DNA from: an uncultured Bdellovibrionales bacterium
GTDB taxonomy: Bacteria > Patescibacteriota > Minisyncoccia > Moranbacterales > UBA9337
NCBI GenBank assembly: GCA_964605525.1
Contig: CAZSCV010000001.1
Coordinates: forward strand, 172,645-236,644
Length of the DNA stretch: 64,000 nucleotides
Reading direction: 5' to 3'
Shown here: positions 1-64,000 of the stretch, piece by piece
How positions within the stretch are numbered: position 1 is the stretch's first letter
Layout of the letters: every line of letters begins with the position of its first letter
Notes under the pieces: generated by a model
Database searches by the model: none
Told to the model about the DNA's origin: nothing
Seen by the model: the letters and a program-made list of their open reading frames with translations, nothing else
Position numbers and translations under genes: made by a program

Positions 1-191
1 TCGTCAAAAAAATATGCTGGATAAGAATTGGCGGTTTGACGCGGTTTCCGTATGGCTCAGCGAAGATCAAAAAGAAGCTAAAGTAAAGCATCTGGAAAGT
101 ATCTTTTTGTGAATTGAAAAAGGAGGAAAAGCATGATATGATGGCAATGTGGAGGCAGGCAGTAAATTAAGAGGATAATTATACAAAAAAT

Positions 192-539
192 ATGTTGGAC
201 AAAAATGTTTCAGATGAATTGAAGAAGATGCTACTTAGCGAGAAAGAAAAATTGGAAAACGATTTAGGAAGAATTGCCAATCCGACCGGAACCCCGGGAG
301 ATTATGAGGCAAAGTTTGAAGACATAGGAACAAGTAGCGATGAAAATGCCATGGAAGTGGAAGAATATGCCGACAAATTGGCGCTGGAAAACGATTTGGA
401 AAAACAACTCAAGGATGTTAATGATGCCTTGGAAAGGATGGAAAATGGGACTTATGGATTTTGTGAAAATTGCCAGCAAGAAATTGATATTGAAAGGCTG
501 CGGGCATATCCGGCGGCAAGAACTTGCATTAAATGCTGA
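192..539 (+). CDS. DksA/TraR-family C4 zinc-finger protein
   Basis: 115 aa; C-terminal CxxC-x17-CxxC (FCENCQQ...RTCIKC); acidic coiled-coil N-terminus typical of DksA/TraR. Confidence 0.7.
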   Translation: MLDKNVSDELKKMLLSEKEKLENDLGRIANPTGTPGDYEAKFEDIGTSSDENAMEVEEYADKLALENDLEKQLKDVNDALERMENGTYGFCENCQQEIDIERLRAYPAARTCIKC

Positions 540-576
540 ATCCTGCGAATTTACAAATCCTGATACAAATCTACAA

Positions 577-987
577 ATGTTAAGAAAAAAGTTATTTCTT
601 ATAATAGTTAGTTTGATATTTATTGATCAATTGTCAAAATATATTGTCCGTCTTTTTAATGAAGGCGGATTTTATATTTGCAACACAGGGGTGGGTTTTG
701 GAATAAAAATACCGGAAGTTATGTTTTTCTTCTTGTGGATTGGTATTGTTATTTTTCTGATTTATTTGTGGCAAAAAAAATACTTCGTGCATAATACTTT
801 ATACGCAACACTGATTTTGTCTGGCGCTGTTTCGAATATTATCGACAGGATTTTTTACGGATGTGTGACGGACTTTATTGATCTGAAAATATGGCCGGTC
901 TTCAATTTGGCGGATATTTTTATAACAATCGGAGCCATTGGGATTGTCTATACTATATGCAAAAAATCACCCGCTTCTCGCGGATGA
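577..987 (+). CDS. lspA: lipoprotein signal peptidase (signal peptidase II)
   Basis: Internal ATG of ORF 340..987; 4 TM segments; NLADIFI motif. The N-terminal part of the ORF-track call overlaps dksA in another frame and is rejected. Confidence 0.8.
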   Translation: MLRKKLFLIIVSLIFIDQLSKYIVRLFNEGGFYICNTGVGFGIKIPEVMFFFLWIGIVIFLIYLWQKKYFVHNTLYATLILSGAVSNIIDRIFYGCVTDFIDLKIWPVFNLADIFITIGAIGIVYTICKKSPASRG

Positions 988-989
988 TT

Positions 990-1069
990 TTTGTTTTGGA
1001 TTTTGAGCATAGAAGTTGGGGGTGCTTGCCTGCCTTTGGAGGGAATGCCCAAAATCAAAAACTCCTTAG
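990..1069. repeat. interspersed repeat family R1, copy A (overlaps RhuM stop codon)
   Basis: Left part ttggattttgagcatagaagttggggg resembles copy C (5238..5299). The 26-nt core 1043..1068 gaatgcccaaaatcaaaaactcctta matches copy B at 25/26. Confidence 0.6.
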
Positions 1070-2088
1070 TTTTCTCCAGTCGGTAAAGATTTCACAAACT
1101 TATCAAAATCAGATTCTATCGCTTGTGTTTTGTTATATTCATCATATTCTTGAAATGCTTTTTGCTCCGCTTGAGCGTGAGAAATTGAACCTTTTCCTTC
1201 AAGCACATCGTATTTATTGAATTCCAAGAAGTTATTTACGGACTCTGCCAGTTTTTCCATCGTGAGAGAGGTGTGATTTTCAATCAATCTTTCAATATAG
1301 TCAAAATAGCCGACGATACCTCTTTCTAGCTTCTTTATTTTATCTTCATTAAGATAATTTTTGGCGATAACTGTGTCTGATTTAAGAATCCTGCCTTTTG
1401 GAGAATTTTTCCAAGTTTTCAGTCCCATGAAAGGTTTTTGCTTGTCTGCTGTTTCATAAATAATCTCAGCTGCGGTTTTGCCGGTAATGGCAAAATGGAA
1501 TTTATTTTGAATTATCGCGTAAAAATTTTTAGCAATCTCGGATGCGGGACTATAATCCATGCTGCATTCAGCAAAAATATCCGTGATTTGCTGGTAAATT
1601 TTTCTTTCACTGGCGCGAATTGAACGGACTCTTTCTAGGAGTTCAAGGAAGTAATCTTTGTCAAAATATTTTCCGTTCTTTAGTCTATCATCATCCATTG
1701 TAAAGCCTTTGATGATATACTCCTTGAGTCTTTCTGTCGCCCAAATACGGAACTGAGTGGCCTCAGCTGAGTTTACTCGATAACCAACGGAAATTATGGC
1801 GTCAAGATTGTAGAATTTTGTTTGGTATTTTTTTCCGTCATTGGCAGTATATTCCAAAATGGAATGAACTGAATTTTCTAGTAGTTCGCCACTTTCAAAA
1901 ATATTCTTCAAATGTTTGGCGATAGCTGGCTGTTGCACGCCAAATAGTCTGGCCATCTTATTTTGATTCAGCCAAATATTTTCGTCATGAAAGTAAATTT
2001 CCACTTTTACTTTGCCACTTGGAGCTGTATAAAGTAAAAATTCTGTCAGCTCATCTTTTATGCTAATTTTATGATTGTTTTTGGGCAT
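1066..2088 (-). CDS. RhuM-family virulence/DNA-binding protein
   Basis: 340 aa; conserved RhuM blocks: EIYFHDENIWLNQNKMARLFGVQ, ISVGYRVNSAEATQFRIWATERLKEYIIKGFTMDDDRLKNG, ERVRSIRASERKIYQQITDI. Confidence 0.8.
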   Translation of the reverse strand: MPKNNHKISIKDELTEFLLYTAPSGKVKVEIYFHDENIWLNQNKMARLFGVQQPAIAKHLKNIFESGELLENSVHSILEYTANDGKKYQTKFYNLDAIISVGYRVNSAEATQFRIWATERLKEYIIKGFTMDDDRLKNGKYFDKDYFLELLERVRSIRASERKIYQQITDIFAECSMDYSPASEIAKNFYAIIQNKFHFAITGKTAAEIIYETADKQKPFMGLKTWKNSPKGRILKSDTVIAKNYLNEDKIKKLERGIVGYFDYIERLIENHTSLTMEKLAESVNNFLEFNKYDVLEGKGSISHAQAEQKAFQEYDEYNKTQAIESDFDKFVKSLPTGEN

Positions 2089-2146
2089 GAATTTTGTATT
2101 TTAGTTGAATGAAGCTTGTCTTTATTTTACTATATATGGAGCCTAA

Positions 2147-2176
2147 GGTGAATGCCTAAAATCAAAAACTCCTTAT
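2147..2176. repeat. interspersed repeat family R1, copy B
   Basis: ggtgaatgcctaaaatcaaaaactccttat; near-identical to the copy A core; lies just upstream of the RhuM start, so the gene is bracketed by direct repeats. Confidence 0.6.
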
Positions 2177-2397
2177 TGCTTGTAATTTCCGGATTGGTCA
2201 AAGTTCCGCGTAAATGAGTCTCTCCTTCGCAAATCCGCGCACGATATGAAAATATAGAATGATTTTCCTTATTATTAGTGCCCTTTTGAAATTTTTTCCG
2301 CTTTAAGCCCCGTCCTTGACAAATGCTAAATTTTTGCTAAACTACTTTGAACACTAATCTTGGTGTTAAATTGCTCTTACAATTAAGGAGGCTGAAA

Positions 2398-2730
2398 ATG
2401 GCTACAGAACCGAAAAAAGAGGTGTATATTCAATTATGGCAATATCGCTCATCTGCGCTACCTTCGGAATATGGTTTTTCTCTGCATTTTTTAAAAAAAG
2501 ATTGGGAAGCGTTTGTCAAAAATTTTTGGGTGAACAAGCCTGACGATGCCCCAGCAACCTATGAGTGTCAATTTGGTCGACCGTTTCTTTGTGAGATCGA
2601 TCAGGAAATGTTTATGAGAGTAAAAAAAGAAGAAAGTATAAGATTGTACAAAGATTTTCCAGTCGGAATCCCAAAAAACTTTTTAAACCCTGACGCGTGG
2701 GCAAAAACTAAATATTCATGCCCGGAATAA
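2398..2730 (+). CDS. hypothetical protein
   Basis: 110 aa from ATG with RBS aaggagg 8 nt upstream; no recognisable motif; lies between repeat R1 copy B and R2 copy a. Confidence 0.4.
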   Translation: MATEPKKEVYIQLWQYRSSALPSEYGFSLHFLKKDWEAFVKNFWVNKPDDAPATYECQFGRPFLCEIDQEMFMRVKKEESIRLYKDFPVGIPKNFLNPDAWAKTKYSCPE

Positions 2731-2763
2731 ACATACCATCTATCATTCACTCACTAAGCTTTA

Positions 2764-2800
2764 CCCCTCGCGGAATTTAATTCCACTTGGGGCTTTTTTA
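2764..2800 (+). terminator. putative Rho-independent terminator
   Basis: cccctcgcggaatttaattccacttgggg imperfect hairpin followed by ctttttt. Confidence 0.35.
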
Positions 2801-2858
2801 AAAAAATTTCAAAAGGACTATCTAAATAAATATATTTTTGAACAAAATTTCGGACAAC

Positions 2859-2879
2859 GTGCGGCGGACATGAGAAGTT
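2859..2879. repeat. interspersed repeat family R2, copy a (partial)
   Basis: gtgcggcggacatgagaagtt; matches the 5' part of copy b at 4475..4495. Confidence 0.5.
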
Positions 2880-2941
2880 GCAACCGAAGGGAACAATTTG
2901 AGTGGAGAAGTCCGCAAGACTTCGTAACCTCATATCCCTTG

Positions 2942-4327
2942 TTATATTCCCCGAGGGGCTGAAATTGCAAGCTTATTCTTTAATCTAAAAACTTTATCAT
3001 AGAAAATAATCATTACAATTCCTAAAGGTGATGTGATTACAAACGTATTTTCCTTTAAAAAAGGATACGACGCAAGCAACAAAATAGTTGGGATTAAAAT
3101 TGAATAAAAGCTTGCATCAGCCGAAGTCTTTTTAGAGTAAATTCCCGCAATAATTGGAGGTACAAAAATTAAAGCCATATATGTTACAAATAAAGACAAA
3201 GTTATGATATTAGGGATTAAAAAAGCAATTAAAAACCCACCAATTCCAAATATAGCGGTTATAAGCCTAGCATAAAAAATTTCTTTTTTTGAATCAAATT
3301 GATTTTTCTTAAATATCCCTCTGTAAATAATAGTTGAACCTCCAACAAGCAGGCTATCGATTGAAGACATAATAACTGCCAAAATTGAAGCGAAGCCAAT
3401 ACCCACAAGATACGGCGGGAGAATTTTATCCATAAGTAAAAATATCGCTGATTCTTGTTTTATTCCTGAAAGCAAAACAGAGGAAAGTAAGCCTAGGAAC
3501 AAAACTATGAAACCAAGAAGAATTACAAAAGGAATAGACCAGAAAAATGAATTTCTTGCAACTTTTTGGTTTTCAGCTGAAAAAATTCTCTGCCAGTGGG
3601 TTGTATTCCCCAAATATAAAAACCCGCTTAAAATTATTACTCCTATCATCCAACCTATTCCACCGAAACCAAATGGATTGAGATGTCCCTCCGGAACGCT
3701 AGATAAAAGATTTGAGAGACCGCCAACTTCACTATATCCAACAAAAGCAAGGATTAAAAAAACGATCAGAATTATCCAAAACTGAATAAAATCCGTAATT
3801 ATATCTATTTTTAAACCTCCAATTGAGGTATATAAAATAACAACTAATGCAGATAAAATTAAAGCAATCTCATATTCTACACCAACTAAAACAGCAGCCA
3901 AGGATGTAATTGCCACTGCTTGAACCCCAATCCAGATGATTAATAAAAAGATTTGTAAAATACCAGTTAAAATTCTATTTTTGGTATCAAATCTTTTTGC
4001 AAAAAAATCAACAATCGTGTGTGCGTCATATTCATCACCGATAGCTTTTATTTTTTTAGCCATTATTCCAAGAATTAACATTCCTGCAACAAAAGAGATT
4101 GGCAGTGCTAAGCCATAAGAAATGCCCGAGTTATATACTTCTGAAACTACCGCAACCGTTGCACCAGCTCCGACAACGGTCGCAACAGTGGAAAAAGTCA
4201 TAAGCCATAAGCTTGTTTTTTTGTTATTCAAAAAGTATGCACTCAAAGATTCTTTTCTTGAAAAATACCAAGCAATACCAAACATTAATGCAAGATAGAT
4301 GAATAAAATAATTAGTGTTGTATTCAT
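2942..4327 (-). CDS. sodium:solute symporter family transporter
   Basis: 461 aa; about 13 TM; N-terminal region YFLNNKKTSLWLMTFSTVATVVGAGATV typical of SSF (PutP/PanF-like). Confidence 0.7.
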   Translation of the reverse strand: MNTTLIILFIYLALMFGIAWYFSRKESLSAYFLNNKKTSLWLMTFSTVATVVGAGATVAVVSEVYNSGISYGLALPISFVAGMLILGIMAKKIKAIGDEYDAHTIVDFFAKRFDTKNRILTGILQIFLLIIWIGVQAVAITSLAAVLVGVEYEIALILSALVVILYTSIGGLKIDIITDFIQFWIILIVFLILAFVGYSEVGGLSNLLSSVPEGHLNPFGFGGIGWMIGVIILSGFLYLGNTTHWQRIFSAENQKVARNSFFWSIPFVILLGFIVLFLGLLSSVLLSGIKQESAIFLLMDKILPPYLVGIGFASILAVIMSSIDSLLVGGSTIIYRGIFKKNQFDSKKEIFYARLITAIFGIGGFLIAFLIPNIITLSLFVTYMALIFVPPIIAGIYSKKTSADASFYSILIPTILLLASYPFLKENTFVITSPLGIVMIIFYDKVFRLKNKLAISAPRGI

Positions 4328-4464
4328 ATTATAAAGTTAAAGAATAAATATCCTTATTAAGTTTTCTAAAACCCGCGCCCTATTCATTACGTCTTTTGTG
4401 ATAGCAAGGACAGAATGTGCAAAACACCAAGGTGGCAATTCAAAATATCAATTTTCACGACGAT

Positions 4465-4547
4465 TGAATATAATGTGCGGCGGACATGCGAAGTTTTTGT
4501 CCGCTTCCTTAATTATATATAAATAGAAGAAAAGGGCAAAAATTTGG
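4465..4547. repeat. interspersed repeat family R2, copy b (full length, contains hairpin gcggaca-N11-tgtccgc)
   Basis: gaatataatgtgcggcggacatgcgaagtttttgtccgcttccttaattatatataaatagaagaaaagggcaaaaatttg; about 62 nt near-identical to copy c. Confidence 0.65.
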
Positions 4548-4637
4548 GAGAGATCTTTCGGAAAAGACCGAACCACATATGCCTTATTATCAAATATATT
4601 GCTCTTTTGCCATCCTAATTACAATGCTTTTAGAGGA

Positions 4638-4671
4638 GTGTGAGGCGAAGATTGATATCTTCACCTCACAC
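4638..4671. other. 13-bp stem hairpin (one mismatch) immediately 3' of the 86-aa minus-strand ORF
   Basis: gtgtgaggcgaag-attgatat-cttcacctcacac; no clear U-tract. Confidence 0.4.
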
Positions 4672-4683
4672 ACGTATGCCAGG

Positions 4684-4944
4684 TTATATGATTTCGCAAT
4701 CATCTTCCTGAAAAAAGAGCAACGGATGGCGCGGTATAAACACATCTCTAATCCAAAATTCTGCTGCACTTCCTTTTTCAAATTCAAATAGATGTTCCAC
4801 CATATCAGACATTCTTACAGCGTAGTGGCCACATCGTATAGGTCGTTCAATAATTGGAAGTACTTTGCCCACTAACATTTCTCGTAAACAGTACGGCTCC
4901 TCGTTTTGTTCAGGCGGAGTGCGTAAAACTTTGATTAAAGTCAT
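4684..4944 (-). CDS. hypothetical small protein (86 aa) in a repeat-flanked cassette
   Basis: Strong RBS (aggagg, 8-nt spacer) before the ATG at 4944; no recognisable family; flanked by R2 copies b and c. Confidence 0.45.
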   Translation of the reverse strand: MTLIKVLRTPPEQNEEPYCLREMLVGKVLPIIERPIRCGHYAVRMSDMVEHLFEFEKGSAAEFWIRDVFIPRHPLLFFQEDDCEII

Positions 4945-5035
4945 TGTGTCTACCTCCTATTTATTTAAGATTAATTGGAACCCCTATAAAAGCATTATAT
5001 AAAATGTGTAAAAGAGCAATATTTCCGACGTATCC

Positions 5036-5100
5036 GAATATGAGAAGTTTTTGTCCGCTTCCCTATTATATATCAATAGAAGAAAAGGGCAAAAATTTGT
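5036..5100. repeat. interspersed repeat family R2, copy c
   Basis: gaatatgagaagtttttgtccgcttccctattatatatcaatagaagaaaagggcaaaaatttg; lacks the 5' hairpin arm present in copy b. Confidence 0.65.
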
Positions 5101-5237
5101 GTTGAGTCCCGATATTCCTTATTTATTTTTAAAAGTGAAATCGGGATGAACCTCATATCCGGTGTTGGACGATGTAAATTTATTTTCTTTTTTTATTTTT
5201 TAAATTTGCTTTTATTCTAAATAGATCAAATAAGTTT

Positions 5238-5299
5238 TTTTGTTTTGGATTTTGGGCAGAGGGGTCAGGGGTGAATGACCTTTCCCCGAAACTCCTTAT
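5238..5299. repeat. interspersed repeat family R1, copy C
   Basis: tttgttttggattttgggcagaggggtcaggggtgaatgacctttccccgaaactcctta; shares both ends with copies A and B; lies 15 nt from the OLD-gene stop. Confidence 0.55.
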
Positions 5300-5314
5300 A
5301 ATATTAAAGTATGA

Positions 5315-7021
5315 TTACTTCAGTAGACTGTCTAATGCTTCAGAATAATTAGAAGCAATATTGTAATTGTATCTTTTAACTTTTTGCCAAAAAAGATACT
5401 TTACATCATCGTTATTTTTTATTAAGTCTTTGGCCTCTGCTTCAGATGAAATATTTTTTCTTCTTATACATCTTTCAACGCTAGCAAGTTTGGTTGGAAG
5501 AGAGTTTTTTGGAACCCAGGTTCTTGTATTGTAAATATCCGAGATGCATTCCTCGAGATGGTTTTCAAATTCAGAAAATAGATTTTCTGCAGAAAAGTTT
5601 TCTGGTAGAAAAATTAAAAAAACGTTCTTGGTGTCCTTAACTTTATATCTTTCAAATCCGATTTTTGACTTATCGAGTGTATTGTGTTCATAAAATCTAG
5701 AGACTTCATTCTTTCCTTTATCACTGTCTATTATAAAAAATATTTTGTTATTGATAACAAAAGGTGCCGATTGAAAAACGGCAATAAATTTCGATATTTC
5801 CGTAATGCCATTTAAGCCTTTCGTAACATTTATACCAGTATCAATAAATTTTTCAATTGTCCCTGTTTTTTCATCTTCTACAAAAATCAAAGGCTCATTT
5901 TTAGCTGCTAAGAAATAGGCGAAGAAATTTGGGTCACCCATTATTTTACCGATTTCTTTGATTTCGTCATCGGTGAATTGTGAGGTTTGCTTATTTAGAC
6001 TAGATCCAAGAATATTCCAAATAATTTTTTCTTCTGCTATTCTGCTGCCTGCTAATAGCACAGGAGAATGTGTTGATATGATCATTTGAATATTGTTAAG
6101 CCATTTTTCAGAGTTTAATTGTTTGGCTAAATTTGCCAACAAGTCAACATGTAGGAATGATTCTGGCTCCTCCAACAACCAGAGAGGGTGGTATTCTCCT
6201 CTGTGCAAGGTTCGATCGCTGTCAAGTAAGAAGTGTGTAAGATAAAGTATCGTAGATTGTGCACCAGTGCCTTGTGATGTTAATTCAATTTCTGGCGCAC
6301 CCTTGTAGCCAGAAAAATTTATATCAGAAATAGTTATAATATCCCTGATGCTTTTGGGCAAGTTAATAGAAATGCTGCTATCTGGCCACATTTTTTGGAG
6401 ATTTTCAGTTAAGGCACCGGAAAGATAGCTTTTTGACTTTTTTCTTAATTCTTCCCATTCATCTTGCAATTTTTTTATACTCTGGGTAATATTCGATCCT
6501 CTGCCCCAATTTGCCAATAAACGCTGACGTAATTTTTCTTGAGCATTTATTAATAAAGATTGTCCCTCTTGAGGATGTAAATATGTCACTTTAAAACTTT
6601 TTAAAATCTTCAAGATAGCGTCAGGAAAATTTCCTTTTAAAATATCACCATTTATTCTGTATGATGTGGTGACAATTTTTGTGTCGGTGGCGACAGAAAA
6701 ATATTTAATAATTGTTAATTTGTCACCGTACTCTTTAATTAATTCCTGTTTGAATTTTGGAGTGGTTAATTCTTCTAGATCAAATGTTAGGGCTATTTCA
6801 GCGATGTTAGACTCTTTCTTTTTGCTTAAAAACGATGTTTTGTTAATGATATTTCCATCAGATAAAACAGAGTCATCAAAAAAGGCATTTATGGCATATA
6901 ACACGGTGCTTTTTCCAGAATTATTTACACCAACAAAATATGATCCCTCACCTAGATTGAATGATACTTTTTCGCGAAATGTTTTAAAGTTTTTAATGGA
7001 TATTTTGTTGATCAGTGGCAT
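5315..7021 (-). CDS. OLD-family ATP-dependent endonuclease (ABC ATPase + TOPRIM), class-1-like
   Basis: 568 aa; Walker A GVNNSGKST; Walker B/D-loop LLEEPESFLH; H-loop ISTHSPVLL; C-terminal TOPRIM acidic motifs FVEDEK and FIIDSDKG. Confidence 0.75.
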   Translation of the reverse strand: MPLINKISIKNFKTFREKVSFNLGEGSYFVGVNNSGKSTVLYAINAFFDDSVLSDGNIINKTSFLSKKKESNIAEIALTFDLEELTTPKFKQELIKEYGDKLTIIKYFSVATDTKIVTTSYRINGDILKGNFPDAILKILKSFKVTYLHPQEGQSLLINAQEKLRQRLLANWGRGSNITQSIKKLQDEWEELRKKSKSYLSGALTENLQKMWPDSSISINLPKSIRDIITISDINFSGYKGAPEIELTSQGTGAQSTILYLTHFLLDSDRTLHRGEYHPLWLLEEPESFLHVDLLANLAKQLNSEKWLNNIQMIISTHSPVLLAGSRIAEEKIIWNILGSSLNKQTSQFTDDEIKEIGKIMGDPNFFAYFLAAKNEPLIFVEDEKTGTIEKFIDTGINVTKGLNGITEISKFIAVFQSAPFVINNKIFFIIDSDKGKNEVSRFYEHNTLDKSKIGFERYKVKDTKNVFLIFLPENFSAENLFSEFENHLEECISDIYNTRTWVPKNSLPTKLASVERCIRRKNISSEAEAKDLIKNNDDVKYLFWQKVKRYNYNIASNYSEALDSLLK

Positions 7022-7286
7022 AAAAAATATTTAAATCGTTTTCGCAGCGATAGCGGAGAAAACACCTTATTCCCCCTCATTAATTAATAAAAAAACAAAA
7101 TCGAATTCTTTTTAAGAGTTGGGCGAAGCCCAAAAGAAAATATGTATTTCATAACTCGTTATTATGCGAAACTCTAGTTTTTTTTGCGTGTTTTTTGTTT
7201 ATGTAAAAAGTATAGCATATATTCATTTTCGTGTAATCTGGCGGATATTTTCATACTTTTCGGCGTCGTGATGTTGGTTTTTGGTT

Positions 7287-7318
7287 TTGCGGGAAATAAA
7301 AAAGAAAAGGTGGTATAA
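7287..7318 (+). promoter_or_regulatory. candidate extended -10 promoter for comM
   Basis: tggtataat (TGnTATAAT) at 7310..7318; weak -35; about 55-75 nt upstream of the comM start. Confidence 0.3.
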
Positions 7319-7391
7319 TAAGGGAAGTAAAAAGTTAAATACATGGCGCATAATAGAAATTTGATGTTTTTTGTTATGTGTTTCATGCATA

Positions 7392-8924
7392 ATGTTTGTG
7401 CCATCTCGAGTATTTTCAGCAGCTACAATTGGACTGGATAGTGAAGTGGTAGAAGTGGAGGTAGATGTCCTTTCCGGAGGGTTGCATCAATTTACCATTG
7501 TCGGCTTGCCGGACACATCCATCAAGGAATCGCGCGATCGTGTTTCCAGTGCTATTAAAAATAGCGGATTCAAGCCGCCTCATCAATGCGGAAGAATCAC
7601 GGTCAACCTTGCTCCTGCCGATCTTCCAAAAATCAGTCCGATTTATGATCTTCCTATCGCGATTGGTTTTTTGATGGCAACAAACCAGATGGATTTTGAT
7701 TTTTCCAAGAAAATATTTGCCGGAGAACTGGCTCTTGATGGAAAAGTGCGCGCGGTGCAGGGAATTTTACCAATCGCTTTGATGGCAAAGGAAAAAGGAT
7801 TTGAGGAGATTTATATTCCCAATGAAAATGCGAGAGAAGCGAGTGTGGTAAAAGGAATAAAAATTATTCCTATCGGCAGTCTTTTTCAAATTGCCAATCA
7901 TCTGATCGGAGATGAAATTGTGAGCGAATTTCCTCCGGCTGAAATTGAAGATTTGTTTTCGGATTACAAAAGTGAATATGATATGGCAGATGTTAAGGGT
8001 CAACAACAAGCCAAGAGAGCAATGGAAATTGCCGCTGCCGGAGGGCATAATATCATTCTTAATGGTCCGCCCGGATCGGGAAAAAGCATGCTGGCAAAAA
8101 CCATGGTTTCAATTTTGCCGCGACTCACAATGAAAGAGGCGCTTGAGGCGACAAAAATATTTTCTATTTCCGGAAAATTGAGCAAAAATAATCCATTGGT
8201 TTTGGAGCGACCGTTTCGATCTCCCCATCACAGCGCCAGTGCCGTTTCTTTGGTGGGTGGCGGGACATATCCCAGACCCGGGGAAATCAGTCTTTCTCAT
8301 CGCGGGGTTTTGTTTTTGGATGAGTTTGCGGAATTTCCGAAAAATGTTATGGAAAGTTTGCGCCAGCCATTGGAAGATGGGGTGATTACGGTATCGCGCG
8401 CCAAGGGAACTTTGAAATTTCCCGCGCAGTTTATTTTAGTGGCGGCAATGAATCCATGTCCTTGTGGAAATGCGACTGATCCGGGAAAATTGTGTTCGTG
8501 CACTCCTTCTCAGATTTCAAGATATCAACGAAAAATATCCGGACCTATTTTGGATAGAATTGATTTGCAAATTGAAGTACCTAGGATTGATTTTGAAAAA
8601 TTAGAGGATGAAAACAGGGGGGAATTGAGCATATCTATTCGAAAAAGAGTGGAAAGCGCAAGAAAAATCCAAGCAAAAAGATTTGAAAAATCGGAGATAA
8701 TCACCAATAGTGAAATGGGTTCCAAGCAAATCAGGAAATTTTGCGTTTTAGACGACCATTGCAAAGATATTTTACGAGGGGCGGTTTCTTCTATGGGACT
8801 TAGCGCCCGGTCATATTTTCGCTTGATTAAAATTGCGCGGACTATTGCCGATTTGGCGGGAGTTGATAATATTAGAGGTGTCCATATTGCTGAAGCAGTG
8901 CAGTACCGGTTTAAATCAGAATAA
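7392..8924 (+). CDS. comM: YifB/ComM-family Mg-chelatase-like AAA+ ATPase
   Basis: N-terminal SRVFSAATIGLDSEVVEVEVD; Walker A GPPGSGKS; Cys cluster CPCGN...CSC; ORF track starts at TTG 7371, first ATG is 7392. Confidence 0.85.
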   Translation: MFVPSRVFSAATIGLDSEVVEVEVDVLSGGLHQFTIVGLPDTSIKESRDRVSSAIKNSGFKPPHQCGRITVNLAPADLPKISPIYDLPIAIGFLMATNQMDFDFSKKIFAGELALDGKVRAVQGILPIALMAKEKGFEEIYIPNENAREASVVKGIKIIPIGSLFQIANHLIGDEIVSEFPPAEIEDLFSDYKSEYDMADVKGQQQAKRAMEIAAAGGHNIILNGPPGSGKSMLAKTMVSILPRLTMKEALEATKIFSISGKLSKNNPLVLERPFRSPHHSASAVSLVGGGTYPRPGEISLSHRGVLFLDEFAEFPKNVMESLRQPLEDGVITVSRAKGTLKFPAQFILVAAMNPCPCGNATDPGKLCSCTPSQISRYQRKISGPILDRIDLQIEVPRIDFEKLEDENRGELSISIRKRVESARKIQAKRFEKSEIITNSEMGSKQIRKFCVLDDHCKDILRGAVSSMGLSARSYFRLIKIARTIADLAGVDNIRGVHIAEAVQYRFKSE

Positions 8925-8941
8925 TTTGACTGTTTTTATGT

Positions 8942-9925
8942 ATGTTAGCGAGAAATAAGTTAAAAATTTTAATTATTTTCGGATTATTCCTTGGTTTTGT
9001 CTTTAGCGCCAAGGCATTTTTTTTCGATGATGAAGTGATACGGGGGGATGAAAATGGCAGAAAAAAAATAACAGTAAATGATGACGGAATAATTTTCGAT
9101 GTGTATACGCAAAAAAAAACGGTGGAAGATTTTTTGGCAGAGCAAAAAATGGAAATTAAAGCCGGTGATCAAGTTATTCCGGACATTAAAGCGGTTCTTT
9201 TTTCCAATTCCAAGATTTCCATTGCAAGGTCAAAAAAAGTTATTGTAAATGATGAAAATAAGGAAAGTGAATATATGACGATTTTTTCCGATATGGATAA
9301 GTTTTTTTCTGAAAATGGAATCAAGTTGGCAGAATTTGACATTGTTAATCCTTTGACTTCAAGTCCGGTTTTTGACGGGATGAAAATTGAAATAACTCGG
9401 GTTGAAGTTAAACAGGAAGTCGAAAATGAACCTATTAAATTTAAAACAATTACTGAAAAAGATGAGGATATGGGATGGAGAAAAGAAGAGGTTGTGCAAA
9501 AAGGGAAAAATGGAGTGAAAAAAGTTGAATATGAGGTGGTGTATCACAATGGAAAGGAAATTTCCCGAAAAATTAAAAATACTGAAATCGTCCAAGAACC
9601 GGTGGAAGAAATTGTCAAAAAGGGGACGTTTGTAAAAATTGGAAAAGTGCATACAGGAGCGGCAAGTTGGTACGCCCAGCCTGCGCGGCTAAAATCCATA
9701 TTTCCTTCGCTTACCGGGTATTACGCGGCCAATCCTTGGCTTCCGAAGGGAAGTTATGTTAAGGTAATCAGTAAAGATAACGGGAAATCGATAATTGTTC
9801 GGATTAATGATGTTGGACCATTTGGTCCGGGAAGAATAATTGATTTGGATAAATCGGCATTTTCCGTGATTGCTTCGCTTGGAGCCGGAGTGGCGGATGT
9901 TAAAATGGAAGAAATACTTAATTAA
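8942..9925 (+). CDS. DUF348/G5/RlpA-like (DPBB) domain cell-wall protein
   Basis: Signal peptide/TM; G5 domain; C-terminal ASWY...INDVGPF...RIIDL RlpA-like double-psi beta-barrel. Confidence 0.65.
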   Translation: MLARNKLKILIIFGLFLGFVFSAKAFFFDDEVIRGDENGRKKITVNDDGIIFDVYTQKKTVEDFLAEQKMEIKAGDQVIPDIKAVLFSNSKISIARSKKVIVNDENKESEYMTIFSDMDKFFSENGIKLAEFDIVNPLTSSPVFDGMKIEITRVEVKQEVENEPIKFKTITEKDEDMGWRKEEVVQKGKNGVKKVEYEVVYHNGKEISRKIKNTEIVQEPVEEIVKKGTFVKIGKVHTGAASWYAQPARLKSIFPSLTGYYAANPWLPKGSYVKVISKDNGKSIIVRINDVGPFGPGRIIDLDKSAFSVIASLGAGVADVKMEEILN

Positions 9926-10068
9926 TTTAAGACCTGTGCATTTGGATAATTTTCGTATGGTTTTCCAGGAAAATATTTTTTTCTCCGGTCCTTTCGAGGG
10001 ACACGGACAGCTATGAAAAAAACATTTTTCCGGAAAACCGAAAGTTTTGTTATTCAATCAGGTGAGTC

Positions 10069-10956
10069 TTGTATATTAATTTAAAAATTATGCCAGTTAA
10101 GCTCGGTCAAAATTTTTTAAAGGATGAGAGTGTTGTGGAAAAAATTATTAAAGCGGCAAACTTGAAAAGTGATGATGTGGTTTTGGAAGTGGGACCAGGA
10201 AAAGGGGTGTTGACTAAGGAGTTTGCTCGATTATCCAAGAAAGTGATTGCAGTAGAAAAAGATGAAGAATTGGTGAAAATGACAGCTGGCAATTTTCAAT
10301 TTTCAATTTTTCCTCCAAAGGCGGACCAGCCCGGGGCTGGCAATTTTCAATCAATTTCCAATGATTTAAGTTTAAATTTTAAAAATAATGTTGTCATCAT
10401 TTCAGGTGATATCCTGGAAATAAATCTGGATAAATTGCTAGAAGCTAATAATGTTGTAAACTACAAGGTGGTTGCCAATATCCCGTATTACATCACTTCA
10501 AAAATTATCCGTTTGTTTTTGGAAAGCGAAAATCCGCCGAGTGAGATGATTTTGATGGTGCAAAAGGAAGTGGCGGAGCGGATTGTAGCAAATCCTGGAC
10601 AAATGAGTATTTTGGCGGTGAGTGTGCGATATTATGCCAAGGCCGAGTATCTTTTTACGGTCGGAAGGGAATCGTTTGATCCGGCGCCGGAAGTGGACAG
10701 TGCGGTCATAAAAATTTCAGGAATCAGGAATCAGGAAGAGGGAAGCAGGAATAATGAAGAGATAAAAAAGTTTTTTCGGATTGTGAAAGCGGGGTTTTCC
10801 GCCAAGAGAAAAACGTTGGCCAACAATCTTTCCAATAGTTTGCATAAAGATAAAAAAGAAATCGAAAGCATACTTTCGCAATTGGGATTTCTTCCAACAG
10901 TCCGGGCGCAGGAACTTTCAGTGAAAGATTGGAAAAAGCTTTCCAATATATTTTAA
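10069..10956 (+). CDS. rsmA: 16S rRNA (adenine1518/1519-N6)-dimethyltransferase
   Basis: LGQNFL, VLEVGPGKGVLT, NIPYYITS motifs; contains an in-frame repeat insertion (see findings); alternative start ATG 10090. Confidence 0.85.
   Translation: MYINLKIMPVKLGQNFLKDESVVEKIIKAANLKSDDVVLEVGPGKGVLTKEFARLSKKVIAVEKDEELVKMTAGNFQFSIFPPKADQPGAGNFQSISNDLSLNFKNNVVIISGDILEINLDKLLEANNVVNYKVVANIPYYITSKIIRLFLESENPPSEMILMVQKEVAERIVANPGQMSILAVSVRYYAKAEYLFTVGRESFDPAPEVDSAVIKISGIRNQEEGSRNNEEIKKFFRIVKAGFSAKRKTLANNLSNSLHKDKKEIESILSQLGFLPTVRAQELSVKDWKKLSNIF
10285..10351 (+). repeat. 16-nt direct repeat pair inside ksgA/rsmA (gctggcaattttcaat, 51 nt apart, in frame)
   Basis: Copies at 10285..10300 and 10336..10351, with GC-rich ggcggaccagcccgggg between; encodes AGNFQFS...AGNFQSIS. 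Confidence 0.6.
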
Positions 10957-11074
10957 ATAAATATTCTCAGATCCGAAATTAGCATAAAGAGTGCGTTTGC
11001 CATTAAGAAACGGGTTGTATGTAAATGGTAAATAATTATTTTGTCTTGTGAAGTTTTTTTATTTTTTTATAAAA

Positions 11075-11110
11075 AATCCCCGTCGGACCGGTTTGGTCGG
11101 ATGGGGATTT
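11075..11110 (-). terminator. putative terminator for the minus-strand methyltransferase gene
   Basis: atccccgtcggacc-ggttt-ggtcggatggggat imperfect hairpin, followed by a U-run on the minus strand. Confidence 0.4.
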
Positions 11111-11135
11111 AAGACATTCTTCCTAGAAGAATATC

Positions 11136-11891
11136 TTACATTTTTGTTTTTCTTGCAACAATTTGGAAAAAGCACGGTTTGCCGACTCTGCCTTTTTGTT
11201 TGCAATCATCCAGGGCATCTTGTGTTAGGTATTTGTCTTGCGTATGTTCAATAACAAATCCTGCCTTCAAGAGCGATTCCAAAAGGAATTTTTTTGGATG
11301 ACGCCAAACATCAATCACAAATTCATCACCTTCCTTGTCTTGATACATTTCTTTGAAGCGTTGACTTTTGCTCCGATGTTTCTTTTCGAGCGGTTGGAAA
11401 TTTACCCAATATGACTTTGAACGATGGGTGTAGTAAAGATTCGGATGAGTTATGCTAATCACTAGCTTTCCATTCGGGCGCAGCATTTCATATGCTGCTA
11501 GAAAAAAACTCAAGCATCCATCGGGTGAGAGGTGCATAAGTACGGATATGCAAGAAATGGTATCAAAGTAATTGTCGGAAAAATAGCTGGCAGTTATATC
11601 ACATACAATATACCTAGAAATTGCTATTCCTACGGGATTATCAGTTTCTTCTTTTCTGGCTTGTCGAATCATGTCAACATTCGAATCGCAGCCATAAACC
11701 TTTGCTCCTGCCTTGGCTAGCCTTCTGGTTATAAAGCCAGCTCCGCACCCAGCATCAAGAATTAGCTCTCCCTCTTGTGGGTTTATTAGTTGGATTGCAG
11801 ACATTCTTCCAATAATATCACCAATCGTCATTAATGAGTCTCCTTTTTTTGTCCAAAAACCGATATTTGATCCATATTCCTGCTTATTCAT
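11136..11891 (-). CDS. class I SAM-dependent methyltransferase
   Basis: LILDAGCGAGFITRRLAKAGAKVYGCD motif I; 251 aa. Confidence 0.7.
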   Translation of the reverse strand: MNKQEYGSNIGFWTKKGDSLMTIGDIIGRMSAIQLINPQEGELILDAGCGAGFITRRLAKAGAKVYGCDSNVDMIRQARKEETDNPVGIAISRYIVCDITASYFSDNYFDTISCISVLMHLSPDGCLSFFLAAYEMLRPNGKLVISITHPNLYYTHRSKSYWVNFQPLEKKHRSKSQRFKEMYQDKEGDEFVIDVWRHPKKFLLESLLKAGFVIEHTQDKYLTQDALDDCKQKGRVGKPCFFQIVARKTKM

Positions 11892-11993
11892 AGTAACTCT
11901 CCTTTTTTGTTTCCTTCTTTGAAACCGCTTTTGAAAAACGATTTTGGAAAGAAAATAATGATAAGAGAAATATTTTTTTTCGCTAAGAAAATT

Positions 11994-12233
11994 TTAGCGG
12001 TAAATTTTACGAATTATTTCTCTAGAATCATTGCTGAGTTCAAAATTGTCATGTTGTCCAATATTGAAACCAGATACAGTCAGTACTGCATGAATAGCTA
12101 CCACACAACCTTTGCCTCTGGCGCATACTGCAGCTATAATTTTTTCTGGAAAAACATCCTTAGAACCTCCTGGAGCATAAACTCCAGAAATTGCCGTTAT
12201 TGCAGCAACTGCATCTTCTCTGTTTAAACGCAT
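11994..12233 (-). CDS. hypothetical protein (79 aa)
   Basis: RBS aaggag 8 nt upstream of ATG; Ala/Gly-rich small protein, no confident family. Confidence 0.4.
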   Translation of the reverse strand: MRLNREDAVAAITAISGVYAPGGSKDVFPEKIIAAVCARGKGCVVAIHAVLTVSGFNIGQHDNFELSNDSREIIRKIYR

Positions 12234-12451
12234 AATCTTTTCTCCTTATGTTTTGTTGTAAAAGAATAAGTTAAGATAAGATTTTATCTTAACGACTTAC
12301 TATATATCAAAATAAAAAAAATATCAATGATTATGCCAATATCGCTTTTTTGTATTTTGATAAATTGGCAATATTCCGCTCATATATTGACTTTTCGGTG
12401 ATTATTTGCTATGCTAAAAACGATGACATAAGTGTTGACAAAAATAATAAT

Positions 12452-13180
12452 ATGTTTGAAAAAGAACTTGAAAAAGCGGGACTGACCGATAAAGAAGCCA
12501 AGGTGTATTTGGCGGTTTTGGAATTGGGAGAGGCTAATATTGCCAGAATTGCGAAAAAATCCAAGGTAAAAAGAGCCACTGTTTATTTGGCCGTGGAATC
12601 TTTAAAAGAAAAAGGATTGATTAGCGCGGCTAAAAGGGAAAATAAGATTTATTACTATGCCGAAGACCCGAGGGTGATTCAGAAACAACTTGAAGAAAAA
12701 AAAGAATCAATTTCCAAAATCATGCCGGATCTTCTGGCCTCTTTTGCTTTTTTGGATAAAAAGCCAAGTATCCGATATTTCGAAGGAAAAAATGGAATCA
12801 AGCAGGTTTTCGAAGATATGCTTAATTATCCGAATCGAGAGATTTTAGCGATGTTTACCGAGCAGCACTTAGATTTCGGAGATAATTTTTTTTACGAATA
12901 TTTCATTCCGGAGCGCAAAAAAAGAAAAATTTGGGTGCGCTCTATTTTTCCCGATAATGTTCAAATGAGAGATTTTCAAAAAAATGACCCTAATCATCTT
13001 CGGCAATCAAAATTAATTTCCAGCAATAAGTTTACTTTAAAAACTGAAATAGTTATTTATGGTAAAAATAAAATTGGAATCTTGTCTTTTAATGAGGAGT
13101 TGGGTCTTATAATCGAAAGCCAAGACATACACGATTCGCTCAAGGGAATTTTTGAGGTGATGTGGGATGGATTGGGGTAA
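12452..13180 (+). CDS. TrmB-family transcriptional regulator
   Basis: N-terminal wHTH LTDKEAKVYLAVLELGEANIARIAKKSKVKRATVYLAVESLKEKGLI; internal ATG 12452 chosen over ORF-track start. Confidence 0.7.
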   Translation: MFEKELEKAGLTDKEAKVYLAVLELGEANIARIAKKSKVKRATVYLAVESLKEKGLISAAKRENKIYYYAEDPRVIQKQLEEKKESISKIMPDLLASFAFLDKKPSIRYFEGKNGIKQVFEDMLNYPNREILAMFTEQHLDFGDNFFYEYFIPERKKRKIWVRSIFPDNVQMRDFQKNDPNHLRQSKLISSNKFTLKTEIVIYGKNKIGILSFNEELGLIIESQDIHDSLKGIFEVMWDGLG

Positions 13181-13216
13181 TGCAATTTTTTTGCGTAGAA
13201 GTTGTTTAGGCGGTTT

Positions 13217-13969
13217 TTATTTGAGCAAGCTCCAAATCAGATCGAATTTGTTTTTTTCGCTGTTGGCGATTTCTTCGCTTTCAATTTTGACAGCCATCAA
13301 TTCTTTTTTGGAGGTGAAAATAGCGACGGTGTTTTGGTATATCAAAACATGCGTCGAGTCGGTGTAATTTTCCGGCAGGAATTTTATTTCCCGCAGTTCT
13401 TGATTATTTTTCTCGGATGTAAAAATAGTTGAAGGAAAAAATTCCGTAATTTCTTTTTTGAAATATAGCGCTTTAATTTGAATATTATTTTTTATTCTTT
13501 CTGGCATGTAATGATCATGGTCATATTCTTGCCCGACTATTTCGTAAATTTTTTGGAGCGATCCAATACTTCTGACAACTGAGCCGGGTTTTTTCAGGGA
13601 TTCATTGGCGATTGCAATGTATCCTTCTTTTCCTTCATAAACAGTTACTTTTGGGTTGAATTGGGATTTCTTTTGAATAGCTTTCAATTCCGGAATAATT
13701 TCATTTATTTCAGATAATTTCTTTTTGGCTTGTTCCGCCAAAAGCGAAGGAGAAGAGGCGACAAAGCGCATTCCGTCGGGCAATTTGAAGTTACCCATTA
13801 AGCCTTTTTCGGATAAGTTTTTGGCGATAAGATAGGCTGAACTTCTTTTGATGCCGGCATCTTTGGCGATTCTTGCCAGAGGCGCTTCACCTAATTTCAA
13901 ACCAGCCAAATACAACCGCGTTTCTTCATCGCTAAGGCCATAATTTTTCAAAACCTGATTAGTATTCAT
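13217..13969 (-). CDS. TrmB-family transcriptional regulator (paralogue, convergent)
   Basis: N-terminal LSDEETRLYLAGLKLGEAPLARIAKDAGIKRSSAYLIAKNLSEKGLM. Confidence 0.7.
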   Translation of the reverse strand: MNTNQVLKNYGLSDEETRLYLAGLKLGEAPLARIAKDAGIKRSSAYLIAKNLSEKGLMGNFKLPDGMRFVASSPSLLAEQAKKKLSEINEIIPELKAIQKKSQFNPKVTVYEGKEGYIAIANESLKKPGSVVRSIGSLQKIYEIVGQEYDHDHYMPERIKNNIQIKALYFKKEITEFFPSTIFTSEKNNQELREIKFLPENYTDSTHVLIYQNTVAIFTSKKELMAVKIESEEIANSEKNKFDLIWSLLK

Positions 13970-14173
13970 AGTGTTGTTATTTATGACAACAGTATATTAC
14001 ATATCAATTATATGGTCAATAGAGGCTTGAATTAAAGAAAATCTGGATTATAAATTTAAAATCCGAGGTCGTATTTTAGGACATACTGTTGATTAATAAA
14101 TAATAACCTGTCATTATGTACTGTTGATATGAAAAGTAGTTATTTAAAAAATTAAATAATTCAGGAGGAAAAA

Positions 14174-15280
14174 ATGACACATTATATAGAAGATGGCAGA
14201 GAAAATTTAGGGGTGGCATATTTCTCCCTGATGAGGGAGATTTCAGGAGCCGTTCACGAAAAAATTTTAAGCTATATTGAAGATGGAGAGCAGTACAAAA
14301 CTGAAGATTTGCGGAATGAATTGATGGATATTCCGAAGGCAAGAGCGGGAAAAAATATTATGCGGTCCGCGCTGACTTTGTTGATGTATCGACTTAACGG
14401 AGGAGTCGGCACTATTTTGGAAATTCTTCCCGCACTGGCAGTTTCGGAACTTAATAATGTTAATGCCTATTTGGATAATATTGTATTTGATGACAAGAAA
14501 GGCATTTGGCGGGGCGGGAATACTCGGCGCAGAATAAGCGGAATCACCATTGCCTCTGGAATTTTCCGGGAATTGACAGAAAAAGCAGTATTGGATATCC
14601 CAACTTCGGATGTTAATAAGGTTGCGGTACTGTCATCTCTTTGCGAATGTATGAAAAAATCATATCTAGGTCAATATGTAGATATGAAAATAGGGATTGC
14701 TGAAGTCGATTTTTTTGAGAATGACCAATCTTATTTTGATTGGTATGTGGAAAAATCGGAACTGCAAAGCGGATTCCTTTATGGTTTTTCCGCTAAACTT
14801 GGTGCGATATTGGCTGGTGTCGACGGAGATCAGATAGAAAAGTCCGAGGAAATAGGAAAAATTATCGGACTAGGAGTTCATGTGAGCAATGACCTTGGAG
14901 ATTTCGCAATATTAAGTCAACAAGAAGAATCAACCGGATTTAAAAAACCCCAAGATCAGATGGCCGATCTCATAAATGGGCGATTGACCTTCCCAATTTA
15001 TCATATATTAAAATATGGTTCTTCTCAGGAAAGGAATATTATTCTGGATATGGTTGGAAACAACCACGCTACGCAGAAAGAATTGTTGGAAGTTATTGGT
15101 GTCGTCCATTCCTCCGGAGCTTTTGATTTTGGGAAAAAGTTCATTCGAGAGTATTATAAAAAAGCTCGAAAACTTATCAATAGCTCTTTTCCTGCCAGTC
15201 GGGAACGGGGAATGTTGAAAGCGATGACTTCAGTTATTGTTTCAAATAAATTCCTGTCAGCATTGAGGGATCAAAAATGA
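14174..15280 (+). CDS. polyprenyl synthetase-family (trans-isoprenyl diphosphate synthase-like) protein, divergent
   Basis: Blocks align with FARM/SARM regions: LDNIVFDDKKG, YLGQYVDMK, LGAILAGV...IGLGVHVSNDLGDF, KPQDQMADLINGRLTFP; Asp-rich motifs are degenerate. Confidence 0.5.
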   Translation: MTHYIEDGRENLGVAYFSLMREISGAVHEKILSYIEDGEQYKTEDLRNELMDIPKARAGKNIMRSALTLLMYRLNGGVGTILEILPALAVSELNNVNAYLDNIVFDDKKGIWRGGNTRRRISGITIASGIFRELTEKAVLDIPTSDVNKVAVLSSLCECMKKSYLGQYVDMKIGIAEVDFFENDQSYFDWYVEKSELQSGFLYGFSAKLGAILAGVDGDQIEKSEEIGKIIGLGVHVSNDLGDFAILSQQEESTGFKKPQDQMADLINGRLTFPIYHILKYGSSQERNIILDMVGNNHATQKELLEVIGVVHSSGAFDFGKKFIREYYKKARKLINSSFPASRERGMLKAMTSVIVSNKFLSALRDQK

Positions 15281-15343
15281 TGTAAAATATAGGAGCAAGT
15301 GTGCATTCCGGGGATTTGCGAATTTTTGCAGACCCCGGTTTTT

Positions 15344-17005
15344 TTATTGGATAAAAATAATTTTTATCAATATTGCTCCATAAAAAATCAAAGGAGCCAT
15401 AATCCACCAGGGGAGGTTGCGGTGGGTTATTTTTTTTGTTTCATCCGATGAAGAATAATTCACAATCCAAAAAGAAATTCCGCCAAACAAAATTGCCCAC
15501 CAAAACAAGCGCGATTCATTGAGAAAAAAAACGCTTGAGATATAGGAAATCAAAATTCCGCTTCCAACAACAATTTTTCCCCAATATTCTCCAAAAACAA
15601 CCGGAATTGTAAAAACTCTGTCATTTCTGTCGCCCTCGATATCTTTGAAATCTTTAATTGGCAGAGAAAGCGTGAAAGAAATTAAAAGAAGCCAGATTAT
15701 TTCCGATGGAAGGCGGGAAATGTTTTGTTCGGGGGCAACCAGAATAAATCCGGAAAATAAAATTATAAGCGAAGCTAGCGCGCTTACAGCGGTAGAAATG
15801 AAAGCAAAACGCTTGAGGCGCAAAGGAAAAGCGGAATATATCCATGCAATGGCTTGGTAAGCAATTAGAAGAAGAGAAATTTTAAAGTCGACAATCGCGG
15901 AAAAAAATATGGAGACAATAAAAAGAGTAATTCCAATAGATAAATATTGTTGCAAGGAAAAAATGCCTTTTGCAAGTGGACGATTTGAATTTGAGATGGT
16001 ATCAATTTTTTGGTCGAAAATATCATTAAAAACAACTGAAGCTGTCCATGCAAACGATACGGAAAGTAAAAGTAAAATTAGAGAAAAAATGTTGAAAAAA
16101 GAAAAAAACAAAATCGGTTTTGTAAAAATAATTCCCAAACCTATTCCGAAAATAAACAATCCGGAGTGGTAAAATATTTGTGGCAGGCGAATGTTACGCA
16201 AAAAAGACACAAATTTGTGCTTGTTTGCGTGAAAGTAGAATATTGAAATGACGGCAATCAGCAAGAGCGAATATATGATGCTCATTTTTATATTCAAGGC
16301 ATTGATCAGTTCAGTGTTGTTGGTCGAAAAAATATTTGTCGGAGTTAAAAACATCTGAGCGATATCGGTAGAATTTATATCGGAAAATCCCCGTAGCCAT
16401 CCTTGTGTTGCGATTGTAATCCACGAAGGGAATGTTCCGAGAATAAAAAAAGCTGCATAGGAAGATAGGGTTAGAAAAAAGGATTTCAGTATTTTTTTAG
16501 TCTTCGTAAGACCATAAATAAAAATGAAAAATAATGAAAGAGCTACTTCAATTCTGACTCCGTAGGTAATTCCCATTCGAGGATTGTCGCCAAAAAAAGT
16601 GAAAAATCTTTGCGTCATCCCATATAGGCCGTCAAAAATATAGAAACTCCAAAAACCTTGCCCATTGGAAATTACATAATCTATTATTGGCGGAGTTAAT
16701 AATATCAAGAATCCCCACGATAAAATATTGGTTATTTTTTTAATTTCAATTGGAATAAATATTTTTATTATCCAAATAAATATTAAAAAGGAGGTCAAGA
16801 AAAACAAAAAAGTGTGTGTGAATTCGAAAAACAAAAAATTTCCAGAAGCGCTGGCGAATCCGTGTAAAAAAGCTTCCGTGAAAAGACGAAGAGTAATTAA
16901 AGAGAAGAAAAAAACAGAAAAACCCGATATGTTTATTTGCGCGTTCTCAACGCTGGTTATTATCTTTTCAACTTGTTTTAGCATATTTTTACTTAAAACT
17001 AGCAT
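15344..17005 (-). CDS. UbiA-family prenyltransferase with ~300-aa N-terminal polytopic extension
   Basis: C-terminal half has the UbiA NDxxDxxxD motif (NDIFDQKID) and multiple TM; N-terminal half is an additional multi-TM domain. Confidence 0.6.
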   Translation of the reverse strand: MLVLSKNMLKQVEKIITSVENAQINISGFSVFFFSLITLRLFTEAFLHGFASASGNFLFFEFTHTFLFFLTSFLIFIWIIKIFIPIEIKKITNILSWGFLILLTPPIIDYVISNGQGFWSFYIFDGLYGMTQRFFTFFGDNPRMGITYGVRIEVALSLFFIFIYGLTKTKKILKSFFLTLSSYAAFFILGTFPSWITIATQGWLRGFSDINSTDIAQMFLTPTNIFSTNNTELINALNIKMSIIYSLLLIAVISIFYFHANKHKFVSFLRNIRLPQIFYHSGLFIFGIGLGIIFTKPILFFSFFNIFSLILLLLSVSFAWTASVVFNDIFDQKIDTISNSNRPLAKGIFSLQQYLSIGITLFIVSIFFSAIVDFKISLLLIAYQAIAWIYSAFPLRLKRFAFISTAVSALASLIILFSGFILVAPEQNISRLPSEIIWLLLISFTLSLPIKDFKDIEGDRNDRVFTIPVVFGEYWGKIVVGSGILISYISSVFFLNESRLFWWAILFGGISFWIVNYSSSDETKKITHRNLPWWIMAPLIFYGAILIKIIFIQ

Positions 17006-17142
17006 TTATTTTTATATATGTCTAGGAATATAATTTTTTTTATGGTATAATTTTAGACGTGGAATATGTTATTTGCGTATATTTTGAATAGTGTTAAAAT
17101 AATAACAAACTGTGCAATAGTGCCATTTAAAATAAAATAAAA

Positions 17143-18132
17143 ATGAAATCAAAAAGCATTCTTTCGCCATTATTCGTATTTTTAATTGTTGTTTTTTTGA
17201 GTTTTTCATTTTTTGTTTTTGCGGATGATAACAAGGATGAAAAAAGCGTTCTCTTGGATTCGGATCAGGACGGGCTCAGTGATCAAGAAGAGAAATCTTA
17301 CGGAACTGATTCTAATAATGCTGATACTGACGGAGATAGTTACTCTGATGGGGTGGAATTGAAGGGTGGATATGATCCGCTTAAGCCCGCTCCTGGAGAT
17401 AAGATTATAAATAACAGCGATGGCACTGTTTTAGCGGAAGGCGTGGGCGGGGAGCAGGATCTTTCAGAAGATGAAAATCTAACCGATGAATTGTCAAAAA
17501 ATGTTGCCAATTTGATTTCTGACGCAAAGTTGAGCGGTGAAGATTTGAGTCTGGCGGATATTGATGAATTAGTTAATACTACGTTGACTTCCAAGGTATC
17601 GTTCGAGGATCTTCCTGATGTGGATGAGGATGAAATTAAAATAAAAAAACAAAATTATGATAAGTTAGATGAAGATGAACGGAAAGAAAAAGAGAATGAA
17701 GATACTCTGGAATATTTGACAGCTGTTTCTTATTTGGCGTTGGATAGTTTTCCTTATCAAATTTCAGAAGAAAAAGATTTAGAGAAATTTTCTCTTGATT
17801 TTGTTTCTCAGTTTTCTCTTTTTCTTTCCGCCTCTCCCGATAGCGAGGAATATTTCAATGATCTGGCGGAAAAAGGCGAAGATTTTCTGGATGCTTTGAG
17901 AGAAATAGAGGTTCCTGAAAATTTGCTAGAAAACCATATTAAGGGAATGCAATTGGCAAATTATGTTATTTCCATGAAAGGAGAGATGACGATTGACCAA
18001 GCCGACCCAATATCTTCGCTTGTCCAGTTGTCAAAAATTCAAGGGCTAATTACTTTAACGGAAGAATATGTGCAGGAAATGCATCTTTTATTCGTAGCCG
18101 CGGGGATATCTGAAATTCCTATAGAATTGTAA
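17143..18132 (+). CDS. secreted acidic protein with thrombospondin-type-3-like Ca-binding Asp repeats
   Basis: Signal peptide; DSDQDGLSDQEE / DTDGDSYSDGVE repeats; highly acidic. Confidence 0.5.
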   Translation: MKSKSILSPLFVFLIVVFLSFSFFVFADDNKDEKSVLLDSDQDGLSDQEEKSYGTDSNNADTDGDSYSDGVELKGGYDPLKPAPGDKIINNSDGTVLAEGVGGEQDLSEDENLTDELSKNVANLISDAKLSGEDLSLADIDELVNTTLTSKVSFEDLPDVDEDEIKIKKQNYDKLDEDERKEKENEDTLEYLTAVSYLALDSFPYQISEEKDLEKFSLDFVSQFSLFLSASPDSEEYFNDLAEKGEDFLDALREIEVPENLLENHIKGMQLANYVISMKGEMTIDQADPISSLVQLSKIQGLITLTEEYVQEMHLLFVAAGISEIPIEL

Positions 18133-18143
18133 AATAAAAATAA

Positions 18144-19046
18144 ATGAATAAATATAGAAAAATAAAAACAATCGCTTTTCTTCTTCTTGTTTGCTTTTTT
18201 GGTATTTTCGAAGGAAAGTCAGCCAGAGCTTCTTGGTGGGGTGAGAATTTTGGTGCCAATGGCGTGCAGATTATGATAGAGGAGTTGAAAAAACAAATCA
18301 AGGACATAGGTCTGGGAGCGGGAAAACAAGCAGCTGCTGAGATGGTTATTGATCAAGTCGATTCAATATTATCAGGATCTTCCGGTAGTGGATCGTTGAT
18401 AATTCAAGATTGGGACGAGTATCTTTTTGAAGCCTCCATGGATAATACTAATTTATACGTGAATGATCTTATTTCTGCAAGTATGGGAGGAAAAAATTCA
18501 AATCTCAATTATATTCCGGCAGGAGGAGATTTTAATTATTCCCGCTATTTGGCAGAATATGCTAAAAAACAGTTGGGTGGTGGCGGATCGATAAAAAAGA
18601 ATTCTTTTATTGAAGAGATTATCGGAGACCCGACTGTTTCTATGACCGGTACTGCCGGCTGGAGGCGGTTTAGCGCTCTCCGGGAGAGTAATCTTATGGG
18701 AAACACCTTGAAAATTCAGTCTGCGATGATGGAAAAGCAAAGACAAGAAGAAAAAAAAGCGGAAATAAAAGCGATTATTGGAGGAGGATACAAAGGTGTT
18801 GAAAGCGGAGGGCAGACAATTACTCCAGGATCAACAGTGAAATCTCTCAAAGATCAGAGTCAAGCTATGAGTTTTAATATTATTTCTTCCGCAAACAGTA
18901 TTCCTGAAGTAATTACTTCGGTTATGTCGAGGGTTGTTTTGCAGACGTTTCAAAAAGGTGTCGGTTCAGTGCGAAGTAATATAAATAAAGAAGAAAATAG
19001 CACTCCTCAAACTCCAAAACCGTGGATTAATCCAAATAGCTATTAG
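18144..19046 (+). CDS. secreted hypothetical protein
   Basis: N-terminal signal peptide; Gly/Ser-rich; no recognised domain. Confidence 0.45.
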   Translation: MNKYRKIKTIAFLLLVCFFGIFEGKSARASWWGENFGANGVQIMIEELKKQIKDIGLGAGKQAAAEMVIDQVDSILSGSSGSGSLIIQDWDEYLFEASMDNTNLYVNDLISASMGGKNSNLNYIPAGGDFNYSRYLAEYAKKQLGGGGSIKKNSFIEEIIGDPTVSMTGTAGWRRFSALRESNLMGNTLKIQSAMMEKQRQEEKKAEIKAIIGGGYKGVESGGQTITPGSTVKSLKDQSQAMSFNIISSANSIPEVITSVMSRVVLQTFQKGVGSVRSNINKEENSTPQTPKPWINPNSY

Positions 19047-19134
19047 GAAAATTCAATTTTTTCAATATTAAAAAACAAGCTTTTTTAAGTTTGTTTTTTT
19101 AAATGGATAAATATTTTAAGTGTGTAAGTCTTAA

Positions 19135-20337
19135 TTATTTTATTTTTATAATTTCCATTTTTTGCAAAGCAGATATTACATATTTTGATATGGAGAGATT
19201 TTTTTCAATATCTTTTATTTGAAATAGGTTGGCGCGCGTTTCCGGGTGCTTGGGAACAAATCGAGTACAACAATCTTCGTGAGGTAAAATGGATGTTTTA
19301 AATGTTCCGATTTCTTGAGCCTTGGCGATGATTTCTTCTTTGTCAAATCCGATTAGGGGTCGTAAAATTGGAATTTGCACCGATTCATTGATAGCATTGA
19401 TATTTTCCAATGTTTGTGAAGCAACTTGAGCGACTGATTCTCCTGTATAGAGCGCCAAATACCTCTCTTTTTTTGCTAAAGATTCGGCTATTTGAAACAT
19501 CAGGCGGCGATAAAAAATCACTCGCAATTTTTCCGGAACATTAATTACTATCTCTTTTTGAATTTCTCCGAATGGAATGAGGAATATTTTCGAATTAAGC
19601 TGGAATTTTGCGGTGATTTTTGCCAGCTTTTTGACTTTTTCCACTGATGCCGGAGAAACAAACGGCATAGAATGAAAATGGATAAAATCGATTTTTACTC
19701 CTCTTTTCATTCCAAAATGGGCGGCAACCGGAGAATCAATTCCTCCGGAAAGAAGTGCTAAAGCTTTTCCGGAGGCTGAAACAGGAATTCCTCCGCTTCC
19801 TTTTATTTTTTTAAAATATACAAAAGATGTTTTTTCGGTTATTTCAATAAAACAATTAAGATCCTGATTTTTCAGACTCACTTTTATTTTTGGGAATTTT
19901 TTTTCGAGTTTCAGGAATATATAGCTTCCGATTTGCTGGTTGATTTGGTTTGAGGTAAAGGGGAAGTTTTTATCTGATCGGCGAGTGCTTATTCTGAATG
20001 TTTTCAATTTTTTTTCGAGTTTTTCTTTTTTGACGATTTCCCAGATATTTTTTTGGATTTCTTCCAGATCTCGAGAAAAATTCCAAGCAAAAGAAAAATT
20101 GGCAATTCCAAAAACCAGTTTTAGAATTCCGGTTATTTTATTTTCCGTTTCAGTGTCAATGCTTGTTGGAGTGGAAACCAAAATGCGTCCAAAGAGATTT
20201 TTGGTTTCAAATTCCATCTGCGGAAAGTCCCGTTGCAGAAAATCTCGGATATTTTGGACTAAGATAGTTTCAAAATATTTGCGATTTCCTCCTTTGAGGG
20301 CGATTTCATTATAGTGGATTATGATGTGTCGCTTCAT
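19135..20337 (-). CDS. thiI: tRNA 4-thiouridine(8) synthase
   Basis: THUMP-like N-terminus; PP-loop SGGIDSPVAA. Confidence 0.85.
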   Translation of the reverse strand: MKRHIIIHYNEIALKGGNRKYFETILVQNIRDFLQRDFPQMEFETKNLFGRILVSTPTSIDTETENKITGILKLVFGIANFSFAWNFSRDLEEIQKNIWEIVKKEKLEKKLKTFRISTRRSDKNFPFTSNQINQQIGSYIFLKLEKKFPKIKVSLKNQDLNCFIEITEKTSFVYFKKIKGSGGIPVSASGKALALLSGGIDSPVAAHFGMKRGVKIDFIHFHSMPFVSPASVEKVKKLAKITAKFQLNSKIFLIPFGEIQKEIVINVPEKLRVIFYRRLMFQIAESLAKKERYLALYTGESVAQVASQTLENINAINESVQIPILRPLIGFDKEEIIAKAQEIGTFKTSILPHEDCCTRFVPKHPETRANLFQIKDIEKNLSISKYVISALQKMEIIKIK

Positions 20338-20454
20338 ATCTCGTTAAGATTACGCAAAAAGGGCGATTATGTCAATAAACAGCCTGTATTGTAGCCATCT
20401 TTTATTTAAGGTATAATAAAAAGTGAAATTGATAATAAATATTTATAAAATTAT

Positions 20455-21405
20455 ATGCCTAACCAGGAATTGGAAAAATTGGATATTTCAGTAGTGGTGC
20501 CTTTGTATAATGAAGAGGGCAATGTTGAGAAATTGCATGAAAAGATATTGGCGGCATGCAAAAAATTGGGACGCAGCTTTGAAATTATTTTTGTGGATGA
20601 CGGATCAAATGATGCAACTGTGGAAAAATGCAAAAATTTATCCCCATTGGTCTTGATCGAGCAACGGAAAAATTTTGGACAGACTGCGGCTTTCGATGCT
20701 GGTTTCAAAGCGGCGCAGGGAGAATTGATCGTGACAATGGATGGTGATTTGCAAAATGATCCGGATGATATTTCAAAACTGCTAGATAAGATGAAGGAAG
20801 GGTATGATGTGGTTTCCGGATGGCGCTGGCAAAGAAAAGATTCCCTGAGCAAGCATTTGTCTTCCAGGGCGGCAAATATTCTTCGAAAAATTCTTATTCA
20901 TGATAATATTCATGATAGCGGATGCTCGTTGAAGGTATACCGGGCTGAAGCGCTCAAGACAATTGATTTGTTTGGGGAAATGCATCGTTTTATTCCAGCG
21001 ATATTGGAGTTGGATGGTTGGAAGGTGGGAGAAGTGAAAGTGAATCACCATCCGCGAGTAGCGGGAGTGACAAAATATAACTGGAAACGAGGAGTAAAGG
21101 GAATTGTTGATATGATTTCGGTTTGGTTTTGGAGGAAATATTCCAGTCGTCCGTTGCATCTTTTCGGGGGAAGCGGAGCATTCCTTTCGTTTTCCGGTGT
21201 TGTAATTTTAATTTGGATGCTGGTTGAAAAAATATTTTTTGGAGCTGAGCTTTCCGACAAAATATGGCCACTTGTAGGATTGTTTATGATTTTGGTCGGC
21301 GTCCAGCTTTTTGTTTCGGGACTTCTTGCAGATATTATGGTGAAAAATTATTACAAAAATCACGGAAGAATGAATTATGTGATAAAGTCTATTAAACGAC
21401 AGTAG
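20455..21405 (+). CDS. family 2 glycosyltransferase (polyprenol-phosphate sugar transferase-like, C-terminal TM)
   Basis: ISVVVPLYNEEGNV, FVDDGSND, DGDLQNDP motifs plus 2 C-terminal TM helices. Confidence 0.8.
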   Translation: MPNQELEKLDISVVVPLYNEEGNVEKLHEKILAACKKLGRSFEIIFVDDGSNDATVEKCKNLSPLVLIEQRKNFGQTAAFDAGFKAAQGELIVTMDGDLQNDPDDISKLLDKMKEGYDVVSGWRWQRKDSLSKHLSSRAANILRKILIHDNIHDSGCSLKVYRAEALKTIDLFGEMHRFIPAILELDGWKVGEVKVNHHPRVAGVTKYNWKRGVKGIVDMISVWFWRKYSSRPLHLFGGSGAFLSFSGVVILIWMLVEKIFFGAELSDKIWPLVGLFMILVGVQLFVSGLLADIMVKNYYKNHGRMNYVIKSIKRQ

Positions 21406-21435
21406 TTTCTTGTATCGGTTGATGTTTTTCGAAAA

Positions 21436-22602
21436 ATGAAGAAATATGAAAAAATGAAAATACTCTTTTTTAATTATGAATATCCTCCTTTGGGAGGAGG
21501 GGCGGCGAATGCCACTTTTTTCATTTTGCGCGAATATACGAAAAATGACAGCTTGGAAGTGGATTTGATTACTTCTTCTATTGACGGAGATTATCATTTG
21601 GAAAATGCCGGAAAGAATGTGCGCATCCATCGCTTGCCGATTGGAAAAAATAAGCACAATTTGCATTTCCAGTCGCAAAAAGAGCTTATTGTGTATGCCT
21701 GGAAAGCGTTTTTCTTTGCCAATAAATTAGTTAAAAAAAATAGGTATGACGTGACACATTCTTTTTTTACGGTTCCTTGTGGGGCGATTTCTTGGGCGCT
21801 TTGGTTGCGGTATAAAATACCGTATATTATTTCTTTGCGGGGAAGCGATGTTCCTGGGTACAGTGATCGATTCGGATTTATTTACAAGACAATATCCTTT
21901 TTTATTAAACATATTTGGAATAAATCTGTGGCGGTTGTTGCAAATAGCAAGGGACTTAAAAATTTGGCGCATAAAACGGATAGCAAACAAGAGATTGGCG
22001 TGATTTATAATGGAATAGATATCGATGAATTTAAGGCGGATACTCTGATAAAGGAAGAGGGGAAAATTTATTTGACAGTAGGAGCGACAAGGGTGACTAC
22101 CCGCAAGGGAATTGATTATTTGATTGAGGCGGTAGATTTGTTGAAAGAAAAATTTCCCAATATTTTTTTGGAAATTATGGGAGAAGGTGATGCGAAAAAT
22201 GATTTGGAAAATAAAACAAAAAATCTTGGATTGGAAAAAAAAGTGAAGTTTCTTGGGAGAGTTCCGCGGGAGAAAACTTTTTCTTATTATCAAAAAGCGG
22301 ATATTTTTGTTTTGCCGTCACTCAATGAAGGGATGAGTAATGCGATGCTGGAGGCGCTTTCCAGTGGTTTGCCAATTGTTGCGACCAATACCGGCGGAGC
22401 GGATGAATTAGTCAGAGATGGTGTCAATGGTTCTATCGTGAAGATGAAAGATGCTCGAGATTTGGCGGAAAAACTGGAAAAAATAATTTCCAATAAAGAA
22501 TTGAGAGAACAGATGGGGCGCGAGAGTCGAAAAATTGCCGAGAAGATGAGTTGGGAAAAAGTGGCAAAGCAGTATGTGAATTTGTACAGAAATGTTGGTT
22601 GA
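21436..22602 (+). CDS. family 4 glycosyltransferase
   Basis: EGMSNAMLEALSSGLPIVATNTGGADELV (GT4 E-x7-E region). Confidence 0.8.
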   Translation: MKKYEKMKILFFNYEYPPLGGGAANATFFILREYTKNDSLEVDLITSSIDGDYHLENAGKNVRIHRLPIGKNKHNLHFQSQKELIVYAWKAFFFANKLVKKNRYDVTHSFFTVPCGAISWALWLRYKIPYIISLRGSDVPGYSDRFGFIYKTISFFIKHIWNKSVAVVANSKGLKNLAHKTDSKQEIGVIYNGIDIDEFKADTLIKEEGKIYLTVGATRVTTRKGIDYLIEAVDLLKEKFPNIFLEIMGEGDAKNDLENKTKNLGLEKKVKFLGRVPREKTFSYYQKADIFVLPSLNEGMSNAMLEALSSGLPIVATNTGGADELVRDGVNGSIVKMKDARDLAEKLEKIISNKELREQMGRESRKIAEKMSWEKVAKQYVNLYRNVG

Positions 22603-22802
22603 TTATTTTTCGTTTTCCAAAAATATAATTTTTTATAAAAATTTCCGGGGCCAGGTCACGAACTTTATAGTTCTAATGGAAAGATGATTCCGATAATATC
22701 ACTGGATAAAATGTATCAATTTTCCATGGTTCCCACCAAAAATTTTTATAAAAAATTATATTTTTGGAAATTAATCTAAGAATACTCATTTTTTATTAAA
22801 TT

Positions 22803-23744
22803 ATGTCAAAAAGATCAAAGAATATAGTTAAAATTATAGTAAGCTTGATTTTGGTCGGCTGGTTGATTTTTTCTGTTAATTGGAAAGAAGTTTTGGGATA
22901 TTTGATTGGGGTTAATTTTTATTTTCTTTTGCTGTTTGTGATATTGTACGTAGTGGGAATACTTATTTCTTCTTATAAATGGAAAATACTGGCTAATTTT
23001 AAGGGATTTTCACAGCCATTTTATTTTTTTGTTAAGACATATGTTCTCGGAATATTTCTGAATAATTTTTTTCCTTCTTTTGTGGGAGGGGATACATATC
23101 GCGTCGTGGCGTTGGGACGCGCGGAAAAAAAAATCCATTCCAGTGCTTCATCGGTGGTTTTTGATAGAGTGAGCGGACTTTTAACTGCGATGATTTTGGG
23201 TGTGGTTTTTGGATTGTTTAATTTGGGGGTGATGGAGAAATTTGCAATTTGGAATTATTTTATTTATGGAGTAGGAGTAGTGCTTCTTATTGTCGCTGGC
23301 TTGGCATATTTTTATCCATCCAAATTTGTTCAAAGGATTTCTGGTTTTTTACCGAAAGTTATTTCCAAACATTTTGAAGAATTGTCTGAGTATCGAAATT
23401 TTAAAATAATTTTTTTCTCAATGATTTGGGCAACTGGTTTCTCTTTTGTCGGATTGGCATTTTGTAATTATGTATTGTTTGCGGCTGTCGGAATTAATAT
23501 CGGAGTACTTAACTATTTAAGTGTAATTTTTTTCATTAGCATTATTTCTTCCGTTCCAATAAGTGTTGGAAATATTGGAGTGAAAGAATGGGCGTATATC
23601 GCATTTTTTGGTATTTTCGGAGTGCCATCAAGCGCCGCGATTTCTGTGGTGATTTTGAGCAGGGTTATCCAACTTTTGGTAAGCTTGGTTGCATTGCCGC
23701 TTTATTTGCAGGACACAAAAATGGAAGAAAAAATAGGGAATTAG
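22803..23744 (+). CDS. flippase-like / lysylphosphatidylglycerol-synthase-TM-like membrane protein
   Basis: 8 TM; N-terminal KIIVSLILVGWLIFSVNWKEV typical of the UPF0104 flippase-like family. Confidence 0.55.
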   Translation: MSKRSKNIVKIIVSLILVGWLIFSVNWKEVLGYLIGVNFYFLLLFVILYVVGILISSYKWKILANFKGFSQPFYFFVKTYVLGIFLNNFFPSFVGGDTYRVVALGRAEKKIHSSASSVVFDRVSGLLTAMILGVVFGLFNLGVMEKFAIWNYFIYGVGVVLLIVAGLAYFYPSKFVQRISGFLPKVISKHFEELSEYRNFKIIFFSMIWATGFSFVGLAFCNYVLFAAVGINIGVLNYLSVIFFISIISSVPISVGNIGVKEWAYIAFFGIFGVPSSAAISVVILSRVIQLLVSLVALPLYLQDTKMEEKIGN

Positions 23745-23782
23745 AATTTATTTTGTGCAAGTGGGTAGTAATAAATGTAAAT

Positions 23783-23803
23783 TTTAACTTTTAACTTTTA
23801 ACT
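23783..23803. repeat. tandem repeat (ttttaac)x3
   Basis: Direct reading of the sequence. Confidence 0.6.
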
Positions 23804-23841
23804 TTGGTTTCTTGAGCAAGAATACCAAGTTATGCAAAACT

Positions 23842-24231
23842 ATGGCAAACGTATCATTGAAAAATCAGATCTATAAATGCAATGTCTGCGGAAATATCGT
23901 GGAGGTGGTTAATGTTGGAGGCGGAGAATTGGTTTGTTGCAACCAGCCAATGGAACTTTTGGAGGCAAAAACACAAGATCAAGGAATGGAAAAACACGTT
24001 CCCGTAATTGAAGTGAATGGGGAGGGAGTTGTGGTGAAAGTAGGAGAAGTGGCGCATCCAATGGAAGAAACTCATTATATTCAGTGGATTGAAGTGATAA
24101 CCAAAGATGGAAAAAGTTGTCGAAAATATCTTAGGTCTGGCAATGCTCCTGAGGCTGAATTTGCGATTAATAAGGAAGAAATTGAAGAAGTTAGGGAGTA
24201 TTGCAATATTCACGGATTGTGGAAAAAATAA
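23842..24231 (+). CDS. dfx: desulfoferrodoxin (2Fe superoxide reductase)
   Basis: N-terminal desulforedoxin CxxC...CC ([12 protein letters not shown]...VCCNQ); SOR domain EKHVPVIE...H...C; ATG 23842 preferred over TTG 23812. Confidence 0.8.
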
Positions 24232-24294
24232 GGAGTGTTTTTTAGAAAATCGCGCGAGTTTTAGATATTATCTGCTCTGTCGATTAAATTGAAT

Positions 24295-24831
24295 CTAGGA
24301 AAATATTTTCTGTTCAATTTCAGGAATGAGAGCTGTGATTTTTTCTGTTTCTTGGTCGGAAAGTTTTCCAAGGACGAAATCGTGAGCACCTAATCGGCAG
24401 TTGGGAGTGTTGGTTGTTTCTGCTCCTAATCCGATCCTAAATCTTCTGAGTTCTTGAGTGCCGATTTTTTCAATAATATTTTGTACTCCGTTGTGTCCGG
24501 CCGAAGAAGAGTTGGTTGCTATTTTGAACGTTCCTAGGAGAATGTCCAAGTCGTCATGAATGATGATTATTTCCTGGGGAGTTAATTTGTAAAAATTCAT
24601 CAATTTTTGCACTGATTCTCCGGATAGATTCATAAATGTTTGCGGTTTGGCGAGAATTATCCTTTTTCCATTTTGAGTTTCGGTTGAAATTTCTGCGTTG
24701 AATTTTTTTTCTATTTTAAACTGCGGAAAATTCCATTTTTCTTGTAATTTATCCAGCAGGATAAACCCTGCATTGTGCCGGGTTTTTTCGTATTCTTTTC
24801 CAGGATTCCCTAGTCCGATGATTAGCAACAT
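24295..24831 (-). CDS. pth: peptidyl-tRNA hydrolase
   Basis: MLLIIGLGNPGKEYEKTRHNAGF. Confidence 0.9.
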   Translation of the reverse strand: MLLIIGLGNPGKEYEKTRHNAGFILLDKLQEKWNFPQFKIEKKFNAEISTETQNGKRIILAKPQTFMNLSGESVQKLMNFYKLTPQEIIIIHDDLDILLGTFKIATNSSSAGHNGVQNIIEKIGTQELRRFRIGLGAETTNTPNCRLGAHDFVLGKLSDQETEKITALIPEIEQKIFS

Positions 24832-24853
24832 ATATTTTTAATATTAGGTTTTG

Positions 24854-26467
24854 TTATTTTTGTTCAAATAGATCCAGATACATTTGATCAATATTAGAAT
24901 CCTGAATGTCTTCGACAGAGTCTTCTTCGAATGAATAGAGTGGGATTAGATCATCGCCCAGTGTTATTATGAAATCATAATCCTCCAATTCAATGTTATT
25001 TAGTATAGCATTTTTACTGTCAGATATGGTAGCTGGAAGTTTTTTGGCGATTTCATTAAGAGTGAATGGTTTCGATCTTCCTGTTGCATCAAAAACTGAA
25101 GTGGTAGAGATTTTTTCTTTGGTTGGATTTTTAATAATTGAAACAGTTCCTAGTTTGATTTTGTCTTGCAATAATCCGACTATTTTTTGAGCGAGTGCGG
25201 TTTCATTGCTAGCGTTTATAATGGCAATTTTTGCCTCTTCTTTTATTATCGCCTCGTTCTTTTTGGCGGCAAAATCGAGATTGAAAATATTAGAGGATAA
25301 TTCTTGAATTTCGCTATAATTTCCAGCTCTTGGAACCAGGATGAAGGCTCGGGTATCTCCATAAAAAACGTGAGAAACTTTGAGTAAACTGTCTTTTTTC
25401 CAAGCATCCACCACCGTGGTGGAAATATTCTGAGTATCCACTTGTCGACTAAGTTCGATGAAACTTTTTATTTCATCTAATTGTATATTTGTTTTTACGT
25501 GGCCTCCTAATGTATCTAGTAGGTTATTAATGGTGATGAAATTGAAGAATGTTTTTAGGGAGAATGCTTTGTTTTTGACAGCCTGGATGACTTGCTGTTG
25601 TCGTTTGGCTCGTCCGAAATCTCCCTCTGGGTCATTGTGGCGTTCGCGCGCGTATTTGAGGGCGGTGGCACCGTCAATTTTTTGCAGACCTTTTTTTATT
25701 TCAAATGTTTCATAGCTATAATTCGGTCCAGGATATCTAGTATCATAAATATCCCTTTCAACATTAACGTTAATTCCCCCAAGATTGTCAATTATTTTTT
25801 CAAAACCTTCAAAATCGACAACCAGGAAATAGAGGATGTTGAGTCCGGTAATGTTTTCAACAGTTTCTTTTATAGGCGTTATTCCTTGGTCATTGTCTAA
25901 TCCATATTGGTAAACAGAGTTTATTTTCGTGTATTTTGTTGTTTTTGGAATGTTTGCGTAGAGGTCGCGCGGAAGTGAAAGAAGCCCGATTTTTTTGGTA
26001 GTCGTGTTGATGCTCATGATTATAATAGTGTCAGTAAGATTTTTCCCCGGCTTGTTTTCCCCTGCAATTCCAAGCATCAGAATATTTATTCTTCCATCAT
26101 TTTCTCCTTCTAAGGTGATTTTTTCTTGACTGGAAAGTAAGGAAGAAAGCGGAAGAAGAGGGCTTTCGTTTGATGATTTTCCACTGTCATTTGACGACAG
26201 GGTTATTTTTTGTCCTATTGAATTTATTTTCCAGGAAAAATAAACAGGAATAGAAATTAGCAGGGCAAGAAAAAAAAGAGTGAAGAATATTTTTTTTAGG
26301 ACTGATCCTTTCTTCCGTTTTTCTTTTTTGATTGGTTCTGATTTCTGAGGCACAAAGTGGTTGTCATCATCTGAGGGATATTGAAAGCGGACACTTTTTT
26401 TGGGAGTAAAAGCGTTAAAGTTTTTTGGTTTTTCTTGAGGCAACTTTTTTTTTCTGACGATATCCAT
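24854..26467 (-). CDS. LCP-family (LytR-CpsA-Psr) cell-envelope phosphotransferase
   Basis: N-terminal TM; RINILMLGIAGE...LTDTIIIMSIN...LLSLPRDLY LCP core; C-terminal LytR_C-like region. Confidence 0.75.
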   Translation of the reverse strand: MDIVRKKKLPQEKPKNFNAFTPKKSVRFQYPSDDDNHFVPQKSEPIKKEKRKKGSVLKKIFFTLFFLALLISIPVYFSWKINSIGQKITLSSNDSGKSSNESPLLPLSSLLSSQEKITLEGENDGRINILMLGIAGENKPGKNLTDTIIIMSINTTTKKIGLLSLPRDLYANIPKTTKYTKINSVYQYGLDNDQGITPIKETVENITGLNILYFLVVDFEGFEKIIDNLGGINVNVERDIYDTRYPGPNYSYETFEIKKGLQKIDGATALKYARERHNDPEGDFGRAKRQQQVIQAVKNKAFSLKTFFNFITINNLLDTLGGHVKTNIQLDEIKSFIELSRQVDTQNISTTVVDAWKKDSLLKVSHVFYGDTRAFILVPRAGNYSEIQELSSNIFNLDFAAKKNEAIIKEEAKIAIINASNETALAQKIVGLLQDKIKLGTVSIIKNPTKEKISTTSVFDATGRSKPFTLNEIAKKLPATISDSKNAILNNIELEDYDFIITLGDDLIPLYSFEEDSVEDIQDSNIDQMYLDLFEQK

Positions 26468-26746
26468 AAGATGTAGGTATAATAATGTTATGGTAGCTCA
26501 ATTTGCAGCCTGGTGTCAAAGTTCCTAAAGAACATACTTTTATCAGAATATGGTAAAGAGTATATTAACAAAACGCACTCTATCTAATAGAGGATAAATT
26601 GTTTATAGAAGTGGAAAGATAGTTGAAAATGCTAGAAAAAGAATGAAATAAAACTTTCTAAGGCCTGTAAAATATTATATAATAATCCCATAGGTAAACA
26701 AATTAAAAAACGGAAAATAAATATGCCTATAACAAATTTAAAATAA

Positions 26747-27141
26747 ATGGATAAAAAAAATACAACAACAAAAATCGCCATTTTCCAAAAAAAAGAAATT
26801 CGTAAAACTATTTACAAAAATGAATGGTGGTTTTCGGTTGTTGATGTAATTTTAGCTTTAACTGACAGTGTAAATCCAAATGATTACTGGTATCGAATGA
26901 AAGTTAGAGTAAAAGATGAAAGTGAAATTGAGTTATCGACAATTTGTCGACGACCGAAATTCATCGGACGGAAAATTCAGAAGGAGTGTTAAAATTAAAA
27001 CAAGATGCCAATAGGGGCGGAAAGATAGCTGGCAATGCCAGAAAAGAACTTGAGAGGGAGTTGGGCAGACCAGTCGTTTCCAAAAAGAATTTCAAAAAAT
27101 CAAACGAAAGGAAAAAAATAAAAAGATTGACTTTTGGTTGA
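26747..27141 (+). pseudogene. degraded DinD/BRO-N-like (prophage antirepressor-type) gene
   Basis: First ORF matches the DinD-like N-terminus (IRKTIYKNEWWFSVVDVILALTDSVNPNDYWYRMKVR...ELSTICR). Overlapping second ORF in another frame matches the C-terminus (GGKIAGNARKELERELGRPVVSKKNF). The ~120-aa middle is missing. Confidence 0.5.
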
Positions 27142-27243
27142 AAAAGGTGTATAATAGAAGGGTGAGGTGAGGAAATCTTGTAGATTAGGCTATATTAATA
27201 AGGTTGTTGTAATAATTAACTTGTTCTCTGGGGGAGAAAAAAA

Positions 27244-27399
27244 ATGGAAACAAAAAAAGTAGAAAAACGCGAAAAATGTGCTCATTGCGAGAAAAGAAAA
27301 AAAGAAGAGGATGGACAGAATGAAGTCAATTTTGCTGTTTTGTTGGCACTGGTTCCTTTAATGGTGCTAACTCTTTTCGGTCAGCTTAATTTGCTTTAA
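27244..27399 (+). CDS. small hypothetical tail-anchored membrane protein (51 aa)
   Basis: Not in the ORF track; RBS gggggagaaaa; basic/acidic N-terminus with CAHC, C-terminal TM; followed by a perfect terminator hairpin. Confidence 0.3.
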   Translation: METKKVEKREKCAHCEKRKKEEDGQNEVNFAVLLALVPLMVLTLFGQLNLL

Positions 27400-27433
27400 T
27401 GATTCGTCCGGATATTTTTGATATTTAATGCTG

Positions 27434-27462
27434 AATGCTCCGACTCTGTCGGAGCATTTTTA
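27434..27462 (+). terminator. Rho-independent terminator
   Basis: aatgctccgac-tct-gtcggagcatt then ttt. Confidence 0.55.
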
Positions 27463-27552
27463 GAATAAATATGTTATTATGATTATGCTTAGATTGTAGT
27501 ATCGCTTGCAAGTTAAAAATGGTTTAATCGAAAATAAAAAACAAAAACAAAT

Positions 27553-28470
27553 ATGAATTGGATCTTGCTTTCCATTGTTGCGTATTTTTTTCTGGCAGTT
27601 TCCTATATTATTGATAAAATTCTTTTAAAAAAGAGAATCCCGCAGCCGGCGGTATATTCTTTTTATGTTGCCATACTCAGTCTTGTTTCTTTGGTTTTGG
27701 CTCCTTGGGGAATGTTTTGGCCAGGAATTGGAATATTGGCAGTTTCTTTTTTTAGCGGAATTGTGTTTATTTACGCTTTACTTTTTTATTATCGAGCGGT
27801 AAAAGAAAATGAAATTTCCCGCGTGGCTCCTTTGATTGGATCTATCATTCCGATTGTTACTTTGCTGGTCGGTTTTTTGTTCAGGCAGCAACCATCCGGT
27901 CGTATTTTAATCGGGATAATTTTTTTGGTTGCGGGCGGATTTTTGGTTTCTTTTGATTTGCCGATTCGATCGGTAAAAATTTTTAAGGGTTTTTCATATT
28001 CGCTTTTGAGCGGAATATTTTTTGCAATCGCTTATCTTTTGTTTGACTATGTGTATAAATCCGGCGGTTTTTTAAATGGGTTTATTTGGACCAGAATAGG
28101 TCTTTTTATCGGGGGTTTGAGTCTGATGACTTTTCCTTTTTTTCGAAAAGATATTATTTCTTCATTCAAGGGCGGGGAAAAAAAGAAAAATGTCCGAAAG
28201 AAAAAAATTGGAACAATTGCCATATTTATTCTTAATAAAATTTTCGGAGGGAGTTCTTCGGTACTGATCAACCTGGCTATTTCGCTTAGTAGCGCTTCTT
28301 TGGTCAATGCTCTTGGAAGCATTCAGTTTGTTTTTGTTTTGGCATTGGCGGCGCTGGCCTCGTTGAAGTACAACCATATTTTTGAGGAAAAGTTATATTT
28401 TTGGGATTGGGCGCAAAAAATCGGAGCGATTGCGATTATTGCGGTTGGATTGGTTTTTGTTTCAATTTAA
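27553..28470 (+). CDS. EamA/DMT-like polytopic membrane protein
   Basis: 10 predicted TM in two halves; no catalytic motif. Confidence 0.4.
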   Translation: MNWILLSIVAYFFLAVSYIIDKILLKKRIPQPAVYSFYVAILSLVSLVLAPWGMFWPGIGILAVSFFSGIVFIYALLFYYRAVKENEISRVAPLIGSIIPIVTLLVGFLFRQQPSGRILIGIIFLVAGGFLVSFDLPIRSVKIFKGFSYSLLSGIFFAIAYLLFDYVYKSGGFLNGFIWTRIGLFIGGLSLMTFPFFRKDIISSFKGGEKKKNVRKKKIGTIAIFILNKIFGGSSSVLINLAISLSSASLVNALGSIQFVFVLALAALASLKYNHIFEEKLYFWDWAQKIGAIAIIAVGLVFVSI

Positions 28471-28510
28471 ATTTAAATTTACGGATAATAAAGCATATAA
28501 ATTATAAACT

Positions 28511-29557
28511 ATGGAGATGGTAAAAAAAATATTCAGGTATCTTGCAGTTTTTATTTTGGTAATTTTGTATATTACTATTTTGCTTTTGGCATATTTTAAT
28601 TTTCCTGCCGGAAAGGCAGAGAAGAAATCCGAGCTGGGAATTACTTTTTCCAGCCGGTATTCGCAAGATATTGGTTTGGATTGGAAGAAAAATTATCTGG
28701 CGCTTTTGGATGATTTGGGAATTCGCAAAATTCGCATTCCGATTTATTGGGATTTGGTTGAAAAAGAAAAAGACGTGTATGATTTTTCAGATATTGATTG
28801 GCAACTTGATGAAGCGGCAAAAAGGAATGCGGAAATAATTTTAGTAGTTGGACAGAAAGTTCCCCGCTGGCCGGAATGTTTTATTCCGAAATGGATTGGA
28901 GAAAATAATGATGAATTGAGAAATAATGTTGAAATGAAAAATAGTGAAATCTTGCAATTTGTCGGCGATGTTACGCAAAGATACAAAAATCATCCGGCAG
29001 TTAAATATTGGCAGGTGGAAAACGAGCCTTTTTTGGCCTTCGGAGATTGTCCATCTCCGACAATTGATCCGAATATGCTGGATCGGGAAATAGAAATTGT
29101 CAGAAAAAATGATCCCGGAAAGCAAATCATTGTGACGGATAGCGGAGAATTGAGTTCTTGGATTGCGGCATCCAGCCGCGCGGATATTTTTGGAACAACA
29201 ATGTATCGGAATATTTACAGACAAGGCTGGGGTTATTATGTTTATCCGCTCGGTCCGAGATTTTTTTTGGCGAAGCAATGGTTGATTCGAAAATTTGCCA
29301 ATCAAGAAAATGCTGTCGTTATCGAGCTTCAGGCGGAGCCGTGGGTTTCCGGATGGACAGTCCACAAAAGTTTGGAGGAGCAATTTGGTTCTATGAATGA
29401 AAAAAAACTTCGGGAGATTGTCGGATATGCCAAAAGTAGCGGTTTTCCGCAGATATATCTCTGGGGGGCGGAATGGTGGTATTGGCTTAAAATGGAAAAA
29501 AATCATCCTGAGGTCTGGGAAGAAATGCGCAAGCTTATTTGGGAGAATAATATGTAA
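28511..29557 (+). CDS. membrane-anchored glycoside hydrolase (TIM-barrel, GH5-like NEP motif)
   Basis: N-terminal TM; IRIPIYWDLVE...; catalytic-acid-like WQVENEPF. Confidence 0.45.
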   Translation: MEMVKKIFRYLAVFILVILYITILLLAYFNFPAGKAEKKSELGITFSSRYSQDIGLDWKKNYLALLDDLGIRKIRIPIYWDLVEKEKDVYDFSDIDWQLDEAAKRNAEIILVVGQKVPRWPECFIPKWIGENNDELRNNVEMKNSEILQFVGDVTQRYKNHPAVKYWQVENEPFLAFGDCPSPTIDPNMLDREIEIVRKNDPGKQIIVTDSGELSSWIAASSRADIFGTTMYRNIYRQGWGYYVYPLGPRFFLAKQWLIRKFANQENAVVIELQAEPWVSGWTVHKSLEEQFGSMNEKKLREIVGYAKSSGFPQIYLWGAEWWYWLKMEKNHPEVWEEMRKLIWENNM

Positions 29558-29570
29558 AAGTATTAAAAAA

Positions 29571-30713
29571 ATGCCGGCAAGAAAAATAAAAAAACATCAC
29601 ATAAGCATTACTTTGGCAATATTGATCGCGATTCTTGGAATTTCGGGTGGCTTTTTCAGTGTACAAGCATATCCGAGAGTTTTTTCCACTTCGGCTTATT
29701 TGGAAAAATCTGAAAATTTGCATGAAGATGAAAGTGTGGTTGTGGATTTTTCTGATTCGATGATTGCCGGATTGGTTAATGAAAAAATTGAAATTTTGCC
29801 AAAAACTGCCGTTGATTTTTCGTGGAGCAATTCCGGGAAAAGGTTGACCATCATTCCGCATTCGATTTGGACTCCTGGAGAAAATTATAAAATAAACATA
29901 AAGGGCGGAAAAAATATAATGATGGTCGAGAATGATTTTTCTCTTATTTTTGATGTAAAAAAATATCCGAAACTTGAAAATTTTTATCCGGCTCAAAATC
30001 AAAAAGACGTTATTATTGATATCGAGGATCCAATTTTGGCGATTTTTGACAATTCTTTGGCTGATTATCAGCTTAAATTTGAAACGGATCCTTTGGAAGA
30101 AATTTCTTATACGATTGATTCTTCTGGAAAAAGGGTGAAATTGGTTTTTGGCAATGAATATAAAAAAGGACAGCAATATAAAATAAATGTATATATAAAA
30201 CACAAAAAAGAGAAGGATTTTTCACAAAAAATTTATGAAACCTCTTTTGAAACTTTGCCGCCAAAGCCTGTGCAATGGAGTAATGATTTCTCACAGCGCT
30301 TGGCGCAGGCAAAAAAATATGCCGCTGCCCAAATCAAGGAAGGAAAAATGATTGATGTCAATTTGAAAAGCCAGGTGATGACTATTTTTGAGAACGGAAA
30401 AGTTTTGGATGCATTTTTGATTTCATCGGGAAAAAAGGGGATGGATACTCCGGAAGGATCATACCAAATTCAAAACAAGCATCCCCGCCCATGGTCAAAA
30501 ACATACGGGTTATTTATGCCTTATTGGATGGCGATTGTTCCTAGCGGTAAATTCGGAATTCATGAACTTCCGGAATGGCCGGGAGGATATAAGGAGGGGG
30601 CGAATCATTTAGGAATACCGGTTTCCCATGGTTGCGTGAGATTGGGGGTCGGTTCGGCGGAGAAGGTATATAATTGGGCGGAAATCGGAACGCCTGTGAT
30701 TGTACATAATTAG
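29571..30713 (+). CDS. L,D-transpeptidase (YkuD) with N-terminal Ig-like domains
   Basis: Internal ATG 29571 (the ORF-track start overlaps the upstream gene); C-terminal GIHELPEW...SHGCVRL catalytic motif. Confidence 0.75.
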   Translation: MPARKIKKHHISITLAILIAILGISGGFFSVQAYPRVFSTSAYLEKSENLHEDESVVVDFSDSMIAGLVNEKIEILPKTAVDFSWSNSGKRLTIIPHSIWTPGENYKINIKGGKNIMMVENDFSLIFDVKKYPKLENFYPAQNQKDVIIDIEDPILAIFDNSLADYQLKFETDPLEEISYTIDSSGKRVKLVFGNEYKKGQQYKINVYIKHKKEKDFSQKIYETSFETLPPKPVQWSNDFSQRLAQAKKYAAAQIKEGKMIDVNLKSQVMTIFENGKVLDAFLISSGKKGMDTPEGSYQIQNKHPRPWSKTYGLFMPYWMAIVPSGKFGIHELPEWPGGYKEGANHLGIPVSHGCVRLGVGSAEKVYNWAEIGTPVIVHN

Positions 30714-30866
30714 CCAGATAGCTTTTTGTTTATATTTATTACAAGAAATGTTGCAGTTATTTCTTGAATTTAGCGTTGAATCGTTGTGCGGAATCGGGCT
30801 AATATGCTAAAATTAAGGTGTTTAAGATAAAAAACAAAATAAGAATAGAAAGGAAGGTGAAGAATA

Positions 30867-31067
30867 ATGAAAAATATGAAATCTATGCAAACAGGCGCTT
30901 TCTGGATATCAGTAGTAGCTTTGGTATTAGGAGCAGTTGTTTTTGCTTCCGGAATGGAACAAATTATCGGACTAGCTGGAACTCAGTGGGCGATGGTGGC
31001 GATTTTGTTTGCTGTGTATGCTGTTTATTTTGAGCATGCTTCTTGCGGAACAGATGGAAAGGAATAA
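30867..31067 (+). CDS. small membrane protein (66 aa)
   Basis: RBS gaaaggaaggtg; two TM helices. Confidence 0.35.
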   Translation: MKNMKSMQTGAFWISVVALVLGAVVFASGMEQIIGLAGTQWAMVAILFAVYAVYFEHASCGTDGKE

Positions 31068-31207
31068 TAGGTAATTTATTTTTCTTACCGGACGCGCTTC
31101 AAGTTCCCCCAAAGAAAGTGGATTTTTGCAAAAGAGAATCTGTGGAATTGTTTAAAAAACGGCTTTGGGGGTGCAGGAGCTTGTCGAGTGGAAAAAAGGA
31201 AAGCTAA

Positions 31208-31906
31208 ATGAAAAACAAAAAAAAGAAAATTGCTATTTTTGATATCGACGGAACAATCTTCCGAAAAAATTTGCATTTTGAGCTTATTAATGAATTGGTG
31301 TGGATGAAAGTTTTTCCGCGCGATGTTCGGGAGGATTTGACACGTTTGTATACCGGATGGCTGGAACACGAAGGGACATATGAAGAATATCGTTTAAAAC
31401 TGGTTGATTTGTATAACAAGCACATTGTCGGGAAAAAAAGGGAAGATGTTGCTCATGCCAGCAATATCGTGGTGCCGTTTCACAAAAATCGAACATATGT
31501 TTTTGCGGAAAATTTGATTAAGAAATTGCGAGCGGAAAATTTTTGCATTATTGCAATTTCCGGATCTCCAATTGAAATTGTGGAAGAATTTAACCGGGAA
31601 CATTTAAATTTTGACAAAGTTTTTGGAAGCATGTATGAGCTTGATGAAAACGGTTATTATACGGGCAAGATGGAATTTGAACCGACAATGGATAAGGGAC
31701 AAGTTGTGCGGCAATATGTTTTTGAAAATAATCTTACGCTGGATGGGTCATACGGGCTGGGGGATGCGGAGTCAGATGCAAGTTTTTTGGAATTGGTGGA
31801 TAATCCGATTGCTTTTAATCCGAATCATAATTTGAAAAGTATTGCCGAAAAAAAGAATTGGAAAATTGTGGTGGAAAAAAAAGATGTGATTTATGATATA
31901 CAGTGA
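31208..31906 (+). CDS. HAD-superfamily hydrolase (subfamily IB-like)
   Basis: FDIDGTI motif I near the N-terminus; GDAESD motif IV. Confidence 0.7.
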   Translation: MKNKKKKIAIFDIDGTIFRKNLHFELINELVWMKVFPRDVREDLTRLYTGWLEHEGTYEEYRLKLVDLYNKHIVGKKREDVAHASNIVVPFHKNRTYVFAENLIKKLRAENFCIIAISGSPIEIVEEFNREHLNFDKVFGSMYELDENGYYTGKMEFEPTMDKGQVVRQYVFENNLTLDGSYGLGDAESDASFLELVDNPIAFNPNHNLKSIAEKKNWKIVVEKKDVIYDIQ

Positions 31907-31950
31907 GCAATGAACAGTGAGCAATGAACAATAAGTAATGAACAGTGAAT
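31901..31950. repeat. 14-nt tandem repeat (cagtgagcaatgaa x ~3.5) overlapping the HAD stop codon
   Basis: Direct reading of the sequence. Confidence 0.6.
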
Positions 31951-32092
31951 TAATTTTAAATTTGAAAAAAATATGCCAATGAATACAAACCAAGTTATTG
32001 ATGATTTTTTAAAAAAAATCCTCTGGGTCTGGCTTCCTTTTTACGCATTGTTTCGCTTGATTAAGGAAATCGCAAATAAATACTTCAAATAA

Positions 32093-32473
32093 ATGAAATT
32101 TTTTTTTCAAAATTATTTTCCGCTTTTGTTGTGGCTGGGAATTATTTTTCTTTTTTCTTCCGTCCCTGGAGGAGTCAAGAATTCCAGTCCGGATATTTGG
32201 TTTTATGCAGAGCGAAAAGGCGCTCATGTTTTTGAATATTTTGTGCTGGCATTGCTTTTCGTGAATTTGTTGCGAAGGTATTATTCCAAGAAAAAATTGT
32301 TTTTTCTGGCAGGATTTTTTTCTCTCGCGTACGCTTTTTCTGATGAATTCCATCAAACTTTCATATTCGGACGCGAAGGAAAAATTTCCGATACCGGCAT
32401 TGATTTGATTGGAATTATTTTGGGTCTAGGCGCAGTTTGGTTTTTTTGGAAAAATAATAAAAAAGAAAGTTAA
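32093..32473 (+). CDS. VanZ-like family membrane protein
   Basis: FSDEFHQTFIFGREGKISDTGIDLIG VanZ signature; 4 TM. Confidence 0.65.
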   Translation: MKFFFQNYFPLLLWLGIIFLFSSVPGGVKNSSPDIWFYAERKGAHVFEYFVLALLFVNLLRRYYSKKKLFFLAGFFSLAYAFSDEFHQTFIFGREGKISDTGIDLIGIILGLGAVWFFWKNNKKES

Positions 32474-32504
32474 TCTTTGTCTCGATGTAGAATTTTACTT
32501 AAAA

Positions 32505-32535
32505 AAACGCCCCGATTTTTCGGAGCGTTTTTTGT
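32505..32535. terminator. bidirectional Rho-independent terminator between vanZ-like and rplT
   Basis: aacgccccg-attttt-cggagcgtt flanked by A-run and T-run. Confidence 0.6.
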
Positions 32536-32549
32536 TTCTTGAAGATGAT

Positions 32550-32897
32550 TTATTTTTTTAATCCTTCGACCAGTCTTTCGAATACGGTCGGATTTTCCAT
32601 GGCCAGCTGGGAGAGTACTTTTCTATCAAGCTCGTTTTTTTTCTTGGTTTGGATGTTGATGAATTCGCTGTATTTAAGTCCAAGCAATCTTACGGCATTG
32701 TTCAATCGGATGATCCACAATCGGCGCATAGTTCTTTTTTTGGTGCGTCTGTCTCGGTAGGCATATTTTCCGGCTTTCAGAATAGCTTCTTTGGCGGCTC
32801 TGAAATTGGTTTTTCTTCTCCAGCGGAAACCCTTGGTCATTTTTAATACATTCTTTCTTCTCTTTGAGGCGGCTACTCCTCTTTTTATTCTAGTCAT
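32550..32897 (-). CDS. rplT: 50S ribosomal protein L20
   Basis: MTRIKRGVAASKRRKNVLK...; true start is the internal ATG at 32897. Confidence 0.9.
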   Translation of the reverse strand: MTRIKRGVAASKRRKNVLKMTKGFRWRRKTNFRAAKEAILKAGKYAYRDRRTKKRTMRRLWIIRLNNAVRLLGLKYSEFINIQTKKKNELDRKVLSQLAMENPTVFERLVEGLKK

Positions 32898-32985
32898 GGT
32901 ATTTTTTGTAAAACGTGAAACGTGGAGCGCAGAACGCAAAATTATAGATACTCCCACTTTTGCGTTATTTGCTCTGCGCTACTCG

Positions 32986-33180
32986 CTAGTTGATTATTGC
33001 TTTTAATATATTCTTTTCGTCAGTTTTAAATAATCTTTGGTCGCTTCTTTTGTGCCGACGGAATTTTCCTGTTTCTTTGCTGTTTCCGTGATTTTGCTTG
33101 GTGTGGCGCTTGATCACTTTCTTGTTTTTTGTGATGCGAACTTTTTTGATGATTGATTTCTTGGTTTTCAGTTTAGGCAT
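32986..33180 (-). CDS. rpmI: 50S ribosomal protein L35
   Basis: MPKLKTKKSIIKKVRITKNKKVIKRH. Confidence 0.9.
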   Translation of the reverse strand: MPKLKTKKSIIKKVRITKNKKVIKRHTKQNHGNSKETGKFRRHKRSDQRLFKTDEKNILKAIIN

Positions 33181-33236
33181 ATGTTTGTAGAATTAAGAAT
33201 TTAAGTATCTAGTATTCTGAATTCATAATTCAAAAT

Positions 33237-33779
33237 TTATTCGGGCGCAATTAATATATTAAATCCCCCGGGAAACCTTTTTGCATCCTCTTCGATTTTG
33301 TGGGGAGTTTCGATGCTATTGGCAAAATCTTTCAAATTTCTTCTGGCTAAATCTTGGTGGGCTTTTTCTCTTCCCCTGAGTCTTATTTCTATCTTTACTT
33401 TATTTCCTTTGGAGAGAAATTTTTCCGTCTGTTTCTTTTTGAAATCCAGGTCGTGCGTGTCAGTTCGAACTCCGATACGGACTCCTTTTGTTTCAGTTTT
33501 CTTTTGGACCGACTGGGATTTGTTCTTTTTTGCTTGGGCGTACTGAAATTTTCCATAATCCATTATTTTGCATACCGGCGGGCGCGTGTTGGGGGATACC
33601 TCAACCAAGTCCATTTCTTTTGAGCGCGCGATATCCAAAGCTTCAAGACTGGACATTTCTCCCAGATACTGTCCGGCTTCATCGATAACGGAAACGCGGG
33701 GAATTCTGATGCGCTCGTTTACGCGATAGCGGGGTTTTTCATAGACTTGCTGTTTTCTTGGTTTGAATCTTCTTCGCAT
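33237..33779 (-). CDS. infC: translation initiation factor IF-3
   Basis: RVNERIRIPRVSVIDEAGQYLGEMSSLEALDIARSKEMDLVEVSPNTRPPVCKIMDYGKF. Confidence 0.85.
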   Translation of the reverse strand: MRRRFKPRKQQVYEKPRYRVNERIRIPRVSVIDEAGQYLGEMSSLEALDIARSKEMDLVEVSPNTRPPVCKIMDYGKFQYAQAKKNKSQSVQKKTETKGVRIGVRTDTHDLDFKKKQTEKFLSKGNKVKIEIRLRGREKAHQDLARRNLKDFANSIETPHKIEEDAKRFPGGFNILIAPE

Positions 33780-33877
33780 TTTTTAGCTTTTTAGAAATTA
33801 ACTTTCTTAGCTTATTAGTTTATAGAACTGAAAGCCTAAAAAGCTGCAGCCTATAATAATCCAATTGCTAATTTACG

Positions 33878-34285
33878 TGGAGCTGATGGGAATTGCACCC
33901 ATGTCCAGAGTTGATTTTAAAAAATATTCTACAAGTTTATCTTGTTTATTTCCGCCCGAAGGCGGTACGGACTTTCGGCTGGAAAACAAACAAAACACCG
34001 AGAGCCCGTCTTTGAGAATTTTGCCGAAAACAACCAAAGATAATTGTTGCCGGCTATCCTAATGGTTGGCACCAAGATCTATTTATTAGGAATCAATAGC
34101 TTGATGGCTATCGGCCTATATTAGGCAATAGCGGAAGCAAAAGCGAAATTTCTTGCGAAAGTTGCTTTTACCTTTGATATAAAGTTTGCACTTAAATATC
34201 TTCCATAAACATTTTTACGACGTGTATTATGAATGGTCGACTTGCTTATTTTTTAAAGTGCAATCTGTCGAAGCTAAGCAGCCCC
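33878..34285 (-). ncRNA. ssrA: tmRNA (ssrA)
   Basis: 5' GGGGCUGCUUAGCUUCGACAG. 3' tRNA-like end with T-arm AUGGG-UGCAAUU-CCCAU. Acceptor GGGGCUG/CAGCUCC with a G3:U wobble, discriminator A, CCA not encoded. Ala-rich tag frame GCA ACU UUC GCA AGA AAU UUC GCU UUU GCU UCC GCU AUU GCC UAA at 34165..34121. Adjacent to smpB. Confidence 0.8.
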
Positions 34286-34400
34286 GTTTTTTTGGAATTT
34301 TTAATTTCCAATTTCTAAACAATTTCCAATTTCTTAATTTTGAAATTGAATCATTGAAAATTGTTTGAAAATTTAAAATTTTAAATTAAAAATTAAAAAC

Positions 34401-34874
34401 TCAGAAATTTCTCGGGGTTTTTAAATTTCTAGCTATTCTCCTGGAGGCTTCTTTTTTTGCTATGTCCGCTCGTTTATCGAATTTCTTTTTTCCGCGAGCT
34501 AGAGCGAATTCCAGCTTGATTAGTCTTTTCCTAGTATAGACTCGAATCGGCACTAATGTCAAGCCTTCCGTGCGGACTTTTCCAATCAGCCTTTTTATTT
34601 CTGATTTTTTAACGAGTAGTTTGCGGGAGCGGCTAGGATCGTAATTTTTCAATTGTCCGGCAAAAGGGTATGGCGGTATAAAGGCATTAGTCAAGTATAA
34701 TTCAAATGCCTTGATTGTAACGAAACTTCCTTTGAGGCTGAGGTGCCCGGTTTTGATGGATTTCACTTCTTGTCCGCTCAAAACCAAACCAGCCTCATAT
34801 TTATCAATAAAAGTATAATCAAAACCCGCTTTTTTGTTGTATGCCAGTGCTTTCATTTCAGTTTTTAAATGCAA
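34401..34874 (-). CDS. smpB: SsrA-binding protein
   Basis: AYNKKAGFDYTFIDKYEAGLVLSGQEVKSIKTG... Confidence 0.9.
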   Translation of the reverse strand: MHLKTEMKALAYNKKAGFDYTFIDKYEAGLVLSGQEVKSIKTGHLSLKGSFVTIKAFELYLTNAFIPPYPFAGQLKNYDPSRSRKLLVKKSEIKRLIGKVRTEGLTLVPIRVYTRKRLIKLEFALARGKKKFDKRADIAKKEASRRIARNLKTPRNF

Positions 34875-34989
34875 AATATATTTTTTAAAATTTATGCACA
34901 GTTCATTATATCAGCTTATTGCAATATAATTAAATTATTGTATAATTAAAAAATAGCTTAGTCAACTTTCATAAATTTTACAAAAACAA

Positions 34990-35334
34990 ATGGAAATTTC
35001 AAAAGAAAAAAAAATAATAGTTATCGTTCTGGTTGTGTTAATTTGGATTATTGCCGGACTTCTCGCCTTTTCTTTTTTGAATAAAAATCGAGCTGTGACC
35101 GTTCCCGGGCAAACAGTGAATGTTTCAGAGAATGGCAATGAGGAAAAACAAAAACTTCCAAGTGTGGAAGAAATTCAAGCCGCACTTGAGGAGAAAGTTT
35201 CCATTGAAGATACAAGTTCTTTATCATCTCCCGAAGAAATCCAGGCCGCACTTGAAGAAAAAGTTCCAGAGGATGAAGCTTCCTTCTTATCTTCAGAGGA
35301 AATTCAATCCGCATTAAACGAAAAGGCAAAGTAA
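34990..35334 (+). CDS. membrane-anchored protein with three EEIQAALEEKV repeats
   Basis: N-terminal TM; tandem repeats of about 27 aa. Confidence 0.4.
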   Translation: MEISKEKKIIVIVLVVLIWIIAGLLAFSFLNKNRAVTVPGQTVNVSENGNEEKQKLPSVEEIQAALEEKVSIEDTSSLSSPEEIQAALEEKVPEDEASFLSSEEIQSALNEKAK

Positions 35335-35356
35335 TTTTATATAACTAAAATAAAAA

Positions 35357-36106
35357 ATGAAAACAACAAAAAAATCTTCCAGAAATAGTTTGATTCAAAA
35401 TATCAAATGGCTTTCTTTCTCCCTGGTTCTTGGTCTTTTACTTGGAGGAGGAATGGCAATAGTTAGCGCTTGGACAGATCCGGCAGCTGCTCCTCCGGGA
35501 GGAAACATCGGAGCACCAATCAATACAGGAAACACCGGACAATCAAAAGGTGGAAATTTGGTCCTGAACGCTTCCGGAACATGGGCTAATGGTTTGATTG
35601 TGGCAAGCGGGAATGTGGGGATTGGGACGGCAACGCCTTCTTCAAAATTACACATAAGGTCTAGCAATGCCGTAACTCCTTTGTTGGTTTATGGCGGTGG
35701 GAATTCCAGAGTTGAAATAGCGCGTTTCTATAAAGCGGATGACACGGAAGTCATGAGGATACAAAATACCGGTAGTGTCGGAATTGGAGACAACGCTCCG
35801 GATGGAACGTTAAAATTAGATGTCGAAGGTCAAGTCGGAGCCAGTGCATATTGCGACCAGAACGGGGCGAATTGTAAGGCGATAACGGCGATGGGGGGAA
35901 TTTTCGGTAGCTACACCAGAACTTGCGGTGGAAATTGTACCGCATCCTGCGAGGCGGGAGATTTGCGTACGGGATGCACTATGAATCCTACAGGAAATGC
36001 CCATAATAATAGTCTCGATTATTCTATTCCTAGCGGAACGAATAGCTGTACGTGCAGTTTATATGCATCTTCCGGAACTTGCTATGCTATCTGTCTTGAT
36101 GTGTAA
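35357..36106 (+). CDS. secreted/membrane-anchored protein, paralogue A (shared N-terminal module, Cys-rich C-terminus)
   Basis: First ~200 nt identical to 37301.. and similar to ~300 nt; GNVGIGTATPSSKLHI beta-rich motif; C-terminus with 10 Cys. Confidence 0.5.
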   Translation: MKTTKKSSRNSLIQNIKWLSFSLVLGLLLGGGMAIVSAWTDPAAAPPGGNIGAPINTGNTGQSKGGNLVLNASGTWANGLIVASGNVGIGTATPSSKLHIRSSNAVTPLLVYGGGNSRVEIARFYKADDTEVMRIQNTGSVGIGDNAPDGTLKLDVEGQVGASAYCDQNGANCKAITAMGGIFGSYTRTCGGNCTASCEAGDLRTGCTMNPTGNAHNNSLDYSIPSGTNSCTCSLYASSGTCYAICLDV

Positions 36107-36243
36107 TTTTTGTTGAGTATTTTGGGTTGCATTAATTAATTTAAGAGTTTTCGAGTGGAATATTTTGAAATATTGAAAATAAAAAACTCATTTGCAATGC
36201 CAAATTCTTAATATTATTTCTAAAAAATAAGCAAAAAACAAAA

Positions 36244-37251
36244 ATGAAAAAAAGGATTATATTGTTACTTGTGTTTATCGCGGTGTTTGCCGTGGTTGGT
36301 GCGACCAAGATAAAGGCGGGGGTCAATGATAATGCTATTGGATGGCTTTGGGGTGGCGGTACGGAAGCAGATGGAGTTTTTCCGGGAGATGGAACTAGCA
36401 CTAATGTCAGATGGCTCAGTATGAATAATACTAATAATTCCGGAGCGGTTGATTATGGCGTTAATATTCCAATGACTGATGGTGAATTGTCCGGAGAAGC
36501 TTGGAGTGGAGGAGATGATTCCGGTTCCGGCCTGGGATATGTTACGTTTGACGCTTCTCGATTGGGAGGATGTCCTTCCGGGGCTTGCAGTTCCAGGAGG
36601 GTTGGAAATAATGTAGAAGGCTGGGCGAGGCTTGAGCAAATTGCAGCCGCCAATGCGGCAGGAAATTCTGGCGGATGGCTAGGGTGGATCAGCTTGAGCG
36701 GAACAGCACAAGACGGATCTTCTTACGGAGTTTCCATAGATCCTTCGACGAATACTTTTTCCGGTTTTGCTTGGTCGGATGAATTGGGATGGATTGATTT
36801 TTCCGGTGCTGGCTTCGAAGCGCCAAAAGTTTTGAATGTTAACCTATCCGCTTCCCCGAATTCTTGCGTCGGATGCTCATCACTGACCTCAACCCTCACA
36901 GCTTCCAGAGAGGATACTTCAACAACCGCCGGCGATATTACGTATGAATTTAATTGTAATGAAAGCGATGGAGTTTATGATGTTTCCTATACCACAACAG
37001 ACACTAGTAAATCATATGATTGTACTTATGCGTCTACTGGAACGGCGCAGGTGAGGATTTCCCAGGGCGGAAAAACTGAAACAAGAACAGTTAATGTGAG
37101 TGTGCTTCCGATAGTTTGCGGGGATGGAATTGTGAGTGCCGGAGAGGGATGTGATGATGGCGCAAACAACGGATCTTGCCCGGCTTTGTGCGGCGTATTA
37201 TGCGAGGTTAATACCTGTATTGATAGTTCCTGGAGAGAAGTAGCGCCGTAA
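36244..37251 (+). CDS. secreted Gly/Trp-rich protein with C-terminal DUF4215-like Cys repeat
   Basis: Signal peptide; repeated GW(L/I) motifs; C-terminal CGDGIVSAGEGCDDGANNGSC. Confidence 0.5.
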   Translation: MKKRIILLLVFIAVFAVVGATKIKAGVNDNAIGWLWGGGTEADGVFPGDGTSTNVRWLSMNNTNNSGAVDYGVNIPMTDGELSGEAWSGGDDSGSGLGYVTFDASRLGGCPSGACSSRRVGNNVEGWARLEQIAAANAAGNSGGWLGWISLSGTAQDGSSYGVSIDPSTNTFSGFAWSDELGWIDFSGAGFEAPKVLNVNLSASPNSCVGCSSLTSTLTASREDTSTTAGDITYEFNCNESDGVYDVSYTTTDTSKSYDCTYASTGTAQVRISQGGKTETRTVNVSVLPIVCGDGIVSAGEGCDDGANNGSCPALCGVLCEVNTCIDSSWREVAP

Positions 37252-37300
37252 AAATAAATAAAGATAAAATATAATTTTTTTATTATCTAAATCAAGCAAA

Positions 37301-37972
37301 ATGAAAACAACAAAAAAATCTTCCAGAAATAGTTTAATTCAAAATATCAAATGGCTTTCTTTCTCCCTGGTTCTTGGTCTTTTACTTGGAGGAGGAATGG
37401 CAATAGTTAGCGCTTGGACAGATCCGGCAGCTGCTCCTCCGGGAGGAAACATCGGAGCACCAATCAATACAGGAAACACCGGACAATCAAAAGGTGGAAA
37501 TCTGGTTCTGAATGCTTCCGGAACATGGGCTAATGGTTTGATTGTGGCAAATGGGAATGTGGGAATCGGGACAGTAGCTCCGACCCAGAAATTGGATGTG
37601 GTTGGGAACATAAGAACCAATGCTAAGATGCAATCGAATCAATATTGCGATGCGGCAGGGAATAATTGCAAGGCAATAACGAATACTCAAAACAGGGTAA
37701 TTGGAACCTGTCCTGTCGGACAAAGCATCCGGACGGTCAACGCCGACGGAACGGTCGTGTGTGAGGTGGATGATTCAGGCGCTACATATATGACGGGAGG
37801 TTTGTATGGGATATGCACTTCGTTTAATGATTCGACTAACGCATCTTGTTCCGCAGTTGCATCACCGGCAACTTGTGTTTCTAATACATGTGTCTGTCCA
37901 TCAGGTTTTTTAGCTAAACCAATAGGCCCGGCTGTTGATTATAGAACTTATTATTCATGCGTGAAGCAATAG
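37301..37972 (+). CDS. secreted/membrane-anchored protein, paralogue B
   Basis: N-terminal ~95 aa near-identical to 35357..; divergent Cys-rich C-terminus sharing YCDxxGxNCKAIT. Confidence 0.5.
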
Positions 37973-38106
37973 TTTTTCGGATGTTTCGCAGTTTTGGAAT
38001 AAAATTGAAAAAGTAATCGCAGGACGCGGATAGTTTTATCCGATAAAGCGGACCCCCTGGAAACGGTCCGCTTTATTTTTTTTTGTTTATGCGGTAGGAT
38101 GAAAAT

Positions 38107-39696
38107 ATGAAAAAAGAACTGGAAAAAATTATCCAAAAATTAGTAAAAGATTTGTTCGGATTGGAGCAGGTTGGTTTTGCGGTGGATTATCCGAAAGATG
38201 AGAAATTCGGGGATTATTCGACGAATGTCGCGATGGTTTTGGCAGGCAGATTGAAAAAAAATCCTATTCAAATCGCTGAAATTATAAAATCAAAACTGAG
38301 CTTCGATTTCATAGACAAAATAGAAATCGTTGCTCCTGGATATATCAATTTTTATTTATCTCCAGAATATTTTCAAAATAAAGTAAAAGAAATAAATGAG
38401 AAAAAAGAAGAATATGGAAATAGCAATGTTGGAGAAAATAAAAAATTTTTAATCGAATTTGTTAGTGCTAATCCGACCGGACCGATTCATTTGGGAAACG
38501 CCAGAGGAGGACCGCTGGGCGACGCGCTGGCGAATGTTTTGAAAAAAAGCAATCATCAAGTCAAAAAGGAATATTATGTGAATGATTTTGGCAATCAAGT
38601 TTTGATGCTGGGACATTCTATTTTGAAAGACGAGCAAGCTCAATATCGGGGGGATTATGTGGATGATTTGGCTTTGCAAAAAGACAAAGAAATGAATGAT
38701 CCGATGGAAGTTGGAAACTGGGGAGCGAATGTGATTTTGGAAAAATTTATCAAGCCGACTTGTGAAGGTTTGGGAGTGGATTTTGACGGCTGGTTTTCGG
38801 AAAAAAGCTTGCATACAAGTGGAAAAGTCGATGAAATTGTTCAAATGCTCCGTGAAAAAAATTTGATATATGAAAAAGACGGGGCGGTTTGGTTCAAATC
38901 AACTGAATTTGGTGATGACAAGGACAGGGTCCTGATTAAATCGAACGGTTTTAAAACTTATTCGGCGACTGATTTCGCGTACCATAAAAATAAAATCGAA
39001 AGAGGTTTTGACAAACTGATAAATATCCAGGGAGCGGACCATCACAAACAAGCAGAGGTAGTGAAATCTTTTGTGGAAAATTTTCTGCACGAAGGAAAAA
39101 AATTGGATTTGATTATGACACAAATTGTGCGCGTTATTAAGGATGGAAAAGAAATAAAAATGTCAAAGAGAAAAGGGATATATTTTGCGCTTGATGATCT
39201 TTTGGAGGAGGTTGGAAAAGACGCAGTCAGATTTATTTTTACTTCCTATTCCCCAACGAGTCATATTAATTTTGATTTGAATTTGGCGCTGGAGCGCAGT
39301 GAAAAAAATCCGGTATTTTATGTCCAATACGCGCACGCGCGGATTTGTTCTATTTTGAAGAAAGCGGAAGATGATGAAGCGGGCGAGCGTAATAAAAACA
39401 AAGAAAGAGTGGAATTGTCGCTTCTTGCGCATGAAAAAGAAATGAGTTTGATGCGGGAGCTGGAAAAGTTTCCGGAATTGATCAAGGAAATATCCCGGAC
39501 ATACGAAGTGCACAAATTGCCGCATTATGCCGTCGGTTTGGCGGATAAATTTCATTCTTTTTATGCGGTGTGCAAAGTAAATGATGCGGATAATGCCGAA
39601 CTTTCTTTGGCTAGACAAGAGCTGATAAAAGCTGTTAAAATAGTGCTATCAGAAGCGCTGAGATTGATTGGAGTGAGCGCGCCCGAATCAATGTGA
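38107..39696 (+). CDS. argS: arginine--tRNA ligase
   Basis: FVSANPTGPIHLGNARGG; KMSKRKG; C-terminal DALR anticodon-binding domain. Confidence 0.9.
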   Translation: MKKELEKIIQKLVKDLFGLEQVGFAVDYPKDEKFGDYSTNVAMVLAGRLKKNPIQIAEIIKSKLSFDFIDKIEIVAPGYINFYLSPEYFQNKVKEINEKKEEYGNSNVGENKKFLIEFVSANPTGPIHLGNARGGPLGDALANVLKKSNHQVKKEYYVNDFGNQVLMLGHSILKDEQAQYRGDYVDDLALQKDKEMNDPMEVGNWGANVILEKFIKPTCEGLGVDFDGWFSEKSLHTSGKVDEIVQMLREKNLIYEKDGAVWFKSTEFGDDKDRVLIKSNGFKTYSATDFAYHKNKIERGFDKLINIQGADHHKQAEVVKSFVENFLHEGKKLDLIMTQIVRVIKDGKEIKMSKRKGIYFALDDLLEEVGKDAVRFIFTSYSPTSHINFDLNLALERSEKNPVFYVQYAHARICSILKKAEDDEAGERNKNKERVELSLLAHEKEMSLMRELEKFPELIKEISRTYEVHKLPHYAVGLADKFHSFYAVCKVNDADNAELSLARQELIKAVKIVLSEALRLIGVSAPESM

Positions 39697-39733
39697 AAAT
39701 AGGACAAATAGGACAAATAAGACATATAAAATT

Positions 39734-40909
39734 ATGAGAATTGGAATTGACGCAAGAACAATTTTAAATCCGGAAAAAGGCGACGCAATCGGGGTCGGAC
39801 ATTATACTTTTCAACTGATTCGCCATCTTCTGGAAATTGATCGCGAAAATGAATACGTTTTGTTTTTTGATTTTCGCGTCAGAGAAAAAGATGTGAAGAA
39901 ATTCACCCGACCAAATGTGAAAATAAAGTTTTATCCTTTTTCCGATTACAAAAAATATTTGCCTGGAGCATATAGTGAAATTTTGGGAACAGCTACTTTG
40001 CAAAAAGAAAAATTGGATGTTTTGCATTCAACTTCGCCTTCCAGCCGGATTCCTTTGGGGTACAAAGGAAAGACCGTAGTGACGTTTAATGATTTGGGAG
40101 TATATAAAATTCCGGGTTGTTTTTCTGCTATCTCCAGAAGTCGGGACAAGGCGGTGTATAATCTGATGGAAAGCAAGGCGGACAAGATTATCGCAGTTTC
40201 ACAGTCGATGAAAAAAGATTTGCAGTCGGTTTTCAAAACAAAGGATGAAAAAATAGAGGTTATTTACAGCGGGCTGGACCGGAGGTTTTTTGAAATTCCG
40301 GATATTAATGCGAAAAAAGTTTTGGATCGTTATGGAATTAAAAGAAAATATATTTTATTTCTGGGAACTCTTGAACCAAGTAAAAACATTACCAGGCTCT
40401 TGCAGGCATTTGCAAAATTCAAAGAAAAGAGTTTGTTGAAAAACAAGCAGACGGACGGAAAAAAATTCAAATATCAATTGGTGCTGGCAGGAAAAAGAGG
40501 GTGGCTTTCAAGAGAATATTTGCAAATCGCCAAGGATTTGGGAATTGCCCGAGATATTGTTTATACCGGTTATATTATCGGAGACGAACTTGTGCCCTTG
40601 TTTTCCGGAGCTGAATTTTTTGTGATGCCGTCATTATATGAAGGATTCGGAATGACGATTCTGGAAGCATTTGCCACCGGAACTCCAGCAATTGTTTCTA
40701 ATGTTTCTTCAATTCCGGAAATTGCCGGCGACGCGGCACTTTTGGTCAATCCACTGGATGTCAATGAAATAGCGGAAGCGATTTGGGAGTTTTCACAAAA
40801 TGAGAATTTGAGGGAAAAATACAAACAACGCGGACTTGAGAGGGCGAAAGATTTTAATTGGGAAAAATGCGCCCGTGAAACGCTCGAAGTGTATAAATCA
40901 TTGAAATAA
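39734..40909 (+). CDS. family 4 glycosyltransferase
   Basis: EGFGMTILEAFATGTPAIVSNVSSIPEIAGDAALLV. Confidence 0.8.
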   Translation: MRIGIDARTILNPEKGDAIGVGHYTFQLIRHLLEIDRENEYVLFFDFRVREKDVKKFTRPNVKIKFYPFSDYKKYLPGAYSEILGTATLQKEKLDVLHSTSPSSRIPLGYKGKTVVTFNDLGVYKIPGCFSAISRSRDKAVYNLMESKADKIIAVSQSMKKDLQSVFKTKDEKIEVIYSGLDRRFFEIPDINAKKVLDRYGIKRKYILFLGTLEPSKNITRLLQAFAKFKEKSLLKNKQTDGKKFKYQLVLAGKRGWLSREYLQIAKDLGIARDIVYTGYIIGDELVPLFSGAEFFVMPSLYEGFGMTILEAFATGTPAIVSNVSSIPEIAGDAALLVNPLDVNEIAEAIWEFSQNENLREKYKQRGLERAKDFNWEKCARETLEVYKSLK

Positions 40910-40916
40910 TTTATTT

Positions 40917-43784
40917 ATGTTTAAAAAGGTTGATCCAAGAAAAAAATATTCAGAGATGGAAAAAGAAATTATTAGTTTTTGGAGAGAAGACGAAACTTTT
41001 AAAAAGTCAGTGGAACAAAGAGAGGGAAAAGATGCTTATGTTTTTTATGATGGACCTCCTTTTATTACGGGTGTGCCGCACTATGGAACATTACTTTCTT
41101 CGATCGTGAAAGACGCAGTGCCGCGCTATTGGACTATGAAAGGTAAGCGAGTTGAAAGACGCTGGGGTTGGGATTGCCATGGTTTGCCGGCAGAAAATTT
41201 GGTAGAAAAAAAATTAGGCATCAAAGATAAGAGGGATATTCCCAAGATCGGCTTGGAAAAATATATTCAAACTTGCCGCAGTGAAATGGTGCAAGGCGGT
41301 TCGCTGTGGGAAGATACAATTGAACGAATCGGCCGTTGGGTTGAATTTAAAAATGCCTATAAAACCATGGACAAAGAATATATGGAAAGTGTGTGGTGGG
41401 CATTCAAGCAATTGTATGAGAAAGGCAAAATTTACGAAGGTGAAAAAGTTTTGATGTATTGTACGCGATGTGCTACGCCGATTTCTAAGGCTGAAGTATC
41501 TATGGATGATAGCTACAAGATTGTCACTGATCCATCGGTCTATGTAAAATTCAAGCTTGAGGGCGAGGAAAATAAATATTTACTAGCTTGGACAACTACT
41601 CCTTGGACATTGCCGGCGAATAGCGCTATCGCTTTGAATAAAGCAATAAAGTATGCCGAAGTAGAATACAACGGAGAAATACTAATCATGGCGGAATCAT
41701 TAATTGAGAAGATTATGACCAATGAAAAGCATGAACCCTTGGAATACAAAAAATTAGCTACTTATGATGGAGAAAAGCTGGTTGGAAAAAGTTATGAACC
41801 ACTATTTGATGTAGAAATAAACAAAGGAAACGCTTTTAAAATTTGGCATGCGGATTTTGTGCATGAGGATGGTGGAACCGGTATAGCGCATGAAGCCCCA
41901 GCTTATGGCGAAGAAGATTACGAATTAAGTAAGAAAAATAATATTCCGTGGATTATGGCTACGGATGAAAATGGAAATTATCTTTCCGGCAGATGGCAAG
42001 GTCAGAATGTTTGGGAAACAAATAAAGAAATTGCTAAGACACTAACAGCTGAGGGAGAAGTTTTGAAGATTGATTATATTCAACATGATTATCCTCATTG
42101 TCATCGGTGTGCAACGAAACTGATGTATCGGGCGCATCCAAGTTGGTTTATGGATATTGATGGACAACGAAAGGAGATGTTGACCGAGAATGAAAACATT
42201 AATTGGTTTCCGGCGCATTTCAAAGAGAAGAGATTCAAAAATATTATGGAGACTGCTCCGGACTGGAACTTGAGTCGGGATCGTTTTTGGGCGACACCAA
42301 TTCCGGTTTGGCGCGGGACAAAATCTGACGGAACGGTGGTGACAAAAGTTATTGGAAGCTATGGCGAACTCAAAGAGCTTTCCGGAAAAGAATTAGAAGA
42401 TTATCATTTGCCATATGTGGATAGCGTGACATTTGAAATTGATGGTGTGGAAATGAAGAGAATCGAGAAGGTTATGGATTGCTGGTTTGAATCAGGCTCA
42501 ATGCCTTTTGCTCAATTTCATTATCCGTTTGAAAATAAAGAAAAATTTGAAGCTAATTTTCCCGGAGATTTCATCTCGGAATATGTCGGTCAAGTGCGGG
42601 CTTGGTTTTATTATTTACATGCAATATCTGTTGGAATTTTTGGAAAAGAGGCTTTTAAAAATGTTATCGTGACAGGCACAATCGCTGGATCTGATGGCAA
42701 AAAAATGTCGAAGTCTCTAGGAAATTATACAGATCCAAATATATTGTTAGATCAATACAGTGCTGATGCTTTGCGATATTTATTGCTAAATTCTCCATTG
42801 CTAAATGGTGATGATTTTGCCTTGATTGATAAAGATGTTTCTGATATTCAGAGAAAACTAGGAACTCTGTGGAATAGTTATGGCTTTCTTGTAATGTATG
42901 CCAATGTGGATAATTGGTCGCCAAAAAGTGAGAAGGAAAAAACAGAAGCCGCAAATCTTTTAGATAAGTGGATTATATCAAAATTGCATAAACTAATTAA
43001 AACTGTAGATGAGAATATGGTGGCTTATGATTTGCCAAATGCCACCAAGCCGATGATGGATTTCATTGATGAGTTGTCCAACTGGTATATTCGCCGATCG
43101 CGCAAAAGGTTTTGGAAAAGCGAGGATGATAGTGATAAAAATGGTGCTTATCAAACTTTGCATTATGTTTTGGTGGAATTGTCTAAAGTTATGGCGCCAT
43201 TTACGCCTTTTATTGCGGAAGAGATTTATAAGAATTTAACTAATGGCGAATCCGTACATTTGGCTGATTTTCCAGTGGCGGATGAAAGCTTGATTGACGA
43301 AGATCTAAATGAAAAAATGCATAACACCAGAAGCATTATCACTGAAGCGTTGCAATTGCGCGCAAAGAACAGTCTTAAAGTTCGGCAACCATTATCTGAA
43401 TTAATAATCACGGGCTATGAAACGCAAGAAGGCTTTATGGAAATTATGGAGGAAGAGGTGAATGTTAAAAAAGTTGTTGTTAAAACAGGCATGGAGAAAA
43501 AAGTTGAATTAAATACTGAATTAACTCCGGAATTAATTCTCGAAGGCCAAGCCCGTGAAATCATACGGTTCATCCAGGAAATGCGAAAAGAGGCGGGATA
43601 TGAGGTTGACAACCGCATCGAAGTGTGCTATTCTGGAGCGTTGGATGTTTTTGAAAAATTTGGTTCTTTGATAACTAAAGAAGTGCTGGCAGACAAACTG
43701 TCTGCGGAAAAATTGAAAAAAACAGACCTGCAAAAAGAATTCGATCTGGACGGCGAAAAAATCCAAATCGGAATTTACAGATAA
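40917..43784 (+). CDS. ileS: isoleucine--tRNA ligase
   Basis: DGPPFITGVPHYGT...WGWDCHGLPAE; KKMSKSLGN. Confidence 0.9.
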   Translation: MFKKVDPRKKYSEMEKEIISFWREDETFKKSVEQREGKDAYVFYDGPPFITGVPHYGTLLSSIVKDAVPRYWTMKGKRVERRWGWDCHGLPAENLVEKKLGIKDKRDIPKIGLEKYIQTCRSEMVQGGSLWEDTIERIGRWVEFKNAYKTMDKEYMESVWWAFKQLYEKGKIYEGEKVLMYCTRCATPISKAEVSMDDSYKIVTDPSVYVKFKLEGEENKYLLAWTTTPWTLPANSAIALNKAIKYAEVEYNGEILIMAESLIEKIMTNEKHEPLEYKKLATYDGEKLVGKSYEPLFDVEINKGNAFKIWHADFVHEDGGTGIAHEAPAYGEEDYELSKKNNIPWIMATDENGNYLSGRWQGQNVWETNKEIAKTLTAEGEVLKIDYIQHDYPHCHRCATKLMYRAHPSWFMDIDGQRKEMLTENENINWFPAHFKEKRFKNIMETAPDWNLSRDRFWATPIPVWRGTKSDGTVVTKVIGSYGELKELSGKELEDYHLPYVDSVTFEIDGVEMKRIEKVMDCWFESGSMPFAQFHYPFENKEKFEANFPGDFISEYVGQVRAWFYYLHAISVGIFGKEAFKNVIVTGTIAGSDGKKMSKSLGNYTDPNILLDQYSADALRYLLLNSPLLNGDDFALIDKDVSDIQRKLGTLWNSYGFLVMYANVDNWSPKSEKEKTEAANLLDKWIISKLHKLIKTVDENMVAYDLPNATKPMMDFIDELSNWYIRRSRKRFWKSEDDSDKNGAYQTLHYVLVELSKVMAPFTPFIAEEIYKNLTNGESVHLADFPVADESLIDEDLNEKMHNTRSIITEALQLRAKNSLKVRQPLSELIITGYETQEGFMEIMEEEVNVKKVVVKTGMEKKVELNTELTPELILEGQAREIIRFIQEMRKEAGYEVDNRIEVCYSGALDVFEKFGSLITKEVLADKLSAEKLKKTDLQKEFDLDGEKIQIGIYR

Positions 43785-43823
43785 GATCCTATCTTCACAA
43801 CAAAAAAATAAGGAGTAGAAGGA

Positions 43824-44006
43824 ATGAATAGAACAACGTGGGGGATTATTATGCTCGTGGTGATGGTTCTCGCATTTCTGGCGGGATATCATTGGCCGTT
43901 TTTTACTCCGGAGATTGAGATTCTTTCGAGGGAGATATCCTCCGGATTCACGGCGGTTTTTGGTTCGATTTTCGTGCTTTCCGGCGTGGAGAGACTTCTT
44001 TTTTAA
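43824..44006 (+). CDS. small membrane protein (60 aa)
   Basis: RBS aaggagtagaagga; two hydrophobic helices. Confidence 0.3.
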   Translation: MNRTTWGIIMLVVMVLAFLAGYHWPFFTPEIEILSREISSGFTAVFGSIFVLSGVERLLF

Positions 44007-44027
44007 ATTTTTTCAAAGGAGGTGTCG

Positions 44028-44072
44028 AGGCTTGGCTTCACGTAATGTGAAGTTGAGCCTTTTTTATTTTTT
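44028..44072 (+). terminator. Rho-independent terminator
   Basis: aggcttggcttcac-gtaat-gtgaagttgagcct followed by ttttttatttttt. Confidence 0.6.
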
Positions 44073-44111
44073 GGAAATTTTATAATATTTTTCTAAGAAC
44101 CCTCACCCCAA

Positions 44112-44132
44112 CCCTCTCCCAGAGGGAGAGGG
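44112..44132. other. perfect GC-rich hairpin ccctctccc-aga-gggagaggg upstream of recO
   Basis: 9-bp perfect inverted repeat in an otherwise AT-rich intergenic region. Confidence 0.5.
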
Positions 44133-44187
44133 GAAAATAATGCTATGATAATAGAATATTGAGATGTTAGTATGTTAAAATGATTTT

Positions 44188-44907
44188 ATGGAATACAAAT
44201 ACACAGGAATTGTTTTGGGAAAATATGATGTCGGGGAAACCGATCGGATTTATGTTATTTATACTTTGGAGCAGGGAAAAATCCGCACCCTTGCCAAGGG
44301 TGTGCGAAAAATGCAAGCCAGGCTCGCCGGACAATTGGAGAATTTCAATCTGGTTGATGTTTTAATTGCGCGCAACAAAGGAATGGGGAAAATAAAATCG
44401 GCAATTGCGGAGAAAAATTTTTCCAATATTAAAAATGAATTGAAATTGCTGGAAAAGGTTTTCGAAGTATTCAGGATAGCTGGCCGCTTGATTGATGATG
44501 AACAAAAAGACGAAGATATTTTTTATTTGTTTTTGAGATACTTGAATTTGCTGGATAAAATTCAGACAGAGGATGATCCGTTGTTTTTTCGCGTAGCCAG
44601 TCAGGGATTTTTGTACCAATTTTTTTCTTTAACGGGATATGGGATTGAGGTAGGCAGATGCGCTTTGTGCCAAGAAAAAATAGCTCCCGGAGGAAATTTT
44701 TTCAGCGCGCGCCATGGAGGAATTGTCTGCGCCGAGTGCGGACAAAAAGTGGCGGAGAAAATCCAAGTGAGCGATAGCGCTATCAAGGCGATGCGGATTT
44801 TTTCTTCAAGCAGTCTGGAATCTTTGGCAAAATTAAAAATAGAAAAAGAAAAAATAATCGAATTGGAAAAAATAAGCAGCTTATTCCATCAATGGATTTC
44901 CGGATAA
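44188..44907 (+). CDS. recO: DNA repair protein RecO
   Basis: OB-fold N-terminus; C-terminal CALCQ...CAECG zinc finger. Confidence 0.8.
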   Translation: MEYKYTGIVLGKYDVGETDRIYVIYTLEQGKIRTLAKGVRKMQARLAGQLENFNLVDVLIARNKGMGKIKSAIAEKNFSNIKNELKLLEKVFEVFRIAGRLIDDEQKDEDIFYLFLRYLNLLDKIQTEDDPLFFRVASQGFLYQFFSLTGYGIEVGRCALCQEKIAPGGNFFSARHGGIVCAECGQKVAEKIQVSDSAIKAMRIFSSSSLESLAKLKIEKEKIIELEKISSLFHQWISG

Positions 44908-44974
44908 CTTCATGTTTCTTGTTAAATGTAAAATTTTTTAGTAAAATAAGTACAGTTAAAAATAAAAAAACAAA

Positions 44975-46879
44975 ATGTCACTAGATAATTTAAACGAAAA
45001 AATAAACGACCCTAACACAGAAATTGATAATAAGGAATTTTTTGGAGAAAACAAGGGTTTGGCAGAAAATAATTTTCAATCATCTGGCGAAAGAAAATGG
45101 AATCGGATAGCTAGTTGGCTGGACGATGAGACGCTTAGGATTATCAAACTTTTTGGAATGGTTCTTGGCGTGTTATTTTTATTGGGAGCGATTGCTTATG
45201 GAGTTTTCAGATATAGCCAAACAGCCTTCAGCGAGGATCGGGTGATAGTGGAAGTGGAAGGTCCGGTGGAAATAAACAGCGCTGAGATAATAAAATACAA
45301 AATAAAATACAAAAATAACAATCGCGCCGACCTTAATAACGCGGAACTTGCTATCAGTTATCCGGAAAATTTCAAGCCTGAGGGAAATTCCAATTTTGAG
45401 TCCGAGGGTGAAAATAATAGCCGGATTAAATTAGGAAAAATAAAATCCAAAAGTGAAGGGTCTGTTGAAATTCAGGGAAGATTTTACGCGCCAATCAATT
45501 ATACGTTAATAATAAAAGCTTCTCTTAAGTATGTTCCGTCCAATTTCAGCAGTTCGTTCCAGTCTGATGGTCAAAAAGGACTGGATGTGAAGACTTCTGC
45601 GGTAGAGGTTTCTATTGATGCCCCCAGGGAAGTTCTTAGTGAAAATAAAGTTGAATATATTATTGCGTATCAAAATACCAGCACTGTTTCATTTGATAAT
45701 TTGAAACTTAAGGTTTATTTTCCCGACGGGTTTGAAATTGGCGATTCGAGCGTTCCAATTTTCGAAGGAAGTGGTACTTGGAATATCGGAGGATTGGCTC
45801 CGGGTCAAAAAGGAGAAGTTAAGATAAGCGGAATTATTCGAGGTTCAAGAGGTGATGTGAAGTCAATAAAAGCGGTTATCGGGCAATCGAGGCAAGACAG
45901 GGAATTGCTTGTTTATGAAAGCCGGGAAGCAGTTTCCAAAATAGTCGCATTGCCGCTTTCTATTTCGCAAACAGTAAATGGACAAAAATCTTTGAATGTT
46001 AATCCTGGAGAAAGCTTGAAATATGAAATAAGCTATCGCAATGACGGAGATATCGGACTTCGGGATTTGATTTTAACGGTGAAAATAGATTCTCCTGTTC
46101 TGGATTTTTCAAAATTGAATTTGGGAGGCAAGGGTTCTTATGATGCTGATAAAAAGGAAATTTCATGGAAAGCTTCAGATTTTCCCCAATTGGCGAAAAT
46201 TGATCCAAATCAAGGTGAAACAATAAGTTTCTCTATTCCGGTAAAAGAAAAAATTGATGTCAACGGAAGTGGAGATAAAAATTTTTCAATTGAATCAGTT
46301 GCAAAAATAGACAGTCCTGACGTGACATATCCGGCGGTTGGAATTAATGAAAGTACGAGCCGGGCGATTGTGAAAATGAATTCAAAAGTTATTTTGGGAG
46401 TTGGAAGTTATTATAATAATTCCGATATCAAAACTTCCGGTCCGATTCCTCCCGTGGTAGGGCAGGAAACCGAGTATGTTATCCAATGGACAATTTCCAA
46501 TATTTCCAATGATATTGGAGATGTTTCGGCTATTGCTTCGCTTCCGACCGGGGCAAAATGGAAGGAAGAAATTTTTCCGAAGGACGAGAATGTGGAATAT
46601 AACAATAGAACCAATGAAATTGTTTGGAAACCGGGGAAAATTGATGCCGGAACAGGCGTTCTTAATCAGTCAAAAAGCGTAAGTTTCAAAATTTCAGTTG
46701 TTCCGCAGGTCAATCAAGTGGGAATGGCGGTTGCTCTTTTGGGAAAAACTACACTTAAGGCGAAAGACCTGTTTACCGGTGCGGATATAATTAAAGAATT
46801 CAGGGAAAAAAATTCTGAATTGGAAGATGATAGTAGTATTTCCTCTGATGGATATAAGGTTGTGGGAGAAAAAAATTAG
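44975..46879 (+). CDS. large membrane-anchored surface protein with DUF11-like conserved repeat domains
   Basis: N-terminal TM after an acidic leader; repeated ~100-aa beta-rich modules (ISYRNDGDIGLRDLILTVKID etc.). Confidence 0.45.
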   Translation: MSLDNLNEKINDPNTEIDNKEFFGENKGLAENNFQSSGERKWNRIASWLDDETLRIIKLFGMVLGVLFLLGAIAYGVFRYSQTAFSEDRVIVEVEGPVEINSAEIIKYKIKYKNNNRADLNNAELAISYPENFKPEGNSNFESEGENNSRIKLGKIKSKSEGSVEIQGRFYAPINYTLIIKASLKYVPSNFSSSFQSDGQKGLDVKTSAVEVSIDAPREVLSENKVEYIIAYQNTSTVSFDNLKLKVYFPDGFEIGDSSVPIFEGSGTWNIGGLAPGQKGEVKISGIIRGSRGDVKSIKAVIGQSRQDRELLVYESREAVSKIVALPLSISQTVNGQKSLNVNPGESLKYEISYRNDGDIGLRDLILTVKIDSPVLDFSKLNLGGKGSYDADKKEISWKASDFPQLAKIDPNQGETISFSIPVKEKIDVNGSGDKNFSIESVAKIDSPDVTYPAVGINESTSRAIVKMNSKVILGVGSYYNNSDIKTSGPIPPVVGQETEYVIQWTISNISNDIGDVSAIASLPTGAKWKEEIFPKDENVEYNNRTNEIVWKPGKIDAGTGVLNQSKSVSFKISVVPQVNQVGMAVALLGKTTLKAKDLFTGADIIKEFREKNSELEDDSSISSDGYKVVGEKN

Positions 46880-46896
46880 ATATTCTGATAAAAAAT

Positions 46897-48042
46897 ATGA
46901 ATCTTTTTCGACGGGGAAAAGCCAGGATAAAAAAAATTCAAACAAAAAGCGGGGAATTGGAAGCCCCGTTTTTTATGCCGGATGCAACGCGCGGGTTTGT
47001 CAAATCTCTCAGTGGAAAAGATTTGGAAGAAGCGGGAGTTGTTCCGATGGTGGTTAATACGTACCATCTTTTTTTGCGTCCGGAAATGGATTTGATCAAG
47101 AGAAGCGGCGGTATCCATAAATTTATGAATTGGAATGGACCTTTGCTTTCGGATTCTGGCGGATATCAAGTTTTTTCCTTGATTCACAAAAATCCGAAGA
47201 TGGGGAAAATTACGGATGATGGAGCGGAATTCCGGTCGCCTCTCAGTGGGAAAAAACATTATATTACTCCGGAAAAAGCGATTCAGATTCAGTTTGATTT
47301 GGGAGTGGATATGATGGTTTGTCTGGATGATCCGCCCCCGAACAGTTATACGAAAGAAAAAATTGAAGCGGCTGTCGAGCGGACTTTGGCTTGGGCAAGA
47401 AGGTGTATGATAGAGTACAAAAAACAAATCAAAGAAAGAAAAATTGAAAAAGAAAACAGGCCTTTGATTTTTTGCGTTATTCAAGGTGGTGAATATTTGG
47501 ATTTGAGGAAAAAATGCGTTGAGGAATTGATTGAAATCGGGCTTTCCGAAGAAGGCGGACCGGCTATGCGATGGGATGGATATGGATTTGGTGCGCGACA
47601 TGTTGATAGTGAGGGCAATTTTTTGGCGGAAGTTTTGGAATATACAGCCGATCTTATTCCCGAAAATTCATTGCGGTTTGCCTTGGGAATTGGAACGCCA
47701 GAGGATATTGTTCGTTCGGTACAATTTGGCTGGGATATGTTTGACTGCGTAATTCCAACTAGAGAGGCGCGTCACGGAAGAATATTTTTGTGGAAAAGCA
47801 ATGACTTGAATGGAGATTTTTACGAAACGATCAATATTTCAAACTCCAAATTTAAAGATGATTTTAATCCAATAGAGAAAGAATGTGATTGCCAATTGTG
47901 CAAAAACCATTCGCGAGCTTATTTGCACCATGTTTTCCGATCAGGCGATCCGCTGGCAATGCGCCTAATTTCAATGCATAATTTGAAATTTTACACAAAA
48001 CTTATGGAAAGAATTAAAAATAATTTGAAAATATCCGGATAA
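46897..48042 (+). CDS. tgt: queuine tRNA-ribosyltransferase
   Basis: FMPDATRG, LLSDSGGYQVFSL, LGIGTPEDIV, CDCQLC...H zinc site. Confidence 0.9.
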   Translation: MNLFRRGKARIKKIQTKSGELEAPFFMPDATRGFVKSLSGKDLEEAGVVPMVVNTYHLFLRPEMDLIKRSGGIHKFMNWNGPLLSDSGGYQVFSLIHKNPKMGKITDDGAEFRSPLSGKKHYITPEKAIQIQFDLGVDMMVCLDDPPPNSYTKEKIEAAVERTLAWARRCMIEYKKQIKERKIEKENRPLIFCVIQGGEYLDLRKKCVEELIEIGLSEEGGPAMRWDGYGFGARHVDSEGNFLAEVLEYTADLIPENSLRFALGIGTPEDIVRSVQFGWDMFDCVIPTREARHGRIFLWKSNDLNGDFYETINISNSKFKDDFNPIEKECDCQLCKNHSRAYLHHVFRSGDPLAMRLISMHNLKFYTKLMERIKNNLKISG

Positions 48043-48066
48043 AATACGTTCATTTCAACCAGGCTA

Positions 48067-48095
48067 TTGACAAATAAATACTGATTGTGTAGGAT
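48067..48095 (+). promoter_or_regulatory. candidate sigma70-like promoter for the infA-ribosomal operon
   Basis: TTGACA (48067..48072), 17-nt spacer, TAGGAT (48090..48095). Confidence 0.3.
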
Positions 48096-48211
48096 GGGTG
48101 TACGTCCGTTAATAGAAAATTTAATAGAAGGTTTCAAATAGAGGCATTATTTTGAGCTTCAGGAATTAGGAATGTTTAGCCTATGAGTAGCTCCTCTATT
48201 TTTGTGTTGTT

Positions 48212-48424
48212 ATGAGTAAAGAATTAATAAAACTCGAAGGGATTGTTCTGGAAACTTTGCCAAGCACTACTTTCAAGGTGAAATTGGACAATGGCCATGA
48301 AGTTTTAGCTCATATTTCAGGACGTATGAGAGTTAATTATATCCGCTTGCTTCCAGGAGATAAAGTTTTACTGGAAATGAGCCCGTATGATTTGACTCGA
48401 GGAAGAATAACACAGCGTTTATAA
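48212..48424 (+). CDS. infA: translation initiation factor IF-1
   Basis: Full-length S1-like IF-1: [33 protein letters not shown]. Confidence 0.95.
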
Positions 48425-48442
48425 TTGTTTTTACGATAAAAT

Positions 48443-48556
48443 ATGAAAGTTCGAGCATCAGTAAAAAAAATATGTGCCAAGTGTAAAATCGTTAAGCGTA
48501 GAGGAAAGCTTTATGTTATTTGCGATGTTCCAAAGCACAAACAAAGACAAGGATAG
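48443..48556 (+). CDS. rpmJ: 50S ribosomal protein L36
   Basis: [37 protein letters not shown]; below the ORF-track size cutoff. Confidence 0.9.
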
Positions 48557-48563
48557 TAAAGAT

Positions 48564-48591
48564 AATTTCTAATTTCTAATTTCTAATTTCT
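48564..48591. repeat. tandem repeat (aatttct)x4
   Basis: Direct reading of the sequence. Confidence 0.6.
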
Positions 48592-48665
48592 AAACGATGA
48601 GTGGGAAATAAGCAATGTTTGTTTGAAAATTACGAATTAAAAATTGAAAAATTTTAATAATATAT

Positions 48666-49106
48666 ATGGCAGAGGAAATTAAAAAAACTGAAAATGTGCA
48701 AACAGAAGCAACTGGCGCGGCTGAAATATCCGGGAAAAAGATCAAGAAAGGGAAGCGTCAAGTTTCCAAGGGAAGAGCGAATGTGCGATGCACTTATAAT
48801 AACACTATCATTACAGTTTCTGATATCAACGGAGCCTCTTTGGGCTGGTCCAGTTCCGGGTTGTTAGGATTTAAGGGTGCAAAAAAATCGACCCCGTATG
48901 CAGCTACTCAAGTGGCGGCTGACGTTGCCGAAAAGGTGAAAAAGTATGGAGTGCGCGAATTGGCGGTTTTCGTAAACGGAGTTGGCGGCGGAAGAGAAGC
49001 TTCTATTCGCGGATTGGCAAATAATGGATTTGAAATTACTCAGATAAAAGATACTACCCCGATTCCTCACAATGGATGCCGGGCAAAGAAGCCAAGAAGA
49101 GTTTAA
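48666..49106 (+). CDS. rpsK: 30S ribosomal protein S11
   Basis: CTYNNTIITVSD...PIPHNGCRAKKPRRV. Confidence 0.95.
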   Translation: MAEEIKKTENVQTEATGAAEISGKKIKKGKRQVSKGRANVRCTYNNTIITVSDINGASLGWSSSGLLGFKGAKKSTPYAATQVAADVAEKVKKYGVRELAVFVNGVGGGREASIRGLANNGFEITQIKDTTPIPHNGCRAKKPRRV

Positions 49107-49127
49107 TGAATATAACGTAAAATAATT

Positions 49128-49517
49128 ATGGCAAGAATAGCTGGAATTAATATTCCCGATGATAAAAGAATAGAAATTTCCCTTACATATATTTTCGGAG
49201 TGGGACGCTCAACCAGCGTTAAGATTTTGAATTCTCTGGAAATCAATAAGGATACAAGAACAAAGGATTTAACCCCCGAGGAAGTGAATAATCTGAAAGA
49301 AGAAATTGAAAAGAAATACCGCGTAGAAGGAGAATTGAAACATCAGGTTAAAATGAATATTAAAAGACTTAAGGAGATTGGATGTTATCGAGGTCTTAGG
49401 CATCAAAAAGGATTACCATCCCGCGGACAGCGAACCAAGACCAATACTAGAACAGTAAGAGGAAATACCCGTCGAACGATGGGAAGCGGAAGAAAGTCTA
49501 CATCGGAGAAAACCTAA
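49128..49517 (+). CDS. rpsM: 30S ribosomal protein S13
   Basis: [26 protein letters not shown]...[22 protein letters not shown]. Confidence 0.95.
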
Positions 49518-49610
49518 TGAAATGTTAAGATCGCTCCAAAGTTGCAATCGTTAAAAAAATACGGTTAAAATAGATTGAGCGATTATAACGAAATATAACG
49601 TAAAATAATT

Positions 49611-50243
49611 ATGGCTAGAGATACAAACGCAAGTTGTCGAAAATGTCGTAGAGCAGGAGAAAAGCTTTTTCTTAAAGGTGATCGTTGCGCCGGTTTGAAA
49701 TGCGCAATTGTAAGAAAAAATTATGCTCCCGGAGTGCATGGAAAGAAATTTTCTCGAGGACAAAGTGAATATGGAAAACAACTGGCAATGAAGCAGAAAA
49801 TCAAGAGAATTTACGGCGTTTTGGAAAGGCAATTCAGAAAGCATTTCAAGGAATCGGACAAGCGCCAAGGAATTACCGGAGATCTTTTGATGGCTCGTTT
49901 GGAATTGCGTTTGGATAACGTTGTTTATCGAATGGGATTCGGAAGTTCACGAAAGCAATCCCGGCAGTTGGTAAATCACGGACTGTTTAATGTAAATGGA
50001 AAAAAGGTTGATATTTCATCATTTAAGGTGGATATCGATGATGTGATTTCCATCCGCGATTCAAAGAAAGAAAATGAATATTTCAAAAAACAGTCGGAAA
50101 TTTTGAAAAATAAGAAAGATTTTCCTTCCTGGATTTCATTTGATGAAGCGAAGATGGAAGGAAAAATAGTTGCTATGCCGAAACGGGATGAAATTGAAAT
50201 AGGTGTTGATCCCCAAATGGTAGTTGAATATTATTCCCGATAG
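49611..50243 (+). CDS. rpsD: 30S ribosomal protein S4
   Basis: Cys-rich N-terminus CRKCRRAGEKLFLKGDRC; S4 domain. Confidence 0.95.
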   Translation: MARDTNASCRKCRRAGEKLFLKGDRCAGLKCAIVRKNYAPGVHGKKFSRGQSEYGKQLAMKQKIKRIYGVLERQFRKHFKESDKRQGITGDLLMARLELRLDNVVYRMGFGSSRKQSRQLVNHGLFNVNGKKVDISSFKVDIDDVISIRDSKKENEYFKKQSEILKNKKDFPSWISFDEAKMEGKIVAMPKRDEIEIGVDPQMVVEYYSR

Positions 50244-50366
50244 AAACTGGCAGGAGAGGTTAATTGTATCTGATTCAAGAATTAGGAGCGTCCAGATATT
50301 AATTATAAATAATTTAAATTGATGTTTCGGCAATTGATATGCCGGACAATCAATAAAACATAAGAA

Positions 50367-51338
50367 ATGCAAACAATATCTATCCCAAAAAAACCTAAAT
50401 ATGTTCACACAGGTGATAATAGCGGAAAATTCGTTATCGAAGGATGCTATCCCGGATATGGAACAACTCTCGGCAATTCATTGCGAAGAGTGCTTCTTTC
50501 CTCTTTGGATGGAGCGGCTGCCACATCGTTGAAAATAAAAGGCGTTTCCCATGAATTTTCGACTATCGACGGAGTGATGGAAGATGTTGTACAAATTATT
50601 CTTAATTTAAAATTGGTTCGATTTAAAATGTTTTCTGATGAACCGGTGAAAGTTTCCGTGAAACATAAGGGAGAAGGAGAAGTAACTGCTAAGATGATAA
50701 AGTGTTCTTCTAATGTTGAAGTTATCAATGGTGATCAAATATTGGCAAACCTTACATCTAAAGATGCTGAATTGGATATGGAAATTGAGGTTGGCAAAGG
50801 TATTGGTTATGTTCCAGTAGAGCAAACAGAAAAAGATGAAAAAGAAATAGGCGTGATTACTCTCGATGCGATTTATACTCCGATAAAAAGAGTGAATTAT
50901 GAAGTTGAAAATATGCGCGTAGGAAAGAGAACTGATTTCGATAAGATTACATTGGAAATTATTACCGATGGAAGTTTGACTCCGGAAGAAGCTTTTCTTA
51001 AGGCGAATAAAATTTTGATGGAACAATTTGCCGCACTTTCCGAAATAGGCATAGGAGATGATATTGAGAAAGTAGAGAAGATTGCAGAGGTGGAAATTGT
51101 CGCAGAAGAGGAAAAAGAAGAAGTGGAAGATCCGAAAAAAATCAAGATTGAAGATTTGAAAAATATATCAACCAGAACTCTTAATGTTTTGCAACAGAAT
51201 AAAATTTCAAAAGTAAGTGATATTTTGAAATTTACCGAAGATGATTTCAAGGAATTGGAAGGAATGGGAGAAAAGGGTGTAAAAGAAGTAAAGAAGGTTA
51301 TCGGAGGTTATGGGTTGACATTGAGACATAAAAAATAG
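50367..51338 (+). CDS. rpoA: DNA-directed RNA polymerase subunit alpha
   Basis: GYGTTLGNSLRRVLLSSL...; C-terminal alpha-CTD. Confidence 0.95.
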   Translation: MQTISIPKKPKYVHTGDNSGKFVIEGCYPGYGTTLGNSLRRVLLSSLDGAAATSLKIKGVSHEFSTIDGVMEDVVQIILNLKLVRFKMFSDEPVKVSVKHKGEGEVTAKMIKCSSNVEVINGDQILANLTSKDAELDMEIEVGKGIGYVPVEQTEKDEKEIGVITLDAIYTPIKRVNYEVENMRVGKRTDFDKITLEIITDGSLTPEEAFLKANKILMEQFAALSEIGIGDDIEKVEKIAEVEIVAEEEKEEVEDPKKIKIEDLKNISTRTLNVLQQNKISKVSDILKFTEDDFKELEGMGEKGVKEVKKVIGGYGLTLRHKK

Positions 51339-51427
51339 CGGTGTAAATTGCGAATCAACTCTGATTTAATCCCGAATTATCACAGATATTAGTGAAAAAT
51401 TCGAGTAAATTAGGGATTTATATAATC

Positions 51428-51793
51428 ATGAAACATAAGAAAGCTGGAAGAAAATTTGGTCGGGTAAGAAGTCAAAGACGGGCGTTGCTCCGAACGATTC
51501 TTGGAAGTTTGGTAATGAATGAAAAAATTACAACTACCGAGGCGAAAGCAAAAGAAATAAAATCCCTTATCGATCCGATTATCAATAAGGCAAAAGTTGC
51601 AAAAAAAGATTCAATCAAAAAAGTTGCAATTTTACGGGATTTGAGGATTGTAATTCCTGTTATGGCAGTTCGAAAATTATCCGGAAGTTTTTGCCAGAAA
51701 TTTGAAGCAAGGAATAGTGGCTATACCAGAGTTGTAAAGTTGCAACCCAGAAAAAGCGATAGCGCCAAGATGGCAGTAATTGAATTTGTGTAA
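51428..51793 (+). CDS. rplQ: 50S ribosomal protein L17
   Basis: MKHKKAGRKFGRVRSQRRALLR; internal ATG chosen. Confidence 0.9.
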   Translation: MKHKKAGRKFGRVRSQRRALLRTILGSLVMNEKITTTEAKAKEIKSLIDPIINKAKVAKKDSIKKVAILRDLRIVIPVMAVRKLSGSFCQKFEARNSGYTRVVKLQPRKSDSAKMAVIEFV

Positions 51794-51806
51794 TTGAAAA
51801 AAATTT

Positions 51807-52196
51807 ATGGAAAGGAAATATCATTTGTTTAATGCAAGCGGGAAAGTGTTGGGAAGATTGGCTACTGAAATCGCCCTTGTTTTGAGCGGTAAGAATAAAG
51901 TTGATTTTACGCCAAATGTTGATGGCGGAGATTTTGTTGTGGTGATAAATTCAGATAAGGTTTTGGTTACCGGAAATAAACCGGAAGGGAAAGTTTATCA
52001 TCATTTCAGCGGTTATCCTGGTGGAATCACTTCCATAAATTTCAAAGATCAATTGAAAAAGGATTCTACTAAATTGATAAATTCTGCTGTTCATGGAATG
52101 CTTTCAAAAAATAAATTGCGCGCTAAAAGGTTGAAGCGTCTTTTTGTATATAAAAATGACCAACACGGACACAAGATAGAGATTGAGCATAAATAA
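51807..52196 (+). CDS. rplM: 50S ribosomal protein L13
   Basis: LGRLATEIALVLSGKNK...HHFSGYPGG. Confidence 0.95.
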   Translation: MERKYHLFNASGKVLGRLATEIALVLSGKNKVDFTPNVDGGDFVVVINSDKVLVTGNKPEGKVYHHFSGYPGGITSINFKDQLKKDSTKLINSAVHGMLSKNKLRAKRLKRLFVYKNDQHGHKIEIEHK

Positions 52197-52225
52197 ATAA
52201 AATATTTAGACTTAAGATATAAAAT

Positions 52226-52705
52226 ATGGCTATTAAGGAACAAGAAATAGAAGAAAAAGCAACAATTGAGAAGGTTGCGAAAGAAAAAAAAGTTGACGCG
52301 AAAGCGGACAAATATTTTTATGCTGTCGGAAGAAGAAAGGCGGCTGTTGCTCAAGTGAGAATATATATGAAAGACAAGGCCGGAGACAGTGATTTGATTG
52401 TGAATGAAAAGAAAATGAGAGATTACTTTGCGCTGGCTTCTTTGCAGAATATTTTTCTTGCTCCACTTAAGTCTTCCGGTTTTCAGAATAAGGTGAAAAT
52501 TTCAGTTTTAGTTAAAGGTGGAGGAAATAACAGCCAAGCGGAAGCTACCCGATTGGGAATTGCCAGGGCTTTGGTTGTTTTTGATGAAGATTTGAAAAAA
52601 ACTCTCAAGGCGGAAGGATTTTTAACCAGAGATTCAAGAAAGGTGGAAAGAAAGAAGCCGGGACTCAAAAAAGCCAGACGTTCTCCGCAGTGGGCGAAGC
52701 GCTAA
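52226..52705 (+). CDS. rpsI: 30S ribosomal protein S9
   Basis: YAVGRRKAAVAQVRI...GGGNNSQAEATRLGIARAL...ARRSPQWAKR. Confidence 0.95.
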   Translation: MAIKEQEIEEKATIEKVAKEKKVDAKADKYFYAVGRRKAAVAQVRIYMKDKAGDSDLIVNEKKMRDYFALASLQNIFLAPLKSSGFQNKVKISVLVKGGGNNSQAEATRLGIARALVVFDEDLKKTLKAEGFLTRDSRKVERKKPGLKKARRSPQWAKR

Positions 52706-52729
52706 AAAACATATCTTATATATTTTCAA

Positions 52730-52764
52730 AATTCCCCGATGCAAATCGGGGAATTTTTTTATTG
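52730..52764 (+). terminator. Rho-independent terminator after rpsI
   Basis: aattccccgat-gcaa-atcggggaatt followed by ttttttatt. Confidence 0.7.
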
Positions 52765-52914
52765 CAAAGGTTGTGGATAAGTTTATTTGGCGGAAGAGGA
52801 AATAAATGATATGATATCATTATTAAGAGTGTGGATTGTTTATTTTTAATTCAGATAAAAAAAACAGAAAAGATTTCTCAACAAAAATAAAATAATGTGG
52901 TAATATAATCGTAT

Positions 52915-55389
52915 ATGGGAAGACGTAAAAAAAACTCGGATAACGAGCCAAAAATAGAAAGCGAAAATGAAAAGATGCATTTTAATATCCATTCGGATGC
53001 CAAGCGAAGCGTGGCGGCTGTTTTTTTGTTTTCTCTGGCAATTCTTTTTGTTTTTGGATTTTTTGATGGCGCCGGAGTTCTGGGAAATTATTTGGATAAG
53101 ATCGGCGGTTCAATATTCGGCTGGGGAAAATGGTTATTTCCTTTTGTGCTGTCAGTTGCGGGAGTGGTTTTGCTTTTGCGAAAAAAAACCAGTTATTATG
53201 TTACCAAACTTGTCGGATTAGCCCTGGCTTTTTTTAGCGTTCTGGGTTTTTTCCATATTTTTTTTGATGCGGAAAAATTTTCCAAGATTGCCAAAGCCGG
53301 AGAAGGCGGAGGATATATCGGAATGGCGGTTGCCTATGTTCTTATTAAATTTACAGGAGAAGCGGCCGGGGTAGTGATTTTGTCGGCGGTTTTTTTGATG
53401 GGAATTATCATCGCTTTTAATTTTTCTTTAATGAGTTTGTGGAAAAAATTATTTTCTTCTCCGGAAAATAAAGAAGAATCGGTGCAGAAAGAGGATGCTT
53501 TGCTTGCTAAAGAGGATGTTGCCAAAAAAATTGACGAAGAAATAAAAGAGAAAGATGTAATTGAAAGTAAACCCGAGGTCGGAGAAAAGCAAGAGGATAT
53601 CGGAAATAATATTAAAAAAATCGAATTTGTGGAAAATTCTGAAGAAGATGCAAAAAACGATATTGAAAATGGAAAGGGAAAATTGGATAAAAAGAAGCTT
53701 AACGCGGGGATTGCATATTCAAGATTGGAAAAAGATAATGTAAAAAAGGGATTTTCCGCGCATGCCATTGGAAATAACTGGCAACTTCCTCCGCTTGGAA
53801 TTCTGGAGGTTTCCACGGGAAAGGCGCAAGGGGGAGATACTGAAAAGAAATCTGAAATAATAAAAAGAACTTTCAGTTATTTTGGAATTGAAGTTGAGGA
53901 AGGCGATATTCTTGTCGGTCCAACCGTGACGCAATACAGTTTCCGCCCGGCAGTTGGAGTAAAATTGAGCCGGATAACTTCTTTGGGAGCTGATTTGTCA
54001 TTGGCTTTGGCGGCGCACCCTATTCGAATTGAAGCTCCTATTCCTGGAAAATCCCTGATTGGAATTGAAGTGCCGAATAAAACGGTAGCGTCGGTGCGTA
54101 TGCGCGATGCCTTGGAAGATGTTTTATTTCGGGATTCAAGTTCGACCATGAACCTTATTCTGGGAAAAAATGTCGGAGGAAAATTTGTTTTTAAGGATTT
54201 GAGAAAAATGCCTCATTTGCTTGTCGCTGGGGCAACAGGAACAGGAAAAAGCGTTTGCATAAATTCTATCTTGATGTCATTGCTCTATCAAAATACGCCG
54301 GATGATTTGAGGTTGGTCCTGGTTGATCCTAAGCGAGTGGAACTTTCTTTGTATAACGGAATTCCTCATTTGCTTTCGGATGTTATTGTGGAAAATAGCA
54401 AGGTTATTAATGTGTTGAAATGGGCGTTGGGAGAAATGGAACAGCGTTATCGGCTTTTGCAGGATACCGGATCGCGCGATTTGGATTCTTACCACTTGAA
54501 ACTTGCCGGAGGAAAAAAGAGAAAATTTATTGATCCTGATACGGGCAACGAAGTGGAAGAGGATTTGAAAAAACTTCCATACATTGTCATTATTATTGAC
54601 GAACTGGCTGATTTGATGGCGGTTCATGGCAAGGAAGTTGAGGGAGCGATTATTCGTTTGGCGCAAATGGCGCGAGCAATCGGTATTCATTTGATTGTTT
54701 CAACTCAGCGTCCAAGCGTAGAAGTTTTAACCGGATTGATAAAAGCAAATATTACTACCCGTATCGCTTTGCAGGTGGCAACGCAAATTGATTCTCGAAC
54801 AATTTTGGATATGGCCGGGGCGGAAAAATTATTAGGAAGAGGGGATATGTTATTTTTATCTTCTGATTCAGCAAAACCGGTAAGAGTCCAAGGGGTTTTA
54901 ATTGAGGAAGAAGAAGTTCGAAAAGTGGTTAAATTTTGGAAAAGACAAAAAGATAATCTTGTCAATGAGGATGATGAGCCTGAACTCGAACTGGATCTTG
55001 GAAAGGCTAGTTTGGAAAATGGAGGATCTTTGGGAAAAGGAATATCTTCGCATCAAGAGATTGATTTTAGCGCATCGCCAATGGAATCTTTCGATCAGAG
55101 TGATGATTTGTACGAAGAAGCAAAAAGAATCGTAGTTGAATCTAAGCGCGCATCTTCATCTTTATTGCAAAGGAGATTGAGAGTGGGCTATACTAGAGCG
55201 GCTCGATTGGTGGATATGCTAGAAGAAAATGGTGTGGTTGGACCTGCCAATGGTTCGAAGCCGCGAGAAATATTGACTGCGGGCAGTTCAATTTCTATTG
55301 GCGAGGTTGAATCTTTTGATTCAGAAGAAAATGAAAATAATAATAGAAATGATAAGGAAGATGAAATAACTGATAAGTGGCAGATATAG
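52915..55389 (+). CDS. ftsK: DNA translocase FtsK
   Basis: N-terminal 4TM; Walker A GATGTGKS; Walker B IIIDELAD; C-terminal gamma wHTH domain. Confidence 0.9.
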   Translation: MGRRKKNSDNEPKIESENEKMHFNIHSDAKRSVAAVFLFSLAILFVFGFFDGAGVLGNYLDKIGGSIFGWGKWLFPFVLSVAGVVLLLRKKTSYYVTKLVGLALAFFSVLGFFHIFFDAEKFSKIAKAGEGGGYIGMAVAYVLIKFTGEAAGVVILSAVFLMGIIIAFNFSLMSLWKKLFSSPENKEESVQKEDALLAKEDVAKKIDEEIKEKDVIESKPEVGEKQEDIGNNIKKIEFVENSEEDAKNDIENGKGKLDKKKLNAGIAYSRLEKDNVKKGFSAHAIGNNWQLPPLGILEVSTGKAQGGDTEKKSEIIKRTFSYFGIEVEEGDILVGPTVTQYSFRPAVGVKLSRITSLGADLSLALAAHPIRIEAPIPGKSLIGIEVPNKTVASVRMRDALEDVLFRDSSSTMNLILGKNVGGKFVFKDLRKMPHLLVAGATGTGKSVCINSILMSLLYQNTPDDLRLVLVDPKRVELSLYNGIPHLLSDVIVENSKVINVLKWALGEMEQRYRLLQDTGSRDLDSYHLKLAGGKKRKFIDPDTGNEVEEDLKKLPYIVIIIDELADLMAVHGKEVEGAIIRLAQMARAIGIHLIVSTQRPSVEVLTGLIKANITTRIALQVATQIDSRTILDMAGAEKLLGRGDMLFLSSDSAKPVRVQGVLIEEEEVRKVVKFWKRQKDNLVNEDDEPELELDLGKASLENGGSLGKGISSHQEIDFSASPMESFDQSDDLYEEAKRIVVESKRASSSLLQRRLRVGYTRAARLVDMLEENGVVGPANGSKPREILTAGSSISIGEVESFDSEENENNNRNDKEDEITDKWQI

Positions 55390-55462
55390 ATTAAAAATAA
55401 ATTAATTCGCGATATTATAAAAAAGGCTGATTATGAATGGTTTTACGAGGAAAAAAGTGATG

Positions 55463-56479
55463 TCTCTTACTCTCGGGGAAAGACTTGGACAAATTAGGGC
55501 GGAAAGAAGAATGAGTTTAGGCGAGGTTTCGCGAGGTACTCGCATTCAAGCGAAATATCTTCAGTATTTGGAAAATGGCGAGTATGACAAGTTGCCGGCC
55601 CAGGTGTATGTGAAGGGATTTTTGAGAAGTTATGCAAACTTCATGGGAATAAACGAAAACCCGCTTATTAAATCTTACGAGAGAGAAAGAGGTATCCAAA
55701 ATAATATTAAAAGAGAAAGAGAAAATAATGGAAGCGAAAAAGATGGAAAACCTTTTTCAATTTCTACTTTTGCTATTACACCTAAGATAATTACATTGGC
55801 AGTCATTATTATTTTAGTATCAGGCGCTTTCTTTTATCTGTATAAGGAATTGGACAGTTTCATATCAACTCCCAGGTTAATTGTTAGTAGTCCGTTGGAT
55901 AATGAAACAGTTGAAGGGAGTCAGATATATATTGCCGGAAAAAGCGAGAAAGACGGAAGAGTTTTCATTAATGAACAGCCGGTAGTAGTAAATGATGAAG
56001 GAGAATTTAAGGAAGGTATCGGTTTGCAAAATGGTTTAAATATTGTGACGATTCGGGCAGTTAATCGATTTGACAAAGAAACCATAAAAACTTTATCAAT
56101 TTATTCCAATTATGATAATCCTGATATTATTATCCAAGATGAAAGAGGGGAAAATTCCAAGCAAGAAGCGAATGGAGAGGTAAAAATTTATGATAAAATT
56201 GATTTGGAGGTTGGATCAAAAGATGAATCCGTTTGGGTTTCGATAGAATCGGACGGAAAACTTGTTTTTACCGGAGTTCTTCAGCCGGGATCATGGCATA
56301 AAATTACAGCAAATAAAGAGGCTGTTGTCAGCTCCGGAAAAGGAAGTGAAACTTTAATAAAAATAAACGGCCAGGATAAAGGTGCTCTCAGTCAGGACGC
56401 AAGTCCGATAAAAGATGTAGTTTTCAATTTGGATGTTGTCAATAATGAACAGGGTGGCGAATTGGATTTGGAGCAATAG
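55463..56479 (+). CDS. RodZ-like HTH membrane protein
   Basis: N-terminal XRE-type HTH with [15 protein letters not shown]; single TM; C-terminal DUF4115-like beta domain. Confidence 0.6.
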
Positions 56480-56522
56480 CAATAATTATAATTTCAGCAC
56501 TAATAAGCTAACGCGCAAATTT

Positions 56523-57545
56523 ATGAAAAAAGAAGTAAAGCCGAAAAATGAAGCAGGGCAGTTAAAAAGAAATATTGAAGAGGTTGTAGATGAAATAAAG
56601 GATAAATTCGGAGAAGGGATGTTGATGAAACTGGGAGAAATCAAAAAAGTTGATGTGAGAGCTATTTCTACAGGCTCTGTTTCATTGGATATTGCATTGG
56701 GAATCGGGGGCGTGCCAAGGGGGCGGGTAATTGAAATATATGGTCCTGAATCTTCAGGAAAAACAACTTTGGCTCTTAATATCGTGGCTAATGCGCAAAA
56801 AGATGGCGGAGTAGCGGCATTTATTGATGCCGAGCATGCAATGGATCCGGAATATGCAAAAAAAATCGGAGTAAATATAAATGATTTGCTTATTTCGCAA
56901 CCTGACGCAGGAGAACAAGCCCTGGACATCGTTGAAACTTTGGTGCGTAGCAATGCCATTGATGTGATAATTGTGGACTCAGTGGCGGCTCTCGTACCTC
57001 GTGCGGAGATTGAGGGTGAGATGGGTGATCATCATGTTGGGCGCCAAGCCCGTTTGATGTCTCAAGCTTTGCGAAAACTTACGCCAATAGTTGCTAAATC
57101 AAACACGATCGTTATTTTTATCAATCAGATAAGAATGAAAATCGGAGTGATGTTTGGAAATCCGGAAACAACTACCGGAGGGCAGGCTTTGAAATTTTAT
57201 GCTTCCGTGCGAATTGAAGTGCGTCGAAGCGCTCAAATAAAAAAAGGAGAAGATGTTGTTGGAAATAGAGTAAAAGCAAAGGTGGTGAAAAACAAAGTAG
57301 CGCCTCCTTTTAAAACTACGGAGTTTGATATTATGTATAATGAGGGAATTTCAAAATCTGGAGATTTGCTTGATACTGCCGCTAAATTTGAAGTGATCAA
57401 GAAATCCGGAAATTCATATTCATTTGGAACGGAAAAATTAGGAATGGGAAGGGAAAAAGCAAAGCAGTTTCTTAATGAAAATCCAAAAATTTACAAAGAA
57501 ATATCTCTTGAGTTGTACAAGTCGATAAAAAAAATGGAAGTCTGA
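56523..57545 (+). CDS. recA: recombinase RecA
   Basis: GPESSGKTT; IDAEHA; L2 loop region; internal ATG 56523 chosen because the ORF-track start overlaps the upstream gene. Confidence 0.95.
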
Positions 57546-57614
57546 ATTTGCTTTCGGATTTTGCGGGTTTTCGTGTCATTGTTTAAAATTTAAAATAATG
57601 CATATATAGACAAT

Positions 57615-58412
57615 ATGGTTGATATATTCCAATCTGTTTTTTTGGGAATAATTCAAGGTGCCAGTGAATTTCTTCCAATTTCTTCTTCCGGGCACTTGAT
57701 TGTTATCCCTGAACTTTTTGGTTGGAAGGATCCGGGGCTGTATTTTGATGTGTCGCTGCATTTCGGAACGCTTTTGGCGGTAACGATTTATTTTTGGCGC
57801 GATTGGATGAAAATTATCTGTTTAGCTTTTGATCGCAACAAGAATAAACCTAAAGAAGGCGATTATAATTTTCAGACGCTTTGGATATTGGCAGCCGCTA
57901 CGATTCCGGGGGTTTTGGCGGGATTTTTTTTGGAAAATATTGCAGAAACGATTTTTCGCAATCAGCTGTTGGTGGCTTTCAATCTATTTTTTTGGGGAGG
58001 AGTTCTTTTTTATGCGGACAAAAAAAAATCCCAAAAAAGAGAATTCAAAGAGATTGGATTTGTTGACGGAATGTTTATCGGATTTTTCCAGATGCTGGCA
58101 GTAATCCCAGGAACTTCCCGCAGCGGAATTACAATAACAGCCGGCTTGATGAGAGGATTGGGGAGGGTTGAAGCGGCTAGATTTTCTTTTTTGATGATGG
58201 CACCGATTGTTTTCGGGGCAAGTATTTTGAAATTTGGAGATTTTATTTCTAATTTTAATATCCCGATGTTTTTGGGAATTGTCTTTTCGGCTATAAGCGG
58301 AATGGCGGCGATAAATTTTTTGCTTAAGTTTGTGGAAAAAGTCAGTTACCGAGTGTTTTTTTGGTATCGCACAATTCTGGCTCTTGTGATTGTGTTTTTT
58401 TATCTTTTTTAA
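57615..58412 (+). CDS. uppP: undecaprenyl-diphosphate phosphatase
   Basis: GASEFLPISSSGHL; PGTSRSG. Confidence 0.9.
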   Translation: MVDIFQSVFLGIIQGASEFLPISSSGHLIVIPELFGWKDPGLYFDVSLHFGTLLAVTIYFWRDWMKIICLAFDRNKNKPKEGDYNFQTLWILAAATIPGVLAGFFLENIAETIFRNQLLVAFNLFFWGGVLFYADKKKSQKREFKEIGFVDGMFIGFFQMLAVIPGTSRSGITITAGLMRGLGRVEAARFSFLMMAPIVFGASILKFGDFISNFNIPMFLGIVFSAISGMAAINFLLKFVEKVSYRVFFWYRTILALVIVFFYLF

Positions 58413-58503
58413 AAATTGTGGTATAATACATCCGATATTGTTTTGATTTTTTGAAAAATATCGAAAAAAACGGATACGCAAGTCGTGAGATATAAAAATA
58501 AAA

Positions 58504-59823
58504 ATGAAAGAGCCTATAATAAAAACAAAAGATTTGCGGGTGATATATAATCAAGGGAAATCCAACGAGGTAAGATCATTGGAAGATGCCAATGTTGAAA
58601 TATATCCGCAGGAATACGTAATTATTTTCGGACCTTCCGGTTGTGGAAAGTCTACGCTTTTGTATTCAATTTCCGGATTGCAAGCTCCTACCTACGGAGA
58701 TGTTTTTATTGAAGGAAAAAAATTAGCAGAGATGAATAAGAAAGAAAGAGTTAATTTGCATCGGAATAATATCGGAATGGTTTTTCAAGCTTTTTACTTG
58801 GTTCCGTCGCTCAGTATTATCGGCAATGTCTGCTTGCCGAAGTCTTTTTCGGGAGTTGCAAAAAAAATCAGAGAAAAAGATGGGATGAAACTGTTGCAAC
58901 GTTTTTCTATCGCTGAACAGGCGACGAAATTTCCCAATGAACTTTCCGGAGGACAGAAACAGCGGGTTTCTATTGCGCGGTCGCTGATCAATAATCCGCA
59001 AATTATTTTGGCAGATGAACCGGTGGGAAATCTTGATAGTGAATCAGCGGAAAATGTGTTGAGAATTTTAAAAGAATTGAATGAGATAGACAAAAAAACA
59101 ATTATTCTCGTGACCCATAATCCGGAACATCTCCATTTTGCCGATCGGATTATCCATATGAAAGACGGAAGGATTGTGCGGGAAGAAGTGAATAAGGAGA
59201 AGCGCCCAATTGAGGTGGCAAAGAAAAAAGATGATGAGCCTGATTATCAAATCCCTGTTGAAATGAAAATTTTGATGAGGACATTTAAGAATTTGAATCC
59301 GCAGCAGTTGGGAGTTTTATTGATTCCGTTTAAGGCGAAACAATTATTGGATCACGTACTTTCCGAACTTACCGAATCCCAATTGAATTTGGCGGAAAAT
59401 TATTTAAAAGAATTACTTTTCCATAATATTGATTTGAGTGCGTTTGAAAAAGGATTGGATTTGGAATTTGAAAAGGGAGGTGCTAATTGGAACAAACAGC
59501 GCGCTCGTAAGTTTGCGTCCAGAATACATTCCATTTTAGAGGCAACAGAAATTCTCAATGATGAAGAAAATATAGAGAAACATCATTTGTTTATGGCGAA
59601 ATATTTGACTGAAAACTTTGATTTGAAATTTGATGAAAAATTGTACACAAGACTTCAATCCTTACTAAAGCTCAGAATGGAAAATAAAATTGACGGGTTC
59701 GGTTTGTCCGAAAAAATGGATCTTCCTGTCAAGCTTGGCGGATTGGGGATGTATAAAAATACTGCCGATAAAATTGTGCGGGAAGTGGAAGTGATTATGC
59801 TTTTGAAATATACGCGAGAGTAA
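58504..59823 (+). CDS. ABC transporter ATP-binding protein with ~210-aa C-terminal extension
   Basis: Walker A GPSGCGKST; signature LSGGQKQR; Walker B ILADEP; FtsE/MacB-like; extra C-terminal domain of unknown function. Confidence 0.8.
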   Translation: MKEPIIKTKDLRVIYNQGKSNEVRSLEDANVEIYPQEYVIIFGPSGCGKSTLLYSISGLQAPTYGDVFIEGKKLAEMNKKERVNLHRNNIGMVFQAFYLVPSLSIIGNVCLPKSFSGVAKKIREKDGMKLLQRFSIAEQATKFPNELSGGQKQRVSIARSLINNPQIILADEPVGNLDSESAENVLRILKELNEIDKKTIILVTHNPEHLHFADRIIHMKDGRIVREEVNKEKRPIEVAKKKDDEPDYQIPVEMKILMRTFKNLNPQQLGVLLIPFKAKQLLDHVLSELTESQLNLAENYLKELLFHNIDLSAFEKGLDLEFEKGGANWNKQRARKFASRIHSILEATEILNDEENIEKHHLFMAKYLTENFDLKFDEKLYTRLQSLLKLRMENKIDGFGLSEKMDLPVKLGGLGMYKNTADKIVREVEVIMLLKYTRE

Positions 59824-59832
59824 AAAATATTT

Positions 59833-61053
59833 ATGATGAAATTTTCTGACATTTTCAAGCTTTCGATTCGAATGTTTCGAGCGCGAACCTCAAGAACGCT
59901 TTTGACTATTCTCGGAATGAGTATTGGTATCGGAGCGATTTTATTGTTGGTTTCTTTGGGATATGGATTACAAAAAACATTACTGGAAAAAATAACCACA
60001 GCTGATTCGCTTTTGACTTTGGATATAAGCGAAGCTAATCTTGGGTTGGTTTCCCTGGATAAAACAATAGTGGAGAAAATTAAAAATATGGAGGGTGTTG
60101 ATGAGGTTAGTCCGGCGTTTCAAATTTTGGCGCAAGGAAATGTGGATAACTTATCTGCTGATATGAATATTTTGGGCACTACTCCCGGATATTTGAAACT
60201 TGGGGGAGTAGAAATTGAAAAAGGAGAAATGATCAATGATGCAAATAAAGATGGAATCGTGATTACTTCAGCCCTGGCGGGAATTCTTGGAAAAGATGCG
60301 CAAGATCTTATTGGCAAGGATATGGAGTTTACTTATTACATTCCAAAAATAAATTCTTCCAATGAAAAATACGATGACGGATTGAATGATACTTACGATA
60401 TGAAAAAATCAGACAAAAAATTTTTGATTATCGGAACTATCCAAAGTGACACAAGCATGGCTTATGTCCATGTAGATACTTTGTCCGATTTAAATATCGA
60501 AAAATATTCACAGGTTAAGGTTAAATGTAAGAACACTACAGTAATGGCATCTATCCGAGATAATATTTTGGCGGAAGGTTTGCTGGTTTCTTCTTTGTCA
60601 GACACAGTTGATCAGGCCAATCAGATTTTTAATGTGGTAAAAATAATTTTGATGCTTTTTGGCGTAGTGGCGCTGGTGGTTAGCGCGATTGGGATGTTTA
60701 ATACAATGACAATTGCTCTTTTGGAAAGAACCGAGGAAATTGGAATTATGAAATCAATCGGAGCCTCCAATACTAGTATTTCTATGATGTTCGTGATGGA
60801 GTCGACGATTATGGGATTTTTGGGAGGGATTATGGGAATTTTAATCGGATTGATCGGCGGAGAAATTTTCGATTTTGGAGTGAACATGATTGCGAGCCGT
60901 TTCGGAGGAGAGTCTGTTGATTTGTTTTATACTCCGCTTTGGTTTATCGGACTGATTATCGGTTTTGCCGCCGCTGTCGGTTTTATGACCGGAGTAGTTC
61001 CGGCAAGGCGCGCCAGCAGTATCGACCCGCTGGACGCATTAAGATATAAATAG
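59833..61053 (+). CDS. ABC transporter permease (FtsX/MacB-type with large extracytoplasmic domain)
   Basis: N-terminal TM, about 230-aa periplasmic domain, three C-terminal TM with IGIMKSIGASN FtsX motif. Confidence 0.8.
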   Translation: MMKFSDIFKLSIRMFRARTSRTLLTILGMSIGIGAILLLVSLGYGLQKTLLEKITTADSLLTLDISEANLGLVSLDKTIVEKIKNMEGVDEVSPAFQILAQGNVDNLSADMNILGTTPGYLKLGGVEIEKGEMINDANKDGIVITSALAGILGKDAQDLIGKDMEFTYYIPKINSSNEKYDDGLNDTYDMKKSDKKFLIIGTIQSDTSMAYVHVDTLSDLNIEKYSQVKVKCKNTTVMASIRDNILAEGLLVSSLSDTVDQANQIFNVVKIILMLFGVVALVVSAIGMFNTMTIALLERTEEIGIMKSIGASNTSISMMFVMESTIMGFLGGIMGILIGLIGGEIFDFGVNMIASRFGGESVDLFYTPLWFIGLIIGFAAAVGFMTGVVPARRASSIDPLDALRYK

Positions 61054-61055
61054 AT

Positions 61056-61991
61056 ATGAAATTGATTAAAGGCAGGGAAATTGCGGATAAAATTTTGAGG
61101 GAAGTTAGCGGTGGAATTGGAGCAGAAAGACTGATTCCTGGTTTAGGCGTAGTTTTGGTAGGAAATGACCAAGCTTCAAAAATTTATGTCGGCTTAAAAG
61201 AAAAGGCGGCTCGCGATGTTGGAGTGAATTTTTTCAAAGCCGAATTCGATTCAGATGAAGATGAAAAAAATATTTTGAAAAAAATAGAGAAATTCAATGC
61301 TGATGAAAAAGTGCATGGAATAATCGTCCAGCTTCCGCTTCCGAAAAAATTTGACACGCAAAAAATAATCAACTCAATCAGCCCCAAAAAAGATGTTGAC
61401 GGTTTTTGTCCGGAAAATATAGAAAAATTTTTAAAAGGTTTTGGAAATATTTTTCCGGTTTTTCCCGGCGCGATCATGGCAATGATTGAATCGGTCGCGG
61501 AAACAAAGCATCGTTCCAATTTTGCGGAAAAAAGAAAAGGTGTGGTTGTTTGCAATTCGGATATTTTCGGAAAAATAATGGTTGAAGCCTTAAGAAGAAA
61601 AGGAATTAAAGGGGAATATGTCCTAGTAAAGGAATTAAGGGAGGGGAAAGAAAAAAAGGGGGAAGAAGAAAGAGAAAGAGAAAAGGGAGAGGAAATAAAA
61701 ATAGGGATGGAGGAAAAAAATGGATTGATGAAATTTGAAAAATTAAAAGAAACGGATGTTTTGGTTTCGGCTTGTGGAATTTCTAATTTTATAATAAGTG
61801 AAATGGTTAAAGATGGAGCGATTGTGATTGATGGAGGAATAACAAAAATTGACGGAAAAGTTGTCGGAGATGTTGATTTTGAGTCGGTGAAAAATCGGGA
61901 TATTTTTCTTTCCCCGGTTCCGGGCGGAGTCGGACCAATGACGGTTGCTATGCTTATTAAAAATGTTTGGCTATTGTCGAAAAACAAATAG
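61056..61991 (+). CDS. folD: bifunctional methylenetetrahydrofolate dehydrogenase/cyclohydrolase
   Basis: MKLIKGREIADKI, HGIIVQLPLP, PVPGGVGPMTVAML; carries a ~30-aa E/K-rich insertion. Confidence 0.85.
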   Translation: MKLIKGREIADKILREVSGGIGAERLIPGLGVVLVGNDQASKIYVGLKEKAARDVGVNFFKAEFDSDEDEKNILKKIEKFNADEKVHGIIVQLPLPKKFDTQKIINSISPKKDVDGFCPENIEKFLKGFGNIFPVFPGAIMAMIESVAETKHRSNFAEKRKGVVVCNSDIFGKIMVEALRRKGIKGEYVLVKELREGKEKKGEEEREREKGEEIKIGMEEKNGLMKFEKLKETDVLVSACGISNFIISEMVKDGAIVIDGGITKIDGKVVGDVDFESVKNRDIFLSPVPGGVGPMTVAMLIKNVWLLSKNK

Positions 61992-62053
61992 GCTGTTTTT
62001 TGGCTGAAAATACGGGTAATAAAAAAAGAGCATACTTTGAGTATGTTCTTTTT

Positions 62054-62138
62054 TGGTGCCGATGGAGAGACTCGAACTCTCATGAGCAAGCCCACACGAT
62101 TTTGAGTCGTGCGTGTATACCAATTCCACCACATCGGC
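62054..62138 (-). tRNA. tRNA-Leu (anticodon CAA)
   Basis: Acceptor GCCGATG/CATCGGC; 3-bp D-stem; anticodon loop CUCAAAA; long variable arm; T-arm GAGAG-UUCGAGU-CUCUC; CCA encoded. Confidence 0.85.
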
Positions 62139-62203
62139 CTGTTAATTCACTACTTCAGAATAGGCAATTGAAAGGTTTTTGTCAATGTAGTATAATAAAT
62201 AAT

Positions 62204-63025
62204 ATGGCAAAAATAATATCATTAATCAATCAGAAAGGCGGAGTGGGAAAAACCACGACGGCGGTCAATTTGGCAACGTACTTGGCGGATGAAGGCAAGG
62301 CGGTTCTTTTGGTTGACTTGGATCCGCAAGGAAATGCTTCTTCGGGATCAGGAGTGGATATTCGAAATTTGGATAAGAGTTTGTACAAGGCTATGATTAA
62401 TCGCAATAATCCGCGCAGTGTTATTTCCAAATCAAGATCCGGTTATGATATAATTTCTTCCTCTCCGGAATTGGCCGGAGCAGGCGTGGAAATGATTCAT
62501 TTGGATAATCGGGAATTTCGATTGTATGATGTTTTGCGCCAAATCAGGTCGGATTATGATTATATTATAATCGATAGTCCTCCGAGTTTGGGATTGCTGA
62601 CAATTAATGGATTGGTGGCAAGCGATGAAGTTCTTATTCCCGTGCAAACCGAATATTACGCACTGGAAGGTTTGAGTCAGCTATTGGAAACGATTGAATT
62701 GGTGCGGGAAAATTTGCAGCCTCAGTTGAAAATTATGGGGGCGGTTCTTACAATGTACGACCGGAGAAACAGGTTGTCGCGCCAGGTTGTGACAGAAGTG
62801 AAGAATCATTTTCCCGGGCATGTTTTTGAGAGTGTTATTCCAAGGAGCGTGCGTTTGGCGGAAGCCCCAAGTTTCGGTAAATCTATTTTAAGTTTCGATT
62901 CATTTTCCAAGGGTGCGCGTGCATATAAAAGTTTAGCAAAAGAAGTTATCCAGCGGACGAAAAATGAGGAAAAAAAATCCGTTCAAGGCGGAGCCGCTTC
63001 CGGAGGAAAAAGGTTTATTGTATAA
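62204..63025 (+). CDS. parA: chromosome partitioning ATPase ParA/Soj
   Basis: MAKIISLINQKGGVGKTTTAVNLA deviant Walker A; internal ATG chosen because the ORF-track start overlaps the tRNA. Confidence 0.9.
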   Translation: MAKIISLINQKGGVGKTTTAVNLATYLADEGKAVLLVDLDPQGNASSGSGVDIRNLDKSLYKAMINRNNPRSVISKSRSGYDIISSSPELAGAGVEMIHLDNREFRLYDVLRQIRSDYDYIIIDSPPSLGLLTINGLVASDEVLIPVQTEYYALEGLSQLLETIELVRENLQPQLKIMGAVLTMYDRRNRLSRQVVTEVKNHFPGHVFESVIPRSVRLAEAPSFGKSILSFDSFSKGARAYKSLAKEVIQRTKNEEKKSVQGGAASGGKRFIV

Positions 63026-63117
63026 ATTTTTAAAGATACAAAGATACAAAAAACAAGATACAAAATATAAAATTAAAAAACTTTTTATTTTTTGTTTCTT
63101 GATTATTTTAAAATGTT

Positions 63118-64000
63118 ATGGCGCAAGAATATGGTTTGGGAAGGGGATTGGCTTCGCTGATACCGCAAAAAAATAAGTCGAGTGAAGATACGGCAGAATT
63201 TTCTTTAAACGGAAATTCTTCCGGAAGAGTTCGCGATGAAAATGGGAGCGGGGCGGAAAATGATCCAAATGAGGTTTCAATTGAAAAAATACAAACTAAT
63301 CCATACCAGCCGCGAACAAATTTCGATCAAGAAAAATTAGAAGAATTGGCAAAATCGATCAAAAATCATGGAATTATCCAGCCGCTGGTAGTGAGTCGGC
63401 AGGGGAATGGTTTTGAATTGATCGCCGGAGAAAGGAGATTTCAAGCCGCGAAACTTGCCGGACTGGAAAAAGTTCCAGTTGTTATCCGCCAAATTGACGA
63501 CAAGCAAAAATTAGAAATGGCAATAATTGAAAATGTCCAGCGCCATAATCTTAATCCGATTGAGGAGGCGCGCGCATACAAGCGCTTGATGGATGATTTT
63601 CAAATGAATCAAGAAGAAACGGCGGAAAGAATGGGAAAAAATCGCAGTAGTGTGGCAAATAAATTGCGGCTTTTGCAACTGCCGGCTTTGGCGCAAAAAG
63701 CGCTTGTTGAAGGGAGGATTACTGAAGGGCATGCAAAAGCTCTCTTGGCAGTGGAAGGTCAGGAAAAACAGTTGATGCTTCTTGAAATGATTTTAAAAAA
63801 TAATTTGACGGTTCGCCAATCAGAAAGTAAGAGTCAGGAAATAACAGTAAAAACTCATAATCGAAAAATGAAAGTTGATCCGGAAACAAAAAATTTGGAG
63901 AATCGCCTGGCTGATTTTTTTGGAACTAAGGTAAAAATAAAAAGTTCCGGAACTTCCGGAGGGAAAATTTTAATCGAATATTATTCCGATGAAGAATTGG
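63118..64000 (+). CDS. parB: chromosome partitioning protein ParB/Spo0J (3' end beyond window)
   Basis: GLGRGLASLIP; ParB box GERRFQAAKLAG; HTH; runs off the window end (not in the ORF track). Confidence 0.85.
   Translation, partial: MAQEYGLGRGLASLIPQKNKSSEDTAEFSLNGNSSGRVRDENGSGAENDPNEVSIEKIQTNPYQPRTNFDQEKLEELAKSIKNHGIIQPLVVSRQGNGFELIAGERRFQAAKLAGLEKVPVVIRQIDDKQKLEMAIIENVQRHNLNPIEEARAYKRLMDDFQMNQEETAERMGKNRSSVANKLRLLQLPALAQKALVEGRITEGHAKALLAVEGQEKQLMLLEMILKNNLTVRQSESKSQEITVKTHNRKMKVDPETKNLENRLADFFGTKVKIKSSGTSGGKILIEYYSDEEL

What the first reader, a model, noticed from the sequence alone, without database searches (positions are those of the whole stretch)
990..7100. Mosaic accessory island between lspA and comM, cut into single-gene cassettes by two short repeat families
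Conserved housekeeping genes lspA (577..987) and comM (7392..) bracket about 6 kb carrying genes typical of defence/mobile islands: RhuM, a 110-aa unknown, an SSF transporter, an 86-aa unknown and an OLD-family nuclease. Every cargo gene is bounded by a copy of one of two short interspersed repeat families, R1 and R2 (see features). Repeats at each gene boundary suggest a hotspot where cassettes are swapped by recombination between repeats. Short repeat-delimited gene cassettes of this kind are not a standard annotated element type.
Basis: partly seen in the sequence, partly recalled or inferred. Interest (0 to 1): 0.7.

Follow-up and report, generated by a model that had tools for sequence, protein, structure and literature searches.

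The report
Decayed integron-like cassette array in CPR
The 6-kb stretch between lspA and comM is a real accessory/defence island, and its two "repeat families" are worn copies of a fold-back recombination site and a companion hairpin. Together with a small Xer/IntI-like recombinase, these mark an integron-like gene-cassette system found in many candidate-phyla (CPR) bacteria and not found in the literature held here.

Summary
The genes are as described, both repeat families are real, and in the 64-kb window they occur only in the island.

- **Empty site:** most of about 40 related Moraniibacteriota genomes have lspA directly next to comM.
- **Other fillings:** one relative carries a different 9-kb cargo there. 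Another carries a recombinase pseudogene upstream of comM.
- **R2:** I call it S. It is a ~110-nt three-stem element with AAC...GTT ends, like an integron attC site.
- **R1:** a 55-nt hairpin lying between S and the stop codon of the cassette gene.
- **Spread:** a truncated metagenome scan gave 120 loci, with 159 S copies in 100 of them, all in one orientation. They bracket 1-4-gene cassettes rich in defence genes.
- **Breakpoints:** sequence identity between loci ends exactly at the AAC core.
- **Recombinase:** a 270-aa XerA/IntI-like tyrosine recombinase without the IntI-specific insertion sits divergently at array ends, behind a lox/dif-type core site. Five of six recombinase loci chosen without regard to the repeats also carry S just upstream.

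The window copy is a fossil: mutated cores, no recombinase gene, and an orphaned lspA 3' end. This looks like a new variant of the integron kind. Catalysis is inferred, not shown.

The parts
904..987 (+). Present 3' end of lspA. From about 936 it is a surrogate end (…ITIGAIGIVYTICKKSPASRG*) that differs from the ancestral end.
   Evidence: Alignment with the intact lspA of L005 and with the orphan fragment; translations.
987..1072 (+). R1 hairpin, copy 1, with an enlarged loop. It starts right after the lspA stop, and its last three bases TTA are the RhuM stop codon on the minus strand.
   Evidence: Covariance-model hit of 51.5 bits; sequence; window 985-2128 is 84% identical to L129, which carries RhuM plus R1 in another context.
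1066..2088 (-). RhuM-family cassette gene (PADLOC PDC-S05).
   Evidence: Pfam PF13310, E 1e-101; PADLOC.
2150..2175 (+). Right half of an R1 hairpin, a remnant.
   Evidence: 96% identical to 1043-1068.
2201..2397 (+). Shared non-coding modules. 2201-2252 is 96% identical to L006 9687-9737. 2249-2409 is the promoter/leader of the 110-aa gene and is also found in L006, L139 and L190.
   Evidence: blastn; promoter-like TTGACA-16-TAAACT with a TG before the second hexamer.
2398..2730 (+). 110-aa unknown gene, the only cargo gene on the plus strand. It has its own Shine-Dalgarno sequence.
   Evidence: ORF list; no family found.
2850..2948 (+). The cores CAAC…GTTA are kept, and the SSF stop codon (2942-2944) lies inside the right core.
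   Evidence: Covariance-model hit of 43 bits, E 6.5e-10; sequence.
2942..4327 (-). Sodium:solute symporter cassette gene.
   Evidence: Pfam PF00474.
4466..4595 (+). S element copy a, decayed. Its cores are mutated to AAT…ATTA, and a long AT-rich P3 loop looks like a minus-strand promoter.
   Evidence: Partial covariance-model hit at 4505-4600, 21 bits; repeats; promoter-like match.
4684..4944 (-). 86-aa unknown cassette gene.
   Evidence: ORF list; no family found.
5021..5178 (+). S element copy b, decayed. Its cores are mutated to GAC…GTTG.
   Evidence: Covariance-model hit of 33.7 bits; sequence.
5236..5302 (+). R1 hairpin, copy 3, near-canonical. Together with 5149-5235 it forms the conserved S-tail/spacer/R1 block.
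   Evidence: Covariance-model hit of 69 bits; window 5149-5305 is 65-80% identical to about 100 metagenome loci.
5315..7021 (-). OLD/GajA-like ABC-ATPase cassette gene.
   Evidence: Pfam AAA_15/AAA_21; PADLOC Old at 5e-25, and GajA matched over residues 3-497.
7027..7146 (+). U module, the conserved 5' leader of cassettes. It holds a hairpin CGTTTTC…GAAAACA and a C-rich box CACCTTATTCCCCCTC that is complementary to the R1 loop.
   Evidence: 70-89% identical to about 60 metagenome loci, always just upstream of a cassette's first gene.
7147..7172 (+). attI-like double-stranded core site: TTTCATAAC-TCGTTA-TTATGCGAAAC.
   Evidence: Same motif 89-101 nt upstream of the recombinase start in six independently chosen loci, and at a comparable distance in the array-end loci.
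7173..7234 (+). Remnant of the recombinase gene's upstream region. The gene itself is missing here.
   Evidence: Window 7162-7237 matches L007 341-417, which is followed by a recombinase pseudogene at 411-725.
7235..7318 (+). Orphaned original 3' end of lspA (NLADIFILFGVVMLVFGFAGNKKEKVV*).
   Evidence: Matches the intact LspA C-terminus of L005; the same orphan is present in L006.

Best explanation
The lspA-comM interval is the decayed remnant of an integron-like gene-capture platform that once inserted into the 3' end of lspA.

**In intact relatives.**
- A small (270 aa) tyrosine recombinase, related equally to archaeal XerA and to integron integrases but lacking the IntI-specific insertion, is transcribed away from an array of cassettes.
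- Next to its gene lies a classical double-stranded core site: two ~9-bp inverted arms TTCGCnTAA / TTATGCGAA around a 6-7-bp spacer, plus one further arm copy. This is the counterpart of attI.
- Each cassette has four parts: a leader module U, 1-4 genes (often anti-phage), the R1 hairpin at or over the stop codon, and a ~110-nt S element.
- The two ends of S carry the same recombinase arm (…CGCCTAAC / GTTAGGCG…) and pair with each other as stem P1. Stem P2 and two variable tip hairpins follow. This is the counterpart of attC.
- Cassettes are cut and joined at the AAC|GTT core of S.

**In this window.**
- Three S copies survive, two of them with mutated cores.
- Two and a half R1 copies survive.
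- One U module, the attI-like core and the recombinase promoter region survive.
- The recombinase gene is gone. The array is probably frozen unless a recombinase elsewhere in the genome acts in trans.

**Shown versus inferred.**
- Shown: the anatomy, the distribution, the fixed breakpoints and the two-way association with the recombinase.
- Inferred: that this recombinase catalyses the exchange, that S acts as folded single-stranded DNA, and what R1 and U do. My guess is that they flank S as inverted arms that help it extrude, or that they insulate cassette expression.
For: 1. **Island and hotspot.**
   - dksA-lspA-comM are adjacent in about 40 Moraniibacteriota genomes, with an empty site in the closest relative, L005.
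   - L006 has a different cargo, including a HaeIII restriction-modification pair and an Apea-like HEPN protein, with the same right end and the same orphan.
   - The lspA 3' end is duplicated.
2. **S and R1 are structured and conserved.**
   - Stem P2 of S is paired in 80% of 46 unselected copies, against 23% after re-pairing the halves at random.
   - 13 of 23 pairs show changes on both sides in a curated alignment.
   - The middle of the R1 stem covaries.
3. **Arrays.**
   - There are 159 S copies in 100 of 120 loci, all on the R1 strand, with a median spacing of 1340 nt.
   - The neighbouring gene is convergent, with its stop at offset -1 to +85 from R1.
   - Cassettes of 1-4 genes are bracketed by U and R1.
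   - 100 distinct cargo proteins fall in 73 Pfam families, rich in defence functions.
4. **Fixed breakpoint.**
   - Of 174 locus pairs that are at least 85% identical to the right of the AAC core, 168 are unrelated to the left. Identity runs only 0-2 nt past the core in 137 of those 168.
   - L105 and L155 are identical up to …GCGTATAAC. After that, one continues into the core site and recombinase, the other into an S element.
5. **Recombinase.**
   - One family appears in 6 loci plus fragments in L185, L079 and L007. It usually lies divergent from the cassette and just beyond U.
   - It scores above the cut-off for NF040815 (XerA / 'integron integrase') and below the cut-off for TIGR02249.
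   - Its best solved relative is VchIntIA, matched in two stretches that skip IntI residues 181-244. It also matches P. abyssi XerA in one stretch.
6. **Reciprocal test.** Six recombinase homologues were chosen only for contig length.
   - All six have the core site 89-101 nt upstream of the start codon.
   - Five have S elements. All 7 S hits in 97 kb lie within 2.3 kb upstream, on the recombinase strand.
7. **Not viral, not in Rfam.** There are no hits in the viral contigs and no Rfam family.
Against: - No recombination has been observed. Everything rests on comparative anatomy.
- The recombinase lacks the insertion that integron integrases need, and S has no bulged (extrahelical) bases. Strand choice and single-strand recombination therefore cannot simply be carried over from integrons.
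- Wobble counts do not single out one strand: R1 30 G·T against 13 A·C, S 8 against 7.
- About 20% of S copies, and several R1 copies, are chimeric between their two halves. S also seems uncoupled from the spacer on its other side (a rough measure). Homologous recombination or gene conversion therefore also acts on these repeats.
- The S alignment used for the model and for one search left out chimeric copies.
- The window itself has no recombinase.
- The junctions are long (330-420 nt, with U and R1), unlike compact integron cassettes.
Confidence: 0.62

Rival explanations
1. A mosaic island shuffled by ordinary homologous recombination. R1, S and U are portable expression signals (leader, insulator, 3' hairpin), and their repetition merely offers homology for RecA-mediated cassette swapping after natural transformation. 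Comparable cases are the promoter-stem-loop modules of T4-type phages and the neisserial intergenic mosaic elements.
For: - Neither the window nor the L006 island has a recombinase.
- Chimeric S and R1 copies exist.
- The comM flank is 95% identical to L006 but only 73% identical to L005, which points to exchange through flanking homology.
- The modules sit at gene starts and stops.
Against: - Breakpoints pile up on one trinucleotide instead of spreading over 300 nt of homology.
- A dedicated recombinase and a lox/dif-type core site carrying the same arm sequence as the ends of S sit at array ends, and this association holds in both directions.
- R1 is not followed by a T-run on either strand.
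Confidence: 0.15
2. It is simply a canonical integron or CALIN (a cluster of attC sites lacking an integrase). S would be an ordinary attC and the recombinase an ordinary, if short, IntI, so nothing here is new beyond the host phylum.
For: - The best solved relative is an integron integrase, 2a3v.
- TIGR02249 matches at E 1e-61 to 1e-66.
- NCBI names some members 'site-specific tyrosine recombinase/integron integrase'.
- The layout matches: AAC…GTT cores, arrays in one orientation and a divergent integrase.
Against: - The scores are below the curated IntI cut-off: 208-224 against 265.
- The defining extra domain is missing. The alignment skips IntI residues 181-244. That domain is described as a defining characteristic of IntIs (PMC9668308) and as essential for integron function (PMC8138268).
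- P2 of S is a perfect 11-bp stem without extrahelical bases.
- Cassettes carry extra U and R1 modules.
- No report of integrons of this kind in CPR was found.
- The attC model of IntegronFinder could not be run here.
Confidence: 0.1
3. The junction is a selfish palindromic non-coding element of the MITE or REPIN type. It spreads by itself into intergenic DNA and is merely tolerated next to accessory genes.
For: - The junction is a long imperfect palindrome with S at its tip, and the arm families match on both sides.
- Near-identical 300-350-nt S/spacer/R1 blocks lie between unrelated flanks.
- The copy number in metagenomes is high.
Against: - Orientation relative to neighbouring genes is strict (about 92% convergent), and the stop codon overlaps the element.
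- All 159 S copies lie on one strand within a locus.
- No target-site duplication was seen.
- The copies are confined to variable regions.
- No HUH or DDE transposase is consistently nearby.
Confidence: 0.06
4. S and R1 are genes for, or parts of, structured RNAs, such as an antisense small RNA ended by R1, or leader and 3'-UTR elements that control translation of the cassettes. They would have no role in DNA rearrangement.
For: - Base pairing covaries strongly.
- The R1 loop is GAGGGG…GGGGTGA. Its complement resembles the anti-Shine-Dalgarno sequence and is complementary to a box in U.
- There is a mild excess of G·T over A·C in R1.
Against: - There is no strand bias in S.
- Fold energies are only weakly better than shuffled sequence, with z between -0.2 and -2.2.
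- An RNA role explains neither the fixed breakpoints nor the recombinase link.
- An RNA role for R1 and U is compatible with the main explanation and is not excluded.
Confidence: 0.05

Closest known systems
Sedentary chromosomal integrons and CALINs (clusters of attC sites lacking an integrase)
   Same: - A divergent tyrosine recombinase sits next to a simple core site.
- An array of cassettes, all in one orientation, follows it.
- Each cassette ends in a fold-back site with AAC…GTT cores, and the cassette boundary falls exactly at that core.
- Site sequence is highly conserved within a lineage, as with Vibrio VCRs (from my own knowledge).
- The cargo is rich in anti-phage genes, as recently reported for integrons (titles and abstracts listed).
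- Decayed arrays without an integrase exist, and the window is one.
   Different: - The recombinase is 270 aa and lacks the IntI-specific insertion.
- S has no extrahelical bases, has an asymmetric 4/1-nt spacer, and has two tip hairpins.
- Cassettes often hold 2-4 genes and carry their own conserved leader (U) and 3' hairpin (R1), so junctions are 330-420 nt long.
- The host is CPR/Patescibacteria.
Xer/dif recombination (archaeal XerA) and Xer-exploiting elements; Acinetobacter pdif modules
   Same: - The recombinase aligns end to end with XerA and passes the XerA NCBIfam model.
- The double-stranded core site has dif-like geometry: 9-bp inverted arms and a 6-7-bp spacer.
   Different: - It is not the syntenic housekeeping Xer. 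A separate Xer-like gene, 30-39% identical, sits 6-8 kb downstream of comM in about 25 relatives.
- The recombinase lies in a different genomic context in every genome.
- The sites are 110-nt fold-back elements in direct orientation, not 28-bp dif sites in alternating orientation as in pdif modules (the pdif description is from my own knowledge).
Promoter-stem-loop (PeSL) modules of T4-type phages; neisserial intergenic mosaic elements and Correia elements
   Same: Conserved structured intergenic modules flank variable genes, and mosaicism and chimeric copies occur. This comparison rests on my own knowledge of those systems.
   Different: Those systems shuffle by homologous recombination without a fixed crossover nucleotide or a dedicated recombinase. 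In addition, there were no hits in viral contigs here.
Defence islands at conserved hotspots, and integrative islands that supply a replacement 3' end to the target gene
   Same: - There is an empty site in the nearest relative and different cargo in another.
- GC content is lower: 34.1% against 37.4%.
- The 3' end of the target gene is duplicated.
- The cargo includes OLD and RhuM, with restriction-modification and HEPN genes in L006.
   Different: No integrase is left in the island, and the internal organisation is a cassette array rather than a single integrated element.

Membership tests
Integron (complete) | An IntI tyrosine recombinase with the IntI-specific additional domain around patch III | tested here: not met
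   - TIGR02249 scores 208-224 bits against a cut-off of 265, in two stretches.
- The alignment to VchIntIA (2a3v) skips IntI residues 181-244, which correspond to only 21 residues of the query.
- The window itself encodes no such recombinase at all.
Integron (complete) | attC sites: imperfect inverted repeats with R'' (RYYYAAC) and R' (GTTRRRY) cores, an L box and a variable tip | tested here: inconclusive
   - The ends of S read …(A/G)(G/C)CTAAC and GTTAG(C/G)(T/C)…. Some copies have exactly GCCTAAC / GTTAGGC.
- P2 is placed like an L box, and P3/P4 like a variable tip.
- The published attC covariance model was not available, and many copies depart from RYYYAAC.
Integron (complete) | Extrahelical bases in the folded attC that set strand choice | tested here: not met
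   P2 is an uninterrupted 11-bp stem, 97.8% paired in the alignment, with no conserved bulge.
Integron (complete) | An attI site next to intI, with intI divergent from the cassette array | tested here: met
   - The core site TTCGCnTAAC-TCGTTw-TTATrCGAA lies 89-101 nt upstream of the recombinase start in the six independently chosen loci. It lies at a comparable distance in the array-end loci.
- The cassette genes are on the opposite strand.
- The window keeps the site at 7147-7172 but has lost the gene.
Integron (complete) | Cassette boundaries fall at the conserved core (G|TT) | tested here: met
   - Identity between loci ends within 0-2 nt of AAC in 137 of 168 informative pairs.
- L105 and L155 diverge right after …TAAC.
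- The exact phosphodiester bond cannot be resolved, because AACGTT is invariant.
Integron (complete) | Recombination of folded single-stranded attC by the integrase | not testable with these tools
   This needs a biochemical or genetic assay.
CALIN (at least 2 attC sites without an integrase) | A cluster of attC-type sites in one orientation with no integrase nearby | tested here: met
   There are three S copies on the plus strand at 2850-2948, ~4466-4595 and 5021-5178, and no recombinase in 64 kb. This holds only if S is accepted as attC-like. Two copies have mutated cores.
Genomic (defence) island at a hotspot | Present or absent, and different in content, between close relatives at a conserved position | tested here: met
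   L005 is empty. L006 has 9.2 kb of other cargo. L045 and L064 have gaps of 1-1.5 kb. About 40 genomes have lspA and comM adjacent.
Genomic (defence) island at a hotspot | Cargo with known or candidate anti-phage function | tested here: met
   OLD/GajA-like ATPase and RhuM (PDC-S05). The SSF transporter and the two small ORFs have no defence match.
Intrinsic terminators / ubiquitous intergenic motif | A GC-rich hairpin followed by a T-run, spread over core intergenic regions | tested here: not met
   - The scan calls no terminator at R1 or S.
- R1 is followed by TCCTTATT on the plus strand and by GGAAAAAG on the minus strand.
- There are only 4 R1 and 8 significant S copies in 1.2 Mb.
MITE / REPIN-type mobile palindromes | Insertion independent of gene orientation, with target-site duplication and empty/filled sites | tested here: not met
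   Orientation relative to genes is strict and the stop codon overlaps the element. No target duplications were seen. Empty/filled pairs for the junction alone were not found, but the search for them was not exhaustive.
Known RNA families (Rfam 15) | A match to any curated covariance model | tested here: not met
   There was no hit at E<=1 over window 1-10000, nor at R1 or S in four loci with canonical copies.

The most novel reading that the evidence does not exclude
CPR/Patescibacteria carry a distinct, widespread gene-capture system. Its parts are a XerA-like recombinase without the integron-specific domain, a dif/lox-like primary site, and ~110-nt fold-back S sites without extrahelical bases. 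It stockpiles 1-4-gene defence cassettes that bring their own leader and 3' hairpin. This would be either a sister or an evolutionary intermediate between Xer/dif recombination and classical integrons. The lspA-comM island in this window would be a fossil of it.
Probability: 0.45. Interest if true: 0.9.

Novelty: new variant of a known kind. Interest (0 to 1): 0.78.

Why it matters
- **Reach of integrons.** Integrons are the classic bacterial gene-capture device, and their integrase is defined by an extra domain that reads bulged bases in attC. A parallel system that works without that domain, in the very large and poorly understood CPR radiation, would widen where and how cassette capture operates.
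- **Origin of integrons.** It would give a handle on how integrons arose from Xer-type recombinases.
- **CPR defence genes.** It would explain how these tiny-genome bacteria, which depend on other cells, turn over anti-phage genes.
- **Gene mining.** The S and R1 models built here mark cassette boundaries. They can therefore be used to mine thousands of unannotated accessory or defence genes from groundwater and sediment metagenomes.
- **This window.** The practical message is more modest: an ordinary-looking defence island is a frozen cassette array.

Tried and rejected
- **Rfam:** nothing at the repeats, at permissive thresholds on the window and on canonical copies. The gathering scan found only a tmRNA and one tRNA elsewhere.
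- **Terminator idea for R1:** rejected. There is no T-run and fold z-scores are weak.
- **'R2 is a duplicated minus-strand promoter plus stem-loop':** the TTGCCC-16-TATAAT match is real. However, it lies in the enlarged P3 loop of two decayed S copies and is absent from canonical S, so it is at best a local gain.
- **Classical attC reading of R1:** dropped. Its GTT is at the outer ends of the stem, the opposite polarity. S fits much better.
- **Strand assignment from wobble pairs:** inconclusive.
- **Phage or plasmid origin:** no R1 in viral contigs.
- **Homologues of OLD, SSF and the two small ORFs in the fetched loci:** none at E<=1e-5. Only RhuM recurs, in L129, L097 and L185.
- **Breakpoint at the other end of S:** the gapless identity measure is too crude to interpret.
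- **Insertion point in lspA:** I looked for an AAC-type core there. The crossover instead maps to about 935-940 / 7262-7268, with no clear core. How the platform entered lspA therefore stays open.
- **Literature:** searches found no description of this system in CPR.
- **Not done:** the second batch of 140 neighbour ORFs was not scanned against Pfam.

Full report
**1. What is in the window**

The window comes from a Candidatus Moraniibacteriota (CPR/Patescibacteria) genome. ComM finds 71 related loci, almost all labelled Moranii-/Parcu-/Patescibacteria.

- dksA-like 192-539 and lspA 577-987
- RhuM 1066-2088 (-)
- 110-aa ORF 2398-2730 (+)
- SSF transporter 2942-4327 (-)
- 86-aa ORF 4684-4944 (-)
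- AAA_15/AAA_21 ATPase 5315-7021 (-)
- comM 7392-8924

PADLOC matches the ATPase to Old and, over residues 3-497, to GajA. It matches RhuM to the candidate defence family PDC-S05. The other three cargo genes have no match.

The repeats are real. Their core patterns occur twice each in 64 kb, against 0.03-0.04 expected, and nowhere outside the island.

**2. It is an island, inserted into lspA**

- In about 40 relatives, dksA, lspA and comM are adjacent with gaps of 50-250 bp.
- The closest relative, L005 (ComM 94%), has an empty site.
- L006 (ComM 93%) has a 9.2-kb insert with different cargo. It includes a HaeIII endonuclease with its C5 methylase, an Apea-like HEPN protein and an Eco57I-like methylase fragment, among other ORFs.
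- None of the window's cargo genes occurs in any of the 71 loci.

The end of L005's lspA aligns first with window 900-~935 and then with window ~7265-7318. Window 7235-7318 encodes NLADIFILFGVVMLVFGFAGNKKEKVV*, against L005's FNLADSFIAIGAVMLIFGIIGNKGKKVV*. The gene in use today ends in …ITIGAIGIVYTICKKSPASRG*.

The island therefore sits inside the 3' end of lspA, supplies a surrogate end, and leaves the original end orphaned next to comM.

L006 has the same orphan. It also has a right end that is 95% identical over window 7147-7500, while L005 is only 73% identical there. That suggests exchange through the flanks as well.

Island GC is 34.1% against 37.4% for the rest of the window, the lowest 6-kb stretch in it.

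**3. R1 is a widespread hairpin at the 3' end of cassette genes**

The consensus is GTTTTGG-ATTTT-GGGCA-GAGGGGTTAGGGGTGAA-TGCCC-AAAAT-CCAAAAC-TCCTTA. The middle of the stem covaries: ATTTT/AAAAT, GCTTT/AAAGC, GGAAA/TTTCC and GCAAA/TTTGC.

Position relative to genes:
- In almost every locus, the right end of R1 abuts or overlaps the stop codon of a convergent gene. Offset -1 is the mode, so the TAA lies inside TAAGGAG.
- The 100 distinct neighbouring proteins fall into 73 Pfam families. These are heavy in type I specificity subunits, AAA_13, AAA_15/21 with OLD TOPRIM, restriction enzymes, methylases, DUF4145, HEPN and RhuM.

Distribution:
- A covariance model finds R1 only four times in 1.2 Mb of Moraniibacteriota comM neighbourhoods: twice in the window, once in the L006 island and once in L058.
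- It finds none in viral contigs.
- No Rfam family matches.

R1 is not followed by a T-run on either strand, and it folds only slightly better than shuffled sequence. It is not an ordinary terminator.

**4. R2 is a larger structured element, S, and both repeats belong to one junction**

Full junctions read as follows in the R1 orientation:
1. The start codon of the left gene, on the minus strand.
2. Module U: a hairpin CGTTTTC…GAAAACA, then CACCTTATTnCCCCTC.
3. An AT-rich arm.
4. S, about 110 nt.
5. The inverted copy of that arm.
6. R1.
7. The stop codon of the right gene.

S has the form …CTAAC-GT-[P2 5' strand]-GAWGTT-[P3 hairpin]-AWWTGGGTGGA-[P4 hairpin]-GTAAC-[P2 3' strand]-T-GTTAG….

Evidence that S is structured:
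- In a curated alignment, 13 of 23 pairs change on both sides and 93% of cells are paired, against 31.9-42.8% when the partner is slid by 1-3 columns. That alignment left out chimeric copies.
- On all 46 unselected copies, P2 is at least 10/11 paired in 80%, against 23% after random re-pairing of the halves.

Where S occurs:
- The S model hits the window at 2850-2948 (43 bits), 5021-5178 (34 bits) and 4505-4600 (21 bits).
- In the 1.2 Mb of relatives it otherwise hits, at E<=0.02, only the L006 island, L058 and L060.

Window 7027-7170, just upstream of the OLD gene, is a third conserved module. It recurs upstream of cassettes in about 60 loci.

Maps of the longer loci show units of U, then 1-4 genes, then R1.

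**5. Arrays and a fixed crossover point**

- S occurs 159 times in 100 of the 120 loci, always on the R1 strand, with a median spacing of 1340 nt (Infernal hits).
- Some loci hold many copies, for example six in the 6.1 kb of L130.
- Of 174 locus pairs that are at least 85% identical in the 60 nt to the right of the AAC of the left S core, 168 are unrelated (45% or less) to the left. Identity extends only 0-2 nt beyond AAC in 137 of those 168.
- L105 and L155 share a cassette and its U module up to …GCGTATAAC. After that, L155 continues into an S element and L105 into a short palindromic site and a recombinase gene.

A breakpoint that recurs at one trinucleotide across many independent junctions is the signature of site-specific recombination, not homologous recombination.

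The ends of S, (A/G)(G/C)CTAAC … GTTAG(C/G)(T/C), resemble the R''/R' cores of attC. In gene orientation, each cassette ends with S, as integron cassettes end with attC.

**6. The recombinase**

Among 148 neighbouring ORFs, four carry Phage_integrase plus Phage_int_SAM_4.

They belong to one family, present in L076, L105, L107, L121, L192 and L193. Fragments occur in L185, L079 and L007. In most of these loci the gene lies just beyond the U module of the last cassette and on the opposite strand, which is the integron layout.

Family assignment:
- NCBIfam places them above the cut-off of NF040815 (XerA, 'site-specific tyrosine recombinase/integron integrase').
- They fall below the cut-off of TIGR02249 (integron integrase), matched in two stretches.
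- The best solved relative is the Vibrio integron integrase 2a3v. The alignment jumps from IntI residue 180 to 245 while the query advances only 21 residues.
- Pyrococcus abyssi XerA (4a8e) aligns in one piece.
- The family therefore lacks the insertion described as a defining characteristic of IntIs (PMC9668308) and as essential for integron function (PMC8138268).

It is not the housekeeping Xer. A different Xer-like gene, 30-39% identical, is syntenic 6-8 kb downstream of comM in about 25 relatives.

The core site:
- Upstream of every recombinase gene lies TTCGCnTAAC-TCGTTw-TTATrCGAA, a lox/dif-type site.
- The arm of this site is the sequence found at both ends of S.
- In the six independently chosen loci, a further arm copy lies about 30-40 bp nearer the gene.

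**7. Reciprocal test**

The family is very large. There are 6657 proteins at E<=1e-30 among 8000 candidates scored. The top 120 are 71-100% identical to the query, and source names span Portnoy-, Pace-, Gracili-, Gottesman- and Moranbacteria.

I took six homologues, chosen only for long contigs.
- Each sits among different core genes.
- All six have the core site 89-101 nt upstream of the start codon.
- Five have S elements. All seven S hits in 97 kb lie within 2.3 kb upstream of the recombinase, on its strand, bracketing the divergent small genes.
- One locus also has R1.

**8. Reading the window with this key**

From left to right:

| Coordinates | Feature |
|---|---|
| ~936-987 | surrogate lspA end |
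| 987-1072 | R1 |
| 1066-2088 | RhuM (-) |
| 2150-2175 | half R1 |
| 2201-2397 | shared non-coding pieces |
| 2398-2730 | 110-aa gene (+) |
| 2850-2948 | S(c), cores CAAC…GTTA, holding the SSF stop codon |
| 2942-4327 | SSF (-) |
| ~4466-4595 | S(a), cores decayed to AAT…ATTA |
| 4684-4944 | 86-aa gene (-) |
| 5021-5178 | S(b), cores decayed to GAC…GTTG |
| 5179-5235 | spacer |
| 5236-5302 | R1 |
| 5315-7021 | OLD (-) |
| 7027-7146 | U |
| 7147-7172 | attI-like core |
| 7173-7234 | recombinase upstream region |
| 7235-7318 | orphan lspA end |
| 7392 onward | comM |

In L007 (ComM 89%), the segment matching window 7162-7237 is followed by a recombinase pseudogene directly upstream of comM. That pseudogene has an early stop, and its catalytic Tyr reads Cys.

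The window has no recombinase of this family in its 64 kb. It is therefore a fossil, CALIN-like array.

**9. What remains uncertain**

- No recombination has been observed.
- The wobble statistics do not identify a preferred strand.
- About one fifth of S copies, and several R1 copies, are chimeric. Homologous exchange or gene conversion therefore also shapes these repeats.
- The roles of R1 and U are unknown.
  - The R1 loop (GAGGGG…GGGGTG) is complementary to the C-rich box of U, and the arms around S are inverted repeats. They may help S extrude, or they may insulate cassette expression.
  - At least 13 loci have a second R1-type hairpin with another stem but the same loop.
- The sample of loci is biased by the R1 pattern, and the scan was truncated.
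- I could not run IntegronFinder's attC model.
- How the platform entered lspA is unresolved.
- The literature held here contains no description of this system in CPR. Absence from that library is not proof of novelty.

**10. Verdict**

These are cassettes bounded by repeats in a variable hotspot, but the mechanism is most likely integron-like site-specific recombination rather than generic recombination between repeats.
- The island itself is ordinary.
- The element family it exposes looks like a new variant of the integron kind, and it deserves follow-up.

Noticed in passing
L007:411-725, with its upstream region L007:341-417 matching window 7162-7237: A close relative (ComM 89%) carries a pseudogene of the cassette-associated recombinase directly upstream of comM. 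It has an early stop after about 20 codons, and the catalytic motif IYTHV reads ICTKV.
   Followed up: partly
Loci L084, L087, L089, L094, L109, L122, L149, L151, L152, L163, L164, L188 and L190, in the ~65 nt after R1; also L138, L145, L177 and L184: A second R1-type hairpin follows R1 in tandem. Its stem is different (GTTTGAGGGAGGGGCAA…TTGCCCCGACCGAAAAC, or CAAATAAAAGGCAAAAA…TTTTTGCCTTTTATTTG), but its loop has the same GGGG-N-GGGG form. The loop, not the stem, is what is conserved.
   Followed up: no
L020-L073, about 6-8 kb downstream of comM, on the minus strand; absent from the window: About 25 Moraniibacteriota relatives have a syntenic Xer-like gene (30-39% identical to the cassette recombinase), presumably the housekeeping Xer. 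No hit at E<=1e-8 anywhere in the 64-kb window.
   Followed up: no
window 33875-34285 (-): Rfam finds a tmRNA here (121 bits). ARAGORN reported only tRNA-Leu(CAA) at 62054-62138 and no tmRNA.
   Followed up: no
L001:3186-3593, identical to window 577-987: In the public annotation of the identical contig, no gene is called for lspA, although the ORF matches Peptidase_A8 (E 5e-23) and is conserved in relatives.
   Followed up: no
window 2201-2252 and L006:9687-9737: A 52-nt non-coding piece is 96% identical between the two islands but sits in different positions relative to genes. It lies between RhuM and the 110-aa gene here, and near the right end in L006. Its function is unknown.
   Followed up: no
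U hairpin loops (e.g. window 7044-7056) and P3 loops of S in many loci: The loops of two different hairpins share the motif GTAGCG-N-AGCGGA. This may be a protein-binding site or a sign of common origin.
   Followed up: no
L007:1-55 and L007:223-277: A 55-nt direct repeat containing a hairpin (ATCTAAAACC…GGTTTTAGAT) lies upstream of the recombinase pseudogene.
   Followed up: no
L119:6216-6798: An RNase P RNA gene (Rfam, 126 bits) lies about 3.4 kb from an R1/S junction, so at least this array is chromosomal and next to core RNA genes.
   Followed up: no
Proteins P0001-P0120: The 270-aa recombinase is unusually conserved (71-100% identity in the top 120) across contigs named for different CPR phyla, and one exact sequence occurs on 57 contigs. 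This suggests horizontal spread of the platform.
   Followed up: partly
window 4512-4539 and 5065-5092 (minus strand): The enlarged P3 loops of the two decayed S copies each contain a TTGCCC-16-TATAAT promoter-like match pointing at the SSF and 86-aa genes. This may be a local gain of promoters inside dead recombination sites.
   Followed up: partly

What the first reader, a model, noticed from the sequence alone, without database searches (positions are those of the whole stretch)
5315..7021. Stand-alone class-1-like OLD-family ATPase/TOPRIM nuclease without a helicase partner
The 568-aa product has a complete ABC-ATPase N-terminal half and a TOPRIM C-terminal half, the hallmark of OLD (overcoming lysogenisation defect)-family nucleases; Gabija GajA and PARIS AriA/AriB are related architectures. 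No UvrD-like helicase (GajB) or separate DUF4435 gene is adjacent, so it is either a single-gene class-1 OLD or works with the neighbouring small ORF. Defence genes are rarely reported in genomes of this small, AT-rich type, and this one sits in a repeat-bounded cassette.
Basis: partly seen in the sequence, partly recalled or inferred. Interest (0 to 1): 0.6.

Follow-up and report, generated by a model that had tools for sequence, protein, structure and literature searches.

The report
Stand-alone OLD-type ATPase-nuclease gene
This gene in a tiny candidate-phyla-radiation bacterium encodes a single-protein ATP-driven nuclease of the OLD type, most likely an anti-phage weapon; it belongs to a rare, untested branch of a known family, so it is a sound but fairly ordinary finding.

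Summary
The ORF is real: 5315..7021, minus strand, 568 aa. Its N-terminal 335 residues are an OLD/SMC-type ABC ATPase, and every catalytic motif is conserved. The C-terminal 233 residues hit no Pfam model, but they fold as a TOPRIM domain. E382-D383, D432-x-D434, E479 and K541 are 99-100% conserved in 143 homologues, and E484 is 97%.

No helicase, DUF4435, reverse-transcriptase or other partner gene recurs in 32 family loci. A copy with 94% protein identity (89% nucleotide) lies in an unrelated neighbourhood, and the homology ends about 21 nt before the start and about 48 nt after the stop. By the published context-based scheme this makes it a class 1 (single-gene) OLD nuclease.

- The TOPRIM is divergent. 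It is closest to the retron Eco2 (type I-C) Toprim, an RNase, and not to the GajA or P2 Old Toprims.
- The "repeat-bounded cassette" is not supported. The real repeats flank the neighbouring 86-aa ORF and the RhuM gene.
- The 86-aa ORF is not a partner.

The family is rare (about 30 of 185,579 species genomes) and spread patchily across phyla. Defence is inferred, not shown. Interest is moderate to low.

The parts
5315..7021 (-). Complete gene for the 568-aa ATPase-TOPRIM protein, stop codon included
   Evidence: ORF list. The same gene is called on public contigs L089 and L090. There are 243 homologues, most of them full-length at about 570 aa.
6017..7021 (-). ABC (OLD/SMC-type) ATPase domain, residues 1-335
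   Evidence: Pfam AAA_15, AAA_21 and SMC_N. PADLOC Old, AriA and GajA. PDB profile hits to GajA at 8e-12 and T. scotoductus OLD at 4.5e-10.
6908..6931 (-). Walker A / P-loop GVNNSGKS (K37)
   Evidence: Translation. K37 is conserved in 143 of 143 homologues. It aligns with the T. scotoductus OLD P-loop.
6566..6583 (-). Q-loop region YLHPQE (H149-P150-Q151)
   Evidence: 100% conserved in 143 homologues. The assignment as Q-loop is inferred from its position relative to T. scotoductus OLD H140 (PMC7049728).
6272..6574 (-). Helical insertion in the ATPase (residues about 150-250), the probable dimerisation domain. It contains the invariant RLLANWGR motif.
   Evidence: The AlphaFold model has long helices at 150-170 and 176-211 with lower pLDDT. 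By analogy with the dimerisation insert of T. scotoductus OLD and GajA (PMC10568477). The dimerisation role is inferred.
6254..6277 (-). Signature-like motif SQGTGAQS
   Evidence: Q250 95%, G251 99%, G253 100% and Q255 100% conserved.
6149..6181 (-). Walker B, catalytic Glu and D-loop: WLLEEPESFLH (E284, E285, E287, H291)
   Evidence: 99-100% conserved. It aligns residue for residue with T. scotoductus OLD IIEEPEMYLH, so E276 corresponds to E284 and H283 to H291 (PMC7049728).
6062..6076 (-). H-loop STHSP (H318)
   Evidence: H318 is 100% conserved. It aligns with T. scotoductus OLD H310.
5912..5941 (-). Family-specific invariant motif MGDPNFFAYF, just before the first TOPRIM strand. Its role is unknown.
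   Evidence: G362, D363 and F370 are 100% conserved, and N365 and F366 are 99%.
5318..6016 (-). C-terminal region, residues 336-568: a divergent TOPRIM core followed by a helical bundle
   Evidence: No Pfam hit. Model pLDDT is 90.3. Foldseek finds retron Eco2 at E 6e-4 with probability 0.99, then DnaG, T7 primase and the RNase M5 Toprim. PADLOC RT-Toprim_I-C hits 7 of 22 domains.
5873..5878 (-). TOPRIM glutamate E382 with D383, at the end of the first strand
   Evidence: 143 of 143 conserved. The position at the strand end comes from the model's secondary structure.
5714..5728 (-). TOPRIM DxD motif DSDKG (D432, D434, G436), at the end of the third strand
   Evidence: D432 100%, D434 99% and G436 96% conserved. 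Strand position.
5570..5587 (-). Second acidic cluster ENLFSE (E479, E484), probably ligands of the second metal
   Evidence: E479 100% and E484 97% conserved. The role is inferred from S478/E480 of T. scotoductus OLD (PMC7049728).
5387..5407 (-). DVKYLFW motif in the C-terminal helical bundle, with invariant K541. K541 is a candidate transition-state lysine.
   Evidence: K541, F544 and W545 are 100% conserved. The role is inferred from K562 of B. pseudomallei OLD and R487 of T. scotoductus OLD (PMC7049728).
5267..7042 (-). Extent of nucleotide homology with the 94%-identical (protein) copy in an unrelated context (L001). This is the single-gene mobile or conserved unit.
   Evidence: blastn gives 89.4% identity over 1,777 nt and nothing beyond. 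The neighbours differ completely.

Best explanation
The gene encodes a self-contained class 1 OLD-family enzyme. An ABC ATPase carrying a helical dimerisation insert is fused to a two-metal TOPRIM nuclease.

The most likely role is single-gene anti-phage or anti-mobile-element defence by abortive infection. In this model the protein sits as an inactive dimer or higher oligomer. A phage-induced cue changes the ATP-bound state of the ATPase heads. That change licenses the TOPRIM site (E382/D383, D432/D434, E479/E484, K541) to cut nucleic acid, which halts the infected cell or the invader.

The substrate is not determined. Two options remain open:
- DNA nicking or degradation, as in V. cholerae OLD, T. 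scotoductus OLD and GajA.
- tRNA or other RNA cleavage, as in retron Eco2, AriB and, as recently reported, P2 Old.
The closest relatives of this particular TOPRIM domain point slightly towards RNA.

Shown here: domain architecture, conservation of the catalytic residues, the absence of a partner gene, and patchy horizontal distribution.
Inferred: defence role, oligomeric state, trigger, substrate and the abortive-infection outcome.
For: - ATPase identity and intact catalytic residues.
- Full-length fold matches to GajA (E 3.7e-19, about 610 columns), the retron Eco8 OLD nuclease and T. scotoductus OLD 6p74 (E 7e-13).
- hhalign against P2 Old: 96.7% probability over 465 columns.
- TOPRIM fold of the isolated C-terminal domain. 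RT-Toprim_I-C profile hits.
- TOPRIM acidic residues and K541 are 97-100% conserved across 143 proteins sharing 34-94% identity with the window protein.
- PADLOC GajA model PDLC00067 aligns residues 3-497 and the fused AriAB model aligns 282-435. Both run through the TOPRIM motifs.
- No recurrent neighbour in 32 loci.
- The copy with 94% protein identity (89% nucleotide) in a different context shares only the gene itself.
- Nearest neighbours elsewhere include type I, type III and type IIG restriction-modification genes, MADS genes, transposases, a Schlafen-type helicase and RhuM.
- The family is patchily distributed. It occurs in Patescibacteria, Margulisbacteria, Verrucomicrobia including Akkermansia, Bacteroidota, Planctomycetes, Spirochaetes, Proteobacteria and one archaeon.
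- From the literature: class 1 is defined as a single-gene OLD (PMC10568477, PMC7049728). Class 1 OLDs defend by abortive infection (PMC12392090). The Eco2 TOPRIM is a tRNA-preferring RNase (PMC12916289). P2 Old is reported to cleave a host tRNA (PMC13261556).
Against: - No experiment exists for any member of this clade.
- In the window the gene is flanked by housekeeping-type genes (YifB, a sodium:solute symporter), not a dense defence island. Several homologues also sit among housekeeping genes.
- The C-terminal domain has no significant sequence match to the P2 Old C-terminus (0.5%), to Pfam TOPRIM models or to any PDB chain. The nuclease assignment therefore depends on predicted structure and motif logic.
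- The domain-only fold match to GajA's own Toprim is weak (rank 20, E 0.6).
- Not all OLD-family proteins are defence proteins. Archaeal Cran1 acts in the cell cycle (PMC12796447).
- The Toprim domain of E. coli YbjD is dispensable for its phenotype (PMC13261556).
- No close homologue was found in 50,697 phage records.
Confidence: 0.7

Rival explanations
1. It is a fused PARIS-like (AriA-AriB) system. An ABC ATPase sensor is covalently joined to a tRNA-cleaving Toprim effector and is triggered by a phage anti-restriction protein.
For: - PADLOC AriA models score 8e-21 and 7e-17. The fused AriAB model aligns residues 282-435 across the ATPase-Toprim junction.
- Fused AriAB forms exist as a PADLOC model.
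- The nearest Toprim relatives are RNases (PMC12916289).
- Neighbours are often restriction-modification genes, which would fit an anti-restriction-sensing logic.
Against: - The C-terminal domain gives no DUF4435 or AriB hit in Pfam or PADLOC for any of 22 members.
- AriA structures match only weakly: E 0.08 over residues 281-357.
- AriB does not appear among the top 50 fold matches.
- The best PADLOC model is Old, and GajA models outnumber AriA models.
- No stand-alone version of this Toprim exists among 1.84 billion representatives. PARIS is typically a two-gene system.
Confidence: 0.1
2. It is an accessory module of restriction-modification or other defence loci, not an autonomous system. 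It would work as an ATP-dependent nuclease together with whichever restriction-modification system is nearby. The copy here would then be an orphan with reduced or no function.
For: - In L003 and L004 a 68%-identical member sits between a 708-aa N6/N4 methyltransferase and an 895-aa ResIII protein, with gaps of only 5 and 13 nt.
- Another member lies beside a methyltransferase plus a MutH-like pair.
- ResIII (3 of 115 neighbours) and type I restriction-modification genes (2 of 115) occur among the nearest neighbours.
Against: - The association is not conserved. No neighbour family recurs in more than 4 of 32 loci.
- Many members, including the closest one, are surrounded by housekeeping genes.
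- All catalytic residues are intact in the window copy, and the ORF is uninterrupted.
Confidence: 0.1
3. It is a housekeeping DNA-repair or chromosome-maintenance ATPase-nuclease (RecF/SbcC/Rad50-like, or Cran1-like) and has nothing to do with defence.
For: - The ATPase belongs to the SMC/Rad50/RecF branch.
- In this window the flanking genes are ordinary cellular genes.
- An OLD-family ATPase with a cell-cycle role is known in archaea (PMC12796447).
Against: - The family is extremely sparse: about 30 full-length members among 185,579 species genomes, and 66 representatives among 1.84 billion proteins.
- There is no conserved synteny.
- Near-identical copies occur in unrelated contexts.
- Distribution across distant phyla is not what a core repair function would show.
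- RecF, Rad50 and SMC NCBIfam scores are far below their cut-offs.
Confidence: 0.07

Closest known systems
Class 1 OLD-family nucleases (P2 Old, Thermus scotoductus OLD PDB 6P74, Vibrio cholerae OLD, E. coli YbjD/OldB)
   Same: - Single gene of 500-600 aa with an N-terminal ABC ATPase, a helical insert and a C-terminal Toprim.
- The ATPase catalytic residues line up with T. scotoductus OLD: K34/E276/H283/H310 correspond to K37/E284/H291/H318 (PMC7049728).
- hhalign against P2 Old gives 96.7% probability.
- The full-length fold matches 6P74 at E 7e-13.
   Different: - The C-terminal domain is not recognisably similar in sequence to the P2 Old C-terminus and fails Pfam TOPRIM models.
- It carries about 40 extra C-terminal residues forming a helical bundle with an invariant lysine (K541). 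This is more like the class 2 arrangement than the loop arginine of T. scotoductus OLD.
- The Q-loop has a canonical glutamine (Q151) beside H149, whereas T. scotoductus OLD uses H140.
- The match to YbjD is weak (35% probability).
Gabija GajA (class 2 OLD; PDB 8SM3, 8U7I)
   Same: - Best full-length structural match: E 3.7e-19, about 610 aligned columns, TM about 0.46.
- Best PDB profile hit at 8e-12.
- PADLOC GajA model PDLC00067 aligns residues 3-497.
   Different: - No GajB (UvrD-like helicase) next to the gene in the window or in 32 family loci.
- Sequence identity is only about 18%.
- The isolated C-terminal domain matches the GajA Toprim poorly (rank 20, E 0.6).
Toprim effector domain of retron Eco2/Ec67 (type I-C RT-Toprim; PDB 9I2F, 9S1F)
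   Same: - Closest structural relative of the isolated C-terminal domain: E 6e-4, probability 0.99.
- The only profile family that repeatedly hits the C-terminal domains: PADLOC RT-Toprim_I-C, 7 of 22 members, best E 3e-6, covering the DxD core.
- Both have a glutamate plus DxD active site (Eco2: E374/D378/D460/D462; PMC12916289).
   Different: - Here the Toprim is fused to an ABC ATPase and not to a reverse transcriptase.
- No RT gene or retron ncRNA is nearby.
- The acidic pair is adjacent (E382-D383) and not E-x3-D.
- Similarity is too low for the family profile to retrieve any RT-Toprim protein from 1.84 billion representatives.
PARIS (AriA ABC ATPase + AriB DUF4435 Toprim; class 4 OLD)
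   Same: - ABC ATPase plus Toprim logic.
- PADLOC AriA and AriAB models hit the protein.
   Different: - One polypeptide with no DUF4435 signature.
- Structural and sequence matches to AriA are marginal.

Membership tests
OLD family (any class) | N-terminal ABC-type ATPase domain with Walker A, Walker B/catalytic Glu and H-loop | tested here: met
   Pfam AAA_15 and AAA_21 score above their cut-offs. The best PADLOC hit is Old. The motifs align with T. scotoductus OLD and are 99-100% conserved.
OLD family (any class) | C-terminal Toprim domain with conserved acidic metal-binding residues | tested here: met
   Met by predicted fold and residue conservation. The evidence is fold matches to TOPRIM proteins, RT-Toprim profile hits, and E382, D383, D432, D434, E479 and E484 at 97-100% conservation. 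Not met at the level of Pfam TOPRIM models or sequence similarity to the P2 Old C-terminus. The literature says such degeneracy is usual between OLD classes (PMC7049728).
OLD family (any class) | Metal-dependent nuclease activity | not testable with these tools
   Needs purified protein.
Class 1 OLD | Single gene with no conserved partner (no UvrD-like helicase, no retron RT/ncRNA, no separate Toprim gene) | tested here: met
   Window neighbours are an 86-aa ORF, an SSF transporter and YifB. Clustering of 471 neighbour proteins from 32 loci found no recurrent family. Homology with L001 ends at the gene borders.
Class 1 OLD | Length about 500-600 aa (the cut-off used in PMC12392090) | tested here: met
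   The protein is 568 aa. Full-length homologues are 564-613 aa, and most are about 570 aa.
Class 1 OLD | Anti-phage (abortive infection) phenotype | not testable with these tools
   Only P2 Old, V. cholerae OLD and YbjD have been tested (PMC12392090, PMC13261556). No member of this clade has been.
Gabija (class 2 OLD, GajA) | Adjacent gajB gene (UvrD/PcrA/Rep-like helicase) | tested here: not met
   No such gene in the window flanks. None recurs among the 115 nearest neighbours of 31 other family loci.
Retron-associated OLD (class 3) | Adjacent retron reverse transcriptase and ncRNA | tested here: not met
   No RT ORF is adjacent. Rfam finds only a tmRNA and one tRNA in the 64 kb.
PARIS (class 4; AriA/AriB or fused AriAB) | Toprim effector of the DUF4435/AriB type | tested here: not met
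   No DUF4435 or AriB hit for any of 22 C-terminal domains in Pfam or PADLOC. AriB is absent from the top 50 fold matches.
Retron type I-C RT-Toprim (Eco2-like) | Reverse transcriptase domain fused N-terminally to the Toprim | tested here: not met
   The N-terminal half is an ABC ATPase, not an RT. Only the Toprim domain resembles Eco2.

The most novel reading that the evidence does not exclude
This compact clade is a distinct subclass of single-gene OLD enzymes. Its ATPase would gate an Eco2-type TOPRIM RNase, making it a one-protein, tRNA- or RNA-cleaving abortive-infection system. It would be a significant part of phage defence in CPR/Patescibacteria, organisms that largely lack CRISPR.
Probability: 0.2. 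Interest if true: 0.55.

Novelty: new member of a known kind. Interest (0 to 1): 0.33.

Why it matters
Single-gene (class 1) OLD nucleases are the least understood OLD class. Only P2 Old, V. cholerae OLD and YbjD have been tested, and their substrates and ATP dependence differ.

This clade is compact and very well conserved, with a clear set of invariant residues to mutate. Its TOPRIM is closest to a known RNase, so it could help settle whether class 1 OLDs act on DNA or on tRNA.

It also adds a plausible non-CRISPR, non-restriction defence gene to the repertoire of CPR bacteria, whose means of phage resistance are poorly known (PMC6509639). None of this is surprising to a specialist. IMG already labels close homologues 'predicted ATP-dependent endonuclease of OLD family'.

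Tried and rejected
- Pfam, NCBIfam and PHROGs on the C-terminal half gave no informative hit.
- A profile (hmmsearch) of the C-terminal domain against all PDB sequences found nothing at E<=10.
- hhalign of the C-terminal profile against the P2 Old C-terminus gave 0.5% probability. Sequence alone cannot establish the TOPRIM.
- Foldseek of the C-terminal model against viral predicted structures (BFVD) found nothing meaningful.
- tblastn against 50,697 phage records found only two weak ATPase-only hits in Rhizobium phages. There is no sign that the family is phage-borne.
- The 86-aa ORF (4684..4944) as a partner was rejected. It occurs only in window-identical contigs and has no Pfam or PHROGs hit.
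- 'Repeat-bounded cassette' around the OLD gene was rejected.
- An integron-like array of cassettes was considered because of the repeated intergenic elements. It was not pursued, because no integrase is nearby and the repeats look like duplicated promoter or 3'-flank elements.
- YbjD/DUF2813 membership was considered. The Pfam DUF2813 hit is below its cut-off and hhalign gives only 35% over the N-terminus.
- A literature search for OLD-type or other defence systems in CPR/Patescibacteria found nothing specific.
Full report
**Observation**

An uninterrupted ORF of 568 codons occupies 5315..7021 on the minus strand. The same gene is called on public metagenome contigs that contain exactly this sequence. 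A YifB orthologue sharing at least 90% identity is labelled Candidatus Moranbacteria, so the window comes from a CPR/Patescibacteria genome.

**N-terminal half**

Residues 1-335 are an ABC ATPase of the OLD/SMC branch.
- Pfam AAA_15 (3.6e-20) and AAA_21 (9.4e-17) pass their cut-offs.
- In PADLOC the best model is Old (5.4e-25), followed by AriA, NsnB and many GajA models.
- NCBIfam gives only sub-threshold hits: MADS3, the retron Eco8 effector, PtuA, Rad50 and RecF.
- A family profile finds GajA (8e-12) and the class 1 OLD of Thermus scotoductus (4.5e-10) in the PDB.
- The pairwise alignment with T. scotoductus OLD puts its experimentally essential residues onto this protein. K34, E276, H283 and H310 correspond to K37, E284, H291 and H318 (PMC7049728).
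- These residues and the HPQ Q-loop are 99-100% conserved in 143 full-length homologues.

**C-terminal half**

Residues 336-568 have no Pfam hit even at E<=10. They have no PDB hit by profile. They show no significant similarity to the C-terminus of P2 Old. Four independent lines nevertheless support a TOPRIM nuclease.
- AlphaFold models are confident: 86.6 for the full length and 90.3 for the domain alone. The full-length model aligns over about 600 columns with GajA (E 3.7e-19), the retron Eco8 OLD nuclease and T. scotoductus OLD.
- The isolated domain retrieves TOPRIM-containing structures. These are retron Eco2/Ec67 (E 6e-4, probability 0.99), then DnaG, T7 primase and the RNase M5 Toprim.
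- The only profile that repeatedly hits the C-terminal domains of family members is PADLOC RT-Toprim_I-C. It hits 7 of 22 members with a best E of 3e-6, over the core that holds the DxD motif.
- The expected catalytic pattern sits where a TOPRIM has it. E382-D383 ends the first strand and D432-x-D434 ends the third. A second acidic pair (E479/E484) and an invariant lysine (K541) follow in the C-terminal helical bundle. All are 97-100% conserved across proteins that share as little as 34% identity with the window protein.

It is therefore not met.

**Partner genes**

In the window the neighbours are an 86-aa ORF, a sodium:solute symporter and YifB.
- I clustered 471 neighbour proteins from 32 family loci. 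No family recurs in more than four loci, and those four lie at scattered distances.
- The 86-aa ORF is found only in window-identical contigs.
- The closest homologue (94% protein identity) lies between Rrf2/YkuD/NifU genes and MazG/YdjC/NUDIX genes.
- Nucleotide homology with the window (89.4%) covers 7042..5267 and nothing else. That is the gene plus about 21 nt upstream and about 48 nt downstream.

So the unit of inheritance is the single gene. By the published, context-based classification this is class 1 (PMC10568477, PMC7049728, PMC12392090).

**Context and distribution**

The nearest neighbours of family members are a mixture.
- Defence and mobile genes include type I restriction-modification genes, a type IIG MmeI-like enzyme, a C5 methylase, MADS genes, rve transposases, a Schlafen-type helicase and RhuM.
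- Housekeeping genes include tRNA synthetases, DNA polymerase A, GatB and TIM.
- One member sits between a Mod-like methyltransferase and a ResIII protein with gaps of 5 and 13 nt.

RhuM lies within about 4 kb of a family member in four loci, including this window and a Niabella genome.

The family is rare. There are about 30 full-length members in one-genome-per-species GTDB, which holds 185,579 species. The C-terminal profile retrieves only 66 representatives out of 1.84 billion. All of them have the same architecture or are truncated calls that begin inside the ATPase.

It is nevertheless scattered over many phyla and one archaeon. Rarity, patchiness and context-independence fit a horizontally moving defence gene. 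They do not fit a core repair function.

**Mechanism**

The committed model is a self-contained OLD enzyme. It would dimerise through the helical insert at about residues 150-250, which is inferred from the model and from T. scotoductus OLD and GajA. ATP binding or hydrolysis at the ABC heads would control a two-metal TOPRIM nuclease. Activation during infection would cause abortive infection, as shown for P2 Old and V. cholerae OLD (PMC12392090).

The substrate is open. T. scotoductus OLD, V. cholerae OLD, GajA and Eco8 OLD act on DNA. Eco2's TOPRIM nicks tRNA acceptor stems (PMC12916289), AriB cuts tRNA, and P2 Old is now reported to cleave a host tRNA (PMC13261556). This domain's nearest relatives are the Eco2-type Toprims, so RNA is a live possibility. 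I put it at roughly one in three given a nuclease function.

**Repeats**

- A 65-nt repeat (4481-4546 and 5035-5099, 87-97% identical) carries a promoter-like TTGCCC-16-TATAAT on the minus strand. It precedes the 86-aa ORF and the symporter.
- A 26-nt direct repeat flanks RhuM (1043-1068 and 2150-2175).
- A 37-nt element lies 42 nt after the stop codons of both RhuM and the OLD gene (988-1024 and 5237-5273).

These repeats suggest that the 1-5.3 kb block next to the gene has been shaped by duplication or insertion. RhuM itself is evidently mobile among CPR lineages.

**Verdict**

The gene is a new, uncharacterised member of a known kind. It has a moderately interesting twist, a divergent Eco2-like TOPRIM that occurs only in this architecture. 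Automated annotation already calls close homologues OLD-family endonucleases. Interest is 0.33.

Noticed in passing
window 1066-2088 (-), repeats 1043-1068 and 2150-2175: A RhuM-family gene (Pfam 1e-101) is flanked by 26-nt direct repeats that are 96% identical. Its 90%-identity protein cluster has 61 members named from Moranbacteria, Shapirobacteria and Parcubacteria, so it is recently mobile among CPR lineages. RhuM also lies within about 4 kb of OLD-family members in L006 (Niabella, directly adjacent), L035 and L014.
   Followed up: partly
window 988-1024 and 5237-5273: A 37-nt element (84% identical) lies exactly 42 nt downstream of the stop codons of both the RhuM gene and the OLD gene on the minus strand. 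An inverted partial copy (1046-1062) makes a hairpin-capable pair between lspA and RhuM. Its function is unknown; it could be a terminator or an insertion scar.
   Followed up: partly
window 4481-4546 and 5035-5099 (partial third copy 2856-2879): A duplicated 65-nt intergenic element carries a promoter-like TTGCCC-16-TATAAT on the minus strand. It lies upstream of the 86-aa ORF and of the sodium:solute symporter. It was not found elsewhere in the 64 kb.
   Followed up: partly
window 4684-4944 (-) and 2347-2730 (+): Two small ORFs (86 and 127 aa) have no Pfam or PHROGs hit and occur only in window-identical contigs among the loci fetched. Whether they are real genes is unresolved.
   Followed up: partly
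L003 3869-10417 (also L004): A 68%-identical family member is wedged between a 708-aa N6/N4 DNA methyltransferase and an 895-aa ResIII protein, with gaps of 5 and 13 nt. The region carries many small ORFs and a Prim-Pol gene. It may be a type III-like restriction-modification operon that has captured the OLD gene on a mobile element.
   Followed up: no
window residues 147-152, 167-174, 361-370, 539-545 of the protein (DNA 6566-6583, 6500-6523, 5912-5941, 5387-5407): Four family-specific motifs are invariant or nearly so: Y-x-HPQEG, RLLxNWGR, MGDxNFxxYF and DVKxxFW. Apart from the Q-loop glutamine, they have no counterpart described in other OLD proteins. Their roles are unexplained.
   Followed up: no
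window 33875-34285 (-): A tmRNA gene (Rfam RF00023, 121 bits). ARAGORN did not report it, although it did report the tRNA-Leu at 62054-62138.
   Followed up: no
window 12350-13180 (+) and 13217-13969 (-): Two convergent TrmB-family regulator genes sit next to each other.
   Followed up: no
window 2001-6000 versus the rest: GC skew is slightly negative only in the 2-6 kb block of minus-strand genes (symporter, 86-aa ORF and the 3' part of the OLD gene). It is positive (+0.04 to +0.33) everywhere else, where genes mostly run on the plus strand. The block is therefore oriented against the prevailing direction.
   Followed up: no

Follow-up and report, generated by a model that had tools for sequence, protein, structure and literature searches.

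Why do two genes on one CPR (Patescibacteria) chromosome, separated by a single further gene, begin with almost the same 250 nucleotides and end in unrelated cysteine-rich domains, and what might their products do for the cell? The question arises in a group of ultrasmall episymbionts whose way of finding and binding a host is described, in the sections of PMC12206443 on which we draw, as largely unknown. The window that we analysed, which is the whole stretch of DNA under study, is 64 kb long and comes from a genome of the Parcubacteria/Moranbacteria type; the features of the locus are given here by coordinates, strand and content.

34990..35334, + strand: gene of a small single-pass membrane protein (tm114), 114 aa, in which an acidic EEIQAALEEKV repeat occurs three times
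35357..36106, + strand: putative fibre gene A, 249 aa, with signal peptide, N-module, two stalk repeats, probable disulfide junction and Cys-rich head
35357..35606, + strand: 5' module copy 1, nt 1-250 of A (codons 1-83)
35609..35629, + strand: GNVGIGT stalk motif 1 of A, directly 3' of the identity boundary
35771..35791, + strand: stalk motif 2 of A, GSVGIGD, from the motif scan
35849..35887, + strand: junction block of A, YCDQNGANCKAIT, from repeat search and codon comparison
35888..36103, + strand: head of A, 72 aa with 8 Cys
36244..37251, + strand: gene C, 335 aa, secreted, with GW repeats GFAWSDELGWIDF and the end ..REVAP
37301..37972, + strand: putative fibre gene B, an ORF of 223 aa (P0004)
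37301..37550, + strand: 5' module copy 2, from the codon-level comparison with copy 1
37553..37573, + strand: GNVGIGT stalk motif of B, from the motif scan
37643..37681, + strand: junction block of B, from repeat search and codon comparison
37682..37969, + strand: tip of B, with a beta-hairpin at aa 132-155 and, at the C-terminus, an all-beta domain rich in Cys (aa about 160-223)

At their start, genes A (35357-36106) and B (37301-37972) differ in only 4 of 250 nucleotides, each time synonymously (codons 12, 68, 69 and 71 among codons 1-83), and right afterwards in 19 of 50; in the codon-level comparison the best breakpoint falls after nt 250 (p = 3e-13), where the 3' end of the identity adjoins the conserved GNVGIGT motif. 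From codon 84 on the two genes also diverge at synonymous sites: among the codons for identical amino acids, 5 of 10 are different in codons 84-100, compared with 4 of 83 in the stretch that precedes them (Fisher p = 5e-4). The repeat search found the same segment as a direct repeat with 96% identity over 284 nt (35354-35637 versus 37298-37581), the sole direct or inverted repeat of at least 45 nt in the window. An earlier, sequence-only reading of the locus had described a pair of paralogous secreted proteins with near-identical 5' modules and a common YCDxxGxNCKAIT block. Repeat search and codon comparison confirmed the modules and gave them a sharp boundary, and the block was found in both genes (35849-35887 and 37643-37681), with 73% nucleotide identity over 40 nt. 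The tails, which had been called divergent apart from this block, proved unalignable, BLASTP covering residues 1-100 only. No third copy of the module was detected within the window by tblastn and motif scans, nor any match of an exact 62-nt module query in the JGI metagenomes; when genome contigs were searched for the module, the relatives L004 and L005 were among the matches listed.

Constraint at the nucleotide level does not explain the identity of the modules, because only 5% of the codons for identical amino acids differ between A and B, compared with 43% between A and its L004 orthologue in the same region and 20-35% in the flanking genes. On these figures, a gene conversion or a partial duplication, in either case a recent one, best accounts for the modules; the window contains recA. 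We discarded an assembly artefact at the 250-nt repeat, since three other assemblies (one from NCBI, two from ENA) agree in the order tm114-A-C-B with 99.97% identity and since fixed SNPs distinguish the two copies. Over 8.7 kb, the window departs from the other assemblies at a single SNP, located in module copy 2 (nt 131, codon 44, GCT/GTT).

The higher GC content of the locus, to which attention had been drawn before, was seen again in the 35-38 kb bins (43% versus about 32-42% in the remaining 1-kb bins), but it reflects amino-acid composition, because the GC3 of A, B and C (0.35-0.39) equals that of the flanking genes. The excess sits at codon position 2 (0.52-0.55 versus 0.27-0.37), and a foreign origin deduced from GC was thus ruled out. 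In this AT-rich DNA 15 promoter-like sites were counted versus 8.2±2.7 expected; a convincing terminator between the genes was not found.

Both proteins have a Lys/Arg-rich start followed by an apolar stretch of roughly 20 aa and VSA↓W; the signal peptide is predicted to comprise codons 1-38 and the mature protein to begin with W39, and residues 9-37 of A form a helix in the AF2 model. Signal peptide and N-module are followed in B by one stalk repeat, the junction, an RVIGTC..VCE hairpin and the Cys-rich head. In A, the stem from GSVGIGD to the YCD junction has its orthologue in the stem of the one fibre gene that L004 and L002 each possess, and it is 80% identical to the L004 fibre. The YCDQNGANCKAIT block of A is probably a disulfide loop that joins stalk and head, and YCD junction blocks are widespread across the fibre family. 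Each of the two proteins contains 10 Cys. A bears as its tip an 8-Cys knot of the 'AGDLRTGC...CLDV' type, with orthologous heads in P0002, P0003 and P0006, and B an unrelated hairpin plus all-beta Cys-rich domain, whose 'GLYGxC...CxCPSGF...CVKQ' type is also found in P0082, P0098, P0054, P0084, P0120 and P0121.

Neither A nor B matched a Pfam or NCBIfam model, and Peptidase_S74 (PF13884) is absent from both according to Pfam. Protein A is 100% identical to P0001 of Parcubacteria group bacterium Athens0714_25, and its NCBI name, TonB-dependent receptor, is a misannotation: such receptors consist of plug and 22-strand beta-barrel domains and have about 600 aa or more, whereas A has 249 aa and matches no model. 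For residues 101-223 of B, AF2 gave a mean pLDDT of 82 (85-96 in the final 60 residues), and a Foldseek comparison of the B tip with PDB and BFVD yielded no match (best E = 1.3 and 0.18, respectively). The AF2 monomer of full-length A was left out of the fold search because it was poor (pLDDT 62; only 46-57 for residues 71-160). A low pLDDT of the A stalk as a monomer is expected for an obligate oligomer, yet it is no proof of one.

The stem between module and head led to known fibres. A profile of the family matched the structure 8ond of the Bdellovibrio mosaic adhesive trimer (MAT) Bd2133 in three stretches (E = 5e-18) and also the MAT structures 8oml, 8ojn, 8on4 and 8ol4; with A and B as single queries, MAT structures came out on top as well (E = 0.004 and 0.018-0.027), and PHROG tail-fibre families matched with 3e-8. 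The stalk repeat is present in 16,664 representative proteins, with up to 58 copies per protein, and a search of viral contigs with a single protein returned only one phage tail fibre with the stalk motif, L015. On the strength of this homology, the GNVGIGTxxPxxKLxV stem is the repeat from which the stalks of Bdellovibrio MAT fibres and of phage tail fibres are built. The resemblance of GNVGIGT to fibre proteins, which the sequence-only reading had pointed out, is therefore borne out by the PHROG matches and the MAT structures. Its remark that there is no established family stands in so far as neither Pfam nor NCBIfam recognises A or B; it does not stand for the stalk, which is homologous to published MAT and phage fibres, nor for the family as a whole, in which Peptidase_S74 and further known domains occur as tips.

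The family in question, to which A and B would belong in the explanation that we consider likely, is a large and unnamed one of short secreted fibre proteins in CPR bacteria. Its members are built from a signal peptide, a WTEP..PPGGN..AP.N..Q.K.G.L module, 1-2 stalk repeats and an extremely variable tip. The N-module is carried by 145 of 187 collected proteins, in which the signal site has Ala at -1 (137/145), V, A or I at -3 (126/145) and Trp at +1 (133). In 115 of the 131 pairs with N-modules at least 70% identical the C-termini are unrelated; the constant front with an exchangeable head, proposed earlier for the two genes, thus holds family-wide. Among the tips are Peptidase_S74 (by Pfam in P0007 and L034; the end of L048 is S74-like by sequence only), Gly_rich_2, collagen-IV C4, part of Shufflon_N and a phage depolymerase C domain. 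Other populations show abrupt boundaries of identity too, in two cases at the GNVGIGT motif. One such boundary separates the paralogues of L021, and the one between L031 and L044 lies at GNVGIGT. The difference between L030 and L031 is confined to the tip, and between L039 and L040 one internal segment is replaced. Tip swapping is seen on an evolutionary scale, among relatives and among strains. A literature search found no paper linking MAT or S74 fibres with CPR.

The fibre genes do not stand alone. The tm114 gene, located directly upstream of A with a gap of 22 nt, is the middle gene of a conserved three-gene cassette that encodes a secreted protein with GW repeats (C), a small membrane protein and a fibre, and the three co-occur in L002, L004, L006, L012 and L009. 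Small TM ORFs adjoin the fibre gene in the first four of these and in many metagenome loci, although the small TM proteins of the relatives are only about 33-38% identical to each other. Gene C, whose Cys-rich tail reads CGDG..CDDG, has orthologues in all five and 289 homologues, nearly all of them unnamed CPR proteins. Of the 38 metagenome loci retrieved with gene C alone, 26 have a fibre gene in the neighbourhood of the C-like gene. The gene order is tm-A-C-B in the window, with C between A and B, versus C-tm-fibre in the relatives.

In the chromosome the locus is found between smpB/tmRNA and argS, with a housekeeping synteny conserved in at least five genomes. At this smpB-argS site relatives carry three differing heads, namely an A-type head, a 38%-identical variant and, in L006, a Cys-free head atop the same stem, and the heads are hence exchangeable at this very locus, as had been supposed. 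The head of A is 81% identical to that of L002 (Moranbacteria GWE2_35_2-) and 38% to that of L004, whereas gene C behaves in the opposite way, with 51% identity to L002 and 88% to L004; in spite of its differing head, L004 stands closer to the window in gene C and in the N-terminus and stem of the fibre.

The nearest known counterparts are the MAT fibres of Bdellovibrio bacteriovorus, Bd2133, Bd1334, Bd2439, Bd2734, Bd2740 and Bd3182 (Caulton et al., 2024; PMC10769870). According to those parts of the paper available to us, they are 626-1,151 aa long, have a beta-rich N-domain of about 130 aa after the signal peptide, and keep one conserved end for retention while their tips are swapped (PMC10769870). 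A and B share with them the signal peptide, the homologous stalk repeat, one conserved end and a diversified, swapped tip; alike are also the occurrence of S74 and non-S74 tips within the family, the several paralogues per genome and a bearer that lives on other bacteria. Unlike the MATs, A and B have only 223-249 aa, which is 3-8 times shorter, and one (B) or two (A) stalk repeats. An N-domain of ~130 aa is ruled out, as W39 to S/N84 leaves 46 residues before the first stalk motif, a contrast that rests on length, the available MAT PDB constructs covering tips only. The proximal module of A and B is instead the WTEP..PPGGN segment of roughly 45 aa, their Cys-rich tips have no structural relative, and the CPR fibres are accompanied by the conserved cassette of C-like and small-TM genes. 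The accessible portions of the MAT paper and its supplement list no CPR members (PMC10769870).

The sequence-only reading had gone on to suggest that the identical modules mediate the swapping of heads and that the locus is a candidate variability system. As a rival explanation, the modules would be recombination sites for head switching in the manner of shufflons or pilin cassettes. One locus does join a constant 5' region to alternative 3' regions, as does the R64 PilV shufflon, in which alternative C-termini of PilV confer partner specificity; some tips of the CPR family match the end of Pfam Shufflon_N, and the lone SNP between assemblies, inside the module, hints at ongoing conversion. 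The repeats, however, are direct, and a crossover between them would not switch anything but would remove the head of A together with gene C. In contrast to the invertible segments of R64, A and B are two complete genes, both equipped with a start codon and a signal peptide of their own, without a prepilin signal, inverted sfx repeats or Rci, and silent cassettes are missing. The window contains no inverted repeat of at least 45 nt (33-41 kb has weak AT-rich ones only), and among its ORFs scanned with Pfam there is no invertase, Rci-type recombinase or reverse transcriptase. Four independent assemblies have one single arrangement, and the YCD block, with 73% over 40 nt, is too little to bound a conversion tract. 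Because the repeats are direct, no recombinase, silent cassette or reverse transcriptase was found and the arrangement is fixed in four assemblies, programmed variability is unsupported, and we regard it as very improbable. In 2017 Paul et al. reportedly found that widespread DGRs diversify surface proteins in CPR. A and B are like the DGR targets in being putative surface proteins of episymbiotic ultrasmall bacteria with variable ligand-binding ends, candidates for host attachment; they differ from them in that no reverse transcriptase was found among the Pfam-scanned ORFs of the window, nor a template/variable repeat pair, and in that diversity arises by replacement of whole domains, not by targeted mutagenesis.

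Could A and B rather be accessories of type IV pili, either minor pilins or PilV-like adhesins at the tip of the pili with which CPR bacteria contact their hosts? Family members adjoin pilB/pilC or pilM/pilB/pilT/pilC in L010 and L012, Shufflon_N (PilV) is matched by some tips, many of the proteins resemble pilins in having Cys in the strand with which they end, and the episymbiosis of Saccharibacteria is driven by type IV pili, as stated in the available text of PMC12206443. We nevertheless think this unlikely, since a class III prepilin signal, G↓F(T/S)L(I/L)E, is lacking and the conserved motif comes after the hydrophobic segment, since no pilus gene is present among the Pfam-scanned ORFs of the window, and since the stalk is homologous to trimeric fibres rather than to pilins; the fibres might conceivably still dock onto pili. 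With the S74 fibres and tailspikes of phages (K1F endosialidase, T5 L-shaped fibre) A and B have in common the stalk motif, the design of a constant proximal and a variable distal part and the recombinational exchange of tips. The PHROG tail-fibre matches, the phage contig L015 and the Peptidase_S74 tips of relatives could be taken as signs of tail-fibre genes of a phage, tailocin or prophage, remnant or active, in the chromosome. We give this hardly any credence: A and B have signal peptides, which virion fibres have not, and lack S74; there is neither a virion context nor a phage gene at the locus, the synteny from smpB/tmRNA to argS is that of housekeeping genes in at least five genomes, and GC3 is the same as in the neighbouring genes. 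In polymorphic toxin loci, too, an N-terminus that stays constant is characteristically joined, at a sharp boundary, to a C-terminus that varies, and the heads of A and B are small, disulfide-rich and without structural relatives, as might be expected of secreted toxins or Cys-rich effector peptides in which the N-terminus delivers the C-terminal payload. Such a role is most improbable, given that A and B match no Pfam or NCBIfam family and hence contain no toxin domain, that neither head is followed by a small immunity-like gene, that the tips of the family are domains that typically serve in binding or as chaperones (S74, C4/NC1, depolymerase beta-sandwich) and that the stalk is homologous to adhesive fibres.

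We therefore prefer, as the likely explanation, that A and B are CPR fibres akin to MAT and phage fibres, with swappable tips, a conserved cassette and a module shared by recent conversion or duplication. A Sec-type signal peptide with its almost invariant AxA↓W site would direct export, and one or two beta-helical stalk repeats would carry the distal tip, freely exchanged in evolution. C and the small membrane protein would together serve as the base by which the conserved proximal module is held at the cell surface. The near-identity over 250 nt would be the trace of a recent event, either gene conversion of the RecA type or partial duplication, and with the module homogenised both fibres would fit one base yet show two different tips. 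The fibres would presumably form trimers, be displayed on the surface, where C and the membrane protein would be their docking partners, and bind ligands of host cells or others from the environment. That they serve in host attachment, for which the locus had been named a candidate, is a reasonable supposition.

It is possible, though we would put it forward only tentatively, that a wall-associated protein with GW repeats, a small anchor in the membrane and at least one miniature trimeric fibre make up a dedicated three-component host-recognition apparatus of CPR bacteria not described before, in which at the same time the WTEP-PPGGN module docks on the base, homologous recombination at GNVGIGT swaps tips and so sets the host range, and gene conversion keeps the modules of paralogues identical, such that one base can take several tips. 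If true, this apparatus would be the CPR counterpart of the MAT fibres of Bdellovibrio and of the receptor-binding proteins of phages.

Type IV pili have so far been the main lead on how CPR bacteria bind their hosts. The locus exposes a very widespread CPR cassette with a fibre stalk homologous to the prey-recognition fibres of Bdellovibrio and the receptor-binding fibres of phages, and the AxA↓WTEP..PPGGN module provides a sequence signature with which such fibres can be mined. The locus is also a clean natural example of concerted evolution limited to the end by which a modular adhesin docks. The tips, for which replacement is seen among close relatives and even among strains, are candidate determinants of host specificity.

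The sequence-only reading had described two paralogous genes with a near-identical 5′ module and different Cys-rich tails. We call these fibre genes A and B, and the gene between them, which encodes a GW-repeat protein, C:

35357–36106, + strand: fibre gene A, 249 aa
36244–37251, between A and B: gene C, 335 aa
37301–37972, + strand: fibre gene B, 223 aa

A and B are spaced by 1,944 nt. A repeat search recovered the pair 35354–35637 and 37298–37581 (96% identity), and no other direct or inverted repeat of at least 45 nt was found anywhere in the window. Over codons 1–83 A and B differ only at codons 12, 68, 69 and 71, each time synonymously, whereas from codon 84 on the codon-by-codon comparison shows dense differences, some of them synonymous at conserved residues (GGG/GGA, ATT/ATC, ACG/ACA, CCT/CCG, TTA/TTG). 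The maximum-likelihood breakpoint lies after nt 250, with differences at 4/250 positions before and 19/50 after it (Fisher p = 3e-13). The AT-rich DNA 5′ of the two start codons can be aligned only with gaps. Past residue 100, a short YCDxxGxNCKAIT block is the only similarity found by BLASTP. Because of these results the description of the pair, with its sharp identity boundary and its diverged tails still sharing one block, proved accurate.

Neither A nor B matches a Pfam or NCBIfam model, and the name "TonB-dependent receptor" given to A at NCBI is a misannotation for a protein of this length from a bacterium of the candidate phyla radiation (CPR). PHROGs returned weak tail-fibre matches (3e-8). 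A profile built from 40 homologues and searched against the PDB sequences matched only fibre proteins of Bdellovibrio bacteriovorus, the best being 8ond (Bd2133; E = 5e-18, in three stretches), followed by 8oml, 8ojn, 8on4 and 8ol4; A alone and B alone had the same entries as top matches. The match lies in the stalk repeat "G.L.l....nglivxxGNVGIGTxxPxxKLxV", which an exhaustive search with B residues 30–103 found in 16,664 representative proteins, with as many as 58 copies in single giant proteins longer than 7,000 aa. The GNVGIGT motif was thus correctly taken as fibre-like. That the proteins belong to no established family stands as far as Pfam and NCBIfam are concerned and falls for the stalk, which is homologous to that of the mosaic adhesive trimer (MAT) fibres, and in view of the PHROGs matches. 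The five PDB entries are MAT fibres (Caulton et al., 2024; PMC10769870), which a bacterial predator carries on its surface and which are related to phage tail fibres; their cell-proximal end is conserved, whereas their tips have been swapped in evolution.

The named homologues of A and B come almost all from Parcubacteria, Moranbacteria, Nomurabacteria, Paceibacteria and Patescibacteria. They have in common a basic N-terminus and an apolar stretch of about 20 aa, after which the junction is nearly invariant (−3 Val/Ala/Ile in 126, −1 Ala in 137 and +1 Trp in 133 of 145 proteins) and fits a signal-peptidase-I site, at which the proteins would be cleaved. In the alignment the motif W-T-E-P-x3-P-P-G-G-N-x2-A-P-x-N-x5-Q-x-K-x-G-x-L follows, and then the first stalk repeat. 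The family ends with known domains (Peptidase_S74, Gly_rich_2, collagen-IV C4/NC1, the last part of Shufflon_N, a phage depolymerase C domain) or with many Cys-rich domains for which Pfam has no model. Some ends carry GxxNSAMG repeats, likewise without a Pfam match, which we take to resemble the heads of YadA-type adhesins. The proposed constant front with an exchangeable head was found throughout: of 131 protein pairs at least 70% identical in the first 45 mature residues, 115 are less than 30% identical in their C-terminal 70-mers. The head type of A (AGDLRTGC...CLDV) recurs in the homologues P0002, P0003 and P0006; that of B (GLYGxC...CxCPSGF/Y...C[YV]K[NQ]) recurs in P0082, P0098, P0084, P0120 and P0121, and also in the Nitrospirae protein P0054, which is without the CPR N-module (the conserved segment after the signal peptide). 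The AF2 model of B residues 101–223 is confident and all-beta (pLDDT 82; last 60 residues 85–96), and Foldseek found no significant structural relative of it in PDB or BFVD.

In relatives, a C-like gene is followed by the gene for a small single-pass membrane protein and then by the fibre gene.

Lengths of the C-like protein, the small membrane protein and the fibre at relatives' loci
L002, Moranbacteria GWE2_35_2-: 314 aa, 114 aa, 203 aa
L004, Moraniibacteriota bin 259: 336 aa, 113 aa, 203 aa
L006: 327 aa, 96 aa, 226 aa
L012: 343 aa, 112 aa, 227 aa

In L002, L004 and L006 this cassette lies between smpB and argS, the same site as in the window; in these and L008 the cassette, or the part held by the contig, is directly upstream of argS. 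L009, from a distant CPR genome, encodes two fibres with a common N-module, a membrane protein between them, and also a 752-aa GW-repeat protein. With C alone as query, 26 of 38 JGI metagenome loci contained an ORF with the fibre N-module, usually 0.1–1.2 kb downstream on the same strand and often separated from the C-like gene by a small TM ORF; of the other loci, several break off directly after that gene. The search for C-like proteins gave 289 hits, a large CPR family without a name whose members have GYAWSxxxGWIxF repeats and end in a conserved ...xEVAP.

This (W/Y)xEVAP terminus (window 37237–37248; L002, L004, L006, L012), read as SSWREVAP, NWIEVAP or PRYREVAP, may serve as a signal in sorting or processing. 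The 114-aa membrane protein encoded directly upstream of A (gene tm114) has three EEIQAALEEKV-type repeats (35167–35328), and its equivalents in L012, L024 and L047, with an overall identity of only about 33%, have an EEIQxALNxK ending. A tmRNA gene adjoins smpB (33875–34285, − strand; Rfam 121 bits, full-length model) and is absent from the ARAGORN output. In L004, the closest relative, two genes are inserted between fibre gene and argS (7051–8435), the second encoding an AbiEii toxin (Pfam 3e-22); the window is without this insertion.

Across all pairings of the window, L004 and L002, housekeeping proteins are 79–95% identical. Gene C of the window is 88% identical to that of L004 versus 51% to that of L002, and the N-terminus and stem of fibre A are 79–80% versus 62–66% identical, whereas the A head is 81% identical to L002 and 38% to L004. 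Between A and P0002 the N-modules are 40% and the heads 81% identical. The L006 fibre has an L002-type stem joined to a Cys-free head. A itself combines three parts as a mosaic: the module it has in common with B, an extra stalk unit, absent from B and from the orthologues, and the ancestral stem and head. Sliding identity profiles of independent material revealed sharp boundaries elsewhere. Two L021 paralogues are 86–93% identical over about 150 nt and then drop; L031 matches L044 at 100% upstream and over the first ~230 nt, as far as GNVGIGT, where the boundary lies; it matches L030 at 100% except in the last ~150 nt. Between L039 (1599–2063) and L040 (2614–3036), metagenome alleles of a 140–154-aa fibre, an internal segment of about 150 nt is replaced between identical flanks, so segment exchange extends beyond the tips.

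Nucleotide-level constraint could in principle keep the modules of A and B alike. Yet, counting codons for identical amino acids in the module region, A differs from the L004 fibre at 43% and from the L002 fibre at 39% (flanking genes: 20–35%), which speaks against such constraint; synonymous sites are free to vary between orthologues. Since only 5% of such codons differ between A and B, the identity is best explained as recent and recombinational, by gene conversion or partial duplication. Relatives have the order C-tm-fibre with one fibre gene at the locus and the window has tm-A-C-B, so B would be an additional copy in this lineage. recA is encoded within the window.

The repeat is not an assembly artefact, for the order tm114-A-C-B-argS is found at 99.97% identity in three other assemblies (GCA_007376775.1 and two ENA assemblies built with different k-mers). 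The window comes from the Parcubacteria-group MAG Athens0714_25; P0001 and P0004 match A and B, respectively, at 100%. Over 8.7 kb the window differs from the other assemblies by one SNP, at 37431 within the module of B, where codon 44 is GCT in the window, as in A, and GTT in the others; this single event is compatible with ongoing conversion. In assembly L054, 89 nt are missing within argS (window 39508–39596), which cuts the called protein to 472 aa.

The GC content of the locus, noted earlier as higher than that of the surroundings, is indeed so; the abundance of Gly, Ala, Ser, Thr, Pro and Cys in the proteins puts the excess at codon position 2 (0.52–0.55 versus 0.27–0.37 in neighbours). 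Foreign DNA is rejected as the source, since GC3 (0.35–0.39) is the same as in infC, smpB, argS, the GT4 gene and ileS.

The suggestion that the 5′ modules could mediate head-swapping was not supported as a programmed system. They are direct repeats, and a crossover between them would remove the A head together with gene C, which argues against programmed switching between the heads; nor is there a silent cassette, A and B both being complete genes. Among the window ORFs scanned with Pfam there was no invertase, Rci-type recombinase or reverse transcriptase, the window has no inverted repeats of at least 45 nt, and the locus has a single arrangement in all four assemblies. The YCD block (73% over 40 nt) has diverged too far to be the second edge of a conversion tract. 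The Pfam scan of window ORFs also found no phage or type IV pilus gene. At the left end, a RhuM-family protein (E = 1e-101) and an AAA_15/AAA_21 ATPase (1066–2088 and 5315–7021, both − strand) may represent mobile-element or defence genes. Two further putative surface proteins (17143–18132 and 44975–46879, both + strand) have, one, a bacterial TSP3 repeat and, the other, DUF11.

In design and stalk the CPR proteins are like MAT fibres and phage tail fibres, but they lack the ~130-aa N-domain, a defining feature of MAT fibres, are much shorter, and have their own proximal module and a specific cassette. A literature search found no publication on this CPR fibre family or linking MAT-like fibres with CPR.

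We envisage that A and B are exported, probably cleaved before W39, and form short trimeric fibres. The co-conserved genes would supply the base, with C and/or the small membrane protein keeping the fibres' conserved proximal module on the cell surface. Having different tips, the two fibres would recognise different ligands, either on host cells or on other surfaces. One base common to both fibres would select for identical proximal modules in the paralogues, which would explain why conversion tracts stop at the start of the stalk. In two other CPR genomes, L010 (191–4990; pilB, pilC) and L012 (6560–16684; pilM, pilB, pilT, pilC), the fibre gene or cassette lies beside type IV pilus assembly genes, and the fibres may therefore be linked to pili. 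The A/B pair is a modest example; more interesting are the family and the cassette behind it.
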